A stretch of DNA of 64,000 nt from NCBI GenBank assembly GCA_030699905.1, contig JAUYKQ010000027.1:1293-65292 (forward strand). The letters run 5' to 3'. Within the stretch, counting starts at the first letter, position 1, and the number at the start of each line of letters is the position of its first letter. Of the stretch, positions 1 to 64,000 are shown piece after piece. A program made the translations under genes and the position numbers. Under the pieces are notes generated by a model that saw nothing but the letters and a program-made list of their open reading frames with translations, ran no database searches and had not been told where the DNA came from. The stretch is from a bacterium. GTDB lineage: Bacteria; Patescibacteriota; Minisyncoccia; Phycocordibacterales; GCA-002787175.

Positions 1-195
1 CCGTAAACATCACAGACCCGTATCTCAAAGCCGACGCGTTTATCGTAATCGCCAGAGAGATTAACACTCGGTTAAAGCGGTAACGGTAAAAACAAAAAGT
101 TTTACATTTACACAACCCCGGAGTTTTGCACTCGGGGTTTTTTGTTGCATTTAGGAAAAAAGGAGTACCGCCTCTTGGGCGGGGAGGGCTTTTTT

Positions 196-352
196 CTCCC
201 TTTCGTAAAGGGTTAGGGAATTTTCAATTTTCAATCAAATCCCGAAATTTTCAATGCATCAAATTCGTAAGCAGTGTTCGCCCCTCCTTGCTTTCTTGTT
301 TAAAAATTGATTCATTGAAAATTGATTGAAAATTGCAAAATTGAAAATTCTC
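196..352. mobile_element. MITE-like element, family D copy 1. About 155 bp, bounded by ~30 bp terminal inverted repeats (GAGAATTTTCAATTTTGCAATTTTCAATCAA ... TTGATTGAAAATTGCAAAATTGAAAATTCTC). The left repeat is shortened in this copy.
   Basis: Near-identical second copy at 17209-17384. The terminal inverted repeats are read directly. No coding capacity; the ORF-track entry 126..329 is an artefact of the repeat. Confidence 0.7.
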
Positions 353-357
353 TTTTT

Positions 358-417
358 CCTAAATCCTAAATCCTAAATCCTAAATCCTAAATCCTAAATC
401 CTAAATCCTAAATCCTA
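358..417. repeat. Tandem heptamer microsatellite (CCTAAAT), about 8.5 units
   Basis: Direct read: cctaaatcctaaatcc..., lying between family D copy 1 and the zupT stop. The same AATCCTA/TAAATCC motif recurs at 30811-30826 and 51338-51350. Confidence 0.9.
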
Positions 418-421
418 TCCA

Positions 422-1177
422 TTAATGTGATACGCTCACCAAGTAGCCGATAACTATAAGTCCCAAGATAAAAGCAAAAACCACGCGGTAAAGCTCTTTG
501 TGTCCGGCTCTGTGATGTATTTCCGGAATGATGTCGGATGCGGCAATATAGGTGAAAATTCCTGAAGCCGCTGCCAATAGAAAAGCCAAACGGTTTTCAA
601 AAAATCCGGCTGCGTAGAATCCGATAAACACCCCGACCACAGTCAAAAGTGAAGACAAGATGTTCACCATTATTATATTCAGTTTCTTCCACCCTTGGTC
701 TAAAAGTATTGAGAAGTCGCCGATTTCTTGCGGAATTTCGTGGGCGGCAATGGCGATAGCAGTAGTGAGGCCAAGAGCCGGATTTGCGACATAGGCGAGA
801 GCGATAACAATACCGTCAAGAAAATTATGCAAAGAGTCCCCTGTGATTATAAGGAGAGGCAACGACTCGGTGTGTTCGCCGTGTTCGCCCGCTTCTCCTT
901 CGGTGTGGTAGTGAAAGTATCTCATAAGTACTCTTTCAATGATGAAAAACGCGGTAAATCCCACGAGAAAAGCCAAAAATATCGCATGCGGTTCTTCCAC
1001 CATTTCGACGGCTTCCGGTAAAATGTCCAGAAAAGCAACTCCGATAAAAGCTCCCGCCGAAAAAGACAAAAGAGGAGTTATGACTTTGGCCGCGTAGTTT
1101 GATTTCCATATAAGAAGAAGCCCTCCGACAAGAGAGAAAAGTCCTGCAATAAGAGCATAGAGAGTAAGTTGAAGCAT
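422..1177 (-). CDS. zupT: ZIP-family metal (zinc) transporter, ZupT-like
   Basis: Multi-TM protein with a His-rich loop (HYHTEGEAGEHGEHTE) and the ZIP motifs HNFLDG and HEIPQEIGDF. Confidence 0.8.
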   Translation of the reverse strand: MLQLTLYALIAGLFSLVGGLLLIWKSNYAAKVITPLLSFSAGAFIGVAFLDILPEAVEMVEEPHAIFLAFLVGFTAFFIIERVLMRYFHYHTEGEAGEHGEHTESLPLLIITGDSLHNFLDGIVIALAYVANPALGLTTAIAIAAHEIPQEIGDFSILLDQGWKKLNIIMVNILSSLLTVVGVFIGFYAAGFFENRLAFLLAAASGIFTYIAASDIIPEIHHRAGHKELYRVVFAFILGLIVIGYLVSVSH

Positions 1178-1228
1178 TTTATGATGTTAATAAATTAATA
1201 AATTGACAAAGGCCGAACAATACGAAAT

Positions 1229-1687
1229 CTAATAGCCAAGATAAGCGCAATTTTTACACAAGCCAAAAAATTCAAGCAAATGGTTTTTGACTTTGAATTT
1301 TTTGTCCCGTAAAATCTTTCTTTCCACTTTTTCCAAATCTTCGTCCAAAATAACGTCTTCCACTTTTTCGCACACGGTGCACACCGCGTGATGGTGGTGG
1401 GGAAGTCCCGCTATTTCGTATCTTTTCTTTCCGTCTCCGAATTCAATTTCTGAAATCACTTCTTCTTTCTTTAAAAAATCCAATTCTCGGTAAATCGTTG
1501 TTTTGTTGAATTTTCGCACGGTTTTTGCCGCCTCACTCAAAATAGCGCCAGCCGAAAAGGGCTTCCTGTTTTCAGCCAAAAAACCGACTATAAACGACCT
1601 GTTTTTGGTAACCTTATGTCCACGCTCTTTAAGCGAGCGTAGTATGTTTTCCGAAAATGTCATATTTGCTGTTATGGTACTGTGCAT
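1229..1687 (-). CDS. zur: Fur-family transcriptional regulator, probably Zur. The start is uncertain (MHST at 1687 or MTFS at 1663). The longer N-terminus in the ORF track is a read-through into the family A repeat.
   Basis: Winged-helix N-terminus, an HHHH...CxxC metal-binding region, and a C-terminal CKNC, as in Fur/Zur. It lies immediately upstream of zupT on the same strand. Confidence 0.75.
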   Translation of the reverse strand: MHSTITANMTFSENILRSLKERGHKVTKNRSFIVGFLAENRKPFSAGAILSEAAKTVRKFNKTTIYRELDFLKKEEVISEIEFGDGKKRYEIAGLPHHHHAVCTVCEKVEDVILDEDLEKVERKILRDKKFKVKNHLLEFFGLCKNCAYLGY

Positions 1688-1817
1688 TACGAAATGTCTT
1701 TTTCGGCGAGGTCTTCGTGGCGCACGGAGATTTTTTACTAAAAATCTCCTCTCTCCGGCTAGAGCCGCGCCTCCGAAGGCGCCTCTCAAACCTCGCCTCA
1801 ACACCATTTCGTAATTC
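1684..1817. mobile_element. MITE-like element, family A copy 1. About 135 bp, ends (C)ATTACGAAATG ... CATTTCGTAATTC.
   Basis: Three near-identical copies (here, 19864-20006 and 59937-60078). Internal hairpins GAGATTTTTTACTAAAAATCTC and GCGCCTCCGAAGGCGCC. It generates spurious ORFs (MNYEMVLRRGLRGAFGG...). Confidence 0.8.
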
Positions 1818-1937
1818 AAGGTATAGTAGCAATTTAATAATGTATCCGTTTGAAAAAAACCTAAGGCATAGCGCGTGTCAAAAGTTTCTCTGGCAACGGA
1901 CTACTATATAATATGCAACTGGGTTGCGTTTGTCAAA

Positions 1938-2229
1938 TAAAAAAGCGGCTCTGCTTTGTAAAAGCAGAGCCGTACGCCATCCCGAGATGGCGTACAGTCC
2001 ACAAGAGCGCCCGAACCGTACCAGTTGGTGGCAGTGGACTGTAGAACAAACGCTGGGAGCATCCGTGGCTCAACTCAACGGAGCGCGGTTTAGGCCGGGC
2101 GAAGTCGGCCTTCGGCGCGACGTAGTCACTTCGGCTTGTGACGAAGTCGGCCTTTTCCTCGCGGACATTTCCCTCCAGACAATAGGGGAAAGGTTGAGGA
2201 GCGACAATCAGATGCTCCCAGCTAAAACT
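1938..2229 (-). ncRNA. Candidate structured small RNA of unknown class, about 290 nt and GC-rich. It has its own sigma70-like promoter and an intrinsic terminator.
   Basis: The minus strand carries TTGACA-17nt-TATCAT at 2264-2236. A 12 bp long-range stem (GCTGGGAGCATC/GATGCTCCCAGC) encloses about 165 nt. Several internal hairpins, including C(UUCG)G. It ends in two 3' hairpins followed by a T-run (1944-1972). Not protein-like; the ORF-track entry 1924..2331 translates to low-complexity junk. Confidence 0.5.
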
Positions 2230-2235
2230 TGCAAG

Positions 2236-2264
2236 ATGATACACTTTTACAATTTTTTTGTCAA
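2236..2264 (-). promoter_or_regulatory. sigma70-like promoter (TTGACA, 17 nt spacer, TATCAT) for the candidate ncRNA
   Basis: Read directly on the minus strand: ttgacaaaaaaattgtaaaagtgtatcat. Confidence 0.5.
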
Positions 2265-2390
2265 CTTTTTGTATTCGTCCACCACTAACAAGGGAAGCCG
2301 GGGAATAGGTAAATCACAAAAAGACGCCTGACCTTAAATATAAAATATCGTCCATTATCCTACTGTTTATTATTCATTCCCATTATATCC

Positions 2391-2927
2391 CTACGGACAA
2401 CTGCCGCCGAATGTCATGATGCCGTTCGTACCGTTACCGTAGTGAAATGGTTGACCGTTGCACGCAATTACACCATCAGTGTTTTGTATGGGGTTAGATG
2501 TATCTTCTAAACGATACAATATCATATACCACTGTTGATTTGTCTGTCCCGGAGCGCGATAGCCACCTGAATAATACGAATAGGTGTAATTACCGTTGTA
2601 CGCATGGCCGGGAGATATGCTATTGCTGTTAACCGGATCCACAGGCATCATTGGAAGATACGGCTCCAGTGCCGTGCCGAGGACGCCCGTCTCCCATGTG
2701 GTTTGGTGACTGCTGACCCAGGAGGTATAAGGATAATATCCGCGGTCGTCATAATACAATTCCAACGCTTTTTGAATTTCTCGAATTTCAGTTATCCTCC
2801 TCGTATCCCTCGCCCTCTTTCGCGCGCCGTCTAAACTCGAAAAAACCACTGACGACAGCAGGCCTATGATGGCTATCACCACTAAAAGTTCTATCAGAGT
2901 GAATCCTCGCTTGCTTCGCAAGTTCAC
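2391..2927 (-). CDS. Type IV pilin-like protein with a prepilin-type N-terminal cleavage/methylation domain
   Basis: N-terminus [28 protein letters not shown], which is a class III signal peptide. Gly/Tyr/Asn-rich C-terminus. Confidence 0.85.
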   Translation of the reverse strand: MNLRSKRGFTLIELLVVIAIIGLLSSVVFSSLDGARKRARDTRRITEIREIQKALELYYDDRGYYPYTSWVSSHQTTWETGVLGTALEPYLPMMPVDPVNSNSISPGHAYNGNYTYSYYSGGYRAPGQTNQQWYMILYRLEDTSNPIQNTDGVIACNGQPFHYGNGTNGIMTFGGSCP

Positions 2928-3196
2928 ACCTGTTTTGGAAAAAACAGGTGTGGGGGGTAAACCCTTTTTTATTATTCATATAAAAATTCAGCACCTATGT
3001 CTGCCTCTATGATTTGACCATTATCATAATCTGACCATACCCTATGAGAAAGATAATCGTTTATGAAAAAGACCACTAAAATCAAAAGAGTGAGGCCGAG
3101 AAAGATATCCGACGCGTTGTAGTAAATGACAATCTTGGCATCTTTCCTGCTGTCATGCATATGTCTTTTGTGGATGAATTTAAACATGTTTATATT

Positions 3197-3358
3197 CTTT
3201 GAATTACGAAACTCCAAATCCGCGTCTTTCTTTTCAATTTCGGCTACGGCTTTGCAAAAATTATTCAACAGATACTCTGTATATGCCTCATAATTTTTGC
3301 TTCGCCTCGCCCGAAATTGAAAAGAAATCCATCGGAAGCGAGTTTCGTAACTCAAAGT
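3197..3358. mobile_element. MITE-like element, family C copy 1. About 160 bp, ends CTTTGAATTACGAAACTCC ... GGAAGCGAGTTTCGTAACTCAAAGT.
   Basis: Near-identical second copy at 31531-31692. It is the source of the spurious ORFs 2972..3385 and 31513..31773 (both contain ...SYETRFRWISFQFRARRSKNYEAYTEYLLNNFCKAVAEIEKKDA...). Confidence 0.8.
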
Positions 3359-3402
3359 TATTATACGATAGTTTGTAATGGACACAACCGCTCCAATACT
3401 CG

Positions 3403-5358
3403 CTAATATAGAGGGTTGGCAAAGAGTTCCTCCAGCTCTTTTATATTGATAAATTCTTGAGGGGCTTTTATGTCAAGAGGTTGATTTATGTCAAAAAAAG
3501 AGTAGCGGGAGTCCAAAAAATATTGTTTGTTTTTAAGGCGGGCCGAATCGGAAATCGGAATCATTCGTGTCTGGTATCTGACTTGCGCGGGGAATCCGTC
3601 CTTGGTAAACCAGATGGCAAATTCGTTGTTTTCCTGCATGTGGTTGAAAAATGATTCAAACAATTCGCTCTCCAGAATCGCCGTAACTTTGGGGTCAGGT
3701 TCCCAATCTGCCTCCGCCCCTTCTTGGCCGTAAAGTTTTGGTGAAATCTCTTTTACTACGCGAGTGTAGACGGGTAGTATTTTTTCCCTATCCATTCCCA
3801 AAACGTATTTGTAAGCCGTCTTGCCACCAACTTTTTCTTTTTTGGCATTTCCTTTGACAAAGAAAAGTCCTTCGTCATTTACTATTTTCATGACCTCGGT
3901 GAAAGCAATCGCCATGTTATCGGGAGATGCTTCTTCCTCTTCTCCTTGTTCATACGCTCCAAAGTCGGATAATGGAAGAAAAGTATTTTCAACGTCGTCT
4001 TTTGAAATTTTAACCCATTTGCCTTTTATGAGACCCGGGTCAAAATAGGCGGAGATAAAGGGTAAACTTGGGAATTTATTTATGCGAACGTATAAAATTT
4101 CGTCAACTAACCGAAGGTCAAAATCAATCATGTAAGAAGAGTCACCGAATCCGGCGTCAACACCCACGTTGAATTCAGTGTTTGGTTTTATGTCCGACTG
4201 ATTTTCCGCCTGTTTTTCAAAATTGACGGCGCCGGAAAGAGCTCCCTCTAAAGAAAGTTCGCTTGGCATGGACAAAAACAGACGGTCTCTTGACTGAAGA
4301 AAGTCCACAACAGGGGGTGCCGGGGGAGAGCCGGTAAACTGATAGAAATAGAAATACGGTTGATTCTCGTCAAAAGTTAGGGTTTTCCCGGAAATTTGAG
4401 CGGACTTGGGTCCTGTGTTTGCGCTTATGCTGTAGGGAAGGCGTTTCTCAATTTCCCAAATGGCTTCGTCCGTTTCAAATTCAACGGAAAGTGTGTACCC
4501 CTGCCTGTCGCTGTCCACTATATATACGAAAGAATCGTCAATAAGGTTCTTGTTTTCGAAAAAAACATCTTTATTATTTTTATTGTAGCTTAATGTTTGC
4601 GAGTCGTTAAAGTATTCATCCAATGTTTTAGGATATCTGTTTTTGTTGTCGCCGGGATAAAAGCGCAGGTTATTCAAGGCCTCCAAAACATCCATTCTCT
4701 GCCTGTCTCTTTCAAACATCGGTCGTCTCGCTTCAACTTCCGAGTCATCGTAAGTGAAGGGACGAGCATTTGGTTCTCTATCCATTGAATAAAAAGAAAC
4801 GGCCAGCTCATAGCGGGCTGTATCCATATCGGCAAATTTGGCTATGCCTTTAGTCAGTATTTCCGAGCTGTTTTTGTATGGCGCTCCGCCAAAAAACCAC
4901 AGATTGTTTACATAGGCGTAAGCCGCTCCTCCCGTGAGCATCACTATCGCGGCTATGATAATGCTCATCATAACCCCGTGTTTTCTTGGCGAGGCGGGAG
5001 CAGAAGATGAAAGAACTTCACTTTTTGGCGAAATTTCAGAATCGGCATTTTGGAATGCGGAAGTTTCTTGGGTAGGGGGCAGCCACGGGTTTAGGGCGGG
5101 TTTGACTTTTTCTTTTGAGCCGTGATAGGAGTTTTGATATGATCCGTTCGGATAGTCGTTTAAAGATTTGTAACTGCTTTCCCGCGCTTTTATTTCCGGA
5201 GGAGGCATGGGGGACGTATGCGACGTATCCTGAAAGGCCTCGTTTATATCCGAATCGCTCCACGCCTGTTTTTTGAGCTCGTCTCTGATTTGGCTGTCAC
5301 TCATTCCATAATCGCGCGCTTCAATAATATATTTACGGACTTGCGAATCTGTTGCCAT
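3403..5358 (-). CDS. Hypothetical large membrane-anchored protein: short cytoplasmic N-terminus, low-complexity Ser/Pro linker, one TM helix, and an extracytoplasmic domain of about 500 aa
   Basis: Long ORF. TM segment VMMSIIIAAIVMLTGGAAYAYV. No recognisable catalytic motif. Confidence 0.6.
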   Translation of the reverse strand: MATDSQVRKYIIEARDYGMSDSQIRDELKKQAWSDSDINEAFQDTSHTSPMPPPEIKARESSYKSLNDYPNGSYQNSYHGSKEKVKPALNPWLPPTQETSAFQNADSEISPKSEVLSSSAPASPRKHGVMMSIIIAAIVMLTGGAAYAYVNNLWFFGGAPYKNSSEILTKGIAKFADMDTARYELAVSFYSMDREPNARPFTYDDSEVEARRPMFERDRQRMDVLEALNNLRFYPGDNKNRYPKTLDEYFNDSQTLSYNKNNKDVFFENKNLIDDSFVYIVDSDRQGYTLSVEFETDEAIWEIEKRLPYSISANTGPKSAQISGKTLTFDENQPYFYFYQFTGSPPAPPVVDFLQSRDRLFLSMPSELSLEGALSGAVNFEKQAENQSDIKPNTEFNVGVDAGFGDSSYMIDFDLRLVDEILYVRINKFPSLPFISAYFDPGLIKGKWVKISKDDVENTFLPLSDFGAYEQGEEEEASPDNMAIAFTEVMKIVNDEGLFFVKGNAKKEKVGGKTAYKYVLGMDREKILPVYTRVVKEISPKLYGQEGAEADWEPDPKVTAILESELFESFFNHMQENNEFAIWFTKDGFPAQVRYQTRMIPISDSARLKNKQYFLDSRYSFFDINQPLDIKAPQEFINIKELEELFANPLY

Positions 5359-5546
5359 ATCTTACAATATTAACATTTATAAAACAAAAAAACTTAAACT
5401 TATCCACAAGCGCCGGAAGCACCGGCTGTTAAACATAGATGGAGTGCCAAAAAATTTTGCGTTGTTGGCATCAGCCGTTGGCAGAATCATCTTTTTTTGC
5501 TATATTTTTAGAGTTCAATTTAAAATACCCTGAATCATTTTTGAGC

Positions 5547-5618
5547 TCCGCGGTAGCTCAGCGGTAGAGCGATCGCCTGTTAAGCGATTGGTCGTAGGTT
5601 CGAATCCTACCCGCGGAG
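5547..5618 (+). tRNA. tRNA-Asn (anticodon GTT)
   Basis: Cloverleaf read by hand: acceptor TCCGCGG/CCGCGGA, D-arm GCTCAGCGGTAGAGC, anticodon loop CTGTTAA, T-arm GGTTCGAATCC. No encoded CCA. Confidence 0.85.
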
Positions 5619-5856
5619 CTTAGAAATGATTCTTTAGTCAGTAGTCCTTGACATAAAACTTCTCAAATGTTATCCTTGACTCAAGCTTTTGATACTCGTG
5701 TGGGGCTCGGAGGCCACAGAAGAATAAACGCACTCGTTTACAACATTCTGATTTTATTACCTGCACAGCCCTGAAACAGCATTGCTTGTTTCAATAAATA
5801 ATATAAAGGGACTCCGGAAGAAATATATTCGGCCGGAGTCCCAAAGTACGATATAG

Positions 5857-7122
5857 ATGCAAACACAAACTAACCGACTTGGTAAAAGCGGCGGTTTTGG
5901 CCGTCGCAGACCTTCTTTTTCACGTTCCGGTACTGGTTACCGAGAGCGCAATCATTCTCAACCTTCCGGTCGAGGATTTTCAAGTAATGAGCGTAGCAGA
6001 GGCCGTTTTCGCAAAATGCCGACATTCAATCCTTCTCAATTTATAAATACCAATCCTGCCGATTTTACGGCGGAAGTGTACGAACCCAAACACCTTTTTT
6101 CAACTTTTGGCCTTTCCGCAAAACTTGTAGACGCTATCAGCGCGCTCGGCATGAAGTGGCCGTCTCCAATTCAGGACCAGATTATTCCACATATTCTTGA
6201 AGGTCGCGATGTTATCGGGCTTGCTGAAACCGGAACGGGGAAGACCGCCGCGTTTCTTATTCCGCTCATTGAAAAAACCCTAAAGGCGTACGGCAGACAG
6301 ACCCTCATCCTTACCCCTACACGCGAACTTGCCATTCAGGTTCGCGATGAACTGCAAAAACTTTCAAGCGGAAGCGGTATTTATTCCGTCATCTGCGTCG
6401 GAGGCACAAATATTCGTCCCCAGATTCAGGCATTGCGAAGAAAAAGTCATTTTGTCGTGGGGACGCCGGGACGCGTTCTTGACCTTATAAAACGAGGGGA
6501 TTTCAAACCCCAGTATGTTAGCGCGGTTGTGCTTGACGAAGCTGACAGAATGTTAGACATGGGATTTATCAATGATATGAGAAAAATATTGAGTAGCGCC
6601 CCTAAAGAGCGGGAAACTTTGCTTTTCTCGGCGACCATGTCAGACGCTACAAAACAAATCGTCAAAGAGTTTCTCCGCGAACCGGTTCTTGTGTCGGTAA
6701 AAAAGAGGGACGTAACCGGCAGTATCAAACAAGATGTCGTGCGTTGCAAAGAAGGCGAGAAATTTGAGATTTTGACCTCGCTTCTCGGTAAGCCCGACTT
6801 TACTCGCGTCCTCATTTTCGGAGCTATGAAGCATGGTGTTGAGAAATTGGCAAAACAGCTTTTGGCAAGCGGTATAAAGGCGGAGTCAATCCACGGAAAC
6901 AAAAATCATAGTCAGAGACAGCGGTCTTTGAAGTCCTTTAAAAACGGCGACAGCCGAGTGCTCGTCGCGACCGATGTTGCCGCGCGCGGTATCCATGTAG
7001 ATGACGTTTCTCACGTTATAAACTACGACTTACCCAATACTTTTGAAGATTATGTCCACAGAATCGGGAGAACAGGCAGAGTAGACAAAAGGGGAGTGGC
7101 TCTTACGTTCGTAAGTGTGTAA
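5857..7122 (+). CDS. DEAD-box ATP-dependent RNA helicase with an RG-rich N-terminal tail
   Basis: Motifs AETGTGKT, PTRELA, DEAD, SAT and HRIGRTGR. Confidence 0.9.
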   Translation: MQTQTNRLGKSGGFGRRRPSFSRSGTGYRERNHSQPSGRGFSSNERSRGRFRKMPTFNPSQFINTNPADFTAEVYEPKHLFSTFGLSAKLVDAISALGMKWPSPIQDQIIPHILEGRDVIGLAETGTGKTAAFLIPLIEKTLKAYGRQTLILTPTRELAIQVRDELQKLSSGSGIYSVICVGGTNIRPQIQALRRKSHFVVGTPGRVLDLIKRGDFKPQYVSAVVLDEADRMLDMGFINDMRKILSSAPKERETLLFSATMSDATKQIVKEFLREPVLVSVKKRDVTGSIKQDVVRCKEGEKFEILTSLLGKPDFTRVLIFGAMKHGVEKLAKQLLASGIKAESIHGNKNHSQRQRSLKSFKNGDSRVLVATDVAARGIHVDDVSHVINYDLPNTFEDYVHRIGRTGRVDKRGVALTFVSV

Positions 7123-7136
7123 ATATACAAAATACT

Positions 7137-7173
7137 AAACTACCCTACCGCCTTGAGGTGGCAGGGTAGTTTA
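7137..7173. terminator. Bidirectional intrinsic terminator between convergent genes
   Basis: AAACTACCCTACCGCCTTGAGGTGGCAGGGTAGTTT: a GC stem flanked by an A-run and a T-run. It overlaps the last codons of the minus-strand gene. Confidence 0.7.
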
Positions 7174-7939
7174 GTTTGCTTCTGTAGATAATTGAAACGA
7201 GAGCGAAACTTAAAATAAGGAGCAGAGACCACGAGCCGATTTTGTGAAATGTGACAATATGCCAATATTCAGTTTGATTCGGGTATAGCCAAACGCGGGT
7301 AAAGGTGCCGATATTTTCGGCAATCCATACAAACAGGGAGGTCAGAAATACGGTCAAGAGAAAAGGCATACGGCGCGTCTTTTGGTAAACTTGGAAATGG
7401 ACTTCTGTTTTAAAAAAGAGGACGAATGCATACGTAAGCAAAAAGTATCTTATGTCGTAAAAAAAATGATGAGTGAAAAAGTTTAAATATATAAGCGAAG
7501 CAAGAATCCATAAGTGGTAATACGGAGGGAAATTCTCGTATGAAAGCTTCAAAAAAATGAAAGCCCGTGAAATATAGCTACCGACTGCCGAATATAGAAA
7601 ACCGGAAAACAATGGCACGGTTTTAATGGCGAAAACCGCGCTTCCTACGGCCGGGTAAAACCATGAACCGACGGATGGATGCGTTTTAAACAATTCCATT
7701 CCGGTCGCCAGTAGGTGGAAAATGATTATGACGGAAAATTCTTTCAGCCGTTCAAAACGAAACGCAAGGGCGCACATCTGAAAGCCGATTGCCATAAGGA
7801 AGATGAAATCGTATCGGCTCACAAACGGCACGGCAACAATTTCAGTCAAAAGAAATACGAAAAGCAGAAACGCGCCGAAATAGCTCGCGCGCAAATTGGC
7901 TATGAAAAAATACCTAAACTCAGCGAAAAAGTTTTTCAT
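7145..7939 (-). CDS. Hypothetical polytopic membrane protein
   Basis: Multiple hydrophobic helices. No motif recognised. Confidence 0.5.
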   Translation of the reverse strand: MKNFFAEFRYFFIANLRASYFGAFLLFVFLLTEIVAVPFVSRYDFIFLMAIGFQMCALAFRFERLKEFSVIIIFHLLATGMELFKTHPSVGSWFYPAVGSAVFAIKTVPLFSGFLYSAVGSYISRAFIFLKLSYENFPPYYHLWILASLIYLNFFTHHFFYDIRYFLLTYAFVLFFKTEVHFQVYQKTRRMPFLLTVFLTSLFVWIAENIGTFTRVWLYPNQTEYWHIVTFHKIGSWSLLLILSFALVSIIYRSKLNYPATSRR

Positions 7940-7962
7940 ATCTGCGGATATACTATCATAAA

Positions 7963-8030
7963 CTTTGAGTTACGAAACTCAAAGTTTCTTAATCTCCTAA
8001 CTTCTTAATCTCTTAATCTCTTAATTTTCT
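7963..8030. repeat. Empty fused terminal-repeat palindrome CTTTGAGTTACGAAACTCAAAGTT, followed by tandem CTTAATCT octamers
   Basis: The 24-mer equals the left and right ends of families A/B/C joined with no cargo. It is followed by tcttaatctcctaacttcttaatctcttaatctcttaatt. Confidence 0.7.
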
Positions 8031-8114
8031 CACATACACAATTATGGACGACCGCCTTTAATTGTGTATGTCGTGATGGGTGAGTAAAAGACGGGCAGAT
8101 ACACTTACCTTGAA

Positions 8115-9083
8115 TTGCGAAATGCGGCAGAAATCGGAATTTATGCTATAATAGCGGAAATGAAAGGCGTTTTCCGTAAAATGTTTACGGTGCAAAATAT
8201 CTCGCTTTTTCTGTGTGCCTTGGTTTTTGCTTCGGCCTCGCTATTTTGGGGAGAGCATAAGAGGGTGGGATTGGCAAAAGAGCTGGCCGAAAAATCAGAA
8301 AATGAAAGGCAAGAGTTCGCTTCCTCCACTGAAAAGCTCATGACGCAAGTTATTGAACTTGAAGGAGAAATCACGGCCACCCGTCAGGACAATTCCATTT
8401 TGGCAAATCTTTTGCGAGCCGAACAAACGCAGACAGGCATGTTTAAAGAACAAATAGACAGAATAGCCGGCACTGTCGGTTCTTTGGACAAGTTAAGCAA
8501 TCTTGACCCCGAGCTTCTTCATAAGTATTCAAAAGTATATTTTCTGAACGAACATTACGAGCCGGAAGGGCTTTACGCAATCCCGCCGGAGTTTGCGTTT
8601 GACGAGAAGCAGATGCAAATCCATGTCAAGGTTTGGCCGTATTTGGAAGGGCTTTTGAACTCGGCCAAGCAAGACGGTTTGAATCTTTCGGTTATCTCCG
8701 CCTTTCGCTCTTTTGATACCCAGTCATCTTTGAAATCATTTTACAAAGTGGTTTATGGGGCGGGGACAGCCAATCAGTTTAGCGCCGACCAAGGGTATTC
8801 CGAACATCAGCTCGGTACGGCTGTTGATTTCACTAACCTTCAAATGGGGGCCAGTTTTTCCGGCTTTGAAAATTCGTCTGAATATGAGTGGCTAAAGCAA
8901 AATGCCTACAAATACGGTTTCGCGCTTTCTTATCCGGAAAATAATTCATATTACAAATTTGAGCCATGGCACTGGAGGTTTGTGGGCGTTGATTTGGCTC
9001 ATAGATTAAAAAGGGAAAATAAAAACTTTTACGAACTTGAGCAACGCGAAATAGACAGATTTCTTTTGGTGATTTTTGATTAG
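8115..9083 (+). CDS. Peptidase M15 (VanY-like D-Ala-D-Ala carboxypeptidase) with an N-terminal TM and coiled coil. The start may instead be at 8160 or 8181.
   Basis: SEHQLGTAVDF motif (matching SxHxxGxAxD) and a downstream D...H. The N-terminal hydrophobic segment suggests a membrane anchor. Confidence 0.65.
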   Translation: MRNAAEIGIYAIIAEMKGVFRKMFTVQNISLFLCALVFASASLFWGEHKRVGLAKELAEKSENERQEFASSTEKLMTQVIELEGEITATRQDNSILANLLRAEQTQTGMFKEQIDRIAGTVGSLDKLSNLDPELLHKYSKVYFLNEHYEPEGLYAIPPEFAFDEKQMQIHVKVWPYLEGLLNSAKQDGLNLSVISAFRSFDTQSSLKSFYKVVYGAGTANQFSADQGYSEHQLGTAVDFTNLQMGASFSGFENSSEYEWLKQNAYKYGFALSYPENNSYYKFEPWHWRFVGVDLAHRLKRENKNFYELEQREIDRFLLVIFD

Positions 9084-9145
9084 CTGCTTTGGGGATTTGC
9101 GCTAAAAGATTTTGAGTTTCGTAATTAAAAGCACAGAACAATCAA

Positions 9146-9550
9146 ATGAAAAGATTTTTCGTAACAATACTTATTTTGTTTTTCGCCGGCGTATCGGTCT
9201 TCGGTGTTTATAATGTCGGGGAGAGGGGCTGGCAAAACGTGGGTTGTATTAACGCTTTGCTAAAAGGGGAAAAATGCCCACAGGGTAACGTTTCGGAATT
9301 TCTAAATTTTCACTTCGGCGCTTCAAAGATATTTTCAACGGCTGTTTTTACAGCCGGTGTTTTGGTTTTGGCGATTTTCCTTTTATTGGCTTTTGCGGTG
9401 GATCGTTTTTTAAAAAACACTTCAGGCAAGCTTTTGGCGGTTTTTATCTTTGTCAGAAAACGCTTTCAAGAGCCGTTCATAAAATCAGAATACAGAGACA
9501 AGTTTACTTACTGGCTATCTCTTCTTGAGAACAGCCCCTCTTCTCTCTGA
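9146..9550 (+). CDS. Small 2-TM membrane protein with a Cys pair in its extracytoplasmic loop (GCINALLKGEKCPQG)
   Basis: ORF with two hydrophobic helices. It sits upstream of a CcdA-like gene and a thioredoxin-like gene. Confidence 0.45.
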   Translation: MKRFFVTILILFFAGVSVFGVYNVGERGWQNVGCINALLKGEKCPQGNVSEFLNFHFGASKIFSTAVFTAGVLVLAIFLLLAFAVDRFLKNTSGKLLAVFIFVRKRFQEPFIKSEYRDKFTYWLSLLENSPSSL

Positions 9551-9659
9551 AGCGCGAATCTGCAAGCACTTTTTGTCTGCTTCTTTTTCGCGCAAAAACC
9601 CTCAAAGGGGTTTTTCCTTATCAATCAACTTCCGTCAGTTGTAACTATTAACTTAAAAA

Positions 9660-10445
9660 ATGATTATTAAAAAAAATTGGATTCTCGTCGGTTTGGCGGT
9701 TTTGATTTTGGGCGCCGTCATGTTGTTGCGGTTTGGAAACCTCGGCGCGAGTTTGGTGGGGAATTTAAGCAGTCAAGGAAATTGGCTTTTGCCGGTTGTC
9801 GGCGTTGCCGCTCTTATTGACAGCGTAAACCCGTGCGCTTTCGGTATTTTGGTTTTAACCATCGCCTTTCTGTTCTCAATCGGCAAAGGCAGGGCGGGAA
9901 TAATGAAAATCGGGGCTACTTACATTGCCGGCCTTTTCACTGTTTACGTTCTTATCGGACTGGGCATTTTGCAAGCTCTTTACTTTTTCAACACTCCGCA
10001 TTTTATGGCTAAAGTGGGGGCAGTTATTCTCATTGCTCTTGGAGTGGTGAATCTCATAAACGAGTATTATCCGGCCTTTCCGTTAAAATTCCGAATTCCG
10101 CGTTTCATCCACGGTAAAGTTGCCGAACTTGTAAATCGCGCCTCTTTACCCACGGCTTTTCTTTTGGGAGCTTTGGTCGGACTGTTTGAGTTCCCATGCA
10201 CGGGCGGGCCTTATCTTATGGTTCTGGGACTGCTTCATGACCAAGGGACATATTTGACAGGAATTGGGTATCTTTTGTTATACAATTTAATTTTCGTCCT
10301 GCCCCTTGTCGTTATCCTGCTCATTGCCTCGGACAAGACCCTTGCCCAAAAAGTGGAAAAGTGGAAAAAATCTGAAACGGGCAATATGAAGTTCTTGGGA
10401 GGGATTGCCATGATTATTCTGGGTTTGATTATCTTTATTCTTTAA
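9660..10445 (+). CDS. ccdA: CcdA/DsbD-family thiol:disulfide interchange membrane protein
   Basis: Two conserved in-membrane cysteines (VNPCAFGIL and FPCTGGPYL) in a six-TM protein. Confidence 0.7.
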   Translation: MIIKKNWILVGLAVLILGAVMLLRFGNLGASLVGNLSSQGNWLLPVVGVAALIDSVNPCAFGILVLTIAFLFSIGKGRAGIMKIGATYIAGLFTVYVLIGLGILQALYFFNTPHFMAKVGAVILIALGVVNLINEYYPAFPLKFRIPRFIHGKVAELVNRASLPTAFLLGALVGLFEFPCTGGPYLMVLGLLHDQGTYLTGIGYLLLYNLIFVLPLVVILLIASDKTLAQKVEKWKKSETGNMKFLGGIAMIILGLIIFIL

Positions 10446-10454
10446 CAAAAAATT

Positions 10455-10976
10455 ATGTTTACAAAAGAAAAATTTCAAGAAATTACTCGTAAAATTCAAA
10501 AGATGAAAGCCGAAGGCGCGGTTGACCTTTCAACGGAAGAGGACTTGAGCATTGCCGTTATGAACCTCATAAGTTTGGAAGAACATTTTTTCTTTACCGG
10601 CGTGAAGACCAAAAAAACAGAATATTTTGATTTTTTAGACGAGGTGCGGAAAATCAGGACGGAACTTCTGGCCAAAATGATGGATAAAAACGAAGGAGAG
10701 ACATGGTGCATATCCAAGCATCTGCTCGCGACCACTATGCGTATTATTGAAGTCGGCACAAAGCTTTACTCGGACGGCAAACGCGCGGAAGCGGAAGAAA
10801 TGTTTGAGCGAGCCCACAACACGTATTCCATGTTTTGGGCGCTTCGGCTCAAGCTCATTGACACTGCCGGATTCAAAAAAGCGGCGGCAGAAGAAAAACC
10901 GTGGACTTACCAAGATATCGTGAGCAAGCTCGTTGACTGCTGTGATGAAAAACAACCAAAAAATAAATTATCATGA
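10455..10976 (+). CDS. Hypothetical protein
   Basis: Compositionally normal ORF. No motif recognised. Confidence 0.4.
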   Translation: MFTKEKFQEITRKIQKMKAEGAVDLSTEEDLSIAVMNLISLEEHFFFTGVKTKKTEYFDFLDEVRKIRTELLAKMMDKNEGETWCISKHLLATTMRIIEVGTKLYSDGKRAEAEEMFERAHNTYSMFWALRLKLIDTAGFKKAAAEEKPWTYQDIVSKLVDCCDEKQPKNKLS

Positions 10977-11335
10977 ACAACAAATACTTTGTTTTGGCAT
11001 GCGCTGTCGCTTTCGTAGGAGTAACATTTTACTTTGGTTCCGGCACTACCGGTAGAGAGGCGATAGAAGACCTGCTTCCTTTTGCCCAATGTCTGGCGGA
11101 AAAGGAGGTAACCATGTATGGGGCAGCGTGGTGCGCGCATTGCCAAAACGAGAAAAAAAGATTCGGCGATTCATTTGACGCGGTTCCCTATGTGGAGTGT
11201 CCCGATAATCCGCAAGTTTGTCTGGACAAGGAAATAGAGGGTTATCCGACTTGGATTTTGCCGGACGGCAGGAAGCTCTTGGGAGAGCAAGGTCTTGAAA
11301 AACTGGCGAAAGAAAGCGGTTGTCCGTTGCCGTAA
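10973..11335 (+). CDS. Secreted thioredoxin-like thiol-disulfide oxidoreductase
   Basis: N-terminal signal/TM segment and a WCAHCQ CxxC active-site motif. Confidence 0.65.
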   Translation: MNNKYFVLACAVAFVGVTFYFGSGTTGREAIEDLLPFAQCLAEKEVTMYGAAWCAHCQNEKKRFGDSFDAVPYVECPDNPQVCLDKEIEGYPTWILPDGRKLLGEQGLEKLAKESGCPLP

Positions 11336-11394
11336 GTGGAAAGTGGAAAGTCGGGCATTTGAATTTGTTCTACCGTATCTGTTATTATTATGGA

Positions 11395-11616
11395 ATGAGA
11401 ATATTTGTATCAGCCAAACCGAAATCCAAAAACGAAAAAGTTGAGAAAACAGACGATAGCCACTTTACCGTGTGGGTCAAAGAGCCGCCGGAAGGAGGAA
11501 AAGCCAATAGAGCAGTAGCCAAAGCCCTTGGCGGTTTTTTGGGGGTGGGTGTGTCAGGGTTGGCTTTGGTATCAGGCCATGGTGGCAGACAAAAGGTCTT
11601 TGAATTGCTAAAATGA
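11395..11616 (+). CDS. DUF167 (YggU/UPF0235)-family protein
   Basis: VWVKEPPEGGKANRAVAKALGGFLGV...VSGHGGRQKVFEL matches the DUF167 signature (GKAN...SG.TSR.K). The ORF-track start at 11320 is probably too far upstream; the MRIF start at 11395 is preferred. Confidence 0.6.
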   Translation: MRIFVSAKPKSKNEKVEKTDDSHFTVWVKEPPEGGKANRAVAKALGGFLGVGVSGLALVSGHGGRQKVFELLK

Positions 11617-11673
11617 AAAAAGAGTTTTACTGTTATTTCAGACGCTTCCGTCTTTGGCGTATTGTGGTAAAAT

Positions 11674-12078
11674 ATGAGCATGGAACCTAAAGTAAATTTA
11701 AAGATTACAAATATCAATCTTTCTTCCGAGGACAGAGGATATTTTTTCAAACGACTGTCCGCTCTCTCAAAGGTTTTGGATTTCGGCGATCCGACTTTGA
11801 TAATAGACGCGGAGCTTGGGAAAACGACCAACCGTCACCAAAAAGGCGATATATTTTTTTCGGAGATAAATGTAAATTTCGCTCACAATAAATTCCGGTC
11901 ACGAGTGGAAAAAGACGACTTGAAATCGGCTATAGACGAAAGCAAAGAGGAGATACTAAACGAACTTAGTCGCAACAAATCCAAAAATATTTCACTCTTG
12001 CGTCGCGGTGGTCAGCGACTGAAAGCTCTTGTAAAGGGACTGTATGGCAGAAGGTGGAAGCCATGGAAAAGAAAGTGA
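11674..12078 (+). CDS. Possible ribosome hibernation-promoting factor (HPF/RaiA-like)
   Basis: Size and pattern (LKITNINLSSEDRGYFFKRLSALSKVLDF...IIDAEL...) resemble the sigma54-modulation/HPF fold. Weak. Confidence 0.4.
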   Translation: MSMEPKVNLKITNINLSSEDRGYFFKRLSALSKVLDFGDPTLIIDAELGKTTNRHQKGDIFFSEINVNFAHNKFRSRVEKDDLKSAIDESKEEILNELSRNKSKNISLLRRGGQRLKALVKGLYGRRWKPWKRK

Positions 12079-12797
12079 TAAAAACGGCCAAAGCAAATAA
12101 AGAAATGAATAAAAACGCAATAATTCTCGTCCTAATACTTGTCGCCGCGCTGGCTGTTATTTGGGGCGCTTCGTATTTTTTCAGAACTTCGGAAAAAAAT
12201 GACAGCCACCTTCCGACCGGAGGAATACGCGCGTCCAAACTTTATTCCGGAGCCACTTTAAAAACCAACAAAGGAGACATTACCATTGAGTTTCTGTCAA
12301 GAAACGCGCCCAAGACGGTTTCAAATTTCATAAAACTGGCTGAGTCGGGATTCTATGATGGCGTTAAATTTCACCGCGTTGACCCTGGATTTATGATACA
12401 GGGAGGAGACCCGTTAACCAAAGACGAAAGTAAAAAAGACAGATGGGGAACAGGCGACCCCGGATATAAATTCAACGACGAAATAAACTGGCAGTCGCTT
12501 GGCATTCCGGTTAACGATCAGGCACTTCTTCGGGGAGGGTACTCTTCGGTTCCTGGAATAGAGTCCGTGCGACTTACGCGTGGAATTATGGCAATGGCCA
12601 ACTCCGGCCCCAACACAAACGGAAGCCAATTTTTCATAATAACCGCCTCCGAGACGCCGTGGTTAAACGGCAAGCATACCGGTTTTGCAAGGGTAACCAA
12701 TGGCATGGAAGTGGTGGACGCGATAAGTAAAGTTGGCCGAGATGTAAGAGAAGCCCCGATAGAGCCGGTTGTCATTGAAAAAGTGACTTTGCATTAA
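12054..12797 (+). CDS. ppiB: Cyclophilin-type peptidyl-prolyl cis-trans isomerase with an N-terminal membrane anchor
   Basis: FHRVDPGFMIQGGDP and NTNGSQFFIIT motifs. Confidence 0.9.
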   Translation: MEAMEKKVIKTAKANKEMNKNAIILVLILVAALAVIWGASYFFRTSEKNDSHLPTGGIRASKLYSGATLKTNKGDITIEFLSRNAPKTVSNFIKLAESGFYDGVKFHRVDPGFMIQGGDPLTKDESKKDRWGTGDPGYKFNDEINWQSLGIPVNDQALLRGGYSSVPGIESVRLTRGIMAMANSGPNTNGSQFFIITASETPWLNGKHTGFARVTNGMEVVDAISKVGRDVREAPIEPVVIEKVTLH

Positions 12798-12852
12798 AAT
12801 ACTTTGAATTCTTGAATTATTGTGAATTACGAAAAACGACAAGCCCCTGCCG

Positions 12853-13707
12853 TCAGATGCTCCGGTTTAAATTTGTCATAAAGTCCTGAAAGTTGGTTTC
12901 TTTTTTTCCTTCCGGTACGACACGAAGGATTTTCAAAGTGTTATCCAGCCACTTGGCCGAAGTGATTTTAACTCTTATTCTTTTGTCGCTTTTCATTACA
13001 AAAAAGAACGCGGGCGCGGAACCTGCGTGTGCTTGAATTTTAAGGAAATTTTTGCGTGAGTCGGCGTTTAAGTCAATTTCCGCGTTTTCTTTTTCAAGTT
13101 TCTTTGTGTAAGTGGCTCTCAAGTCATCTTGAGGAGACGGTTTCAAATGGCCGTTTAAATAATCTGGCAAAATTTCAACAAGCAGTTTCGCTCCTTCTTT
13201 AGCCAGTTCCGCTTCCAATTCAGGCGCCGCCGGCCACTCTTTGACGGTGTGCTTTTTTTCCGCTAAAATCGGTCCGGTATCAACCCCCTGTTCCATGAGC
13301 ATGATCGTCACTCCGGTATTTTTATCATCATTCAAAATAGCGCCGGAAACCGGTGAGGGACCTCTGTATTTTGGCAAAAGAGAGGGGTGAATGTTTAAGG
13401 CGCCGTATTTCGGGATTTCTAAAAGTTTTTCTCTTAAAATTTTCCCGAACGAAGCCACAATAAACAATTGACAGCCGGAAGATGACAAATGATTTTCCAA
13501 AGAGGCGTCCATCTTGTTCGGTTGGATGTATGAAATGCCGTTCTTCTCGGCCCAAACTTTCACCGGTGGCGGTGAAAGTTTCAGATGTCTGCCTTTGGGC
13601 CTATCTGGCGCTGTAACTATAATTACGGGCAGAAGGCCCGCTGTTTTCAGCTCTTCAAGCGCGGTTGTGGAAAAGTTGTCGGTACCGAAAAAAACAAAGG
13701 AAATCAT
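12853..13707 (-). CDS. fmt: Methionyl-tRNA formyltransferase
   Basis: N-terminal FFGTDNFS. Formyltransferase core ALNIHPSLLPKYRGPSP. Adjacent to def. Confidence 0.9.
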   Translation of the reverse strand: MISFVFFGTDNFSTTALEELKTAGLLPVIIVTAPDRPKGRHLKLSPPPVKVWAEKNGISYIQPNKMDASLENHLSSSGCQLFIVASFGKILREKLLEIPKYGALNIHPSLLPKYRGPSPVSGAILNDDKNTGVTIMLMEQGVDTGPILAEKKHTVKEWPAAPELEAELAKEGAKLLVEILPDYLNGHLKPSPQDDLRATYTKKLEKENAEIDLNADSRKNFLKIQAHAGSAPAFFFVMKSDKRIRVKITSAKWLDNTLKILRVVPEGKKETNFQDFMTNLNRSI

Positions 13708-13785
13708 ATTCGCAATAAATATTCGTTATGTTTTATAAGGAGAAACAGGAGGTTTTCGGGCTAAGGATTGGATATGGCATAAACG

Positions 13786-14343
13786 TCAATATGTTTTTAA
13801 ATTTCTTTCAGGAGGCATTTCTCTAATGTCCGTGGCGCTGTCAATGAAAAGTTTTCCTTCCAAATGGTCCATTTCGTGCTGAAATATTTCAGCCACAAGT
13901 CCGGACGCTCCTCGCGTAAATTTTTTGCCGTCTTCGTCGTATGCTTCTACTGTGGTTTTTTTTGAGCGTTTTATTCTGCCGTATGCCCAACGTACGGAAA
14001 GACATCCCTCTTCCATAAAATGGGTTTCTTTGGAAATTTTGACAATACGCGGATTTATGAAAACCAAGTTTCCGGTTTTTACTGTTTTGGATTTTCGCAG
14101 TTCTTCTCTTCTTTGATGTATATCTTCGGACAGGTCAAAGGCCTTTTCAGAAATTATAAAAATGCGAAGCGATACCCCTATTTGCGGAGCGGCAAGTCCC
14201 ACCCCGTCCTCCTCGGCATCCAAAACTTCTTTCATCTTTTTTATCGTTTCCTTGATGCGCGGTTTTGTTATATCCGAAACGGGTATTTCTTTCGCCACTT
14301 GCCTTAATACCGGATTATCTCTGTCCACGATTTTAACGGCCAT
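13786..14343 (-). CDS. def: Peptide deformylase
   Basis: GLAAPQIG, EGCLSV and HEMDHLEG motifs. The start is probably MAVKIV (14343) rather than the upstream ATG. Confidence 0.9.
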   Translation of the reverse strand: MAVKIVDRDNPVLRQVAKEIPVSDITKPRIKETIKKMKEVLDAEEDGVGLAAPQIGVSLRIFIISEKAFDLSEDIHQRREELRKSKTVKTGNLVFINPRIVKISKETHFMEEGCLSVRWAYGRIKRSKKTTVEAYDEDGKKFTRGASGLVAEIFQHEMDHLEGKLFIDSATDIREMPPERNLKTY

Positions 14344-14436
14344 AAAGTAATTATACCTCAAAATTCAGACGTTTAAAAGTTCCTTGATTATTGACTTCAA
14401 CTGTTTTTTAGGGTAGTGTTTTTTTAGGAGAACATT

Positions 14437-15183
14437 ATGATGAAAGATAGAAAAATTGTACAAAGAAATGAACAGCAAAACGGCCATCGCGTGAATGTGA
14501 ATAAAAACGGACGAGCAAAGCAGAAAATTATAGTTGCCGAACCTTTTTTAATTACCGCTCTATGTCTGGCAAAATTGGTGGAGGACGAGTTTGGGTACGA
14601 GACGGTAGTGCTGACAAATTCATCTGAAATAATTCACGCGGTTAGGGAGTCAAGTCCGAAACTTTTGATCACCGAGTTCATGTTCATGTTTGGGGAAAAA
14701 GGGGGTATAGGAATGGCGGCATTACTCGGTACGCTAAAGGCGGAATTTCCAAAACTTCCTTCCCTTGTCCTGTCTTCCGCGCCGGAGAGAATCTTCGCTT
14801 TGCGATGTTTAGAGTGGGGCGCCAAAGGTTATCTCCACAAGAGCGTTTCCAAGGAAACGCTCTTTGAGGGAATAGGAGCCGTTCTTGCCGGCAATAGTTT
14901 TGTGAGTAAAACTGTTAACACCCTTTTGCTCCAAAGCATTGGAGCGGGCTCTAAAGATAATCTGGTTGCAAAATTGTCTCCCAGAGAGGCAGAAGTTCTG
15001 GCTTCTGTCAGTCAATGTCTCAGTCCGGCTCAAATCGCGGAGAGTTTGTCTCTGTCGGTGAAAACCGTGGAGTGCTACTTGGGGAATATTAAAATGAAGC
15101 TCGGCTTTAAAAATGCCGGAGAACTAAGAAAGTTCGCTGGGTTCTTTGTGAATTCGGGGCAAAATTCTGGGCAAGTCGACTGA
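14437..15183 (+). CDS. LuxR/NarL-family transcriptional regulator with an atypical receiver domain
   Basis: C-terminal helix-turn-helix (LSPREAEVLASVSQCLSPAQIAESLSLSVKTVECYLGNIKMKLG). Receiver-like N-terminus in which the expected phospho-acceptor Asp position reads LLITEFMF (Glu) and the acidic pair reads AEP. Confidence 0.7.
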   Translation: MMKDRKIVQRNEQQNGHRVNVNKNGRAKQKIIVAEPFLITALCLAKLVEDEFGYETVVLTNSSEIIHAVRESSPKLLITEFMFMFGEKGGIGMAALLGTLKAEFPKLPSLVLSSAPERIFALRCLEWGAKGYLHKSVSKETLFEGIGAVLAGNSFVSKTVNTLLLQSIGAGSKDNLVAKLSPREAEVLASVSQCLSPAQIAESLSLSVKTVECYLGNIKMKLGFKNAGELRKFAGFFVNSGQNSGQVD

Positions 15184-15232
15184 CAACTATAGAGTTAAAA
15201 TCTCAAAACACCTCGCCTGACGGGGTGTTTTT

Positions 15233-17158
15233 TCATAAAAGCGTTTCGGGGTCTACGTTTATGGAAAATGCCGGCGGTAGAGAAAGCAGTTTCCGTGAAA
15301 GTTCTTCGTCAATCCAGTTCTTTTTCGGTATTTTTACAAGCGCGTGCATTGTGTATGCTTTGGCTTCTTCGCCCTGATTCCATGCCGGAAAAGACACGGC
15401 ATCCCATTTGTTCAAAAGTTTTTCCGCTTCTTTTATTTGCGAAACAACCGCGTCTTTTTTTCCGGAAAGCGATATTTTGATAAGCGTGGAAAAAGGAGGA
15501 TAACCGAATTCTTCTCTTTCTTTTATCTCCTCTTTATAAAAGTCAAGAAGGTTACCGGAAAGACCCTGTTCCAAAACCGGTTGAATTCCCATGCGTGTCT
15601 GCAAAATAAATTTTTTGGTTGGAATCTCTCGCACTCTCAAAAGCAAATGCAGGACTCTTTCGTTGGTGCGGAAATCAGGCAGAGAAAAGAGAGAATCAAA
15701 AGAAGCTATGGCGGCGTTAGCGAGCGAATGTGAACGCAGATAAGGCAAAGCTTTCTCGGTGCCCAAAAGCACGCTTCCGGGTGAGGATGTGAAGTTTTTA
15801 AGTATCTCCTGTGACTTTTTAACTGTGTTAGCCGTGTCGCTGTCAAACCGAAAAACTTTTATTTCAGGAATCTGTTCATTTATTTCTTCGGCTACTCTTT
15901 CTATGCCAACTCCGAGTGGCACCAGTTTCCAAGAGCCACAGTATCCGCATTTTTCCGCAGTTCCTCTTTTTTCTCCGCATTTGTGGCAAATGAAAACACT
16001 TCTTCCTCCCGCTGATTGTTTGTGAAGCACTAAAGGCGTTTGGCACGAAAGGCAGGTAACAAGAGTGCCGCAGTCGCCACAGGAAGTAGTGGAAGAATGT
16101 CCTCGTCTGGAAGTGAATATGAAAGTGTTTTCGCTTTCGTCCTTGCCTTTTCGGATTAATTCAACGAGGTCTTCGCTTAGGACTCTAAATTCTTTGTTTT
16201 TTTCCTTTTGCAAGCTTCTCATGTCCACGACCTGTTGTGCTGAAGTGGTCAGGAAACGAAATTTGAGAGGGGCTATTTCAGGCAGTTCGTGGTCCCTGTA
16301 TCTGGCTATCGTTTCTGTTCTCAATATCGTATCGCCCAAAACCAGCCGTTTATTTCCGGTTTTGCACAAAAGTTCGGCAAAGGTTCTAATGTCTATAAAC
16401 GGCCTTGTCTGCATTTTAAAACTTCGCGAACTTTCTTTCTCAACTATCACGGTGCTTATGTCTCGGCGAGGCAGGCACAAAAAAGCGCCGGTCCCTATTA
16501 TAAGGGAAGAATGTGGCTCCTCTAAGGACGCTCTCCATGCTGATTTAAGCTCTTTTGCCGATAAGTCGCTATGTAAAATGAAAGTATATTTTTCTATGCC
16601 TCGTGGAATATGATCCGCCACTTCTTTGACGTCTTCTATGGTGGGAAGACATAAAAATACAGAGGCGTCTTTGGCAAACTCTTCTCTTATTAAACTTTTG
16701 TAATGGGCGTATCTTTCTTCTCGTTCGCTTTGCAAGACGAATATTTCGTGAGCTCTTTCCGAAGCGACGGACTTCAAGGTTTCAGTTTCCTTCCTTAGCG
16801 GTTTCTCGTTTTTTTTGAGGGAAATTTCTTCAAAAAAAACTTTTGGAAGTATCGCGGACAAAACAGAGCCGGTCGTGGCGACAAAATATTCGGCGGCTTT
16901 TTGGGCGGTTTCCAAAAAGTTTTTGTCCATTATGTTGTCTTTGATTTTTCTCTCCACTTTTTTCATTTTGAAAGAACTGTCTTTTATGGACTGTTTTGCT
17001 TCCGCCACGCTTTCCGTTTCAAAGACCATGGCCGGCGCCATTTTGCCTCTTATAGGCACCTCAACAAGAGTTCCAGGCGTCAAATTTAAAGAGCTCCAGT
17101 AAGAGAGCTTTTCTTTTCCTATGCCGGAAGCTATTGGAATAACGTGGACGAGATTCAT
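15233..17158 (-). CDS. priA: Primosomal protein N' (PriA)-like, with degenerate ATPase motifs
   Basis: N-terminal 3'-DNA-binding-like region and an intact Cys4-type zinc-binding region (CGDCGTLVTCLSCQTPLVLH...ICHKCG...CGYCGS). At the helicase motif I/II positions the sequence reads QSEREERYAHY (no GSGKT) and VIVEKESSRSFK (no DEEH). Confidence 0.6.
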   Translation of the reverse strand: MNLVHVIPIASGIGKEKLSYWSSLNLTPGTLVEVPIRGKMAPAMVFETESVAEAKQSIKDSSFKMKKVERKIKDNIMDKNFLETAQKAAEYFVATTGSVLSAILPKVFFEEISLKKNEKPLRKETETLKSVASERAHEIFVLQSEREERYAHYKSLIREEFAKDASVFLCLPTIEDVKEVADHIPRGIEKYTFILHSDLSAKELKSAWRASLEEPHSSLIIGTGAFLCLPRRDISTVIVEKESSRSFKMQTRPFIDIRTFAELLCKTGNKRLVLGDTILRTETIARYRDHELPEIAPLKFRFLTTSAQQVVDMRSLQKEKNKEFRVLSEDLVELIRKGKDESENTFIFTSRRGHSSTTSCGDCGTLVTCLSCQTPLVLHKQSAGGRSVFICHKCGEKRGTAEKCGYCGSWKLVPLGVGIERVAEEINEQIPEIKVFRFDSDTANTVKKSQEILKNFTSSPGSVLLGTEKALPYLRSHSLANAAIASFDSLFSLPDFRTNERVLHLLLRVREIPTKKFILQTRMGIQPVLEQGLSGNLLDFYKEEIKEREEFGYPPFSTLIKISLSGKKDAVVSQIKEAEKLLNKWDAVSFPAWNQGEEAKAYTMHALVKIPKKNWIDEELSRKLLSLPPAFSINVDPETLL

Positions 17159-17208
17159 TGTTTTGACATATTTTAATTAGGAACTACGCGTTTGGTCTGA
17201 ATTGTATT

Positions 17209-17384
17209 CTCCCTTTTGTAAAGGGGGAGAGAATTTTCAATTTTGCAATTTTCAATTTTCAATCAAATCCCGAAATTTTCAATGCATCAAATTCGTAGTC
17301 AATGTTCGTCCCGCTTTGCTTGTTTCTTTGTTTGAAAATTGATTCATTGAAAATTGATTGAAAATTGCAAAATTGAAAATTCTC
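17209..17384. mobile_element. MITE-like element, family D copy 2, with full ~30 bp terminal inverted repeats
   Basis: Near-identical to 196-352. The ORF-track entry 17279..17488 is an artefact. Confidence 0.75.
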
Positions 17385-17497
17385 TTATCAATGTCCTCGT
17401 GTGACGCAGGGGCGGTGTATTCATACGATATAATCCCATAAATTTGGTAAAATTTCAATTTTTGAAAAAGCTCCGATATAGCGTACAATGTGCCTAC

Positions 17498-18787
17498 ATG
17501 GATAAAAACAACGGAAGTTTTAAGATTATCGGCGCCACCGAGCCGTCTCTGGAGGGGGAAATCTCCATTTCCGGAGCGAAAAACGCCGCTATCAAAGTGA
17601 TGGCGGCGACGCTTCTTTTTGAAGACAAGGTGCGTCTCGCGAATATCCCGCTTATTGAGGACTTGTTTACCATTTCGGAAATTATGAAGGCGATCGGGGT
17701 TTCAGTTTCTTTTCCAAAGGAACACGAGGCGGAACTTTTTTGCGGTGATATATCAAGTGAAATACCGAAAGAATTGGCAGAAAAGACCCGTTCATCAATG
17801 GTTGTTACGGCGCCACTTCTCGCGCGTACCGGCAGAGTCGTCTTTGGAAATCCGGGTGGGTGCGATTTGGGAGAAAGGCCGATTGACCTTTGGATAGAAG
17901 GGTACATGAAAATGGGAGCTACGGTTTCAGAGGAGAACGGGCTTTTCAAAGTGGAGGCAAAAGGCGGAAAACTTCGCGGAGCCGAGATTTTTTTCAGAGT
18001 TCAAAGCCACACGGTAACCGAAAGTTTTATAATGGCGGCTGTTTTGGCCGAGGGAAAAACAGTTTTGAAAAACTGCGCTTTGGAGCCGGAAATAAAATCG
18101 CTGTCTGATTTTCTAAATTCCTGCGGGGCAAAAATTACCGGCGCCGGAACGCACACAATCGTCATAGAAGGAGGAGGTCTTTTGAATGCGCGAGGAGCCA
18201 CATATGAGACATTGCCGGATCGTTTGGAAGCAGGCAGTTTTCTCGTTTTGGGCGCTCTTGCCGCCAAAAAACTTTTGATTTCAAAGTGTATTCCGGAGCA
18301 TTTGGAAATCGTCATTGAAATTTTAAGAAGAGTGGGAGCGGACATTGAAACTTCCGCGGACGGTATTGTCGTGCGAGGGGGCAGACCTTTATCCGCCGTG
18401 CCTATACGGACGCACGAATATCCCGGTCTGGCCACGGACTTGCAGGCGCCTATGGCGGTTCTTCTTACGCAGGCAAAAGGACAGTCGTCTGTTTTAGAGA
18501 CGATTTACGAGAGACGGCTTGAATACGTGCCGGAACTTCAGAAAATGGGGGCCAGAATAACTTTGCAAGATTCCCACAGAGCCATTATAGAGGGACCTTC
18601 AAAACTTTCAGGCAGTGAAGTTTCCGCCATTGACATAAGGGCGGGAATGGCGCTTGTAATAGCCGGAGCGATTGCGGATGGCCAGACGACGGTACATAAT
18701 TGCTACATGATAGATAGAGGGTACGAGAGATTGGAAGAAAAACTTAAGGGAATCGGGTTGGATATAAGGAGGAATTCGTCTTTATAA
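17498..18787 (+). CDS. murA: UDP-N-acetylglucosamine 1-carboxyvinyltransferase
   Basis: EPSP-synthase-fold MurA signatures (KNAAIKVMAATLL...RLANIP). The start is probably MDKNNG. Confidence 0.9.
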   Translation: MDKNNGSFKIIGATEPSLEGEISISGAKNAAIKVMAATLLFEDKVRLANIPLIEDLFTISEIMKAIGVSVSFPKEHEAELFCGDISSEIPKELAEKTRSSMVVTAPLLARTGRVVFGNPGGCDLGERPIDLWIEGYMKMGATVSEENGLFKVEAKGGKLRGAEIFFRVQSHTVTESFIMAAVLAEGKTVLKNCALEPEIKSLSDFLNSCGAKITGAGTHTIVIEGGGLLNARGATYETLPDRLEAGSFLVLGALAAKKLLISKCIPEHLEIVIEILRRVGADIETSADGIVVRGGRPLSAVPIRTHEYPGLATDLQAPMAVLLTQAKGQSSVLETIYERRLEYVPELQKMGARITLQDSHRAIIEGPSKLSGSEVSAIDIRAGMALVIAGAIADGQTTVHNCYMIDRGYERLEEKLKGIGLDIRRNSSL

Positions 18788-18842
18788 ATTCACATAATTT
18801 CTAATCCGACGCCCTTTGCGATCGGGGTTAGAAATTTTAGAA

Positions 18843-19856
18843 ATGTCTTTCTTTTCCACAAAACTGGGCATTGACTTGGGTACCGCGAACACTTTGGTGT
18901 TTGTCCCCGGCAAAGGGGTTGTTTTAAACGAGCCGTCCGTTGTCGCTGTTTCCGAGCAGGATAACAAAATACTGGCTGTCGGCCTTGAAGCCAAAAACAT
19001 GATAGGCAAAACACCCGAGAGTATTATCGCTTATCGTCCCATGAAGGACGGCGTTATTGCCGACTACAGAGTAACGGAAGCGATGCTCCGATATTTTATA
19101 GACAAGGCGCTCGGCAAGTGGAACTTCTGGAAGCCGGAGGTCTTGGTATCGGTGCCCGCGGGAGTAACATCCACCGAAAGGCGGGCTGTTGTTGAAGCGA
19201 CCGTTAAAGCGGGGGCCAGGGCGGCATATGTGGTCAAAGAGCCGATTTTGGGAGCCATAGGCGCCGGTATACCCATACAAGAGGCCATGGGGCATATGAT
19301 AGTGGATATTGGAGGGGGAACGACAGACGTAGCCGTTATTTCTCTTGGGGGAATCGTTTCTTCAACGTCTGTGAAATGCGCCGGAAACAGGATTGATACC
19401 GCCATTGCCGACTATATCAAAAAGACATTCAATCTCGGTATCGGGGACAAAATGTCCGAAGACATAAAGATAAAAGTCGGTTCGGCAGTCCCTCTTGAAG
19501 AGGAGCTCACGATGACCATAAAGGGCCGAGATTTTATCACCGGATTGCCTCGTACGACGGAAATAAAGACAAATGAAATAGTCAAAGCTATCGGCAAAGA
19601 GCTTCGTGAAATGATAAAAGCCATTAAAGACGTGTTGCAGGAGACACCGCCGGAATTGGCGGCGGATATCATAGACAGGGGAATAATAATGACAGGGGGC
19701 TCTTCACAGCTTCGTAATTTACCGGAGCTTGTTTATAGGCGTACGGGAGTGAAAGCGGCTTTAGCAAAGGACCCTCTTTACTGCGTAGTAAAGGGAACGG
19801 GCATAGCGCTGGAACATCTGGACACTTATAAAAAGAGCATTATTGCGAAGAGGTGA
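18843..19856 (+). CDS. mreB: Rod shape-determining protein MreB
   Basis: GIDLGTANTLVFV...NEPSVVAV and the actin-fold motifs DIGGGTTDVAVIS. Confidence 0.9.
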   Translation: MSFFSTKLGIDLGTANTLVFVPGKGVVLNEPSVVAVSEQDNKILAVGLEAKNMIGKTPESIIAYRPMKDGVIADYRVTEAMLRYFIDKALGKWNFWKPEVLVSVPAGVTSTERRAVVEATVKAGARAAYVVKEPILGAIGAGIPIQEAMGHMIVDIGGGTTDVAVISLGGIVSSTSVKCAGNRIDTAIADYIKKTFNLGIGDKMSEDIKIKVGSAVPLEEELTMTIKGRDFITGLPRTTEIKTNEIVKAIGKELREMIKAIKDVLQETPPELAADIIDRGIIMTGGSSQLRNLPELVYRRTGVKAALAKDPLYCVVKGTGIALEHLDTYKKSIIAKR

Positions 19857-19863
19857 GACAAAA

Positions 19864-20006
19864 CTGTGAATTACGAAATGTCTTTCTCGGCGAGGTCTTC
19901 GCGGCGCACGAAGATTTTTTGCTAAAAATCTTCTCTCTCCAGCGCCGGCCGCGCTTCCGAAGGCGCCACTCAAACCTCGCCTCAACACCATTTCGTAATC
20001 CACAGT
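19864..20006. mobile_element. MITE-like element, family A copy 2
   Basis: CTGTGAATTACGAAATG ... CATTTCGTAATCCACAGT. Nearly identical to copy 1. Spurious ORF 19761..20003. Confidence 0.8.
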
Positions 20007-20088
20007 ATTTTTCGCAATTTAGGATAATTTTGAAAACAAAAAACGCTCTCCGGAAGGAGAGCGTTTTTACGTTCGAAAAGAATGCTCA

Positions 20089-20463
20089 TTAGCAACCGGC
20101 GAAAGCTACAGCTGTGTCTGTAACCGTACCGCTGGTGCAAGCCCCTGCTGAACCTGATGAAGCAGGCGAGAAAGTTACAGAAAAACTAGCCGGACATGAA
20201 CCGGGAGCCGTGGAAGGGGCACCTCCATCACGAGCTGAGCCAACATCAATAGCGGCATCTATGGCGGCTTGAGTAATAGCGCCTGAAAGTCCCTCGCAAG
20301 CTACCAAAAGCGCTCCTTGCGTTGCTCTTACTTCTGACTGAAAAGCCGCTGACCTGGCCTTAGTCCTGGCGCTTCCCAACGATGTAAGAACCACGGAGGA
20401 AAGAATACCGATTATAGCGATAACAACTAAAAGCTCAATAAGTGTAAAACCTTTTTTATACAT
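20089..20463 (-). CDS. Type IV pilin (prepilin-type N-terminal domain)
   Basis: [25 protein letters not shown]; Ala/Ser/Gly-rich C-terminus with two Cys. Confidence 0.85.
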
Positions 20464-20677
20464 AATTAATTTTCAAATTATATCCATACTGCAAGACAAC
20501 CTGCCTTGCTTTAAGGACATTATTATTTTCGACCTTTTTACTATTAAAATTGATTGTTACATCAATAAAACCGATGTCCTTAATTATATACACCTATCGC
20601 AAGCATGCAATGTGGATATCTTTTTGGGGTCTTTGGCCAAATATTCGTTTAAATGCCGGCTGTGGTAGAATGTCTTT

Positions 20678-21385
20678 ATGGAATTAAGAGAAATCGCGAA
20701 AAATATAAAGGATTTGCACCATTGCTATTGTTTGGAAGGCAAAAGGGACTTTGTATTGAATTCTCTTTTTGATTTTTTTGAAAAGGACTTGAATCTCAAA
20801 AGACAGGGCAATCCTGACTTTTGGATAGGGGAGTTTGATATTCTCGGTATTGACGATGTGCGTACTGTTATAGAGGCGCAAAGGCAAAAACCCGTTATGG
20901 AAGAGTGCCGGATGTTTGTAATAGCCGCTTATGAAATAACCAAGGAAGCGCAGAACGCTCTTTTAAAGGTTTTGGAAGAGCCCTCTTCTTTTACAAAATT
21001 TTTCATAATAGTGGATTCAGCCCAAGGGCTTTTGCCGACAGTCAGGTCGCGAGCTTATATCCTGTCTTTTCTTCCTCAAGACGGTATTTACGAAAATGGC
21101 TTCCGTGACAAAGCCCGAGATTTTCTTTCCTTTATCCCTGCCAAGAGGATAAAGTTTGTCAAAAAGCTTTCTGAAGATATTTCTGACGGAAAAGAGGCCA
21201 AAATCCAAGCGACACGCTTTTTGAACGCCTTGGAGTTATGCGTCAGAAACAGCAAAGATTTGTCCGAAAAAGAAAAGTTTGAAGTTTTAAGACACGTTGC
21301 TTTCGCGGAAAAATATTCACAGGACAGGGGAGCGGTGTTAAAGCAGATTCTGGAACACGTAGCCGTGTCTTTGCCCGTATTTTAG
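20678..21385 (+). CDS. holB: DNA polymerase III delta' subunit-like clamp-loader protein
   Basis: NALLKVLEEP and TVRSRAY (the SRC motif) are read directly. The N-terminus (HHCYCLEGKRDF) is a degenerate P-loop, as in delta'. Confidence 0.65.
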   Translation: MELREIAKNIKDLHHCYCLEGKRDFVLNSLFDFFEKDLNLKRQGNPDFWIGEFDILGIDDVRTVIEAQRQKPVMEECRMFVIAAYEITKEAQNALLKVLEEPSSFTKFFIIVDSAQGLLPTVRSRAYILSFLPQDGIYENGFRDKARDFLSFIPAKRIKFVKKLSEDISDGKEAKIQATRFLNALELCVRNSKDLSEKEKFEVLRHVAFAEKYSQDRGAVLKQILEHVAVSLPVF

Positions 21386-21603
21386 GGGTTTGATTGCAAA
21401 TTGAAAATTTTCTTACCTATTCTTACGTGACGGAGGATTTATGAAAACGGACAATCTACAAGAGTAAGAGTGTGAGCGATTACTGACCTTTCATTACATT
21501 ATACGGTTTTCTGTCCTGTGTGTTATAGTAATAAAACTGTTAAATAATCGGAGTTGAGTAGGGCGTGGGTATCTTTTTCCAAATAAAGATAATTTTTAAA
21601 AAT

Positions 21604-22155
21604 ATGGCATACAATTTTACGAATTTAGCGAACGAAATATCCAGAATATCGGACTGGCTCTCCCGCGAATACGACGGCATAAGAACTTCTCGAGCCACGC
21701 CTGCCGTTTTGGACGGCGTGTCCGTGGACGCGTATGGTTCAAAAATGCCGTTAAAACAGGTGGCGAGTATTTCCTCGCAGGACTCTAAGACCCTTTATGT
21801 GAGCGCCTATGACCCATCTTTGATAAAGGGCATTGAAAAGGCAATATCGGTGGCCAATTTAGGCCTTTCCGTGGGAGCGGACGAAAAAGGCGTCAGAGTG
21901 TCTTTTCCGGAGTTGACCGCGGAACGAAGAGAGACACTTATCAAGTTGGCCAAGGAAAAACTGGAAGACGCCCGTATTTCGGTACGCAAAGCAAGAGATG
22001 ATGTTTGGGGTAACATTCAGGAAAAGGAAAAAGGTGGAGAAATGGCAGAAGACGAAAAGTTCAAGCTAAAAGTTGAGTTGCAAAGACGCGTTGACGAAAT
22101 AAACAAAAAACTGGCGGAAATGGCGGAGAAAAAAGAGAAAGAGATTTCGAGTTAG
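21604..22155 (+). CDS. frr: Ribosome recycling factor
   Basis: Full-length similarity pattern to RRF (IRTSRATPAVLDGVSVDAYG...VRVSFPELTAERRETL...). Confidence 0.9.
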   Translation: MAYNFTNLANEISRISDWLSREYDGIRTSRATPAVLDGVSVDAYGSKMPLKQVASISSQDSKTLYVSAYDPSLIKGIEKAISVANLGLSVGADEKGVRVSFPELTAERRETLIKLAKEKLEDARISVRKARDDVWGNIQEKEKGGEMAEDEKFKLKVELQRRVDEINKKLAEMAEKKEKEISS

Positions 22156-22287
22156 GAAACTCAAAATCTCTTTCTCTTTGAAATTTGTGGAAACTAGCGC
22201 TTCGCGCGAAATTTGTTGATATTTTACGAGTATCTTTAATATCTATAAGTTTCCATGAATTTCAACTGATTTCTGCAACAGAGCATC

Positions 22288-23379
22288 ATGACTATAATTA
22301 TTTTCATCGTTATATTGGCGCTTTTGATCCTCGTGCACGAGCTCGGGCATTTTCTTGTCGCCAAAAAGTCGGGAATAAGAGTGGATGAATTCGGACTCGG
22401 TTTTCCTCCGAAAGCCGTTTCTATAAAAAAGGGAGAGACGGAATATTCTTTAAACTGGATACCTTTTGGCGGTTTTGTAAAAATTTTTGGTGAAAATCCG
22501 GATGAAGAATCAATAGAGGGTCCCGACAAAGAAAGAAGTTTTGTCCACAAAAACCGAGCTATTCAATCGGCTGTTTTGGTGGCCGGTGTCACTTTTAACA
22601 TGATTTTTGCCTGGTTCCTTATATCTTTGGGCTTTTTTGTCGGAATGCCGGCTTCCTCGGAAATTTATCCTGACGTCACCAATCCTAAGACGATGATAGT
22701 AGCCGTGCGTCCCGACTCGCCGGCCGACCGCGCGGGACTTCGCACCGGTGATGTTTTAGAACGACTTTTTTCCGATTCGGGTAGCGAACTTACAAAGCCG
22801 ACCGTTTCAGAGGCCTATGAATTCTTAAATCAAGAGGCGGATAGTAAAGTAGAGGTCTCTTATAGCGGTCCTCATGGCAGGGTGGGGAAGGTGGAGCTTA
22901 TGGCTGAAGAAGGGATAGCTGACGGGCGCAAGGTCGTGGGTATAACCATGGACAGTATCGGCATTTTGAAAATCGGTTTTTTCGGTTCTTTTTGGGAGGG
23001 AATGAAAACTACCGTAATGCTCACCCGAGCTATTGCCGTGGCGCTTTGGGGATTTGTGTCTGACGCTTTTACCGGCCAAGCCGATTTTTCACAGGTTACG
23101 GGGCCGGTTGGAATAGTCGGGCTTGTGGGCGAAGCGAGTGACTTGGGCTTTTCGTACCTTCTTTCCTTTACCGCCATAATTTCAATACATTTGGCGGTAA
23201 TAAACTTGGCTCCTTTTCCGGCGCTTGACGGCGGACGTTTGCTTTTTGTGGCCATTGAAGCAATCAGACGAAAAGCCATTTCTCCCAAAATCGCGAATAC
23301 CCTAAACGCAATCGGCTTCTCTCTTCTTATTCTCCTTATGCTCGTCGTAACATTTAAAGACATAATGAAGTTGTTTTAG
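22288..23379 (+). CDS. rseP: RIP metalloprotease RseP (site-2 protease, M50) with a PDZ domain
   Basis: HELGHFLVAKK (HExxH), a PDZ-like middle region, and a C-terminal LDGG motif. Confidence 0.9.
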   Translation: MTIIIFIVILALLILVHELGHFLVAKKSGIRVDEFGLGFPPKAVSIKKGETEYSLNWIPFGGFVKIFGENPDEESIEGPDKERSFVHKNRAIQSAVLVAGVTFNMIFAWFLISLGFFVGMPASSEIYPDVTNPKTMIVAVRPDSPADRAGLRTGDVLERLFSDSGSELTKPTVSEAYEFLNQEADSKVEVSYSGPHGRVGKVELMAEEGIADGRKVVGITMDSIGILKIGFFGSFWEGMKTTVMLTRAIAVALWGFVSDAFTGQADFSQVTGPVGIVGLVGEASDLGFSYLLSFTAIISIHLAVINLAPFPALDGGRLLFVAIEAIRRKAISPKIANTLNAIGFSLLILLMLVVTFKDIMKLF

Positions 23380-23570
23380 GTTTTTTTAATTCCACCAGTT
23401 TCAGCATTGGGTTCAGTGTTGGGCGTCCGTTTCAGCTGTGAGCCATACATACTACGACTTTGAAAAGAAATGAGTGAGGAGAAAAAAGAAAACCGCGGGC
23501 GTGAAGCTCGCGGTTTTTTGAAAAGAACTGTTTCCGCCGTAACTTTCGGCGGAATGGTTATCTCGTAGCT

Positions 23571-25175
23571 CTACTTTTCTACGAGATATGTGGCGGTGAC
23601 GAAAGCCACTTTGCCCTGCAGAGGGCTGTTCGCAAGGTATCGCCCTGCTATTGCCCCGACTTCCTCACGAAAGCGGACATGGTCCGCTGTTTTAGGGTTT
23701 TGGTCGAGGTAGTTTTTCCTCACCAACACCCACGCCGCCTCTGCAATGTGGGCGCCGATGAGGACAACTTCGCCCTCAAATACGTCGTTTGCCCGAAGGG
23801 GCCGGAGCGCAACTTTTATTTGGATGTTGAATTTGTTTCCAAATAACGTTCTTCCTCCCCGTTCGTAAGGGCACTCGTACGTTATGGCCTTCGCAAGGTT
23901 CGTACTTAAGTAAGAGGGGTTGATTGCAACCCCTCTTACGGCCTCGCTGGTTATTCGTAATGCTCCCAACCTTTCCAACTTTTTCAAGTTGTCGTCTTGA
24001 GGGATGTCACTTACTGCTGTATGCGGTATGGACGCCGTCTGCTTTTTCATCTCCTGACCCCATTTGACGACGAATGCGTCAATTGTGAGGTTAATTTCGG
24101 CTAACCTTGCGTTCACCCTATCGTCCTGATCCCTGAGCTTTTCACCAACCTCCCCTATGATATCTTCCTTTAATAAGCTAAGGGCGTTTGGGGTGACGGC
24201 CGGCCGGTTTTCCATATCAGAAATCCGACTAGATAACTTGGCTATTTCACCCGAAAGCTGATTGCTTGAGGCAACCAGCTTTTCCTCGGTTTGGATCATG
24301 AGGCGGTCCTGGAATGTTTTCAGCTCTTCCGACCATTCTTTGACATTTTCGTTATGCAGGCGGGATATGGTGTTAACCATTGCCGACTCTACTTTGTCCA
24401 CGAACCCTTCCACCCGATTAGTGGCGCCGTCGCTTACCACGGTGAAGCCATGCAAGCTGTTGCTGATGGCCGTTTGCATTTCCGCGTGAGTTACGGCGTT
24501 TGACCTTATGAGACCGAGTGTCTCATTCAGGGTGTTTAGGGTCTGCCCGATCTCGCTTACCTTGCCCACCACTCCCGGGCTTTCTGTTCCGGGTCGTCCG
24601 AAGACGACATTGGACATGTCCGACATCCTGTTTCGCACCGGAGTTGACACGACGGTGATGACGACGCCGATGAAGACGGCGATGAGCGCCAGGAGTAGCA
24701 ACACCTTTCCAATAAGTTTTGCTTTCTCTTGCCATGACGACTGCTCGCCCCCGAACACCCTGTGCAACTTAGGCGAGGTCGGCTTAGGCAAGGTCTGTGG
24801 TCTTGCCGGTGTGTCTTCTTGTTGGCCTTTTGGAGGAGCCGGTTTTCCACTTTCAACATCTACGACCCAATTTCGGGGAGCCGCCGCAGGACCTCCTTCG
24901 CCTCCACTTTTCGGTGGTGGTGAGGACGTCTCAGTTTTCACACTTTCTCCCGACGGGGGAGAAGTTTGCGCGGGACTCGGAGTCGGAGCCGGCTTCTGCG
25001 GTTGTTTAGCTCCTTCTTTGGGAGTTACCACCGGAGTCGGCTTTTGCGGAGGAGGTTCCTCTTTCTTCGGAGTCGGAGCCGTAGTCGGTTTGGGGCTACC
25101 TCCTTTAGGATTCGCCGGTTTATTGGACGGTTTTTGGCCGCCTTGGCTTAAGTTAATCTCAATCTTGTCTGCCAT
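23571..25175 (-). CDS. Hypothetical membrane-anchored protein: about 140 aa Pro/Lys-rich low-complexity N-terminus, one TM helix, and a coiled-coil extracytoplasmic domain
   Basis: Long ORF. Pro-rich tail (PKPTTAPTPKKEEPPPQKPTPVV...). TM segment VLLLLALIAVFIGVVITVV. Confidence 0.55.
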   Translation of the reverse strand: MADKIEINLSQGGQKPSNKPANPKGGSPKPTTAPTPKKEEPPPQKPTPVVTPKEGAKQPQKPAPTPSPAQTSPPSGESVKTETSSPPPKSGGEGGPAAAPRNWVVDVESGKPAPPKGQQEDTPARPQTLPKPTSPKLHRVFGGEQSSWQEKAKLIGKVLLLLALIAVFIGVVITVVSTPVRNRMSDMSNVVFGRPGTESPGVVGKVSEIGQTLNTLNETLGLIRSNAVTHAEMQTAISNSLHGFTVVSDGATNRVEGFVDKVESAMVNTISRLHNENVKEWSEELKTFQDRLMIQTEEKLVASSNQLSGEIAKLSSRISDMENRPAVTPNALSLLKEDIIGEVGEKLRDQDDRVNARLAEINLTIDAFVVKWGQEMKKQTASIPHTAVSDIPQDDNLKKLERLGALRITSEAVRGVAINPSYLSTNLAKAITYECPYERGGRTLFGNKFNIQIKVALRPLRANDVFEGEVVLIGAHIAEAAWVLVRKNYLDQNPKTADHVRFREEVGAIAGRYLANSPLQGKVAFVTATYLVEK

Positions 25176-25420
25176 ATTATTCTGCTTTCAAAAAACTGTC
25201 GTTGCCTGTCTGTTTTTTCAACCGGAAGTATCCGGTCAGGACGTCACTCAACATCCCTTTACTTTCGTCATCATAGCACTGAAAAAGACACCTGTCAATA
25301 TTAAAAGACGTTACAAATACGACACAATTTTATCTCCGCCAAGCCGTTTTTTTGTAGAGATACATCCGGTGGATTTGGTCAAGTGTTACGAAATCCGCGA
25401 CTTTAGTGTATGATAAAGCC

Positions 25421-26674
25421 ATGAAGCAGTCACAACTTTTTACCAAGACGAGAAAGGAGGCCCCAGCCGATGAAGTGGCAAAAAACGCCTCTCTTTTAAT
25501 TCGCGCCGGCTTTATTCACAAGGAAATGGCGGGAGTGTATTCCTATCTTCCTTTGGGGCTTCGTGTCTTAAATAAAATCGCTCTAATTATAAGGGAAGAA
25601 ATGAACGCCCTTGGCGGTCAGGAAGTTCAGTTATCTTCTCTGCAAAACAAAGACGTCTGGCAAAAAACAGGGCGATGGGACGAAGAAAAAGTTACAAATT
25701 GGTTTAAGACGGAAATAACGGGAGGCAAAGAAACACGACTTGGTTTTACTCATGAAGAGCCACTTACGGCCATAATGGCGGGACAGATATCTTCTTACAA
25801 GGACCTGCCAAAATATGTTTATCAAATCCAAACCAAATTTAGAAACGAAGAAAGAGCAAAAAGCGGAATGTTGCGTGGAAGAGAGTTTTTGATGAAGGAT
25901 TTATATTCTTTCTCAAAAGACCAAAAGGAGCACGACCAATTCTATGAAAAAGTGGCAAAGGCCTACGAAAAAATCTTTCAAAGAGTTGGCATCGGGGCTC
26001 AAACCCACAAAACCTTCGCTTCAGGCGGAGTATTCAGCGAATTTTCTCACGAATTTCAGACCGTCACGGAGGCGGGCGAAGACACCATTTTCATTTGTGA
26101 AAAAGACGGCACGGCGGTAAACAGAGAAGTTTTTACGGACGAGGTGTTGTCCAAAATGGGTAAAAATAAAAGCGATTTTCAAGAATTCAAGGCCATAGAA
26201 GTCGGAAACATTTTTTCTCTCGGTACGCGTTTTTCCGAACCGCTCGGTCTTTTCTTTAAAGACGATAAGGGGGAGGACAGACCTGTCATCATGGGCTCTT
26301 ATGGAATGGGTCTGGGACGGCTTATGGGTACGGTGGCGGAAATACTTTCTGACGAGAAGGGGCTTCTGTGGCCGAAAGAAATATCTCCTTTTTCAGTTCA
26401 TCTTATTTCAATAGGAGCCGAAGAGAACCCGGAAGTCAAGAAACAGGCAGACAAGATTTACGAGAAACTTGAGGAAAAATCGGTAGAGGTTTTGTATGAT
26501 GATAGGGAGGCGCGCGCGGGAGAGAAATTTGCCGACAGCGACCTCATGGGGATACCGACGAGGGTGGTTTTGAGCGAAAAAAACATCAAAGAAGGCAGGG
26601 TGGAGGTGAAAGGGCGAACAGAAAAAACTCCCAAATACATGACTGAAGATGAGCTGTTTGGTAGCCGGTTTTAA
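25421..26674 (+). CDS. proS: Prolyl-tRNA synthetase, bacterial-like and lacking the editing (INS) domain
   Basis: Class II motifs. N-terminus MKQSQLFTKTRKEAPAD...GFIHK; core FTHEEPLT...YQIQTKFRNEERAKSGMLRGREFLMKD. Only about 418 aa, so there is no room for an insertion domain. Confidence 0.9.
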   Translation: MKQSQLFTKTRKEAPADEVAKNASLLIRAGFIHKEMAGVYSYLPLGLRVLNKIALIIREEMNALGGQEVQLSSLQNKDVWQKTGRWDEEKVTNWFKTEITGGKETRLGFTHEEPLTAIMAGQISSYKDLPKYVYQIQTKFRNEERAKSGMLRGREFLMKDLYSFSKDQKEHDQFYEKVAKAYEKIFQRVGIGAQTHKTFASGGVFSEFSHEFQTVTEAGEDTIFICEKDGTAVNREVFTDEVLSKMGKNKSDFQEFKAIEVGNIFSLGTRFSEPLGLFFKDDKGEDRPVIMGSYGMGLGRLMGTVAEILSDEKGLLWPKEISPFSVHLISIGAEENPEVKKQADKIYEKLEEKSVEVLYDDREARAGEKFADSDLMGIPTRVVLSEKNIKEGRVEVKGRTEKTPKYMTEDELFGSRF

Positions 26675-26795
26675 GCAGGAGAAAAGAGCGCAGAGCAAAG
26701 CGACCGTCTCCGCGACGCGAGGGGATTGTCGTTTCTCTTAATTCACGGGAGATACCGCTTTTATTTTACAATCCTCAAGTGACAGATAACGATAC

Positions 26796-27860
26796 ATGTT
26801 TGAACAATTCAAATCATATTTTAATAAATACGCTTCCAACGATATCGGTATAGACCTTGGTACCGCCAATACTTTGGTTTATGTCCGAGGACAGGGCATT
26901 GTCGTAAACGAACCATCGGTTGTTGCCGTTAATCAGAAGACCGGCCAAGTGGTGGCTGTTGGTTCGCAAGCCAAAGACATGCTCGGGCGAACGCCCGGAC
27001 ACATCGTTGCCATAAAACCTCTTGTCGGAGGGGTGATTTCCGATTTTGAAGTTACGGAAGAAATGATAGCGTACCTTTTAAAAAGAGTGGAAGGCGACTC
27101 GCGCAGGATCTTGGGGCCGAGGGTGGTCATCGGTGTTCCTTCGGGTGTCACTAACGTGGAGTCCCGAGCAGTCAGAGACGCTACCAAAAACAACGGCGCT
27201 CGCGAAGTATATGTGGTGGAAGAGCCGATGGCGGCGGCCATAGGAATACGACTGCCTGTTATGGATCCCGTCGGCAGTATGATAGTTGACATAGGAGGAG
27301 GGACGACAGACGTGGCGGTTATTTCTCTTGCTGGGGTCGTGCGTTCAAAAAGTTTGAAAATAGCTGGCGACAAGTTGAACGAGGATATCATCTCCTATAT
27401 ACGAGGCGAGTTTAAAATTCTAATCGGCGAAAAGACGGCGGAGAACGTTAAAATAGCCATTGGCTCCGTGTTGCCTCAAGAGGCGCCGATGGAAGCGGTC
27501 ATAAAAGGTCGCGACCTTATCACCGGCTTGCCGAGAGAAGTCATAATTACCGACTCGGATATCAGAGAAGCCATTTGCGGTTCGGTGGATATTTTGGTGG
27601 AAGCGGTGAAAGAGGTCTTGGAAACAACTCCTCCTGAAATAGTATCGGATATAATGCATAGGGGAGCATATCTTGTCGGAGGCGGGGCTTTGCTTCGCGG
27701 TGTTGATGTTTTGTTTGCCGACTCAACAAAAGTACCTTTCCATATCGCGGACGACCCTCTGTCGGCTGTTGGTCGCGGGGCGGGCATAATCCTTGAGGAC
27801 TTGAGCAAATATGAAGAGGTGCTCATAAAAAGCGAAGATGAACTACCTCCTAAAAACTAA
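26796..27860 (+). CDS. mreB: MreB paralog (Mbl-like)
   Basis: GIDLGTANTLVYV...NEPSVVAV and DIGGGTTDVAVIS. It lies immediately upstream of mreC. Confidence 0.9.
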   Translation: MFEQFKSYFNKYASNDIGIDLGTANTLVYVRGQGIVVNEPSVVAVNQKTGQVVAVGSQAKDMLGRTPGHIVAIKPLVGGVISDFEVTEEMIAYLLKRVEGDSRRILGPRVVIGVPSGVTNVESRAVRDATKNNGAREVYVVEEPMAAAIGIRLPVMDPVGSMIVDIGGGTTDVAVISLAGVVRSKSLKIAGDKLNEDIISYIRGEFKILIGEKTAENVKIAIGSVLPQEAPMEAVIKGRDLITGLPREVIITDSDIREAICGSVDILVEAVKEVLETTPPEIVSDIMHRGAYLVGGGALLRGVDVLFADSTKVPFHIADDPLSAVGRGAGIILEDLSKYEEVLIKSEDELPPKN

Positions 27861-28638
27861 CAAAAACACGAGGCGAAGGTTTTTTCCTATTTTAGTCGTT
27901 TTGTTATTTCTGACAGTTGTATTTACTCTCAATTTTCTGGCGCCTCGTTTTTTGGGAGGACGTTTTCACTTTGTGGCCTTTCCGTTTTGGAAAGCCGGGC
28001 AAACGGTCAGCGGGTGGTTTGTGAACAGTTCGGTCTTGTTTAAGGAAAAATCGGAACTGCTGAAAGAGTTGGAAAATCTGCGAGAAAAAGAGTCAGACAA
28101 GGAAAACCTGCTTCTGCTTTTGGAGGTATACAGAAAAGAAAATGAAGAATTGAGAGGTATTTCTGAAGTTAGAGTTGATGAAAAAGTCATTTTAGCTTCT
28201 GTTCTTTCCGCTCCGCCCATATCTCCTTACGACACTTTGATTTTGGGCGCCGGCTTAAAAAGCGGTGTTTCAGAAGGAATGATTGTCACTATGAACCGTG
28301 CCGTCATCGGTAGAGTGGTTTCGGCGAATGACCATACTTCTACCGCTTTGCTTTTTTCCGCGCCGGACGAAAGAACCGAAGTAGTGGTGGGAGAAAGTAA
28401 AATACAAGCGGCGGCGGTGGGTGTAGGTGGCGGAAACATGACCATAACTTTGCCTAAGGGCGTGAAAATTGCCGAAGGCGACGTCGTCATGCTTTCCGGT
28501 AATTTTTCCCCTCGGCTTGTGGGAGTGGTGGAGGCGCTGTCTTCAAGCGATGCGGACTCTTTTCAAACGGCGCTTTTGAGGGTCCCTGTCAACTTTGCCG
28601 AAGCAAGGTTTGTTGAAATAACCGATATGTTGCCTTGA
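27838..28638 (+). CDS. mreC: Rod shape-determining protein MreC
   Basis: N-terminal TM, coiled coil (LKELENLREKE...ENEELRG), then a beta-rich domain. Position is between mreB and the mreD-like gene and pbp2. Confidence 0.75.
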   Translation: MNYLLKTNKNTRRRFFPILVVLLFLTVVFTLNFLAPRFLGGRFHFVAFPFWKAGQTVSGWFVNSSVLFKEKSELLKELENLREKESDKENLLLLLEVYRKENEELRGISEVRVDEKVILASVLSAPPISPYDTLILGAGLKSGVSEGMIVTMNRAVIGRVVSANDHTSTALLFSAPDERTEVVVGESKIQAAAVGVGGGNMTITLPKGVKIAEGDVVMLSGNFSPRLVGVVEALSSSDADSFQTALLRVPVNFAEARFVEITDMLP

Positions 28639-28640
28639 TA

Positions 28641-28783
28641 CTTTGAATTACGAAATACAGCAGGCGTCCCCCACGAGGAAAGTCACAAAAAAGTGACCGC
28701 TCCAAGGGCGCTTGCCCGGTCCTAGTCACTTTTTTGTGACTTTCCTCGTGGGGGGGGAAGGCGGGTGTTTCTTAATCCACAGT
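28641..28783. mobile_element. MITE-like element, family B copy 1. About 140 bp, with a poly-C/poly-G core hairpin (CCCCCACGAGG...AAAAGTGACCGCTCCAAGGGCGCTTG...GTCACTTTTTTGTGACTTTCCTCGTGGGGGG).
   Basis: Four copies (28641, 30887, 33773, 49775). The left end is CTTTGAATTACGAAA; the right end is degenerate in this copy. Confidence 0.8.
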
Positions 28784-28799
28784 CAATGTATTAACGCCC

Positions 28800-29063
28800 A
28801 TGAAAAAACGAGTTACTGCCGACATAATTTTTTTCTTTTTTATTCTTTTCGCGCCTTGGTGGGCGAGCGTCATATTTGGGCTGGTTTGTCTTTTTATCTT
28901 TGAACGCTATTACGAAATTTTGGTTGCCGGACTCGCCCTTGATGTTTTGTACGGGGTCGGCGCTTCAAAAAACGGCGGTTTTCCTGTAATATTTACGGTA
29001 TCGGCATCTTTCGCGTTTGTCGCGTCTCTTTATCTCAAGGAGAGAATCAAGTTTTACAAATGA
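28800..29063 (+). CDS. mreD: Small polytopic membrane protein, probably MreD
   Basis: 87 aa, hydrophobic. Placed between mreC and pbp2. Confidence 0.45.
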   Translation: MKKRVTADIIFFFFILFAPWWASVIFGLVCLFIFERYYEILVAGLALDVLYGVGASKNGGFPVIFTVSASFAFVASLYLKERIKFYK

Positions 29064-29069
29064 AATTCA

Positions 29070-30776
29070 ATGATTTTTTTTAGACGAAAAAATAAAATTT
29101 CAGGCAAAACAGAAATATTTCCTGACGAAATATTTTTGGACTCCAGCAACATTCCAAAATTTGACAAACATCAGTTTGAAGGAAGGATAGAAAAGCCGAT
29201 TTCTAAAAAAGTCATCGCCATTTCCGGCGTGGTTTTTGTGGCGGTGGCTGTCATATTTTTAGGTAAAATCTGGATGCTTCAGGTGGGACAGGGACGCGCC
29301 TATGCTTTGCGGGCGGAAGAAAACCGCCTCCGCCACACGATAGTTTTTAGCGAGAGGGGAGTGATTTTTGACAGAAAAGGGACAGTCGTGGCTTACAACG
29401 AGCCGCCGCTTCCCGGAAACGAATTTTCATATAGAAAATATACTGACTTGCCGGGGTTGGCGCATGTTTTGGGGTATGTGAAATATCCGTCCAAAGACAG
29501 CGCCGGTTTTTACTACAAAGAGGATTTTGATGGGGTGGCCGGGGTGGAAAAAATGTTTGACGATGCTCTGTCGGGGACTAACGGATTGAGGATTATAGAG
29601 ACAAATGCTTTAGGCGCCGTGGCTTCCGAAAGTGTAATTTCCTCCGCCAAAGACGGTGAAAATATTCATCTGTCTATTGACGCGGGACTTCAAACCGCTT
29701 TGCATTCATACATGCGCGACTTGACCAGAGACGGAGGATATGCGGGAGGAGCGGCTGTTGTTTTGAACGTGAAAACTGGTGAAATACTGGCCATGACGAA
29801 CGTGCCTGAATTTGACTCCACGGTTCTTGCCGACGGAAAGGATGCCGAAAAAATAAAATCATTCGTGGAGGACCCCAACATGCCTTTTTTGAATCGGGTG
29901 GCGCAGGGCCTTTATACTCCGGGTTCCATAGTAAAACCGTTTGTTGCTTTAGCCGCCTTGTCCGAAGGCGTAATTGATCCGCGCAAAAATATCTTGAGCA
30001 CCGGTTCCATATCCATAGCTAACCCCTATGACAAAACTCAGGTGAGTGTTTTTAAGGATTGGAAAGCCCATGGCTACGTGGACATGAGGGAAGCGTTAGC
30101 TGTGTCGTCAAACGTTTATTTTTACGCCATAAGCGGAGGATACGAAGACCAAAAAGGAGTAGGTATTGATAAAATTTCCGAATACGTCAGAAAGTTCGGT
30201 TTTGGTGAACCTGTGGAAAAAAATCACTGGCTTTTTGGTAAAGAGGGGGTTGTGCCGACTCCGGAGTGGAAAAAGTCCGTTTTTGGAGGCGACGAGTGGC
30301 GTTTGGGGGATACTTACAACACTTCTATCGGCCAGTACGGTTTTCAGGCGACACCACTGCAAATAGCGAGGGCTATCGCGGCTATTGCAAACGAAGGCAC
30401 GCTGGTTTATCCGACTTTCACTAAAAATACTTACGAAACCCAAGACGCGATCGGAAAAAAAATAGAAATCAAAAGCGACTATTTTGACATAGTTAAGGAG
30501 GGGATGAGAGATGCCGTGGTGGCCGACTATGGTACTGCCCGTTCTTTGAATTTTCCGTTTGTATCGGTGGCCGCCAAAACAGGAACGGCCGAAGTCGGCA
30601 CTACAAAGAAGAGTGTGCATTCTTGGGTGGCGGGTTTTTTCCCTTACGAGGAACCTCAATACTCTTTTGTTGTCGTTATGGAAAGAGGCCCCAGCGAAAA
30701 CATATTACCGGCAAGTCGCGTTATGCGCGGAATGTTTGAGTGGATGGGAATATATAGGCAAGAGTACCTAAAATAA
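29070..30776 (+). CDS. mrdA: Penicillin-binding protein 2 (elongasome transpeptidase)
   Basis: SxxK (GSIVKP), SxN (SSN) and KTGTA motifs. N-terminal TM. Context is mreBCD. Confidence 0.85.
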   Translation: MIFFRRKNKISGKTEIFPDEIFLDSSNIPKFDKHQFEGRIEKPISKKVIAISGVVFVAVAVIFLGKIWMLQVGQGRAYALRAEENRLRHTIVFSERGVIFDRKGTVVAYNEPPLPGNEFSYRKYTDLPGLAHVLGYVKYPSKDSAGFYYKEDFDGVAGVEKMFDDALSGTNGLRIIETNALGAVASESVISSAKDGENIHLSIDAGLQTALHSYMRDLTRDGGYAGGAAVVLNVKTGEILAMTNVPEFDSTVLADGKDAEKIKSFVEDPNMPFLNRVAQGLYTPGSIVKPFVALAALSEGVIDPRKNILSTGSISIANPYDKTQVSVFKDWKAHGYVDMREALAVSSNVYFYAISGGYEDQKGVGIDKISEYVRKFGFGEPVEKNHWLFGKEGVVPTPEWKKSVFGGDEWRLGDTYNTSIGQYGFQATPLQIARAIAAIANEGTLVYPTFTKNTYETQDAIGKKIEIKSDYFDIVKEGMRDAVVADYGTARSLNFPFVSVAAKTGTAEVGTTKKSVHSWVAGFFPYEEPQYSFVVVMERGPSENILPASRVMRGMFEWMGIYRQEYLK

Positions 30777-30886
30777 TCATCTCTCCCTAATTCTTAATTC
30801 ATAATTCATAAATCCTAAATCCTATTTCGTGGAGTATCTTTTCCTCCACTATCGTGTTATACTTCTGTGGTAAGATTTATAATAAA

Positions 30887-31026
30887 CTGTGAATTACAAA
30901 ACACCTGCTTCCCCCCCTCGGAAAGCTCCCAAAAAAGTGACCGCTCCAAGGGCGCTTGTCCGGTCCCAGTCACTTTTTTGTGACTTTCCTCGTGGGGGGG
31001 GAGCATGCCGTTTTTTGTAATTCAAG
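30887..31026. mobile_element. MITE-like element, family B copy 2
   Basis: CTGTGAATTACAAAACACCTGCTTCCCCCCC...TTTTTTGTAATTCAAG. It is preceded by short AATTCATA/AATCCTA tandem units at 30795-30826. Confidence 0.8.
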
Positions 31027-31047
31027 AATAATAAAATAAAAAAACTT

Positions 31048-31509
31048 ATGTCCGACAAAACAGAATACCTTACGCAAGAAAAATATAAAGAGTTGCAAGC
31101 CGAGCTTTTAAATTTGAAAACCGAACGCAGAAGAGAGGTCGCCGAACAGTTGGAGTACGCGAAATCATTGGGGGACTTGGCTGAAAATGCCGAGTATCAC
31201 GAAGCCAGAACCGAGCAGGCAAATGTTGAAGACAGGATAAACCGCCTTGAAGCTATGATGAAGGCGGCGGTTATCGTAAGCAAAGACACTCATGACGTCG
31301 TTGAAATCGGTTCAACGGTGACTTTGGATCGGGGTGGCAAACAGGTTACGTACACCATTGTCGGTTCCGAAGAGGCCAATGTTGAAAGCGGTAAATTGTC
31401 TATACGCTCTCCGATAGGCGAGGCCATGATTGGCAAAAGAAAAGGAGATTTTTTTGAGTGTAAAACCCCGGGAGGCAAGGCCAAGTGTAAAATATTGGAA
31501 GTAAAGTAA
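31048..31509 (+). CDS. greA: Transcription elongation factor GreA
   Basis: Coiled-coil N-terminus with the acidic tip (LGDLAENAEYHEA) and an FKBP-like C-terminus. Confidence 0.9.
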   Translation: MSDKTEYLTQEKYKELQAELLNLKTERRREVAEQLEYAKSLGDLAENAEYHEARTEQANVEDRINRLEAMMKAAVIVSKDTHDVVEIGSTVTLDRGGKQVTYTIVGSEEANVESGKLSIRSPIGEAMIGKRKGDFFECKTPGGKAKCKILEVK

Positions 31510-31530
31510 AAATCAGCGACAGATAGTTCT

Positions 31531-31692
31531 CTTTGAATTACGAAACTCCAATTCCGCGTCTTTCTTTTCAATTTCGGCTACGGCTTTGCAAAAATTATTC
31601 AACAGATACTCTGTATACGCCTCATAATTTTTGCTTCGCCTCGCTCGAAATTGAAAAGAAATCCATCGGAAGCGAGTTTCGTAACTCAAAGT
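31531..31692. mobile_element. MITE-like element, family C copy 2
   Basis: Nearly identical to 3197-3358. Confidence 0.8.
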
Positions 31693-31748
31693 TCTTAGCT
31701 TCGGACAGGCAAAAGACAAATTCGTCTTCTGCTTGACGATATTTTTAA

Positions 31749-33212
31749 ATGTCGTTAGAAGAAATACGTTCAATCCGGCTTCTAAAATTAGAAAAGCTTA
31801 AACAGGCGGGAGTTAACCCCTATCCTGTTTCGGCTTGTCCGGACGTGACGCTTGAAGAAGCGGTGGACAATTTCGCAAAACTCGCAAAAAAGAAGAGAGT
31901 GACATTGGCTGGCCGTATTATCGCAAAACGTGGACAAGGGGCCATACTTTTTGTTGATATTTTTGATGGCACGGGTAAATTCCAGGCGGTTTTCAAGAAA
32001 GACGAAATGGAAGAATCGGTCTTCGGACTTTTTGAAGAAACCACTGATAATGGCGATTTTATTGAGGTCTCAGGTTCGTTTTTTACGACAAAAAGAAAAG
32101 AAAAGTCGCTTTTGGCAAAGGATTGGAAAATGCTTTGCAAGACGCTAAGGCCCCTTCCCGAGAAATGGCACGGACTGACTGATACCGAAGAACGTTTCCG
32201 CAAAAGGTACTTGGACATTTTGATGAATGAGGAGGTCAGAAAACGTTTTGTTTTGCGTTCTCGCATCGTTTCAGAACTTAGGAAAGTTTTGGACAAAGAG
32301 AACTTTCTGGAAGTTGAGACATCCATGCTTCAGCCACTTGCCGGAGGCGCGAATGCCGAGCCATTTAAGACGAGGCATAACGCTTTAGATATGGATTTGT
32401 ATTTGCGAATAGCGCCGGAGATTGACCTGAAAAAACTTTTGATAGGAGGATATCGCAAGGTCTATGAAATCGGCCGAAGTTTTAGGAATGAAGGAATAGA
32501 CGTTACTCACAATCCCGAATTTACAACTGTTGAGTGGTACGAAGCATATAGCGACGCGAAAAGGCAAAGAGAATTTTTGGAAAAAGTCCTGAAAACGGTG
32601 GTCAAAGGAGTTGTCGGGAAAAACAAGATTGAATTTGACGCGAAAGAAATTGATTTTTCCGGAAAATTTGCCGTTGTTTCGTATTTTGAACTGCTTCAAC
32701 GTTACGCTTTAATTCCGGAACCCGCGAAGGCGAGCATGGATGATTTAAAACTCAAGGCGACGCAATTGGGAATAAAACCCGAAAAAGGCGATACTGTTGA
32801 AAAACTCATGGACAGCATTTATAAAAAGACAGCCAGACCGAAACTGGTACAGCCGACTTTTGTTGTTGATTATCCGGCCAATTACATTCCATTGGCCAAA
32901 AAGAAAGAAGGCAGTGATACGTTAGTTGATGCGTTTCAGCTTGTAATAGGTGGATTTGAAGTTACCAAAGCATTTTCTGAACTGAATGATCCGGTAGACC
33001 AAAGAGAACGTTTTGCATTACAAGAAAAAAACAAGAAAGAGGGAGACGCCGAAGCTCAAGAGGCGGACGAAGCGTTTCTGGAGGCCTTGGAATACGGAAT
33101 GCCGCCTGCCGGTGGGGTGGGACTTTCAATTGACAGAATGGCTATGCTTCTTGGTAACGTAAAAAACATTCGTGAAGTGGTTTTCTTTCCAACCATGCGT
33201 CCTAAAACATAG
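31749..33212 (+). CDS. lysS: Lysyl-tRNA synthetase (class II)
   Basis: N-terminal OB fold (RLLKLEKLKQAGVNPYP) and class II motifs (FRNEGIDVTHNPEFT, GGVGLSIDRM). Confidence 0.9.
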   Translation: MSLEEIRSIRLLKLEKLKQAGVNPYPVSACPDVTLEEAVDNFAKLAKKKRVTLAGRIIAKRGQGAILFVDIFDGTGKFQAVFKKDEMEESVFGLFEETTDNGDFIEVSGSFFTTKRKEKSLLAKDWKMLCKTLRPLPEKWHGLTDTEERFRKRYLDILMNEEVRKRFVLRSRIVSELRKVLDKENFLEVETSMLQPLAGGANAEPFKTRHNALDMDLYLRIAPEIDLKKLLIGGYRKVYEIGRSFRNEGIDVTHNPEFTTVEWYEAYSDAKRQREFLEKVLKTVVKGVVGKNKIEFDAKEIDFSGKFAVVSYFELLQRYALIPEPAKASMDDLKLKATQLGIKPEKGDTVEKLMDSIYKKTARPKLVQPTFVVDYPANYIPLAKKKEGSDTLVDAFQLVIGGFEVTKAFSELNDPVDQRERFALQEKNKKEGDAEAQEADEAFLEALEYGMPPAGGVGLSIDRMAMLLGNVKNIREVVFFPTMRPKT

Positions 33213-33349
33213 GAGATAAGGTTCACAAAGATTCACATTTCACGTCGTTTTTTCGACGGCTGTGAGCGACTACTTTAGGTTGCCTGTACAAGTTTTGAAT
33301 ATTATCGTAGTATACCTCGCAGAAAGAAAACCGAGTACAGAGGTGTATT

Positions 33350-33709
33350 ATGAACATGACGAAAAAAGTTTCGGAATTGAAAGAGATGCTATCAAGGCCC
33401 TTGGCAGAATGGTTATCCAAACCCGCGATGGATCGACTTCTAGACGCCGGAATCCGCAATTTTGCTGACTTGTACTGCTTTGAGGCAGTGCACAATAGCG
33501 GTCTCTTTTTCCGACACTTGGGTAGCAGGCCCGGACAAGGGCTTGCCAAGATCAACGGTATTGGAAAAAAGACGACAGATGAGATACTGGCTCTGATTGA
33601 GGAGAAGAAATTGCCGAGTTTAGATTCGGCTCATAAGGTGGCGGTACTTTTATACTGCCAAGAAATCAAGGGACGATTCTACAAGGGACGATTCTATTCA
33701 GGTCGTTGA
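33350..33709 (+). CDS. Small helix-hairpin-helix protein resembling a free-standing RNA polymerase alpha C-terminal domain
   Basis: LSRPLAEWLSKPAMDRLLDAGIRNFADL...INGIGKKTTDEI follows the alpha-CTD pattern (L..P...L..R..N.L..AGI...DL...N.G.KS..EI). It has its own intrinsic terminator at 33728-33757. Confidence 0.4.
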   Translation: MNMTKKVSELKEMLSRPLAEWLSKPAMDRLLDAGIRNFADLYCFEAVHNSGLFFRHLGSRPGQGLAKINGIGKKTTDEILALIEEKKLPSLDSAHKVAVLLYCQEIKGRFYKGRFYSGR

Positions 33710-33727
33710 AACGACCATGACCCGCGT

Positions 33728-33757
33728 AAACCCGCCACTCTCGTGGCGGGTTTTTTT
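33728..33757 (+). terminator. Intrinsic terminator
   Basis: AAACCCGCCACTCTCGTGGCGGGTTTTTTT. Confidence 0.75.
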
Positions 33758-33772
33758 CTGTTTGGTTTATAT

Positions 33773-33919
33773 CTGTGAATTACGAAACACTTGCTTACCC
33801 CCCCACGAGGGAAAGCTCCCAAAAAAGTGACCGCTCCAAGGGCGCTTGCCCAGTCTTAGTCACTTTTTTGTGACTTTCCTCGTGTGGGGGGCCACCTGCC
33901 GTATTTCGTAACTCAAAGT
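33773..33919. mobile_element. MITE-like element, family B copy 3
   Basis: CTGTGAATTACGAAACACTTGCTTACCCCCCCACGAGG...GCCGTATTTCGTAACTCAAAGT. Confidence 0.8.
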
Positions 33920-34288
33920 ATCCAAGCTCGGTTCTTCACCGTAATTTCACTGTGGATAACTATATTAGCAAAGTGGGATAGAGTGTTATAAGATGTTATA
34001 TAAGTGGTATGAAGTGGTAAATTTATATTTTCACTTTTATCGCTACATTTATGGACAGGAAAGTTTATAAAGTTAAATACGGCAGAGGAAAAGAGTACTT
34101 GATAGTGCTCAATTTGCCTCAAAAGGTAAGGGTACAGGTCAAGAACAGCAAAAAGAAAGAGTGTAAAGTGGATGCCTGATAGCACCTTAATGCTCCCGAG
34201 AGTTTTCGGAAGCATTGCGGTACGCGAAACAGAAACCACAGTCGACCATTCTTTACTTTTTTAGTCGCCTAAAAAATTTACGACTTTC

Positions 34289-34723
34289 ATGTTAATTGGC
34301 GAATACACGCACACCATAGACGAAAAGAGCCGTGTCTCTCTTCCTTCCAAATTTAGAAAAGAACTCGGCAAAAATGTCGTGGTCACTCGTGGTCTTGACA
34401 ACTGTTTGTTTCTGTATTCACCAAAAGCATGGGCGGTTATTTCAAAAAAGTTGGGTCAGTTGCCTTTTGGACAGTCCGACAGTCGCGGGTTTAATAGGTT
34501 TATGTTTGCCGGAGCGGTAGAGGTGGATGTGGACCAGCTTGGCAGGATTCTCATACCGGATTTTTTAAAAAGTTTTGCCGGCTTGTCTGAAAAGGTGATT
34601 TTCGCGGGGCTTTACGACAGGGTTGAAATATGGAACGAAAAACACTGGGGCGAATATAAGAAAAAAATTGAAGATCAGGGCGACCAGTTGGCGGAAAAGC
34701 TTGGCGAAATAGGGGCTGTGTGA
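34289..34723 (+). CDS. mraZ: Transcriptional regulator MraZ
   Basis: Duplicated MraZ domain (DEKSRVSLPSKFR... and DQLGRILIP). Confidence 0.9.
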   Translation: MLIGEYTHTIDEKSRVSLPSKFRKELGKNVVVTRGLDNCLFLYSPKAWAVISKKLGQLPFGQSDSRGFNRFMFAGAVEVDVDQLGRILIPDFLKSFAGLSEKVIFAGLYDRVEIWNEKHWGEYKKKIEDQGDQLAEKLGEIGAV

Positions 34724-34760
34724 TTTTTATACCACTTCCAATTGAGCGAAAATTGAAATT

Positions 34761-35660
34761 ATGGTCCAACACGTTCCAGTTCTTTTAAAACAGATTACCG
34801 ACATTCTTGCCGTTAAAGGGGGCGAAATTTTTCTTGACTGCACATTGGGTGGCGGGGGACACTCGGCTTCCATATGTCAGGCGACTCATGGAGAAGCCCG
34901 AATAATCGGCCTGGACATTGACGAGGATGCCGAAAAAAGAGTTGAAAATACGCTGAAAAAAGAAGGATGCCGTTTCCAGTTTTTCAATCAGAACTTCAAG
35001 GACTTAGACAATGCTCTCGCAAAGGCCGGCGTCTCTCATGTTCACGCGATTCTTTACGATTTGGGTTGGAGCTCGTTTCAGACCGAAATTTCAGGAAGAG
35101 GATTTTCTTTTAAAAAAGACGAGCCGCTTCTTATGACCTTTTCCAAAAATCCTAAAGCAGATGATTTGACCGCGCAAAAGATATTAAACAGCTGGGAGGA
35201 GGAGAACATAGAGCTCATTTTGAAAGTTTACGGAGAAGAGCGATTTGCGAGGCGCATCGCAAGACGTATCACGGAAAGAAGACAGACAAAAGAGATACTC
35301 ACAACCTTTGAACTTGTGGAAATCGTCAAAAGCGCCATTCCGGCATCGGCAAAAAGAAAAGGAGGCATCCATCCGGCGACAAAGACCTTTCAGGCCCTGC
35401 GTATCGCGGTAAACGATGAGATGAGCGCTCTAAAAAAAGGGTTGCAAAACGGATTTGAAGCGCTGAATTCAGAGGGGAAAATGGCCGTAATATCATTCCA
35501 TAGTTTGGAAGACAGAATAGTTAAAAGGACTTTCAGTCAATGGGCGAAAGAAGAAAAGGGAAAAATCATTACCAAAAAACCTCTCACGGCGGACGAAGCG
35601 GAGACAGAAAATAATCCAAGATCAAGAAGCGCCAAGTTGAGAGTTTTTCAAAAGTATTAA
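34761..35660 (+). CDS. rsmH: 16S rRNA m4C1402 methyltransferase RsmH (MraW)
   Basis: VPVLL...DCTLGGGGHS SAM-binding motif. The gene order is mraZ-rsmH. Confidence 0.9.
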   Translation: MVQHVPVLLKQITDILAVKGGEIFLDCTLGGGGHSASICQATHGEARIIGLDIDEDAEKRVENTLKKEGCRFQFFNQNFKDLDNALAKAGVSHVHAILYDLGWSSFQTEISGRGFSFKKDEPLLMTFSKNPKADDLTAQKILNSWEEENIELILKVYGEERFARRIARRITERRQTKEILTTFELVEIVKSAIPASAKRKGGIHPATKTFQALRIAVNDEMSALKKGLQNGFEALNSEGKMAVISFHSLEDRIVKRTFSQWAKEEKGKIITKKPLTADEAETENNPRSRSAKLRVFQKY

Positions 35661-35666
35661 AGAAAA

Positions 35667-35999
35667 ATGACAAAAGTTATCAATAAAACTTTATACGAGT
35701 TAAAAGAAGCCAGAATTTTTTGGATTGCTTTGGCTTGTCTTGGACTTTCGCTCGCGTTTTACGCCTATTTCATATCAATGACCGTATTCAACATAGTGGA
35801 AAGAAAAAGCGCCAAAGTGGCAATTTCCGAACTTAATTCAGAATTGGCTTTTCTTGAGACCGAATATATGGAACTGAATAGTTCTTTGACCATGTCTCTT
35901 GTTTTAGAACAGGGTTTTCGAGAAGTCAATGACGTGAAATACGCTTCAAGGGGGGCCTCCAGAGAGGCGCTGTCCTTTGAAAACGCGGCGGGGCAATAG
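35667..35999 (+). CDS. ftsL: Small bitopic protein, probably the cell-division protein FtsL
   Basis: 110 aa, single TM, coiled-coil-like tail. It sits between rsmH and ftsI. Confidence 0.5.
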   Translation: MTKVINKTLYELKEARIFWIALACLGLSLAFYAYFISMTVFNIVERKSAKVAISELNSELAFLETEYMELNSSLTMSLVLEQGFREVNDVKYASRGASREALSFENAAGQ

Positions 36000-36044
36000 C
36001 TCGCTTGGCTTATCTCTTGTATACTTTAATCAAGTCCTCATAAC

Positions 36045-37775
36045 TTGATTCGCTTTGGATTGCAAACTTCAATGAAAAATTTTCCATTCCGGCTTATTCT
36101 CATTAAAACGGCGGTGGTGGCGGGAGCGTTGATTTTAATGACAAAACTGTACACGGTACAAATCGTCCGTGGAGACGATTTCAGTGAAAGAGCCGCTCGG
36201 CAATATGTTCAGGAAGGTACAAGTTCGTTTGACCGTGGCAATATATATTTCAAAAACAAAGACGGAACGCTTATGGGCGCGGCGGTTTTGAAACAGGGCT
36301 TTACTCTTTCCATAAATCCGTCTATTTTGTCTTCACCTGAGAGCACATATGAAAAACTTTCAGAGATAGTGCCTATTGAAAAGGATTCTTTTATGGCCAA
36401 GGCCGGCAAAAAAGGCGACCCGCACGAGGAAATCCTAAAACAAATTGATAAAAAAACGGCGGATAAAATCCGGGCGCTCCAAATCACCGGCGTGTTTTTG
36501 ACCTCGGCAAAATGGCGGTACTACCCGGGAAACGCAAGTGGCGCTCATGTTTTGGGTTTCGTTGGTTTTCAAGGCAATGAACTGACGGGTCGATACGGCC
36601 TTGAAAGCTACTATGAAGGGGTACTGGAGAGAACCGATGAAAAGCTTTATGTAAACTTTTTCGCCGAAGTTTTTTCAAGCATAGGGAGGATTGTAAGCGG
36701 AGATTCAAAGCGAAGCGGAGACGTTTTAACCGGCATTGAACCGTCCGTGCAAGCGTTTTTGGAGGAGAACCTTCTTTCCATAAGTGAAAAGTGGGAAAGT
36801 AAACTGGTGGGAGGAATTGTCATAGAACCGACGACGGGCCAAATAGTTGCGATGTCAACATTGCCGACATTTAATCCGAATGACTTTAGAAACGCGGATC
36901 CCTCTACTTTTTTAAATCCGTTCGTAAGCAGTGTTTACGAGCTTGGTTCGGTTATTAAACCTTTGACCGTGGCCGCGGGCATTGATTCGGGCAGTATAAC
37001 CTCCAATACAAAATATTTTGATGCCGGTTTTGTTACGGTAAACGGACTTAAAATTTCAAATTATGACGGCAAAGGAAGGGGAGAAGTTGACATTCAAACC
37101 GCTTTAAGTCAGTCGCTAAACACCGGCATGGCTCATGTTGTCTTGAAAATGGGCAGGGAAAATTTCGCCAAATACATGACTTCTTTGGAGCTCGGCGAAG
37201 AGACGGGAGTGGACTTGCCCGGAGAGGTTCGAGGTTTGGTCAAAAACTTGGAAAGCCCGAGAAACATAGAACATGTTACCGCCTCTTTCGGACAAGGTAT
37301 CGCTCTCACTCCCATTGCCGCCGTCAGGGCGCTCACTTCTCTCGCAAACGGAGGGGTTTTGCCGAATTTGCATGTGGCAAGTAGCATTGACTATGACTTG
37401 GGTTTTGAGAAAAATTTGACTTTTGGAGAAGGAAAAAGGGTCTTCAAAAAAGAAACGGCAGATGAAGTGACGAGAATGCTCGTGAGTGGCGTTGATGATA
37501 CTCTCTCCGATGGCAAGTATAAGATGGAACATTATAGCATTGCCGCCAAAACCGGTACGGCTCAAATTGCGAAAACGGACGATAGAGGATATTATGATGA
37601 CAGGTTCCTTCATTCTTTTTTCGGCTATTTTCCCGCCTATGAACCTAAATTTCTGATATTTCTTTTTACCGTGGAACCAAAAGGAGTGGACTTTTCTTCT
37701 CAAACATTGGCGGAACCTTTTATGAATACGGCAAAGTTTTTGATAAATTATTATGAAATCCCGCCGGATAGATGA
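36045..37775 (+). CDS. ftsI: Penicillin-binding protein, FtsI-like division transpeptidase
   Basis: SxxK (GSVIKP), SxN (SQSLN) and KTGTA motifs. N-terminal TM. Division/cell-wall cluster context. Confidence 0.85.
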   Translation: MIRFGLQTSMKNFPFRLILIKTAVVAGALILMTKLYTVQIVRGDDFSERAARQYVQEGTSSFDRGNIYFKNKDGTLMGAAVLKQGFTLSINPSILSSPESTYEKLSEIVPIEKDSFMAKAGKKGDPHEEILKQIDKKTADKIRALQITGVFLTSAKWRYYPGNASGAHVLGFVGFQGNELTGRYGLESYYEGVLERTDEKLYVNFFAEVFSSIGRIVSGDSKRSGDVLTGIEPSVQAFLEENLLSISEKWESKLVGGIVIEPTTGQIVAMSTLPTFNPNDFRNADPSTFLNPFVSSVYELGSVIKPLTVAAGIDSGSITSNTKYFDAGFVTVNGLKISNYDGKGRGEVDIQTALSQSLNTGMAHVVLKMGRENFAKYMTSLELGEETGVDLPGEVRGLVKNLESPRNIEHVTASFGQGIALTPIAAVRALTSLANGGVLPNLHVASSIDYDLGFEKNLTFGEGKRVFKKETADEVTRMLVSGVDDTLSDGKYKMEHYSIAAKTGTAQIAKTDDRGYYDDRFLHSFFGYFPAYEPKFLIFLFTVEPKGVDFSSQTLAEPFMNTAKFLINYYEIPPDR

Positions 37776-37828
37776 GAAACATGGAACACGAAACAAGTTA
37801 GCAAAAGTCAGAAAAGCGTACTTTTATC

Positions 37829-39151
37829 ATGAAATTTTTTTTAAAACAAATCGTAATCACTCTTCTTACTTGGGAAGCTCGCGTTGTACTGAAGAAGTAC
37901 AAGCCGTCCATAATCGCCGTTACCGGTACGGTGGGAAAAACCAGTACCAAGGACATGATATATACGATTTTTTCAAAATATTTATATACCAGAAAAAGTG
38001 AAAAAAGTTTTAACGGCGATATAGGAGTGCCTCTTACCATTCTTGGCCTGCCGAACGGCTGGAACAACCCTTTTGTTTGGCTTCTCAATATACTGAGGGG
38101 CCTCCGTCTCATTTTTCCGGTACGTTTGTCGCTTAAGGCCACAAGGTATCCCCAGTGGCTTATTTTGGAAATAGGCGCTGACAGGCCCGGAGATATCAGA
38201 CGTCTGGCCAAGTGGATAAAGCCGGATGTTACGGTTGTTACAAAGCTAAGCAAAGTGCCTGTGCATATAGAATTTTTCAAGTCGGTGGCGGAAGTAAACA
38301 AAGAGAAGTCCAATATTGTAAAGTCCCTAAAGAACGGCGGTTCTCTGATTTTAAACGGGGACGACGAAGACGTACGTCAGTTTTCGGAAATCAGAAGAGA
38401 AATAAAACCGTTATTTTTTGGATTTGATAATTTTTCCAATATAAAAGCAAGCAACTACGCCATTGAGTATGAAGATAAAAATGGCTTGCGTCTTCCGTGG
38501 GGTATTTCTTTTAAATTAAATTTCAGCAACAATTGCTTGCCGGTAAAATTAAACGGCGTCTTGGGGAAGAGCGTCTGTTTTGCCGCTCTCTCCGGTTTTG
38601 CCACCGCAATAGTCGCCGATATTCCACCTCTCTCTGCCCTTGAAGCGATGGCTGATTATAAGACGCCTCCCGGCAGAATGCGTCTCGTTGAAGGCGTAAA
38701 AGATTCGCTCATTATAGATGACACGTATAATTCTTCGCCCGCGGCTGTAGAGGGAGCTTTGGGGACATTGCGTGACATTGAAGGTTACGGCAAAAAAATC
38801 GCCGTTTTGGGAGATATGTTAGAGCTTGGCAGGCATAGTCCGGAGGCGCATCGAGAGATCGGAAAGTTGGTCGCGTGTTCTGCTCATGTTTTGATAACAG
38901 TTGGTGTCAGGGCTCGAGAGATAGCGCAAGTGGCCATGGAAAACGGAATGTCGGAGAAATCAATTTTCCAATTTGAAGACGCGGACAAAGCCGGCAAACA
39001 TTTGGAGCTACTGTTGCAAAAAGGAGATATTGCTCTTGTGAAAGGTTCACAATCAGTACGGATGGAAAGGACGGTAAAAGAGGTTATGGCAAGGCCGGAA
39101 GACGCGGCGAAAATTCTGTGCAGACAGGAGAGGCAGTGGATGTTGAGATAA
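37829..39151 (+). CDS. murF: UDP-MurNAc-tripeptide--D-Ala-D-Ala ligase
   Basis: Mur ligase P-loop AVTGTVGKTSTKDMI and Mur ligase C-terminal domain. It follows ftsI. Confidence 0.8.
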   Translation: MKFFLKQIVITLLTWEARVVLKKYKPSIIAVTGTVGKTSTKDMIYTIFSKYLYTRKSEKSFNGDIGVPLTILGLPNGWNNPFVWLLNILRGLRLIFPVRLSLKATRYPQWLILEIGADRPGDIRRLAKWIKPDVTVVTKLSKVPVHIEFFKSVAEVNKEKSNIVKSLKNGGSLILNGDDEDVRQFSEIRREIKPLFFGFDNFSNIKASNYAIEYEDKNGLRLPWGISFKLNFSNNCLPVKLNGVLGKSVCFAALSGFATAIVADIPPLSALEAMADYKTPPGRMRLVEGVKDSLIIDDTYNSSPAAVEGALGTLRDIEGYGKKIAVLGDMLELGRHSPEAHREIGKLVACSAHVLITVGVRAREIAQVAMENGMSEKSIFQFEDADKAGKHLELLLQKGDIALVKGSQSVRMERTVKEVMARPEDAAKILCRQERQWMLR

Positions 39152-39317
39152 TAAAGAATTCGGACGTGAATAACTACTCATCGGGATTGAAGCTTACAGC
39201 TTCAGTACAGGTTTCCCATTTGCTCACGATAAGAATCGCGCGCAAATATGGGAGAACCTCTTCAAATCCCGAACGCAAAGCAAGCAGTTGCTTTGCTTGA
39301 GTTCAAAATTAGAATTT

Positions 39318-39392
39318 TGACCTCATCGGGATTTGAACCCGAGTTCCAGCGTTGAGAACGCCGTGTCCTAGACCAGGCTAGACGATGAGGCC
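39318..39392 (-). tRNA. tRNA-Glu (anticodon CTC)
   Basis: The reverse complement GGCCTCATCGTCTAGCCTGGTCTAGGACACGGCGTTCTCAACGCTGGAACTCGGGTTCAAATCCCGATGAGGTC folds as a cloverleaf with anticodon loop TTCTCAA. Confidence 0.85.
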
Positions 39393-39405
39393 GTGTGACA
39401 GAGAA

Positions 39406-39434
39406 ATCATACCATTTCGGACACGATTTTCAAC
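39406..39434 (-). promoter_or_regulatory. sigma70-like promoter for tRNA-Glu (TTGAAA, about 16-17 nt spacer, TATGAT)
   Basis: The minus strand reads ttgaaaatcgtgtccgaaatggtatgat, about 13 nt upstream of the tRNA 5' end. Confidence 0.5.
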
Positions 39435-39439
39435 TTTTT

Positions 39440-39592
39440 AATCAATCCGCAGAATTCCCCGACGGCTTTCCGCGGGGATGAATGCGGAGTGAGTGGGAAG
39501 GGGGTCGGGGAAACGGGAGTTTCCCCGTGGAGGAGAGCAGTGAGTCTGCGAGCGTTGAGAACCGAGAGGTTCTCAAAATAAATTCCGCTCGC
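39440..39592. ncRNA. GC-rich cluster of perfect stem-loops (candidate structured RNA or regulatory element). Strand is unresolved; GNRA loops favour the plus strand.
   Basis: Plus-strand hairpins CGGGGAAAC-GGGA-GTTTCCCCG and GAGAACC-GAGA-GGTTCTC, nested inside GCGAGCG...CGCTCGC. Two copies of a CCCCG(N10)CGGGG hairpin lie about 150 nt apart. No ORF. Confidence 0.4.
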
Positions 39593-40027
39593 CTAATACC
39601 CCGTCCGTTTGCCGCGGGGATATGGACGAGCGGGATTTATTTTATTGGAATGCTTTTTGATAACAACTATTTCAGGCAGGGGACGGGGTCCGCTATTTAT
39701 TAGAGCGGATTTTAATTTCAACTGGTCGTAACCTAATGCCACGACATCCGGCTTGAATTTCTTAATAGCGCTCCAACTGCCTAAACTTGTATCGCCGGAG
39801 ACGATTTCCGCTTCCGGAAACCTTTTTTCAACCGCCAGCATTCTCTCCGGAAGAGGCGAGCGGGGGACTTTGTTTTTCAAAGAAACCACACTGCTGTCTT
39901 GAGCTACACTAACAATCAACTTGCTTCCAAGTTTTTGGGCTTCGCGTAGGAAAAAAACATGGCCTTCATGCAGACCGTCAAACGTGCCGAAAACCAAAAC
40001 CGCTTTTTTTAATTTACCACTTGCCAT
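39593..40027 (-). CDS. Cytidylyltransferase-like nucleotidyltransferase (GTFDxxHxGH family, glycerol-3-P cytidylyltransferase / FAD synthetase-like)
   Basis: VLVFGTFDGLHEGHVFFL motif and about 140 aa size. The C-terminal ~17 residues overlap the GC-rich hairpin region, so their extent is uncertain. Confidence 0.65.
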   Translation of the reverse strand: MASGKLKKAVLVFGTFDGLHEGHVFFLREAQKLGSKLIVSVAQDSSVVSLKNKVPRSPLPERMLAVEKRFPEAEIVSGDTSLGSWSAIKKFKPDVVALGYDQLKLKSALINSGPRPLPEIVVIKKHSNKINPARPYPRGKRTGY

Positions 40028-40056
40028 AGACGGTTTTAGTATATAACATTTTCAAA

Positions 40057-40578
40057 ATGAGGAAAGTTTTGAACGGAAGTTTTTACAACAGACCGGTTTT
40101 GACGGTAGCCGAAGAACTTTTAGGAAAATATTTGGTCAGACAAAGCGCCGGTAAACGCCTCGCTTTCCTTATAACCGAAGTGGAAGGGTACGACGGAGAA
40201 AAAGACCTTGCCTGTCACGCGAGGAGAGGCAAGACAAAAAGAACGGCCGTGATGTATGGCGAAGCGGGACATTGGTATGTTTATCTTTGTTACGGAATGT
40301 ATTGGATGTTAAACATCGTCACCGGACCGGTCGGCTATCCGGCGGCGGTTTTAATACGAGGAGTTTCGAGCCATGGCGGGCCGGGAAAACTAACCAGAGA
40401 ATTGAAAATTGGAAAAAGCTTTAACTCAAAAAAGGCAGCGCCGGAAAAGGGGCTTTGGATAGAAGACAGGGGAGTTCGCGTAATGCCGGAAAAAATTTTG
40501 AAAACCGCGAGGGTAGGCATTTCTTATGCCGGACCCCTATGGTCAAAGAAAAAATGGAGGTTTGTATTGAAAATGTAA
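40057..40578 (+). CDS. mpg: DNA-3-methyladenine glycosylase (MPG/AAG family)
   Basis: PVLTVAEELLGKYLV...ITEVEGYDGEKDLACHARRGKT...VMYGEAGHWYVYLCYGMYWMLNIVTGP matches the AAG family throughout. Confidence 0.85.
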   Translation: MRKVLNGSFYNRPVLTVAEELLGKYLVRQSAGKRLAFLITEVEGYDGEKDLACHARRGKTKRTAVMYGEAGHWYVYLCYGMYWMLNIVTGPVGYPAAVLIRGVSSHGGPGKLTRELKIGKSFNSKKAAPEKGLWIEDRGVRVMPEKILKTARVGISYAGPLWSKKKWRFVLKM

Positions 40579-41082
40579 AACTAACACCGTGATGGCGAAT
40601 TGTTGCAGATTATGAAGATAAGAGTTTGAAAAGAAAACGCCCCCCGATTATGCTCTTGTGCATTATGGGGGGCTAAGGGGCCGTTTTAGGGGTCAGTGGA
40701 AATGTGACACAGGACTTCGTCGTTCTCTGTGTCCGCATCAAAGTTCCTTCTCCGGCGTTTCTTCGGCCGAAATCTCCCGAAAGTTACGCCAGAAGTTGAA
40801 GTGGAACTATAATGACTCATCAATGCCTGCGTTTTCTGGCTGGTTGGTAACATGTCCACTCGTAGTCCGGCCGTTCTCACTGCTTTTTCCTTTCGTTGTT
40901 GAGTTTTTACCGAAGTCCCACTTGGAGGGTATTCGGTGCGGTACGTATTTTGATGTCGCTCGGAAATCTCCGTGCAACCTCAAACCGGGAGGGAAAAATT
41001 TCCAAGGCATACTGTAGATAAAATAACATGAACGCATTAAAAAGCAAATATGGACATCACTCTATGTTTTCCTTAAAATATT

Positions 41083-41538
41083 TTATTCAAACAAAGATTC
41101 AACGACTTCTTTTACGTCCTTGCCGTCCGCCACGCTTTTTGTTTCTTTTATCACCGCCCCCACGAGAATCCCTGATTTTGATTTATCCGTCACGCCAAGT
41201 TCCGTCTTTTTTGTCTCCGCGATTTTTCGGATTTCCTCCTTGCTCATTTTGGTCGGTAAAAATGTTTCCAAAATTCCAAGCTCGGCCCGTTCTTCATCCG
41301 CCAAATCTTTTCGGCCACCTTTCTCATACTGTTCAATGGAATCTTGGCGTTGCTTCACCGCCCGTTTGATAACGGCCATGGCCTCCTCGTCGGCGAGTTC
41401 TTCTTGCGGTTTTCTGCCTTTGGCCACCAGTTCGTTCATAAAAGCCGTAGCAAGTCCGCGAAGAACAGAAAGTCGCACCGGCTCTTTGGCTCGCATGGCG
41501 GAAGCGATTTGAAATTTTATATCAACATGTAAAGACAT
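41083..41538 (-). CDS. yqeY: GatB/YqeY domain protein
   Basis: 151 aa, Lys/Glu-rich helical protein with the YqeY pattern (...LSVLRGL...AMAVIKRAVKQRQDSIEQYEKGGR...). Confidence 0.75.
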   Translation of the reverse strand: MSLHVDIKFQIASAMRAKEPVRLSVLRGLATAFMNELVAKGRKPQEELADEEAMAVIKRAVKQRQDSIEQYEKGGRKDLADEERAELGILETFLPTKMSKEEIRKIAETKKTELGVTDKSKSGILVGAVIKETKSVADGKDVKEVVESLFE

Positions 41539-41675
41539 AAATTAATTATAGCACTGATACAAGAAACGCGAAAATACGACTTCTCGTGTGTTTACTTGAG
41601 GTTTGAGTTACTGGTATAATTCAGTTGCGAGTTCCATTATCCGCCCGTTTTAAACTACGAATAGAACCATAATCT

Positions 41676-42392
41676 ATGAAATCAGTATTTCTTTCTAACT
41701 TTTTTGAAAAGCGTAAAACCGTGGAGACGCTTATAGATGAAAGCAGAGTTGATGCCGGTTATTACTTATTCCTCTTTTTTTCAACTTTTATAGTGGCCTT
41801 GGGACTTATTTTCGGCAATGCCGTTATAATAATGGCTGGAATGCTTATCGCTCCCATTTTATCGCCTATTTTGTCTTTGGGAATGGGAATAGCCACCACA
41901 AGCAGACGCGCCATAGTACGTTCTGTCATTATTCTTATAAGAACCGCCGTTCTTATAACAGGAATATCTTTTGTCGTGGCATTTCTTACCGGCCAACGAG
42001 GAATAACGGATGAAATGATATTAGCTTCCAGTCCCGACATTTGGCTGTTCCTCGTGGCTTTTTTTTCAGGAATAGTGGCGGCATATTCTTGGATAAAACA
42101 GAACACTTCCGTGACTCTGCCTTCAATAGCATTGTCCATTTCCATCATCGTGCCTCTTTCGGCAGTCGGCATAGTTTTGGGGTCTTTGCCAATGTTGCAT
42201 GAAGTTCTATTCGGTGCCACTGTTCTTTTCGCTATCAACCTTTTATGGGTGGTCGTTGCGAGCACTATTGTTTTTGTTCTTTTCGGTTTTTCTAATCTTC
42301 AACAATGGCAGGAAAAGAAAATAGAGGACGAAAAGAATATTTTGGCTGAAATAAAGAAAGATAAGGAAGAGGCAAAAAATGCAATAACATGA
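41676..42392 (+). CDS. DUF389-like hydrophobic membrane protein
   Basis: Repeated GxxxG-rich TM helices (MAGMLIAPILSPILSLGMGIA). Confidence 0.5.
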   Translation: MKSVFLSNFFEKRKTVETLIDESRVDAGYYLFLFFSTFIVALGLIFGNAVIIMAGMLIAPILSPILSLGMGIATTSRRAIVRSVIILIRTAVLITGISFVVAFLTGQRGITDEMILASSPDIWLFLVAFFSGIVAAYSWIKQNTSVTLPSIALSISIIVPLSAVGIVLGSLPMLHEVLFGATVLFAINLLWVVVASTIVFVLFGFSNLQQWQEKKIEDEKNILAEIKKDKEEAKNAIT

Positions 42393-43486
42393 CAACCACC
42401 GCTACAATAACGAGCATACTCGTCATAATCCTCGCCGTAAACATTTTAGCGGTGGTTTTGTTGTGGAGAAAAAAAGGTGGGCCTAGCGGTGATGACAAAG
42501 CTTTTTCGCTGATGCTTGCCCAGCTAAACGAGATATCGCGCGTAGTGGACCATAAAATGGGAGAGACGAACCGTTTTGTAAACGAATCAATGCGAACTCA
42601 GTTTTCCGAATCCAAACGGCTGATAAACGAGATAAATGAACAAGTCGGCCGCAACCTTTTAGACGTTACCAAGGGGCTTACGAAATTGGACGAGACAAAC
42701 AAACAAGTCGTCTCTTTCGCTGACCAGCTGCAGTCCCTTCAAGATATTTTGAAAAATCCAAAACAGCGCGGGATTTTGGGCGAATATTATCTTGAGACGC
42801 TTCTTAAAAACACTTTGCCTCCTGGCAGTTTTGAAATGCAGTACCACTTGACGGCAGAAACCATAGTTGACGCGGCCGTTTTCGTGAAGGACAAAATAAT
42901 TCCAGTGGATTCAAAGTTTTCTCTTGAAAATTACAACCGACTTACGGAGGCGAGGGACCCATCGGAAAAGGAACGCCTTGAAAAACTTTTTGTCCAAGAT
43001 TTAAAGTTGAGAATACAAGAAACCGCCAAGTATATACAGCCGGAAAACCGCACTACCGACTTCGCTTTTATGTTCATACCCCATGAGGCCATTTACTATG
43101 ATTTGCTGGTCAATAAAGTGGGGTCCGTAAAAGGCGAAGAAGACGAAAATTTGATACAACGGGCGGCGGGAAAATATAAAGTCATAATAGTGTCGCCAAC
43201 GTCATTTCTGGCCTATCTGCAGACGGTTCTTCAGGGTTTGCGCGCCCTGCAGATAGAGGAGACGGCTAAAGACATTGTCAAAAGAGTGGGGGAGCTCGGC
43301 AAACATTTGAAAAGTTTTGAGGATTATCACGGTAAAATGGGCAATGCTTTGACGACTGTCGTGAACCACTACAATTCATCCGGCAAAGAATTTAAGAAAA
43401 TAGACAAAGATGTTTTGCGTATTACCGGAGAAGCGGTGGGCATAGAGACCCTGACTATAGAGAAGCCGGATAGGGAAGACAGTTGA
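42389..43486 (+). CDS. rmuC: DNA recombination protein RmuC
   Basis: N-terminal TM, long coiled coil, and the RmuC nuclease-like domain (RGILGEYYLETLLKN...FMFIPHEAIYYDL). Confidence 0.75.
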   Translation: MTTTATITSILVIILAVNILAVVLLWRKKGGPSGDDKAFSLMLAQLNEISRVVDHKMGETNRFVNESMRTQFSESKRLINEINEQVGRNLLDVTKGLTKLDETNKQVVSFADQLQSLQDILKNPKQRGILGEYYLETLLKNTLPPGSFEMQYHLTAETIVDAAVFVKDKIIPVDSKFSLENYNRLTEARDPSEKERLEKLFVQDLKLRIQETAKYIQPENRTTDFAFMFIPHEAIYYDLLVNKVGSVKGEEDENLIQRAAGKYKVIIVSPTSFLAYLQTVLQGLRALQIEETAKDIVKRVGELGKHLKSFEDYHGKMGNALTTVVNHYNSSGKEFKKIDKDVLRITGEAVGIETLTIEKPDREDS

Positions 43487-43892
43487 CTCAATTTTTCTTT
43501 TGATATATTATTACAGAGGTTCATGAGGATTGTAATCCTCTTGATGAAGCGAGAGTGACAGTGCATCGGCCACCCCTCCCTCTTGTCGGGTGCTTGCGGG
43601 GGGAGGGGCGGTTTTTAAAGACAATTTCTTATTTTCAGCAAATCCTAGGCAGGGGGTTTGCTGTTTGGGGTCCCGAGTCGTAATGGTTTACGGCTCGGGA
43701 TTTTTTTAAACCTCAAACCTCTCGTTTTGGGCGCTTGTTTAATTTCCTGGAGGTGGTACTCTTATAAAAGATAGGGTCTTGCGGTACTGAAAAGCACCCA
43801 AGGAGGCATTCCGAGTCCTGGGAGCCGCAATTCTCTGTTCACTTCTGGGCCCCGTTCGCTTGCGAACGGGGCTCTTTTCTTGCATTTTTTTC

Positions 43893-43920
43893 TTGCATTT
43901 TATTAAAAACTATGTAGAAT
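43893..43920 (+). promoter_or_regulatory. sigma70-like promoter for rplU (TTGCAT, 16 nt spacer, TAGAAT) with a very short leader
   Basis: ttgcattttattaaaaactatgtagaat lies 9 nt upstream of the ATG. It is preceded by three hairpin-plus-T-run structures within 43560-43890. Confidence 0.5.
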
Positions 43921-43929
43921 AAAGCAACT

Positions 43930-44250
43930 ATGTCAGAGTTCGCCGTAATAAAAACAGGGGGCAAACAGTACCAGGTTTCCGTGGGAGACGTTATTGTTAT
44001 TGAAAAAATCAAAGGCGACTATAAAGAGGGCGATTCTATTACCTTTGACAAAGTCCTTTTGGTGGAAAGTGGCAATGCCACGACTGTCGGCACACCGTAC
44101 ATTCCCGAGGCCAAGGTCACGGCAGTCATAAAAGAAATAGGACGTTCTCCTAAAATTACCGTAGTTAAATACAAAGCCAAGAGCCGTTACTACAAAAAAC
44201 GCGGTCATCGCCAGCCGTTTTTCAAAGTTAAAATTGAGGGATTAAAGTAG
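43930..44250 (+). CDS. rplU: 50S ribosomal protein L21
   Basis: MSEFAVIKTGGKQYQVSVGDVIVIEKI... Confidence 0.95.
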   Translation: MSEFAVIKTGGKQYQVSVGDVIVIEKIKGDYKEGDSITFDKVLLVESGNATTVGTPYIPEAKVTAVIKEIGRSPKITVVKYKAKSRYYKKRGHRQPFFKVKIEGLK

Positions 44251-44278
44251 AGGTTTTGGCGAACAATGTTTCGCTTTA

Positions 44279-44896
44279 CTACTCTCTGTTCTTCAGTGCG
44301 TTCTCCAATGTTTTAGAATCGGCATATTCAAGTTCAGCGCCGGAAGAAAGACCCCTGCCAGGCAGGGTTATTTTTATGCCTGCCTGTTCTGCCATGCTCC
44401 TTATTCTTTCTTTTACGTATTCCGCCGTGTGCTCTCCTTCGGGATTTAAGTTAAATGCCAGAACGACCTCTTTAAGGGTACTGCTTTGCCGACTCATCCT
44501 ATTTATAAGTTCAGATATTCTTATTTTTCTTTCGGGCTCTTTTTCAAGAATAGCCAAAGTGTTGCCCAATACAAAGTAAAAGCCCTTAAAAACGCGCGAT
44601 TTTTCAACGGTTTCCATGTCCACGTCTTTTGCAAGGACCATAAGAGAGCTTTTGTCTCTGGAGTCGTCTCTGCAGACCGGGCAAATTCCTTCATTTCCGT
44701 CACTTAAATAAAAGCCAAAACACTCTCCGCATTGTCGCGATTCTTTTCTCAATGATTCCACCGCGCTTGCAAATTCCGAAATCTCCTCGGTATTTTTAGA
44801 CAAAAGATGATACACAAAACGGCGCGCCTGCCTCGGTCCGATGCCCGGGAAAGATTTAAAAATATCGGTTAGTTTATCTATGGAAGACATTAACAA
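44279..44896 (-). CDS. recR: Recombination protein RecR
   Basis: HhH N-terminus, C4 zinc finger (CGECFGFYLSDGNEGICPVC), and Toprim domain. Confidence 0.9.
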   Translation of the reverse strand: MLMSSIDKLTDIFKSFPGIGPRQARRFVYHLLSKNTEEISEFASAVESLRKESRQCGECFGFYLSDGNEGICPVCRDDSRDKSSLMVLAKDVDMETVEKSRVFKGFYFVLGNTLAILEKEPERKIRISELINRMSRQSSTLKEVVLAFNLNPEGEHTAEYVKERIRSMAEQAGIKITLPGRGLSSGAELEYADSKTLENALKNRE

Positions 44897-44964
44897 TTTG
44901 TATAATAAATTTCACTTTGCTCCGCTTAAAACGTCTTTATATTCGGGCAGGTTCAGAGACCGTT

Positions 44965-46359
44965 TCAAAACTCGTCAGACGCTCCCGCCGCGAAATCGTC
45001 AAACTTTCCGCTCTTATCCATGGACAAAAAAGTGGCCTTGTCAGAATCAAAATAAAGGTCCACTTTTCCTGTCGGGCCGTTTCTGTGTTTTTCTATGAGA
45101 ATTTCTGCTGTATTTTGCCTTCCGCCTCCTTCTTCGTCTTTTTCACGATGAATAAACATGACAACGTCCGCGTCTTGTTCAATACTGCCGGAGCTTCGCA
45201 GGTCAGATAGGCGCGGTTTGCCACCGCGCTGTTCAATGGCGCGGGAAAGCTGGGACAGGGCGAGAACTGGCACGTCAAGTTCGCGAGCCAAATGTTTTAG
45301 GGAACGGGAAATCTCGGTTATCTGCTGAACTTCAGAGTCCGTGTTTTTTGTTTGAGTGGGGGCCATGAGCTGAAGGTAGTCAACGATAATAAGGCCTAAA
45401 CCCTTTTCTCTTTTTAGCCGCCTCGCCACGGAACGCATTTTTAGAATGTTGTTGGCCGGCTGGTCGTCTATGTAAATGGGTGCTTTTGAAAGAGCGTCCA
45501 AAGAATCGCGAATCTTGTCAAATTCCGACTCCTGGGTAAGCCGTCCCGTGCGCAGTTTCCACGCGTCCACTCGCGATTGTGCCGCGAGCATTCTATCCAC
45601 AAGCTGTTGCGCGCTCATTTCCAGTGAGAAAATGCCTACAGGTACGCCGTGGTTGGTGGCGGCCAAACGCGCTATGTCAAGGGCAAAAGAGGTCTTTCCC
45701 ATTGATGGTCGCGCGGCCAATATTATGAGGTCTGATTTCTGAAGCCCTGAAAGTTTCTCGTCCATTTCTTTGAAACCGGTGGGAATTCCGCGGAGTTCGT
45801 CTTTTGACTTGTGCAAACGGTCCAAACGTTCCCATGCGTCCGCAAGTGTTTCTGAAATGGCCAAAAACTTGTGAGCGCCTCCCATGTTTGTAACTTCGTA
45901 AATTTTCTTTTCGGCTTTGTCCACCAGTTCCTCCAAATCACCCGCTTCGTCGTAGCCAAGATGAGAAATGTATTCTGACGCCTCTATAAGAGAACGCATC
46001 ATGTGCTTTTTCTGCACAAGTTCGGCGTAATATTTTATATTGGCGGCAGATGGCACCGTGTTGACGAGTTCCGTAAGATAAGTCGCTCCACCGATTCTTT
46101 CCAGATTTTTGAGTTCTTCCAAGCGTGTGGTTACGGACAGGAGGTCTATCGGAGTTCCTTTGGCGAAAAGTTCAAACATTACTCGCCAGACAACACGATG
46201 TCTTTCAGAATAAAACACTGCTTCACCGACGAAGTCGGTGATGTCATGCATCGTTTCCGGGCGCAACATCACAGAGCCAAGAAGAGCCATTTCAGCTTCA
46301 ATGCTTTGAGGAGGGATGCGAAGTTTGTTTGTTACATTTCGGGCTGTTTGTAATGTCAT
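44965..46359 (-). CDS. dnaB: Replicative DNA helicase DnaB
   Basis: N-terminal domain (PQSIEAEMALLGSVML), Walker A ARPSMGKTSFAL, and RecA-like core. Confidence 0.95.
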   Translation of the reverse strand: MTLQTARNVTNKLRIPPQSIEAEMALLGSVMLRPETMHDITDFVGEAVFYSERHRVVWRVMFELFAKGTPIDLLSVTTRLEELKNLERIGGATYLTELVNTVPSAANIKYYAELVQKKHMMRSLIEASEYISHLGYDEAGDLEELVDKAEKKIYEVTNMGGAHKFLAISETLADAWERLDRLHKSKDELRGIPTGFKEMDEKLSGLQKSDLIILAARPSMGKTSFALDIARLAATNHGVPVGIFSLEMSAQQLVDRMLAAQSRVDAWKLRTGRLTQESEFDKIRDSLDALSKAPIYIDDQPANNILKMRSVARRLKREKGLGLIIVDYLQLMAPTQTKNTDSEVQQITEISRSLKHLARELDVPVLALSQLSRAIEQRGGKPRLSDLRSSGSIEQDADVVMFIHREKDEEGGGRQNTAEILIEKHRNGPTGKVDLYFDSDKATFLSMDKSGKFDDFAAGASDEF

Positions 46360-46529
46360 TGGTGTATTTTAGCATAGTGGCAAAAAAAGCCGCCACTTCC
46401 CAAACCTGCATATCATGGGGGAAAAATGGGGATAATTAAATGGGGGCAAAAGCGCCTGACCCGTCGCTCTGACCCACTCAGCGTCCTTTTGCGTTGTGGG
46501 TTCTAAGCTCTTGGTTTATACTAACGGGA

Positions 46530-47204
46530 ATGCAAGCACTGATACTTGCCGCCGGCAGGGGAGTAAGGATGGGAAGTTTAACCGAAGATACTCCGAAGCC
46601 GATGCTTAAGGTTTTAGGCAAAAACTTGATAGAACATAAATTGGAAATTCTGCCCGCCTCTATACAAGAGGTGGTTATTGTTGTCGGATACAAAGACCAT
46701 GTGATACGAGATTATTTTGGCGAAAAGTGGCGACACCTGCCGATTAAATACGTTTACCAAAAGGAACTTCTTGGTACGGGACACGGCGTTCATATGGCCA
46801 AGGACGCAATAGCTGGAAATTTCATGGTTTTGATGGGCGATGATATGTATCATCGCGAATTTTTGGATAACTTATCCAAAGAGAAATGGGCTATAAGCGC
46901 AAGACGTATTGAAAAACCAAAACTCGGAGCAAAAATAGTAACTGACCGAAAAGGCACTCTTACCGATATTCAAGAGGCGCAAAATCTCGTGCCCGGAGAG
47001 TGGGAAAATATCGGGGCTTATGTGCTTGGAAAGGAATTTTTTGATGCGCCACTTGTGCCGAAAGCGGTGGACTCTGCCGAATACGGACTGCCTCAGACGC
47101 TTCTACATCTGGTTTCCAAGTACCCGATAAAAATAGTTGAAGCCGAAAACTGGACACAGATCACATCGCCGGAAGATCTTCAAATCGCGGCCACCGTGTT
47201 TTAA
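46530..47204 (+). CDS. Sugar-phosphate nucleotidyltransferase (NTP-transferase family)
   Basis: MQALILAAGRGVRMGSLTEDTPKPML signature. About 225 aa. Confidence 0.75.
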   Translation: MQALILAAGRGVRMGSLTEDTPKPMLKVLGKNLIEHKLEILPASIQEVVIVVGYKDHVIRDYFGEKWRHLPIKYVYQKELLGTGHGVHMAKDAIAGNFMVLMGDDMYHREFLDNLSKEKWAISARRIEKPKLGAKIVTDRKGTLTDIQEAQNLVPGEWENIGAYVLGKEFFDAPLVPKAVDSAEYGLPQTLLHLVSKYPIKIVEAENWTQITSPEDLQIAATVF

Positions 47205-47277
47205 ATCGTGAAAAAAACGCCTAATACTGGCGAGTATTAGGCGTTTAACGCTATAAAAAGCTACGTCGGTCTGTGAA

Positions 47278-48681
47278 TTAAGCAACTTTGCGAATTAATG
47301 GGCCGGAGTCGGTGTCCATTACGGTGTAGCCGGCATTTTCTATTTCGTCGCGGATTTCATCCGCTTTCTTGAAATTTTTGTCTTGGCGGGCCTCTTCTCT
47401 TTTTGCCGACAAATCCCATATTTCCGCGGGAATATTTTTTTGCTCTTTTGCAAACTCTTTCGCCTGCGCTTCAAGGTCCAAACCGAGGATTTTGTCGAAC
47501 TGAATTACCGCTTTCTCAAAAGAGCTAAAAGACAAAGGATTTCGCAGTTCGGTCCAGATAAAAGAAAGAGCTCTTGGCGTATTAAGGTCGTCATACATCG
47601 CATTTTCAATATTTATTCCGAACGGGCTGTCAATTTTTTCTTTTTTGTCTGAAGACGTGAGCTCGTCCACTTTCCAAAGCAACTTGAAATAGGCGGTTTG
47701 AGCAGCTTCAAGCGCCTCCCACGAAAATGTGAGAGGCGAGCGATAATGGGCAGTGAGAAACCAGTAACGAAGCGAAAGGGGATGAATGCCTCGGGCCTTA
47801 ACGTCTTTAAGAGTTATAAATTTACCGCTGGATTTAGCCATTTTCCCTTCAGCCATGACAAGATGCTCATTGTGCACCCATACATTTGCGAGCGGTTTTT
47901 CAAAGACCGCCTCGGACTGGGCAATTTCTCCGTTGTGGTGAGTGCCGATATGGTCTACTCCGCCCGTGTGTATATCAAACGGTTGCCCCAAATATTTCTC
48001 GCTCATGGCCGAACATTCAATGTGCCAACCCGGAGTACCCCTGCCGAATTCTTCAAATTCCCAGCCGATGTCATTGAATTTCCACAATGCAAAATCGGCT
48101 TGATGCCTTTTTTCCGGATTTGACTCCACTCTCGCGCCACTTTTTAACTTGGATATTTCTATGTTTCCCAGCTTGCCATAGTTTGGAAATTTTGAAATGT
48201 CATAATAAAGTCCGTCTGATGTTTTGTACACAAAACCTTTTTCATCCAATTTGTGGATAAGAGTTTGCATTTCTTTTATATGGGCGCTTGCTCGCGGCAG
48301 CTCTTTGGGTGTGAGTATATTGAGGTCTTTTAAATCCGCGAAAAAAAGGTCAGTGTATTTGTCGGCAAGTTTGGCCATGTTTGAAATGGTAACTTCCATG
48401 CCTTCGCGTTTGAGGCCTTTTGTCATTTTATCTTCGCCTTCGTCTCCGTCACTCGCAAGATGGCCGATGTCGGTAATGTTCATCACATGATTGACTTTAT
48501 AACCGCTGTACTCCAAAGCGCGCCTCAAAGTGTCTACGAAAACGTAGGCGCGCAAGTTTCCTATGTGGGCGCAGTCATAAACAGTCGGCCCGCACGAATA
48601 AAGGCCGACTGTTTTGCCGGTTCTGTCAATCGGATGAAATTCCTCTTTTTTTCGAGTGAGAGTGTTGTAAAGTTTAATCAT
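47278..48681 (-). CDS. cysS: Cysteinyl-tRNA synthetase
   Basis: HIGN (CGPTVYDCAHIGNLR) and KMSKS-like (KMAKSSG) class I motifs. Confidence 0.95.
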   Translation of the reverse strand: MIKLYNTLTRKKEEFHPIDRTGKTVGLYSCGPTVYDCAHIGNLRAYVFVDTLRRALEYSGYKVNHVMNITDIGHLASDGDEGEDKMTKGLKREGMEVTISNMAKLADKYTDLFFADLKDLNILTPKELPRASAHIKEMQTLIHKLDEKGFVYKTSDGLYYDISKFPNYGKLGNIEISKLKSGARVESNPEKRHQADFALWKFNDIGWEFEEFGRGTPGWHIECSAMSEKYLGQPFDIHTGGVDHIGTHHNGEIAQSEAVFEKPLANVWVHNEHLVMAEGKMAKSSGKFITLKDVKARGIHPLSLRYWFLTAHYRSPLTFSWEALEAAQTAYFKLLWKVDELTSSDKKEKIDSPFGINIENAMYDDLNTPRALSFIWTELRNPLSFSSFEKAVIQFDKILGLDLEAQAKEFAKEQKNIPAEIWDLSAKREEARQDKNFKKADEIRDEIENAGYTVMDTDSGPLIRKVA

Positions 48682-48685
48682 GGAA

Positions 48686-48822
48686 CACGAAATATGTAAC
48701 TTGTAACGCCATAATATACAACGTGTAACTTGTAACGTGTAACGCCGGAAAAGAAATACTCTGACGCTACACGTTACACGCTATACGTTATACGCTACAT
48801 GTTACATGTTTCGCGTTACATG
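48686..48822. repeat. Palindromic GTAAC/GTTAC-rich element (family E), about 135 bp, with inverted ends CACGAAATATGTAAC ... GTTACATGTTTCGCG
   Basis: The left half is tandem TGTAAC(G) units; the right half is their reverse complement (CGTTACA). It lies between the divergent/convergent cysS start and corA end. Confidence 0.65.
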
Positions 48823-48823
48823 T

Positions 48824-49741
48824 CTATAGCCACTTTTTGTGTTTAAAAAACCAAAAGAAAATCACCGTTAAAATCGCCATTAGTCCCACGACAATCCAAA
48901 AATCCTGCGGATGGCCGACTATCGGAAGATTATCCGTATTCATACCGAAAACTCCGGCTATAAGGGAAAGAGGGAAAGTTATAAAAGCCATTATGGTAAG
49001 GACTTTCATTATCTCGTTCTGTTTTGTGGAAAGAAGAGAATTATTGGTCTGTCGTAGCTCTCCCAAAAAAGATCGGTTTGTTTCAATGGCCGCCTCTATA
49101 CGGTAGTACTCACCTAAAATTTTGCTCAGATAGTAAGTGAACTCCTCTCCGAAAAATCTGCGTCCGGCTATTTCAAAAGAATTCAAGACCTCTTTGTGGT
49201 TGCTGGTGGCTTGGGTAAAGCTCAAAAGCTCTCGGCTGACGTCAGAGAGCGCCCTGACCATATCTTTTTCTTGGCCGTCAAATATTTTCTCCTGAATGAC
49301 CTGCAGGGAGTCCTTTATTCCCTCCAGTTCATTCAAAAGGGACTGGTAGGCCTCGCCAATCATGTAGAAAAAAATAAATCCAGCGTGTTCTCCAGCGTTC
49401 GGTCTGTCTAAAATAGAGTTGACCTCAAAGATTTTTGAAAACTTATGCAGGGCTTCTATTTCGTCGTATCGGACCGTGATTATAAAGTCCTTGCCGATAA
49501 CGAAATCAACTTCTTTGGTTATGCCTATGTTACCTCTTTTGCTATGGAGGGTGGGGAAGTGCAAAATCAGGTAAATATAATCGGAATACAAGTCCACTCG
49601 GGGTTTAAGAGTGGGGGTGAGAAATTCTTGACCGACTATCGGGTGTATTCCGTACTCTTCAACAATCCAGCGTACTTCTTCGTCCGATGGCGATTCAAGA
49701 TCAATCCATGTGAGACGGTTATGAGTGTGAGTTGTAAGCAT
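48824..49741 (-). CDS. corA: CorA-family Mg2+/Co2+ transporter
   Basis: Two C-terminal TM helices with a GMN motif (GVFGMNT). Cytoplasmic N-terminal domain. The upstream portion of the ORF-track ORF runs into the family B repeat, so the start at MLTTH (49741) is preferred. Confidence 0.8.
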   Translation of the reverse strand: MLTTHTHNRLTWIDLESPSDEEVRWIVEEYGIHPIVGQEFLTPTLKPRVDLYSDYIYLILHFPTLHSKRGNIGITKEVDFVIGKDFIITVRYDEIEALHKFSKIFEVNSILDRPNAGEHAGFIFFYMIGEAYQSLLNELEGIKDSLQVIQEKIFDGQEKDMVRALSDVSRELLSFTQATSNHKEVLNSFEIAGRRFFGEEFTYYLSKILGEYYRIEAAIETNRSFLGELRQTNNSLLSTKQNEIMKVLTIMAFITFPLSLIAGVFGMNTDNLPIVGHPQDFWIVVGLMAILTVIFFWFFKHKKWL

Positions 49742-49774
49742 CGGCGTGGCTTTGTGTCGGCGATGGTTTTTAAA

Positions 49775-49913
49775 CTGTGAATTACGAAACGCCTGCCCCC
49801 CACGAGGGAAAGCTCCCAAAAAAGTGACCGCTCCAAGGGCGCTTGCCTAGGGCTCAGTCACTTTTTTGTGACTTTCCTCGTGGGGGGGCGACTGCCGTAT
49901 TTTGTAATTCAAG
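49775..49913. mobile_element. MITE-like element, family B copy 4
   Basis: CTGTGAATTACGAAACGCCTGCCCCCCACGAGG...GCCGTATTTTGTAATTCAAG. Confidence 0.8.
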
Positions 49914-50040
49914 ATTTTTAAACCTTTGTCGCTCGAACTTTACTTGACTTAAATTATAACTCACGGACGGCAATTCACAACTCATAACTCGGTAACCGAT
50001 TACATTCTTTTTTTTCTTTCCACAAATCCGACGACAACAA

Positions 50041-51300
50041 TTGCGCAATTATTTTAATTTTGAGATAATGAGTGGAACTATGCAAAAAGAAAGAAGTAAA
50101 AATATCGGCACCGTAGTGGGCGTGGTTATTCTTATCGCCGTTTCTTTCGGTGTGGGAGTGAATGTAGGAAACAATCAGGTTAGTTCCGTGGCTACTTCTA
50201 ATATTTTGAATGTGGACAACGGCAAGCCGGATGAGGTTGACTTCTCGCCTTTTTGGAAAGCGTGGAATATTTTGAACGAAAAATACGTTACTACCGCCAC
50301 AAGCACTTCGGACCAGCAAAAGATATGGGGAGCCATAGAAGGTTTGGCCGCTTCTTTGGGCGACCCTTACACCTCCTTTTTTCCTCCTGTTGAGAAAAAG
50401 CAATTTGATGAGGAGATAAGCGGTAACTTTGAAGGGGTCGGCATGGAGGTTGATTTGCGCGATGGAGTTCTCACGGTGGTCGCGCCTCTTAAGGGTACGC
50501 CCGCTTACAGGGCGGGAATAGAACCGGAAGACCAGATAATCAAAATTGACGACAAGCCGACTCTCGGACTTTCTGTGGAAGACGCGGTAAAAGCTATCCG
50601 CGGGCCCAAGGGCAGTACAGTAACGCTGACTATTTTCCGGCTAAAAAACGGCGAAGAACCGATAAAAGTGGAAATTGTCCGAGATGTCATAGACATTCCG
50701 TCATTGGAAACCGAAACAAAGGACGGCGTCTTTATAATCCGGCTTTACAACTTCTCCGCTCCTTCGCAGAACGATTTCAGAGAAGCTCTTCGTGAGTTTG
50801 TGGAGGCGCAAACTCCGTATCTTGTTTTGGACTTGCGTGGCAATCCCGGCGGGTACTTGGGTTCGTCCATTGACATGGCTTCTTGGTTTTTGCCTCAAGG
50901 TAAAGTCATAGTAACGGAGGATTTCGGCCAAAACAGCGAACCGCGAGTTTACAGAAGTTTGGGACGAAACGCTTTTAACAAAAATTTAAGAATGGTGATT
51001 CTCGTAAACGGAGGTACCGCCTCGGCTTCGGAAATTCTTGCCGGAGCTCTGTCGGAACACAAAATGGCTGTGCTTGTCGGCACTCAAACTTTTGGAAAAG
51101 GTTCCGTACAGGAGCTTGTTCCCGTGACGGAGGATACGGCGCTCAAAGTAACGATAGCCCGATGGCTCACGCCTAACGGACTGTCTCTTTCGGAGGGGGG
51201 GATTACTCCGGACGTGGTTGTTGAAATGACAAGAGAGGACATTGAAGCGGGCTTGGATCCGCAGTTGGACAAGGCGTTAGAGTTGGTAAAAAATATGTAG
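50041..51300 (+). CDS. ctp: Carboxyl-terminal processing protease (S41, tail-specific) with a PDZ domain
   Basis: PDZ region, GNPGGYL, and Ser/Lys dyad context (GGTASASEILAGAL...TFGKGSVQ). Confidence 0.9.
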   Translation: MRNYFNFEIMSGTMQKERSKNIGTVVGVVILIAVSFGVGVNVGNNQVSSVATSNILNVDNGKPDEVDFSPFWKAWNILNEKYVTTATSTSDQQKIWGAIEGLAASLGDPYTSFFPPVEKKQFDEEISGNFEGVGMEVDLRDGVLTVVAPLKGTPAYRAGIEPEDQIIKIDDKPTLGLSVEDAVKAIRGPKGSTVTLTIFRLKNGEEPIKVEIVRDVIDIPSLETETKDGVFIIRLYNFSAPSQNDFREALREFVEAQTPYLVLDLRGNPGGYLGSSIDMASWFLPQGKVIVTEDFGQNSEPRVYRSLGRNAFNKNLRMVILVNGGTASASEILAGALSEHKMAVLVGTQTFGKGSVQELVPVTEDTALKVTIARWLTPNGLSLSEGGITPDVVVEMTREDIEAGLDPQLDKALELVKNM

Positions 51301-51370
51301 GTCGGGAGGAACCGGCTATGATTTACGATTTATGATTCAGGATTTAGGAGAAAAGAAAATAACCAGAAGG

Positions 51371-51426
51371 GGGACAGATGGGCACCATCACTCCCGATGT
51401 CGGGAGTGATGGTGCCCATCTGTCCC
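51371..51426. repeat. Perfect 27 bp inverted repeat with a 2 nt spacer (GGGACAGATGGGCACCATCACTCCCGA tg TCGGGAGTGATGGTGCCCATCTGTCCC)
   Basis: Read directly. No following T-run, so it is unlikely to be a simple terminator. It lies about 60 nt upstream of rplI. Confidence 0.8.
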
Positions 51427-51486
51427 GAGAACGTTGTATTTAAGCGCGGTTTGTGATAGCTTAATAAGACCTAACAGAAAAACTTT

Positions 51487-51933
51487 ATGAAAGTGGTTTT
51501 GCTTAAAGACGTGCCAAAAATAGGCCGAAAATACGAGGTCAAAAATGTAGCGGATGGCTACGCTTTAAACATGCTGATTCCGAAAGGTTTGGCCGAGACG
51601 GCAACGGAGAAAGCCGTTTTACGAGCTGAAGCGGAAGCCAAAAAACTGGTGGCGGAAAGAAAACTTCAGACAACTCTTTTGGAGAAAAATCTGGAAAGCA
51701 TTAAAGACAAAATCCTGTCGGTTTCGGCAAAGGCGAACGAGCAAGGACACCTTTTCGCTTCAATACATAAAGAAGAAATAGCCAAGAGAATTGAAGAAGA
51801 GACGCGGATTGCCGTTTTGCCGGAATTTATATTTTTTGATAAGCCCATTAAAGAAATCGGAGAACACAAAGTTACCGTCAAAGTGGGAGAAAGAGAAGCG
51901 AAGATAAAAGTCACAGTTTCAGCCAAAGAATGA
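51487..51933 (+). CDS. rplI: 50S ribosomal protein L9
   Basis: [37 protein letters not shown]. Confidence 0.95.
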
Positions 51934-51968
51934 TAATAGCTGTAAGGTAGAAAAAATCGTATGATGTT

Positions 51969-52016
51969 AAAAACGGCGGTTATCAAAGGACTAAGTCCTT
52001 TGATAACCGCCGTTTT
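51969..52016. terminator. Bidirectional intrinsic terminator
   Basis: AAAACGGCGGTTATCAAAGGACTAAGTCCTTTGATAACCGCCGTTTTT between convergent genes. Confidence 0.75.
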
Positions 52017-52020
52017 TCTG

Positions 52021-52461
52021 TCAAAGTCCGGGGCAATTTTCTGCCGGTCGGTATCCGGCATCTTTTGCCTGTTTATCGTTTTCAAACCAAATTTTGTTTT
52101 CCTCTTTTATACGTTTGGCTCCGGAGCACCAAGGCAGATGATAAACGGAACCATTTTTAGAACCGACGAGCGCTCCGCCAATCTGGGGCTCCGGAACTCT
52201 CTGTTTTTCGTCCTCGCCTGAGGCCCTTTCCGCGAAAGCCGGAGCCGCCGCTTGAGACATTAACATATCGTCATACTCTATTTTAATAGGTGCGTAATTT
52301 TCCTTGCTTATTGAAAGGCGTCCGAGTCCGAATGAGCCAAAAGCCACTAAAATAATTATGATAGGGAATAGCGTCTCTTTGGAGATGGCAACATTTCTGG
52401 CCGTGGAGGTCGCCCTTAAAGAAGTCGCCTTGCATTTTTGAAATAAATCATGTATATTCAT
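52021..52461 (-). CDS. Membrane-anchored protein with a C-terminal Ada-like metal-binding-type domain
   Basis: N-terminal TM. The C-terminus YHLPWCSGAKRIKEENKIWFENDKQAKDAGYRPAENCPG follows the Ada N-terminal pattern (FCRPSC.AR...ENV.F....EA.AAGFRPCKRC). Confidence 0.45.
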   Translation of the reverse strand: MNIHDLFQKCKATSLRATSTARNVAISKETLFPIIIILVAFGSFGLGRLSISKENYAPIKIEYDDMLMSQAAAPAFAERASGEDEKQRVPEPQIGGALVGSKNGSVYHLPWCSGAKRIKEENKIWFENDKQAKDAGYRPAENCPGL

Positions 52462-52490
52462 GAGGTCATTATAACTAAAGATATTGAGCT

Positions 52491-52763
52491 ATGGCAACAA
52501 AAAAGGCGGGCGGTACAGCTAAAAACCTGACTGATTCACAACCAAAGTATCTTGGCGTCAAACTTTATGCCGGACAAAAAGCGGGTATTGGTTCCGTTAT
52601 TGTTCGTCAAAGAGGCACGCGGTACTTGCCCGGTAAAAACGTAGGTCTGGGAAAAGACCATACTCTTTTCGCTCTCAAGGAAGGCAAGGTCTCTTACACC
52701 AACAGGAGAAAAATCAGGTGGAACGGCGACAAACTGACCAAAAAACAAGTTCACGTTACGTAA
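52491..52763 (+). CDS. rpmA: 50S ribosomal protein L27
   Basis: [29 protein letters not shown]...[24 protein letters not shown]. Confidence 0.95.
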
Positions 52764-52949
52764 GAACCTATCTCCAATCTCAGCGCTAAATATGGGGCCA
52801 TAAATAAGAGCTCATCCGCTAAAACGGCGCAATTTCGGCTAAAAAACTTCGCTTCGTCCTCTACATATCATGATATGCCTCGGACTCCAGCTTGTTTTTT
52901 ATCTCGAAATTGCGCCGTTTTACTCGGATGTGAGATTGGAGATAGGTTC
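52764..52949. repeat. About 185 bp imperfect palindromic element: 19 bp perfect terminal inverted repeats GAACCTATCTCCAATCTCA / TGAGATTGGAGATAGGTTC, nested TAAAACGGCGCAATTTCG repeats, and a central CATATCATGATATG palindrome
   Basis: Read directly between rpmA (+) and murE (-). Confidence 0.7.
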
Positions 52950-52955
52950 TAAAAT

Positions 52956-54278
52956 TCACGGCTGGTTTTTCAGCCGATTCAATTCTTCTCTTACGACCAC
53001 TCTGTCATCCCACGGAAGTGTTTTTCCGTTTATTGTTATTGTTTGCTCCGCTCCTTTTCCGGTTACTATGACGACGTCGCCACCCGTCGCGAGAGATAGG
53101 GCTTTGCGGATGCCTAGACGTCTGTCCAGTACAACATACAAGGTCTCTTCTCTTTTGGCTCCGGCGCTCTCTGCCGATTTGGCAATATCTTCCGCTATTT
53201 CTCTCGGGTCGTCCTCGTAGGCGTCAACGTTGCTTACGATAATAAAGTCGGCCCTCTCCGCCGCCACGCGACCCATGACGGGACGTTTGCCCTTATAACG
53301 GCCACCGCCCTCCGCGCCTAAAACCACAATGACTTTGTGGCTACCCGAGAGCAGTTTAGCGGTGAGAAGAGCGGCCTCCATTGAACGCCCCTCGTGAGCG
53401 TAGTCAACTATGGCCGTGAATGGCTCTTTTTGCACGACTTCCATTCGGCCGGGAATTGTGGCCAATTCTTTAAAACCGTTTGCTATTTTTTCGTCCGATA
53501 CGCCAAGGAAACGACCGATAGCTACGGCCGGCAGGGCGTTGTACACGTTAAAAACGCCCGGAAGACGCAAATCAAAGTTACTGCCATCTACTTTGAAAGA
53601 CACTGAAAATCCTTCGGCTTTAATGTTCTCGGCCAAGACCGACGCCCCTTCTTTTAGTCCGAAAGTTATTTTTTTGTCGGCTTTAAAAGACAAAAAATAA
53701 TTTTTTTCATCATCATCGCTGTTGACCATAATGACCTTGTCCACTTTTCTGCCGTCTATGATTTTGTGTCTGTGTTTATGGAGAGAACTAAAAATCTTTC
53801 CTTTTGCTTGTTTGTACATTTCAAAACTGCCTCCATGAGAGGGAAGATGCTCCGGAGACAAGTTTGTAAAAACCAAAAAATCATAGTTTATTCCTTTATG
53901 ACGGAACTGTTTTATGCCCTCGGAAGTGGTTTCCACAACCGCCACTTTGCAACGCTCGCTTACCATTTGCCTCAAGTATTTTTGTATTTCGCTACGGCCA
54001 AGCATGGTCATGTGATAGTCGTTTCTCAACTCCTTTTCACCGATGCGTATGTTGGCCGTTGTTAAAATTCCGGTTTTTATTCCTCCGTTTTGCAAAGCGC
54101 TCCATATGAAATTGGCTGTGCTTGTTTTACCCTTTGTTCCCGTAATGCCGATAACTATGAGTTTTTCCGACGGAAAACCGTAAAAAGCCGCTCCGCAGAC
54201 GGCCACGATGAAATGACAAACGCTTCCGTATGTCCGTCGCAGTCCAACAGGAATTATTTTTCTAAAAAAACTTCTCAT
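52956..54278 (-). CDS. murE: Mur ligase, probably UDP-MurNAc-L-Ala-D-Glu--(diamino acid) ligase MurE
   Basis: IGITGTKGKTSTANFI P-loop and Mur ligase middle and C-terminal domains. Confidence 0.75.
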   Translation of the reverse strand: MRSFFRKIIPVGLRRTYGSVCHFIVAVCGAAFYGFPSEKLIVIGITGTKGKTSTANFIWSALQNGGIKTGILTTANIRIGEKELRNDYHMTMLGRSEIQKYLRQMVSERCKVAVVETTSEGIKQFRHKGINYDFLVFTNLSPEHLPSHGGSFEMYKQAKGKIFSSLHKHRHKIIDGRKVDKVIMVNSDDDEKNYFLSFKADKKITFGLKEGASVLAENIKAEGFSVSFKVDGSNFDLRLPGVFNVYNALPAVAIGRFLGVSDEKIANGFKELATIPGRMEVVQKEPFTAIVDYAHEGRSMEAALLTAKLLSGSHKVIVVLGAEGGGRYKGKRPVMGRVAAERADFIIVSNVDAYEDDPREIAEDIAKSAESAGAKREETLYVVLDRRLGIRKALSLATGGDVVIVTGKGAEQTITINGKTLPWDDRVVVREELNRLKNQP

Positions 54279-54988
54279 TGTTTGATTTTAGCGCCGGCGG
54301 CTTCTATGGTTTTTTCTGCCAAAACAGACAGAGAGTCCAAGTATCTGCCGGCAGTTTGAGTTTGAAAGTCGCCTTTAAAGTATGATAATTCAGTGCAAGC
54401 AAATATGAGTACCTCCGCTCCTTTTTCGTAGAGTTCTTTTGTCACGATTTCAAATTTTTTCTTATCAGCTCTTCCTTCTTTTTTGATGCCCTCGTATATA
54501 AGGTTCATGAGGATTTCTTGATTTTTATCCGACGGCAAAATCACTTCCATGTCTTCCTCTTCGCAATATTTCTCGTATACCCGTCCCTCTCTTGTGCCTG
54601 TGGTTGCCAAAACTCCTATTTTTTTTGCCCCAAAAAGTTTTTTTGCGCTCCTGACACTCTCAAGAGGCATATTTATGATTGGCGCGGAGATTTCTTCTTG
54701 GATAAGGTCGTAGAAAAAGTGCGTAGTATTGCAAGGAATAACAATAACCTCTGCCCCCATTTTTTCAAGGGCCTTGGCGTCTTCTTTGACAAGGGAGAGA
54801 AACGGTTCGTATTTTTTGTTCAGTATCACATCTGTACGGTCGGGCAGGGAAGCGTGGTTATAGATTATCATGTCTATATGTTCCTGGTCTTTGGACGCTT
54901 CTGTCCTCTCCAGTATTTCTTTGAAAAAATACTCCGTGGCAAGAGGCCCCATACCGCCCAAAACTCCTACTTTTTTTCGTTCCTTCAT
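54275..54988 (-). CDS. Asp/Glu racemase-family protein (aspartate racemase-like)
   Basis: GVLGGMGPLAT and IVIPCNTTH...FACTELS motifs of the Asp/Glu/hydantoin racemase family. Overlaps the murE start by 4 nt. Confidence 0.7.
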   Translation of the reverse strand: MKERKKVGVLGGMGPLATEYFFKEILERTEASKDQEHIDMIIYNHASLPDRTDVILNKKYEPFLSLVKEDAKALEKMGAEVIVIPCNTTHFFYDLIQEEISAPIINMPLESVRSAKKLFGAKKIGVLATTGTREGRVYEKYCEEEDMEVILPSDKNQEILMNLIYEGIKKEGRADKKKFEIVTKELYEKGAEVLIFACTELSYFKGDFQTQTAGRYLDSLSVLAEKTIEAAGAKIKQ

Positions 54989-54992
54989 AAGA

Positions 54993-56207
54993 TTAAAAAT
55001 ATTTATAATACTTCCAAAAGTGACTTAAATATGACCGTACAAGATAAAGTGTCCGCCTAAAAGAGTAGTCCCCTTTGTAAAAAAGCGGATTGATAATTTG
55101 GCCTTTGGCGGAAAGTTCTTTCATTTTTTGGCGGAGCGCCAGGTCTCTAACGTGTTTGTAAGCTACCCGAAAAGGTATGACCAGCCAGAGTTTCTCGCGC
55201 GCTTTGTCGGTAAAGTCCGGAATTTTCCCGAAAATATATTCGCCCGCCACGTACTCGGCGATGTTATGCCCGCCGGCGGTTACGTAGTAGTTGCTACGGC
55301 CCTGTCTGACGTTAAGTTCAAAAATCTTAAACTTGCCGTCTCTTTCGTCGTATTTGATGTCCATATTGGAAAAACCGACAAAATGCATGTCCTCCAAAAA
55401 GCGACGAATTTTCTCTTCAAGTTCAGAGTCATTTTCATTTATAATGACTGCGTGGTTTCCAAGACCCTTTGGCGTGTGCTCCTCAAGCAGGACGTGGCCG
55501 AGGGCAGAGAGCCGGACTTTACCGTTTTTATCGCTATAGCAAGTCAGAACCCGCATTTTGGAGTCATCGCCGGGAATAAATTCCTGTATTATTAAGGAGT
55601 CATCATAGCCGGCCAAGTATATTTCCGTCAAAACCTTTTCAAGTTCCGACCGGTCGTTTAATTTATAAACTTTTTTCTGTCCGTCAAAATGGTGTTTCCA
55701 ATAGTTCACTCCGTTTGAGGGCTTTACGATAACAGGGAAGGGGAAGGGGAGGTTAAAAGAAAGACCGTCACTTTTTTTATGTACCAAAGTCGCTGGATGC
55801 GGAAGATTGTATTGGTCGCAGAGTTTGTAAAACGTCTCCTTTTTCATGAGCTTGGCCATCATCTCCTCGTCTATATAAGGGGCTATGATGTTGTCTCTCA
55901 ATCCCTTCTTATGTTTGCCGATAAGTTCCACATAAGAGTCGCCACAAGCCAAAAGAATGATTTTCTTTTCGGGGTGTTTTGAGGCGAAAGAGTTTATTAT
56001 GGTTAAAAAAAGCTTTTCGTTGTCAATTTCCGGCTCCATGTAAAAATCCGCTATTTTGCTGAAATGGCTGGGGCCTGAAGATGCCTTCCCTAAAACGGCT
56101 GATTTTACGCCATAGGCCTCGTGAAAAGCTCTGGCCACGCTGTATGTGTTTATGTCGCTTCCCAAGAGTGCCGGTATAAAGTTTTGACTCCTGAATTCCA
56201 TAGTCAA
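54993..56207 (-). CDS. ATP-grasp domain carboxylate-amine ligase
   Basis: ATP-grasp architecture (VIVKPSNGVNYWKH..., EFIPGDDSKMRVLTCY, FELNVRQGRSNYY). Immediately upstream of the racemase and murE. Confidence 0.6.
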   Translation of the reverse strand: MTMEFRSQNFIPALLGSDINTYSVARAFHEAYGVKSAVLGKASSGPSHFSKIADFYMEPEIDNEKLFLTIINSFASKHPEKKIILLACGDSYVELIGKHKKGLRDNIIAPYIDEEMMAKLMKKETFYKLCDQYNLPHPATLVHKKSDGLSFNLPFPFPVIVKPSNGVNYWKHHFDGQKKVYKLNDRSELEKVLTEIYLAGYDDSLIIQEFIPGDDSKMRVLTCYSDKNGKVRLSALGHVLLEEHTPKGLGNHAVIINENDSELEEKIRRFLEDMHFVGFSNMDIKYDERDGKFKIFELNVRQGRSNYYVTAGGHNIAEYVAGEYIFGKIPDFTDKAREKLWLVIPFRVAYKHVRDLALRQKMKELSAKGQIINPLFYKGDYSFRRTLYLVRSYLSHFWKYYKYF

Positions 56208-56284
56208 ATATTAGCATATTTTACCGCAGTTAGAGCAACTTATATGGACAGAGTGCTTCTAAAAGGTTAATATTAGTGCCGAAA

Positions 56285-56355
56285 CGGGGTGTAGTATAGT
56301 GGTAGTATTCACGATTCGGGTTCGTGAGACGGGAGTTCGACTCTCCCCACCCCGA
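56285..56355 (+). tRNA. tRNA-Pro (anticodon CGG)
   Basis: Acceptor CGGGGTG/CACCCCG, anticodon stem-loop CACGA-TTCGGGT-TCGTG, T-arm GGGAGTTCGACTCTCCC. Confidence 0.8.
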
Positions 56356-56431
56356 AATTTTAGGATTAGCATGAGAGAAGAGGTGTTGACTTTTCCACAG
56401 CAAGAAATTTCGAAAACAGTATAATTCTGTT

Positions 56432-57376
56432 ATGAATAATGAAACACAAATAAATCAGGGAGGTCAGATAAATGAGCAGGTTTCGGGTACGAGCGTCCTG
56501 CCTTCCGGAAGCGCTCTCATGTCGGAGACGTGGGGATTGTACCGCTCCAAGCTTGCGACTCTTATAGGGGTGGCGATAGTGCCTGCTCTCGTCATGTTTT
56601 TATTCGTGAATTTTCTTAACATGGCCCCGGAACAAGGCGGTCAAGGTGGCGCAATGTTAGCTGGCTGGTTCAGTTTTTTTATTTTGGCCGTCCTGGTTCA
56701 GATAATAGTTTACGCTTGGGGACAGATTGCCATTATAGAAGCGGTTTCAGAAACGGGGGAAATTACAGTCGCGGAAAGTTTTGGCAGAGCCAAGAGAAAA
56801 ATCGGCTCCTATATCTGGCTCATCATTTTGAGTTCCTTTTTTGTTATGGGAGGTTCGCTTTTGTTCATCATACCGGGCATGATTTTCGGAATTTGGTTTG
56901 TTTTTGGGGTTTACATTATCGTCTGTGAAAATGAAAAGGGATTCAGAGCTCTTTTGAAGTCAAGAGAATATATGCGCAGTAGAACCTTTAAAGTGCTTTG
57001 GCGGCTTTTCGTGGTTGGGTTTGCCGCCCTTATAGGAAGCGTTGTTTTAAATGTCGCTTTCATGCCGTTTGGCAAGGAAATGGGCGCGTCAATAGCCAGA
57101 TTACTGTTTGCCGTAGTCGTTTCTCCGTTTGTGGCAGCTTACATGTATCTTCTGTTTATCCGCCTCAGAGAAGCCAGAGGCGCTTTTGTTTTTGAACCGG
57201 AAACTAAAACCAAAGTTGCTTATATCGGCACGGCCCTTCTGGGCTTTATACTTATGCCGGCTGTACTCCTCGGTATTCTGTTTTTCAAATTTGACGAAAT
57301 AAAAGCAACGATAACTCCGATGAATGCGTATGAGGAAATGAGTGAGGACGAGGGGGTTATTGAACTTAAACCATGA
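56432..57376 (+). CDS. Hypothetical polytopic membrane protein
   Basis: Multiple TM helices. Gln/Gly-rich N-terminus. Confidence 0.5.
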   Translation: MNNETQINQGGQINEQVSGTSVLPSGSALMSETWGLYRSKLATLIGVAIVPALVMFLFVNFLNMAPEQGGQGGAMLAGWFSFFILAVLVQIIVYAWGQIAIIEAVSETGEITVAESFGRAKRKIGSYIWLIILSSFFVMGGSLLFIIPGMIFGIWFVFGVYIIVCENEKGFRALLKSREYMRSRTFKVLWRLFVVGFAALIGSVVLNVAFMPFGKEMGASIARLLFAVVVSPFVAAYMYLLFIRLREARGAFVFEPETKTKVAYIGTALLGFILMPAVLLGILFFKFDEIKATITPMNAYEEMSEDEGVIELKP

Positions 57377-57969
57377 TAGTTGTTGACGTAGAAACGACCG
57401 GAACAGACCCACACGTTCACGGTATTGTATCCGTTGGGGCCGTGGATTTGGCAAGTCCGGAAAGGAGGTTTTACGATGAGTGTCGCGTCTTTGAAGGCGC
57501 CCATGTGATGGAAGAAGCTCTCGGTATAAACGGTTTTACGGAAAAAGAAATACACGATCCGAGCAAAAAAACCGAAGAACAAGTTTTGAGGTCTTTTATT
57601 CCTTGGGCCATGGATACCGATGACCACACCTTGGCGGGACACAATCCTATTTTTGATATTTCCATGCTTCAAACGGCCGCCAAACGATACGGACTTGATT
57701 GGCCTTTTCCGCACAGGAGTATAGACAGTCATTCTGTTTGTTTTGCTCACATGATATGGAAAGGGAAGAAACCGCCGACAGAAAAGGGCAGGACAGCTCT
57801 TAACCTTGATTCCGTCTTAAAATATGTCGGTTTACCGCCTGAACCAAGGCCACACAACGGCCTGCAAGGAGCTTTACGGGCGGCGGAAGCGCTGTCGCGA
57901 CTTCTTTACGGCAAGGGTCTTTTGCCGGAGTTTGAAAAATGCCCCATTTGGGGAGATTTGCCCTCTTGA
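57373..57969 (+). CDS. DEDD-family 3'-5' exonuclease (DnaQ-like)
   Basis: Exo I motif VVDVETTG. Downstream HNPIFD and H...D consistent with DEDDh. Confidence 0.75.
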   Translation: MIVVDVETTGTDPHVHGIVSVGAVDLASPERRFYDECRVFEGAHVMEEALGINGFTEKEIHDPSKKTEEQVLRSFIPWAMDTDDHTLAGHNPIFDISMLQTAAKRYGLDWPFPHRSIDSHSVCFAHMIWKGKKPPTEKGRTALNLDSVLKYVGLPPEPRPHNGLQGALRAAEALSRLLYGKGLLPEFEKCPIWGDLPS

Positions 57970-58170
57970 TTTGGCAAAGCGTTGATTTTGTTGTTCAATT
58001 TAAATGAGTTGTCTCGCCTAAAAAACGGCTCTGCAGAGCCGTTTTTTAGGCGATTGATAATCCTGCTTTTCTCTTTTTAGTATTGACAATGAAAACGTTT
58101 TATGCTAATATATAAAGACAGTCAGACGAAAGTCTGATTTTAAATTTTATCTCTGGACCTTTACGGAAAG

Positions 58171-58665
58171 GTGAACGGAGAGATTATGATAGAACTTACA
58201 ATTTCATCAATGCTTATGCTTTCGGCCTTCTATGGGGGCGCGGGAGCGACCGAAGTATCTTCGGCTAAAAGCACAATTCCAGTTCAAGTTAACATTAACC
58301 AAATCAGTGAAAGGGAAGGGGAGGTAGACGAAAATAAAATATATCCTCTTACTCTTGAACAGTACGTCAGAGAGTATTTTGAGGAAGAACCCATTCTTGC
58401 CGAAATAGCCAAGTGCGAATCAACATTCAGGCACTTTGGAAAAAATGGGAAAGTTATTCGCGGTATCCAAAACAGGGAAGACGTTGGTCTCATGCAGATT
58501 AACGAATACTTCCATGGCGATAGCGCAAAGAAGAACGGCTTTGACATCTATTCTCTTGAGGGGAACATGTCCTATGCCAAATGGCTTTACGAAAGGCAGG
58601 GAAGCGTCCCTTGGGTGCACTCTTCCAAGTGCTGGAAGAAAAGCGAACATTTCGCCAAGAAATAA
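58171..58665 (+). CDS. Hypothetical secreted protein, possibly a transglycosylase/lysozyme-like fold
   Basis: Signal-like N-terminus. IAKCES...GLMQIN resembles the catalytic region of lytic transglycosylase-like domains. Weak. Confidence 0.35.
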   Translation: MNGEIMIELTISSMLMLSAFYGGAGATEVSSAKSTIPVQVNINQISEREGEVDENKIYPLTLEQYVREYFEEEPILAEIAKCESTFRHFGKNGKVIRGIQNREDVGLMQINEYFHGDSAKKNGFDIYSLEGNMSYAKWLYERQGSVPWVHSSKCWKKSEHFAKK

Positions 58666-58672
58666 TAGCAGA

Positions 58673-58705
58673 AAAAACACTCGGATTTTGTCCGAGTGTT
58701 TTTTC
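58673..58705. terminator. Bidirectional intrinsic terminator
   Basis: AAAAAACACTCGGATTTTGTCCGAGTGTTTTTT. Confidence 0.75.
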
Positions 58706-58971
58706 TTATCCGCTCAAATCCCCTGCTATCGCTGTAAAGAGAGGGGAGTGGCAGTAGTCCCCCTTAAGAGGAGCGCCTTGCCCCGTTAGAAATTAGAAAG
58801 AGGTTTCTAACGGGGCGGCCTCTCCGGCCGACCCTCCAGAGGGGAGAGAGATAGGGGGTGTGGATAACTTTTTTTGAAGTTCTTTTAAAGATGCTAAAAT
58901 TAATAATCATGGTTCGCATAATTTAAGTTAATCGTACCATGCCGTTAAAATTAAGCCCATAATTTATTGTC

Positions 58972-59922
58972 ATGGATAAAAGCAAAAAACCCCTTCCCTC
59001 TCACCTGCAAGATTTTTTGGATTGGATAGACGTGGAAAAGGGACTTTCTCCAAAGTCGCAAGAAAACTATTCCCGCTTCCTCAAGCGCTTCTTTGATTGG
59101 CTTAAAATTAAAAAACTTGAAGAGCTTAAGCCCCACGAGCTGACTCGCGAGCATGTTTTTGATTACCGTTTGTTTCTGTCGAGATCCACTCGTTCGGCTC
59201 GGACAAACGAACCTCTTAAGAAAAGCACCCAGAACTACTACTTGATAGCCCTGCGGATGTTTTTAAGCTTCTTTGCCCATAGGAACTTCCTGTCACTGCC
59301 TGTTGAGAAGGTTCCATTGGCCAGGGACAAAAGCGAGCGCCACGTGCGTTTTATGGAGCTTGAACAGCTTGAAAAACTTTTTGAGGCGCCTGATATCACT
59401 ACACCTCAAGGCATTCGCGACAGGAGCATTTTAGAGACATTTTTTTCCACCGGACTTCGTATTTCGGAATTAGTGGCTTTAAACGCCGACCAAATAAAAA
59501 TTGGTAAAGGCGGCAGGGAGGTCTTTGAACTTAGTATACAAGGCAAGGGAGGCCGGATACGAACCGTCTATTTTTCTTTGCGCGCCCTTTTGTGGCTTGA
59601 AAAATACATGGAGGTTAGGAGTGACACCCACCCTGCCCTTTTTGTGGCTTTTGGAAAAAATGGTAAAAAAATCAGCCGTTTGACTTCCCGCTCCATAGAA
59701 AAATCGTTTAAGCATTACATAATAAAAGCCGGATTGCCTCTTATAATGACACCGCATGCCATGCGACACAGTTTTGGCACCAACCTTCTTAAAAACGGAG
59801 TCGATTTACGCGTTATTCAAGAATTTTTAGGACATAAAAACATAGCGGCCACTCAAATGTACGCTCATGTGACAAGTAAACAGTTAAAGGACATCCATAA
59901 GAATCTTCACGGGAAGAAATAA
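58972..59922 (+). CDS. xerC: Tyrosine recombinase of the XerC/XerD type
   Basis: N-terminal SAM-like domain. Catalytic R...HxxR...Y (HAMRHSFGTNLL...LGHKNIAATQMYAHV). Confidence 0.85.
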   Translation: MDKSKKPLPSHLQDFLDWIDVEKGLSPKSQENYSRFLKRFFDWLKIKKLEELKPHELTREHVFDYRLFLSRSTRSARTNEPLKKSTQNYYLIALRMFLSFFAHRNFLSLPVEKVPLARDKSERHVRFMELEQLEKLFEAPDITTPQGIRDRSILETFFSTGLRISELVALNADQIKIGKGGREVFELSIQGKGGRIRTVYFSLRALLWLEKYMEVRSDTHPALFVAFGKNGKKISRLTSRSIEKSFKHYIIKAGLPLIMTPHAMRHSFGTNLLKNGVDLRVIQEFLGHKNIAATQMYAHVTSKQLKDIHKNLHGKK

Positions 59923-59936
59923 AAGAGGTATTAAAC

Positions 59937-60078
59937 CTTGAATTACGAAATGTCTTTTTCGGCGAGGTCTTCGTACGCCACGAAGATTTTTTACTAAAAA
60001 TCTCCTCTCTCCGGCGCCAGCCGCGCCTCCGAAGGCGCCTCTCAAACCTCGCCTCAACACCATTTCGTAATTCACGGT
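59937..60078. mobile_element. MITE-like element, family A copy 3
   Basis: TTGAATTACGAAATG...CATTTCGTAATTCACGGT. Spurious ORF 59884..60075. Confidence 0.8.
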
Positions 60079-60170
60079 ATTAAACGCAAGTTCGCGCTTA
60101 CCGAAATAACGGGGATGAGTGAAGGTTTACGGGCTTTGCGAAGCCCGTCGTGACCAAAAACTCCCCTCTC

Positions 60171-60461
60171 TCATCTGAACCACTGTTTTATCTTATCTAT
60201 TATCGGCAAAACAATATCCTGCCACAAAATTCCCACTATAAAATCATTCCATAGCCAAAGGGCCCCTAAAACAATATAGTCGCTCCAGATGAGCTTTAAA
60301 AAATCCCACGTATGCCAAAAAGCAGATTTTATTTTCGGAGAACTTACAAGTTCTTTTAGGTCAAAACCGGAATAAGCAAGGATGAATAATATTATGACAA
60401 GAAGGACGATCCATCGTATGAACCCCCCTCTCCTGTTTTGAGCAAAATTTTTCTTTTTCAT
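60171..60461 (-). CDS. Small Trp-rich membrane protein, hypothetical
   Basis: 96 aa, two hydrophobic helices. Confidence 0.4.
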   Translation of the reverse strand: MKKKNFAQNRRGGFIRWIVLLVIILFILAYSGFDLKELVSSPKIKSAFWHTWDFLKLIWSDYIVLGALWLWNDFIVGILWQDIVLPIIDKIKQWFR

Positions 60462-60521
60462 AAGGTTGCTTTTAAATTATCCCTCTATCTATTCTACCCC
60501 GTTTTTATGTTTACGAGTATC

Positions 60522-61232
60522 TTACGCCGGAGGTTTGTTTTTTGAGACCAGCTTTATTATCCATTGCAATACTGTAGTTAAAAAGTCCTCACCAGCTTGC
60601 GGTTCGTCAAACCACCAGTCCGGTTTTGAAACCGCGATAAGTTCGTTGGAAAAAGCCGTCATGAATTTATGTTTGCTCACTATGGTTGCTTTTTTCGGTG
60701 GCAAGCCCGGGTCGTGAAATTCAAAACTGTCCGCCGTCTGATCGTATATTAGAACGTAATGGCTGTAAAAATCGGGCGTTCCATATAAAGTACCATGGTT
60801 AACTTGGGCGATGATGAAATTGTTCTTGGCCAACTCTGCCACTCTGCTTTCGCTTAAAGTTTCTTTCCTGACTTCGCCACCGGCGTTTAGGAATTTTCTT
60901 GCAAGATCTCTCTCTTTTTCAAAATTGGCCGACGCGTGGGCCTTTTGACTTTCAAAACGATTGTTGTCCCAGAACTGTCGCAGATACTCTGTTCCTTTTT
61001 CAGAAAATTCCTGATAATCAAATCCCTCGTTTATTAATTGGGCACCACCTGTTTTTTCAGCCAAAAATTTCGCTCCTGCAATAGTCCATGTCCAAAGGTT
61101 GTGTTCGTAACTTGTTTCCATGTCAACCGTTTGACTGTCAATAACCGTGCTGGTTTTTGTATCATGCGCCATCCGGACACAGCATTGCAGGCAGTGGTTG
61201 TTGTCTGAATTTTCGTAAAATTTCGGTTCCAT
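60522..61232 (-). CDS. Hypothetical protein, possibly a papain-like (C39-like) cysteine peptidase fold
   Basis: N-terminal Cys cluster (NNHCLQCC) and a distal His (SHYVLIYDQ). Weak. Confidence 0.3.
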   Translation of the reverse strand: MEPKFYENSDNNHCLQCCVRMAHDTKTSTVIDSQTVDMETSYEHNLWTWTIAGAKFLAEKTGGAQLINEGFDYQEFSEKGTEYLRQFWDNNRFESQKAHASANFEKERDLARKFLNAGGEVRKETLSESRVAELAKNNFIIAQVNHGTLYGTPDFYSHYVLIYDQTADSFEFHDPGLPPKKATIVSKHKFMTAFSNELIAVSKPDWWFDEPQAGEDFLTTVLQWIIKLVSKNKPPA

Positions 61233-61249
61233 GGTTTATGCCCTGAGGA

Positions 61250-62656
61250 TTATAGAAATTCAATGGGGTTCATGTATGCTCGCAAATCGGCGACCGGTAT
61301 GGTGGCGGGACTGCACGCTGTGGTTTTGCGTCCGGGTATGTCCGCGAGTTTCATAATTTTAACACCTTCAGTGGCAAAAACAGTCCAGTGCAAATGGGGT
61401 CCGGTGGAATGTCCGGCCCCCGGAGTCCCCGGCATACCTCCCGATAGGCCTATTGTCTCGCCGGTTTTGACTTTATCTCCCGCTTTAACGCTTCGTATTG
61501 ACATATGACCAAAAACGCTGGATAAACCATTTCCGTGGTCAAGCAGAACCCAACCGCCGTATGATTTGCAACCGGTAAAAATGTCCGTGTTACCTGTGCC
61601 TCTTACCGTTCCGGATAAAGGCGCCGAAATTTCCGTGCCGGTTGACGCTCTAAAATCCATGCCGTTATGTCCCCTGCCACCGTAAGCGCCGGATTTGGCA
61701 AAAGGCGTGTTACCGAAGTATTGCGTGACGCAGTTTATAAACCTTGATCCTTCCGGCTCCAAACATGAGGCCGTTGTCGCGTTTGATAGCGGAAATTCAA
61801 ATATTTTTGTGCCCACTTTCGGCAAATTGGACGCGTCAATTTCAAAATGCAGTTGCGACTCTAATTCAAAAAGTTCTTTTTCAAACGCTTCTTTTTCGGC
61901 TTTTCTGCGCTCCACTTCTTTCTTGTACTCGGCTTCTTGGTTTTTTGTTTCTTGGAGCAGACGATCTTGGGCCTTTTTATTGGCTTCCGTGACTTCTTTT
62001 TGGCCGATTATTTTTTCCTTGAAACCCGTGAGCTGTTCTTTCTGCTCAGCAGTTTCGGAACTTTTTTGGCTCAACTGGTCGCGCAGATCGCGAAGCTCCG
62101 TCATTTTGACTCTAACGTCTGCCTGCAGACGGCTTACGGAGGCGCTTTGGTCAAATACTTCGGAAACCGACTGACCTGTTAAGACATAATCAAGCATTGT
62201 CATTTGATCGTTTTCGTCCAGTATTCTTATTGTCTGGGCCAAACCACCTTCACTCGTTTCTATTTTTTTCGTGACGGTTGATATCTCGTTTGAAAGATGC
62301 TCTATTGTCAAAGACGCCGCCTGTATTCTGTTTTCCGTAATGGCTATTTCGGAAAGCAGTTTTTTTCTTTCGGTATTTAGTCGGCTTATCGCCGTCTGAA
62401 GCGTCTTGGCCTCTTCTCCAGTTTTGGCTATCTGGCTTTCATATTTGACGATTTCTTTTTCCAGTTCTGAAATTTTTTGATTTCTTTCTTGTATCCCCTC
62501 TTGAAGTTTTTCAATCGTGGAGTTCTGGGCATAAACTCTATTAATGTCGGCCGGTAAAGCGAAAAGCAAAGAAAAAAACAAAACTATAGCCGAAGCCGAC
62601 AAAAAAACGACCATCCAAACATTTTTTTTCTTGTTTATTTTCGTGTTTCTATGCAT
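61250..62656 (-). CDS. M23 (LytM-domain) peptidase with an N-terminal TM and long coiled coil (EnvC-like)
   Basis: HxxxD (GRGHNGMDF) and HxH (GPHLHW) M23 motifs. About 250 aa of heptad-rich coiled coil. Confidence 0.85.
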   Translation of the reverse strand: MHRNTKINKKKNVWMVVFLSASAIVLFFSLLFALPADINRVYAQNSTIEKLQEGIQERNQKISELEKEIVKYESQIAKTGEEAKTLQTAISRLNTERKKLLSEIAITENRIQAASLTIEHLSNEISTVTKKIETSEGGLAQTIRILDENDQMTMLDYVLTGQSVSEVFDQSASVSRLQADVRVKMTELRDLRDQLSQKSSETAEQKEQLTGFKEKIIGQKEVTEANKKAQDRLLQETKNQEAEYKKEVERRKAEKEAFEKELFELESQLHFEIDASNLPKVGTKIFEFPLSNATTASCLEPEGSRFINCVTQYFGNTPFAKSGAYGGRGHNGMDFRASTGTEISAPLSGTVRGTGNTDIFTGCKSYGGWVLLDHGNGLSSVFGHMSIRSVKAGDKVKTGETIGLSGGMPGTPGAGHSTGPHLHWTVFATEGVKIMKLADIPGRKTTACSPATIPVADLRAYMNPIEFL

Positions 62657-62660
62657 AAAT

Positions 62661-63998
62661 TCATTTTAGCATTTGAATCGCCGTGCTCAACCTTTCCAAT
62701 GTTTCTTTCTTTCCAAGAATGTCGGCGAGAGTAAACGGGTCCGGCGACTTTTCTCTGCCTGAAAGCGCGTAACGAAATGGCCAAAGCACCTCCCCTCTTC
62801 CCTCTTGTTCGGCATATTTCCAAATCGCCTCTTTTATTTTTTCGGCGCTAAAATTTTCTTCCGGCAAAACACTGACTTTCTCGCTTATTTTTATGATGTG
62901 TTTTATTGTCGTCTCTTTTGAAGTGTCTTTCCACGACAGTTTTTTCGGTTCATACGAAGGTAACTCAAAATAATATTGAAAATCGCCTTCGCGGTTCATT
63001 CTTCCTATGTCGCTCATTTTGGAAATTCTTTCCAGAACAGTCGGCGCTATTCTCTTTACTCTGTCGGGGCATTTTTCGGAGCTTGGGATTTCTTTTTTTA
63101 TTTCCGCGATTATAAGATCGTAAATGTCAGGTATTTTTTTCAGGTATTCTTTGTTTAGCCAGTCCAATTTTTCTCTGTTAAACACGGCTCCTCCTTTTTG
63201 GACGTTCTCAAGAGAGAATTCTTGCGTGAGCTCCTCTGCCGTAAATATTTCCTTTTCGGTCTTCGGGTTCCACCCGAGCAAAGCCAAAAAGTTCATAAGG
63301 GCCTCTGCCAAGTACCCCTCTTCCCTGTAATACGTAACCGAAACAGATTGGCCGTGTTTGCGTTTGGAAAGTTTGCTTTTATCAGGCGCCAAAATGAGTG
63401 GCAAATGAGCGTAAATGGGGCGAGGCGCTTCTATGGCTTCTTGGATCAGTATTTGCCTTGGTGTGTTTGAAAGATGGTCTTCTCCGCGTATTACGTGCGA
63501 TATTTTTTGTTCAAAGTCGTCAACAACAACCGCCAAATGATACAGCGGTTCATCTTTTGATTTGGCAATAACAAAGTCCTTAAGCTCCGCGGTATCAAAA
63601 GTCACCTCTCCCCTTATGATGTCGGAAAAAGTCACTTTCTTACCCGGATTTCTGAAACGAATAACCTCTACTTCCCCACTGCCTTCTTTGGCCGGTTCTT
63701 TTGAAATATAGGCCATGTCATCCGCCAAAAGTTTTTCAAGATACTTTTTGTAAATTTCCGTCCGATCCGACTGGCGGCAAAAATCTTTCCAAGCGAGGCC
63801 GAACCAATTCAACCCGTCCAAAATATTGTCCTCATATTCTTTTTTGGATCGTGCCTTGTCAGTGTCTTCAAGCCGAAGGACCATCTCCCCACCGTTTTGA
63901 CGAGCAAAAAGGTAGTTGAAAAGAGCGGTTCTGGCTCCGCCAACGTGCAGAGTTCCCGTGGGAGAAGGCGCGAAACGAGTTATGACTTTTCGACTCAT
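62661..63998 (-). CDS. gltX: Glutamyl-tRNA synthetase
   Basis: HIGH-type (PSPTGTLHVGGARTALFNY) and KMSKS-type (KLSKRK) class I motifs. Confidence 0.95.
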   Translation of the reverse strand: MSRKVITRFAPSPTGTLHVGGARTALFNYLFARQNGGEMVLRLEDTDKARSKKEYEDNILDGLNWFGLAWKDFCRQSDRTEIYKKYLEKLLADDMAYISKEPAKEGSGEVEVIRFRNPGKKVTFSDIIRGEVTFDTAELKDFVIAKSKDEPLYHLAVVVDDFEQKISHVIRGEDHLSNTPRQILIQEAIEAPRPIYAHLPLILAPDKSKLSKRKHGQSVSVTYYREEGYLAEALMNFLALLGWNPKTEKEIFTAEELTQEFSLENVQKGGAVFNREKLDWLNKEYLKKIPDIYDLIIAEIKKEIPSSEKCPDRVKRIAPTVLERISKMSDIGRMNREGDFQYYFELPSYEPKKLSWKDTSKETTIKHIIKISEKVSVLPEENFSAEKIKEAIWKYAEQEGRGEVLWPFRYALSGREKSPDPFTLADILGKKETLERLSTAIQMLK

Positions 63999-64000
63999 AA

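Follow-up and report, generated by a model that had tools for sequence, protein, structure and literature searches.

Hairpin-rich, MITE-like repeats are found in small or host-associated bacterial genomes and include the Correia elements of Neisseria, the Rickettsia palindromic elements, the pneumococcal BOX and RUP sequences and the enterobacterial ERIC sequences. They carry terminal inverted repeats and/or defined duplications (TA in the case of Correia), and BOX elements combine conserved end modules with a variable middle. Other palindromic repeats are tied to dedicated enzymes. In the IS200/IS605 family, imperfect palindromes located sub-terminally are recognized by TnpA, and insertion takes place 3′ of a defined tetra- or pentanucleotide (PMC3597680). 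The REP, BIME and REPIN sequences, which go with RAYT (TnpA-REP) transposases, are thought to be mobilized by a single-copy HUH enzyme (PMC8266576). In the window (the whole stretch of 64,000 nt analyzed here), positions ~39441–39644 probably represent one copy of a mobile element, non-coding and rich in hairpins, that is dispersed among the Patescibacteria (CPR), with a proposed hairpin-guided mobility and effects on gene ends. The element is apparently an undescribed representative of the bacterial MITE/PATE/REP-like repeats and is not a locus-specific antisense regulator. No publication or Rfam family describing it was found in searches of the literature and of Rfam. With Rfam 15, only tRNAs reach the gathering score in the whole window, and permissive filters applied to 39150–39900 return trivial hairpin matches no better than E = 0.1, so the Rfam comparison proposed in the preliminary description matched no known structured RNA family other than tRNA.

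The whole element (39441–39644, plus strand) aligns end to end with the copies at six other loci (L002, L004, L005, L022, L036 and L039), which are 75–88% identical to it. Its length is about 199–204 nt with an ambiguous 3′ end (39639 to 39644), and its boundaries were placed by analogy with the insertion junctions of L005 (TTA/ATG...GTTTTA/TTT, slashes marking the junctions) and by the point where similarity stops. Across the family, the unit measures ~150–240 bp and is framed by H1 (5′) and H4 (3′), a related pair of bookend hairpins that point the same way. In each bookend, a conserved apex, CCCCG-N-CGG-CUUG-CCG-CGGGG, tops a conserved internal loop, and the lower stem is free to covary. 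The interior varies by sub-family, and the sub-family of the window copy has three small hairpins between the bookends: H2, a variable mini-hairpin (H2b) and H3. A covariance-model scan finds a single copy in the 64-kb window.

The 5′ bookend H1 (39442–39492, plus strand) corresponds to inverted repeat I2, is present in the minimum-free-energy folds and matches the covariance model with 37.5 bits (E = 1.6e-8). It consists of a lower stem, (U)CCGCA/UGCGG(A), a symmetric internal loop, GAAU/UGAA, and the apex CCCCG-A-CGG-CUUU-CCG-CGGGG; in L002 and L005, the lower stem shows a compensatory change from CCGCA/UGCGG to GCGCA/UGCGC. A kink-turn or box C/D-like motif in H1 was considered and rejected, as manual pairing shows the GAAU/UGAA loop to be symmetric and to have no 3-nt bulge. 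H2 (39506–39527, plus strand), CGGGGAAAC GGGA GTTTCCCCG, is the perfect 9-bp hairpin that the preliminary description had recognized, and it is also formed in the minimum-free-energy fold. Its stem is present in every copy, with G.U pairs in L002 and L037, and its loop is variable (GGGA, GGA, UCUA or AGGGU). H2b (39537–39549, plus strand; GCAG UGAGU CUGC) is seen in the minimum-free-energy fold, and its position is taken elsewhere by other small hairpins, such as GGGC GAA GCCC in L022 and CCCGCC AACU GGCGGG in L037, with length differences between copies that are not multiples of three. H3 (39555–39576, plus strand) contains the perfect helix GAGAACC-GAGA-GGTTCTC reported earlier, which in fact extends to 9 bp, TTGAGAACC GAGA GGTTCTCAA, and is likewise formed in the minimum-free-energy fold; between copies its loop changes among GAGA, GAGU, GCCG and GGAGGA. 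The spacers between H2 and H3 are 9, 12, 13, 14, 20 or 22 nt long, lengths incompatible with a reading frame, and a small ORF within the element was therefore rejected.

The 3′ bookend H4 (39575–39643, plus strand; inverted repeat I1) appears in the folds of both strands and gives the stronger covariance-model match (67.3 bits, E = 2e-17). Its arms are 29 nt long and 79% complementary. The base is an A-run/T-run, followed by the lower stem CCGCTCGCC/GG-A-CGAGCGG with a bulged A, the internal loop UAAUA/AUAU and the apex CCCCG-U-CCG-UUUG-CCG-CGGGG. The hairpin is flanked by AAAATAAAT on one side and ATTTATTTT on the other, so that T-runs follow it on both strands. The segment CCUAAUA/AUAUGG resembles the 11-nt receptor for GAAA loops, but a tetraloop-receptor fold was dropped because the loops of H2 and H3 are not conserved as GNRA. 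Much of this organization had been glimpsed as a chain of perfect helices at 39440–39592. The hairpins are real and far beyond chance, but the structured unit runs further, to about 39644. Two copies of CCCCG...CGGGG are present as described, at 39457–39477 and 39599–39619, with a spacer of 11 rather than 10 nt and 142 rather than ~150 nt apart; 0.08 matches per window would be expected by chance, and two matches occurred in none of 100 shuffles. The nested helix GCGAGCG[...]CGCTCGC does not hold up as a perfect one, since it is not contiguous (its two sides leave 2 and 11 bases unpaired), nor is this outer pairing conserved. The partner of CGCTCGC is instead GACGAGCGG further downstream, with which it makes up the lower stem of H4; this pairing is found in both minimum-free-energy folds and across the family, and it covaries. 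In L022 the upstream GCGAGCG is absent.

Genomes of the CPR/Patescibacteria are tiny, and the mobile DNA in them has been poorly catalogued. A search of species-representative genomes with the apex pattern gave 34 matches, against a chance expectation, estimated arithmetically, of ~4 in the whole collection; about 30 of the matches lie in Patescibacteria (Taylor-, Vogel-, Kaiser-, Lloyd- and Saccharibacteria, Paceibacterota and Parcubacteria). The full-length relatives of the window copy sit in Vogel-, Taylor- and Saccharibacteria, Paceibacterota and Parcubacteria genomes, with flanking genes that differ from copy to copy. The ~200 nt were found in at least seven other genomes, with unrelated neighbors, and the DNA that encodes the ORF tail in the window is non-coding in other genomes. 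The occurrence of a ~200-nt element at 75–88% identity in Saccharibacteria and in several Parcubacteria lineages points to DNA exchange across very deep branches. Searches of phage and plasmid collections gave no match. The sister families have just the H1 and H4 ends in common; Taylorbacteria CH-Oct18-75 carries at least 10 copies, with indels in the middle, and copy numbers range from 1 to about 12 in the genomes seen. Solo H1/H4 hybrid hairpins occur in L009, in L016 and upstream of L035, and they are what would be expected to remain after a deletion between the two apices. The copies tend to lie downstream of genes, frequently where two genes converge, and in no case between divergent genes. 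For a selfish repeat, the sub-family of the window copy has an unusually well-conserved interior, a possible sign that this interior has its own function.

The stems of this family covary. Among 50 distinct bookend hairpins, 89% of the cells are paired, compared with 36–52% in slid controls, and compensatory changes were found at 13 of 18 pairs, with an observed score matched by none of 500 shuffles. In the window, the stem-loop region folds far more stably than shuffles on either strand, with z = −6.6 (plus strand) and −8.1 (minus strand). The preliminary description had framed the question as one between conserved base-pairing and a conserved protein tail: compensatory stem changes occur among copies 75–88% identical in unrelated gene contexts, and the protein tail, the final ~16 residues that the overlapping ORF encodes, shows no conservation among homologues. 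These results support a non-coding element that is under selection for base-pairing rather than protein. The covariance model gives 67 and 37 bits on the plus strand vs about 10 bits on the minus strand, and a plus polarity of the element's sequence is supported.

An interior that is highly conserved across phylum-level lineages, covarying stems, stable loop types on the plus strand (GNRA and CUUG) and a terminator-shaped hairpin at the end of the unit are also what a horizontally spreading gene for a small structured RNA would display. Such an RNA, transcribed from the plus strand, might act in trans or as an antisense of the nucleotidyltransferase gene, and its bookends might bind an RNA-binding protein; the element also carries 12 nt of complementarity to the tRNA-Glu anticodon arm. 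This explanation is nevertheless unlikely, and any RNA produced from the element would be a putative one. No promoter-like site was found on the plus strand upstream of 39441, and the plus-strand RNA antisense to the 3′ end of the nucleotidyltransferase gene that had been suggested is thus preceded by no sigma-70-like promoter. A conserved TTTAAT box crosses the insertion junction defined by L005; it is hence partly host sequence and not part of a transcript-defined unit. The GNRA tetraloops, taken earlier as a sign of a plus-strand RNA, differ between copies, and those of H2 and H3 are not conserved as GNRA. In 17 of 18 copies the plus strand gives a fold more stable than that of the minus strand, by 1–9 kcal/mol, an advantage that may only mirror its G-richness. 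In the stems, 22 G.U pairs stand against 21 A.C, a wobble-pair count with no strand preference and uninformative as to the transcribed strand, so nothing shows folding to be restricted to a plus-strand RNA. The patchy distribution, the solo remnants, the insertion that breaks a gene and the lack of an Rfam match argue against an RNA gene as well.

That insertion is found in L005, a Saccharibacteria contig in which the element interrupts a DGR-type reverse-transcriptase gene. Removal of 204 nt restores the reading frame (...LHPCKVTIRKL-F-QGTDFLGY...), and the restored protein aligns unbroken both with Bordetella bRT, whose structure is solved (8ub7, E = 4e-37), and with intact homologues of up to 74% identity. 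The TTA of the left junction is host coding sequence (the K-L codons). L005 is the sole clear comparison of a filled with an intact site, and its junction repeat TTA fits either a target duplication or site-specific insertion; since the element too ends in TTTA, a target duplication of 2–5 bp is still compatible with this one filled site. In L012 the element lies at the 5′ end of a secreted-protein gene, but by manual translation the removal of its 98 nt restores no frame, and an in-frame insertion there was set aside as ambiguous. A link to diversity-generating retroelements was also rejected: the sole nearby reverse transcriptase is the gene broken by the element in L005, no reverse transcriptase was found in the window or at the other loci, and no TR/VR-type repeat pair was found near the element. 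Group I introns follow an exon-U/omega-G boundary rule and group II introns a GUGYG...AY rule. At all possible boundaries, the L005 insert starts with U or A and ends with U or A, and it follows neither; there is no Rfam intron match and no catalytic core, most copies are intergenic, and a self-splicing intron was excluded. Spread through an RNA intermediate, as in SINEs, was discarded in turn, for the L005 insert has its start within the supposed −10 box and so lies ahead of every start site that this box could specify.

All 21 copies with two hairpins have H1 upstream of H4 on the same strand, with 138–242 nt from the start of H1 to the end of H4. Both junctions carry TTTA(A/T), which is oriented alike in every copy with respect to the element. 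Upstream of H1, the motif or a close variant lies 0–12 nt away and always on the element's own strand (21 of 21 copies); in the window, the left junction is CTTTTTA (39434–39440, plus strand). The uniform orientation of TTTA(A/T) at both junctions suggests a strand-specific insertion of the IS200/IS605 type. As in PATEs, both ends carry sub-terminal imperfect palindromes that fold into similar hairpins on one strand (the apex is common to H1 and H4, and model R1 matches both on the plus strand only). Terminal inverted repeats are lacking, the left end is directly preceded by a fixed T-rich tetra- or pentanucleotide, a hairpin stem carries an unpaired base, and insertion appears to take one orientation relative to the target motif. 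The only inverted-repeat similarity between the termini, AATCC(C)GC, is accounted for by the hairpin arms. Unlike PATEs, the element also has TTTA(A/T) at its end, which makes a target duplication possible, its 3′ hairpin is much longer and terminator-shaped, its interior holds extra conserved hairpins, and no TnpA or TnpB was found near any copy in a weak search with approximate TnpA queries. With two such queries of the IS200 type, tblastn against the window and 287 kb of flanks returned no transposase or partner protein better than E = 0.7, and no autonomous element with ends of the H1/H4 type was seen. As to mechanism, the best guess is an IS200/IS605-type (“PATE”) transposition of single-stranded DNA guided by hairpins, in which H1 and H4 would be the recognition sites for a trans-acting enzyme. 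The element would move as DNA into T-rich TTTA(A/T) sites, typically T-tracts 3′ of genes, and would always insert in one orientation relative to the motif. If the partner enzyme is found, the conserved bookend hairpin will be a ready-made substrate for its study.

With REP, BIME and REPIN sequences the element shares imperfect palindromes under selection for pairing, positions downstream of genes and often between convergent ones, and a possible terminator role, since those repeats can be terminators or mRNA stabilizers. REPs, however, are 20–40 nt long, reach copy numbers of tens to hundreds and bear a conserved tetranucleotide head at the 5′ end, whereas the present unit spans 138–242 nt, has two different bookends and occurs once in the 64-kb window and at most ~12 times in the richest genome seen. 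Like the Correia, Rickettsia, BOX, RUP and ERIC repeats, the element is short, non-coding and strongly folding, and lies between or within genes; those repeats, too, can add codons to ORFs and bring terminators or promoters, and the conserved ends and variable middle of BOX recur in this family. To our knowledge, none of them has sequence in common with it, and unlike them the family spans several phylum-level CPR lineages at 75–88% identity.

In size and hairpin content the element is like a typical bacterial MITE, and TA, TTA or longer T-rich repeats at both junctions could be read as the TA or TTA target-site duplication of a cut-and-paste MITE mobilized by a DDE transposase (IS630/Tc1-like or IS5-like). 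The window indeed contains several further repeat families, among them the MITE-like D2, D7 and D10 with terminal inverted repeats, so its genome tolerates such elements. Mobilization by a DDE transposase is quite improbable even so, as the end hairpins are similar in direct rather than inverted orientation, and a symmetric transposase would place the element in both orientations at a non-palindromic site; the T-rich motif is on the same strand in all 21 copies, and the reverse orientation to the T-rich flank was seen in none. Rated just as improbable is a pair of further explanations: a horizontally mobile, CPR-specific structured-RNA module, whose two hairpins of identical apex would recruit a dedicated protein and whose conserved interior, with a stretch of 10–12 nt complementary to the anticodon arm of tRNA-Glu(CUC), would act as RNA, for instance on tRNA-Glu or on the transcripts that it enters, or else hairpin-guided transposition by an enzyme outside the known transposase families.

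In the window, the mobile element lies between the promoter of a tRNA-Glu gene and a gene for a cytidylyltransferase-like (FAD-synthetase-like) nucleotidyltransferase (39593–40027, minus strand; Pfam PF01467, E = 7e-10), whose 3′ end enters the element. The final 14–16 codons and the stop codon of this gene are supplied by the element: the tail (K)(I)NPARPYPRGKRTGY with its TAG stop (39593–39643, minus strand) is the reverse complement of H4, which overlaps the stop codon at 39593–39595. The gene's homologues (80 were found) end in ...HE-P.RLHSRFLRKK, with which the window tail has nothing in common, and the element has replaced the conserved C-terminus, including a ...RLHSRFLR... segment that the homologues strongly conserve. 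The displaced 3′ end was not found on the far side of the element, so the window copy is not a simple recent insertion. No element was found downstream of the gene in the homologues; the closest non-identical ones are just 53–61% identical and lie in other contexts, and a covariation analysis based on synteny was abandoned. Such repeats thus remodel gene ends, here the C-terminus of a nucleotidyltransferase and elsewhere a reverse-transcriptase gene. For annotation, the element explains an odd ORF tail and cautions against labeling the region as a locus-specific regulatory RNA.

H4 has the shape of a bidirectional intrinsic terminator, being a GC-rich hairpin with a T-run on each strand at the 3′ end of a gene. 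Like such terminators, it is flanked by an A-run and a T-run and can fold on either strand; in the stems, G.U mismatches are as rare as A.C ones, as expected if both strands must fold. With its flanking A- and T-runs, H4 is most likely the intrinsic terminator of the nucleotidyltransferase gene, and it is predicted to be a barrier to transcription from either direction. Ordinary terminators, unlike this element, have no cross-phylum sequence conservation, no related hairpin 140 nt upstream and no insertions into genes. A locus-specific cis element that arose in place, as a terminator, attenuator or insulator built of several hairpins and lying between the nucleotidyltransferase gene and the promoter of tRNA-Glu, would suit the position between two minus-strand transcription units, the terminator-shaped H4 and the alternative pairings of CGCTCGC with GCGAGCG upstream or GACGAGCGG downstream, but it is very improbable and largely refuted by the dispersed copies beside unrelated neighbors, by gene homologues with no downstream element and by the loss of the upstream alternative helix in L022. 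The locus-specific cis-antisense regulator proposed earlier is not supported, nor is an element dedicated to the tRNA-Glu and nucleotidyltransferase genes, for the element is a dispersed repeat beside many different genes and, in L005, inside one.

The tRNA-Glu(CTC) gene lies beside the hairpin cluster, as noted before, at 39318–39392 on the minus strand (ARAGORN; Rfam tRNA model, 53.3 bits), and it is a neighbor rather than a part of the element. The minus-strand promoter described for it was recovered as TTGAAA-16-TGnTATGAT (39433 to 39406), a promoter-like site with 10 of 12 matches and a TG extension, whose −35 box is 7 nt from the 5′ junction of the element. Integration linked to tRNA genes was considered and rejected, as no tRNA was found near the other copies. 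The 5′ flank and arm of H3, AGCGTTGAGAAC (39551–39562), are identical to 39348–39359 within the tRNA-Glu gene.

The stretch between the tRNA-Glu(CTC) gene (39318-39392, minus strand) and the stop codon of a cytidylyltransferase-like nucleotidyltransferase gene (39593-40027, minus strand; Pfam PF01467) folds into five successive hairpins, given here as read on the plus strand. The first bookend hairpin, H1 (39442-39492), has a CCGCA/UGCGG stem, a symmetric GAAU/UGAA loop and the apex CCCCG-A-CGG-CUUU-CCG-CGGGG. It is followed by H2 (39506-39527; CGGGGAAAC-GGGA-GUUUCCCCG), the small hairpin H2b (39537-39549), H3 (39555-39576; UUGAGAACC-GAGA-GGUUCUCAA) and the second bookend, H4 (39575-39643), whose arms are 29 nt long, whose base is an A-run/T-run and whose apex module is that of H1. 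The region folds far better than shuffled sequence on both strands (z = -6.6 and -8.1), and the CCCCG-N11-CGGGG pair exceeds chance (0.08 matches expected per window). The minus-strand promoter-like site for tRNA-Glu is present as the preliminary description had it. The outer helix GCGAGCG...CGCTCGC proposed there leaves 2 and 11 bases unpaired and is not a conserved pairing, CGCTCGC being part of the H4 lower stem; nor are the GNRA loops of H2 and H3 kept in other copies of the element. An Rfam search of the region matched the tRNA and no other family.

The hairpin cluster is a dispersed repeat and not a local feature. A degenerate form of the shared apex (CCCCGNCNGNTTNCCGCGGGGAT), searched against one-genome-per-species bacterial and archaeal contigs, matched 34 places, about 30 of them in Patescibacteria (Taylor-, Vogel-, Kaiser-, Lloyd- and Saccharibacteria, Paceibacterota and Parcubacteria); by our own arithmetic, about 4 matches are expected by chance in the whole collection, and those in Streptomyces, Treponema and similar genomes look like this background. 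The whole unit of about 200 nt, with the same hairpin order and 75-88% identity to the window copy, occurs in six other contigs (L002, L004 [= L038], L005, L022 [= L040/L041], L036 and L039 [= L033]), and L037 holds its 5' part only. The genes flanking the full-unit copies differ each time (in one case they are rpsF and ssb), the window copy is the only one near a tRNA, and the element is absent downstream of the nearest homologues of the window nucleotidyltransferase, which are 53-61% identical and lie in other contexts. These dispersed copies with differing neighbors largely refute a feature specific to the tRNA-Glu/nucleotidyltransferase locus. Taylorbacteria CH-Oct18-75 carries a related element, in 10 copies or more, that has only the H1 and H4 ends in common, its middle being different and bearing large indels, and further variants occur in Vogelbacteria and others. 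'Solo' hairpins that combine the H1 5' flank with the H4 3' flank (at loci L009 and L016, and just upstream of the L035 copy) are the remnant that deletion between two identical apices would leave.

Proof of insertion into a gene comes from L005, a Saccharibacteria contig in which the element lies inside a gene for a DGR-type reverse transcriptase (1266-2350, minus strand), in the same orientation as the gene. The reading frame runs ...LHPCKVTIRKL, enters the element and resumes after it as (F)QGTDFLGYVSLTHYRVLRTRTKRRMLKRL... When 204 nt are removed, the protein aligns unbroken to the solved Bordetella bRT (8ub7, E = 4e-37) and to intact homologues (identity up to 74%) with the sequence ...HPNKVTIRKLRQGTDFLGY... 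The gene is a pseudogene, because besides the 204-nt insertion it has two in-frame TAG codons, both in the conserved N-terminal region. The junctions of the insertion read AAAGTTA|ATGC...GTTTTA|TTTCAG; the TTA on the left belongs to the host coding sequence, and TTTTA closes the element. Spread through an RNA intermediate is unlikely; since the inserted segment begins within the TTAAT box, this box is a junction and not a promoter.

The junctions of the family are uniform. TTTA(A/T) stands a few bases upstream of H1 in every copy, often preceded by a host T-run, which in many Taylorbacteria copies forms the tail of the terminator hairpin belonging to the upstream gene; the 3' end is TTTA(T) in every copy. 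In 21/21 two-hairpin copies the bookends share a strand, with H1 upstream of H4 (spacing 138-242 nt), and none of the 21 is oriented opposite to the non-palindromic TTTA(A/T) motif. The copies follow the 3' ends of genes, often where two genes converge and in no case where they diverge. Set against the hallmarks of IS200/IS605 single-strand transposition (PMC3597680), the element resembles these insertion sequences and their ORF-less derivatives in its similar sub-terminal imperfect palindromes on one strand, the absence of terminal inverted repeats, a T-rich motif that is constant 5' of the left end and insertion in one orientation only. From these hallmarks combined, we infer that the element would move by transposition of this type. 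A short target duplication could also be present at the junctions. A weak test by tblastn with two IS200-type TnpA queries found no TnpA in the window and 287 kb of flanks, and no autonomous element with the same ends was seen among the copies found. In Parcubacteria GW2011_GWC2_48_17, the L004 copy (5080-5360, minus strand) is bracketed on both sides by the same 16-nt TCCTTTATCTTTAATC, with about 25 nt similar on both sides counting the element's tail, a pattern that points to a tandem or partial re-insertion more than to a plain short duplication.

Among bacterial non-autonomous hairpin repeats (PATEs of IS200/IS605, REP/REPIN, Correia, RPE and BOX), which the element most resembles and, by analogy, may work like, it departs from the REP definition in size and copy number and from classical inverted-repeat MITEs in end symmetry and orientation; it has the structural features of a PATE (palindrome-associated transposable element), and the enzyme that would move it is putative. 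No description of it was found in Rfam or the literature searched. It is of interest mainly for having spread among deep CPR lineages and for remodeling the ends of genes.

The structure of the bookend hairpins is under selection. In sets of 14 hand-picked H4-type hairpins and of 50 distinct model-aligned bookend hairpins, compensatory changes affect 9/18 and 13/18 pairs, respectively, the latter alignment being fitted to the model and so leaning towards structure. Paired cells reach 89%, versus 36-52% with slid partners, and 0/500 shuffles matched the observed score; the stems covary, which was one of the checks called for in the preliminary description. The lower stem is swapped wholesale (CGCUCG/CGAGCG, CUUCG/CGAAG, CGCCCG/CGGGCG, UUUUGUG/CACAAAA) and the inner apex stem varies (CGG/CCG, CCG/CGG, CAG/CUG), while the CUUG loop, the internal loops and the bulged A are invariant. 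The suggestion of a plus-strand RNA holds as to motif polarity: model R1, a covariance model of the bookend hairpin, gives 67 and 37 bits for plus-strand hits in the window, against about 10 for the minus strand. It gains no support as to strand preference, as G.U and A.C mismatches are equally frequent in the stems (22 vs 21) and the data therefore do not limit folding to plus-strand RNA. Hairpins needed on both strands (as in a bidirectional terminator) or at the DNA level would be equally compatible; folding is slightly better for the plus strand in 17/18 copies, yet that is also the G-rich strand. A perfect hairpin at 43850-43871 (CCCCGTTCG-CTTG-CGAACGGGG) has the CCCCG...CUUG...CGGGG style of the bookend apex, without the flanking modules (model R1, 14.8 bits, E about 0.1).

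In the window, the last 14-16 codons of the nucleotidyltransferase gene, (K)(I)NPARPYPRGKRTGY, and its TAG stop are the reverse complement of H4. Homologues end instead in ...HE-P.RLHSRFLRKK, so the tail over the element is not conserved as protein and has replaced a conserved C-terminal segment; judged from sequence, this may impair the protein. The coding end that was lost was not found on the element's far side, so the window copy is no clean, recent insertion. On both strands T-runs come after H4, which is the sole terminator-shaped structure at the 3' end of this gene; as a predicted terminator it probably ends the transcript immediately ahead of the tRNA-Glu promoter, the -35 box of which lies 7 nt from the element's 5' junction. 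The only other assembly with the exact nucleotidyltransferase protein is a 1.76-kb Logan contig (L001, SRR13727534), which stops inside the element at about window position 39550, some 44 nt past the stop codon; an assembly broken by the hairpin or repeat would explain this end.

The element also shares a 12-nt direct repeat, AGCGTTGAGAAC, with the tRNA-Glu gene (39551-39562, on the 5' side of H3, and 39348-39359, antisense to the anticodon loop and 3' stem). The 10-mer CGTTGAGAAC is characteristic of the family: 7/8 copies elsewhere have it, with no tRNA nearby. The match may be a coincidence (about 0.0015 by our own arithmetic) or microhomology, or may hint at an RNA-level interaction.

The window segment is unusually repeat-rich for a small genome. 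A 91-nt palindromic repeat in four copies (28667-28757, 30911-31001, 33801-33891 and 49798-49888) is a separate MITE-like family, with C-run/G-run ends, 30-nt perfect arms and conserved flanks that resemble terminal inverted repeats (GAATTACAAAAC...GTTTTTTGTAATTC). Other repeats are one of 160 nt in 3 copies (1677-1836, 19861-20020, 59933-60092), one of 168 nt in 2 copies, each an inverted repeat (3196-3363, 31530-31697), and paired 83-nt and 68-nt repeats (219-354 and 17247-17386). The roughly 490 nt between the methylpurine-DNA-glycosylase gene and a YqeY-like gene (40590-41080) gave no credible ORF, Pfam or Rfam match and include a hairpin, CCCCCCGATTATGC...GCATTATGGGGGG, at 40641-40672. 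The heptamer CCTAAAT is tandemly arrayed at two sites, and a third site has an inverted degenerate copy (344-432, 30786-30839, 51317-51359). Long perfect palindromes (100% complementarity) lie at 51371-51426, 51969-52017, 58014-58053 (zero loop) and 58670-58706, with arms of 27, 24, 20 and 16 nt, respectively, some having A-run/T-run ends like bidirectional terminators.
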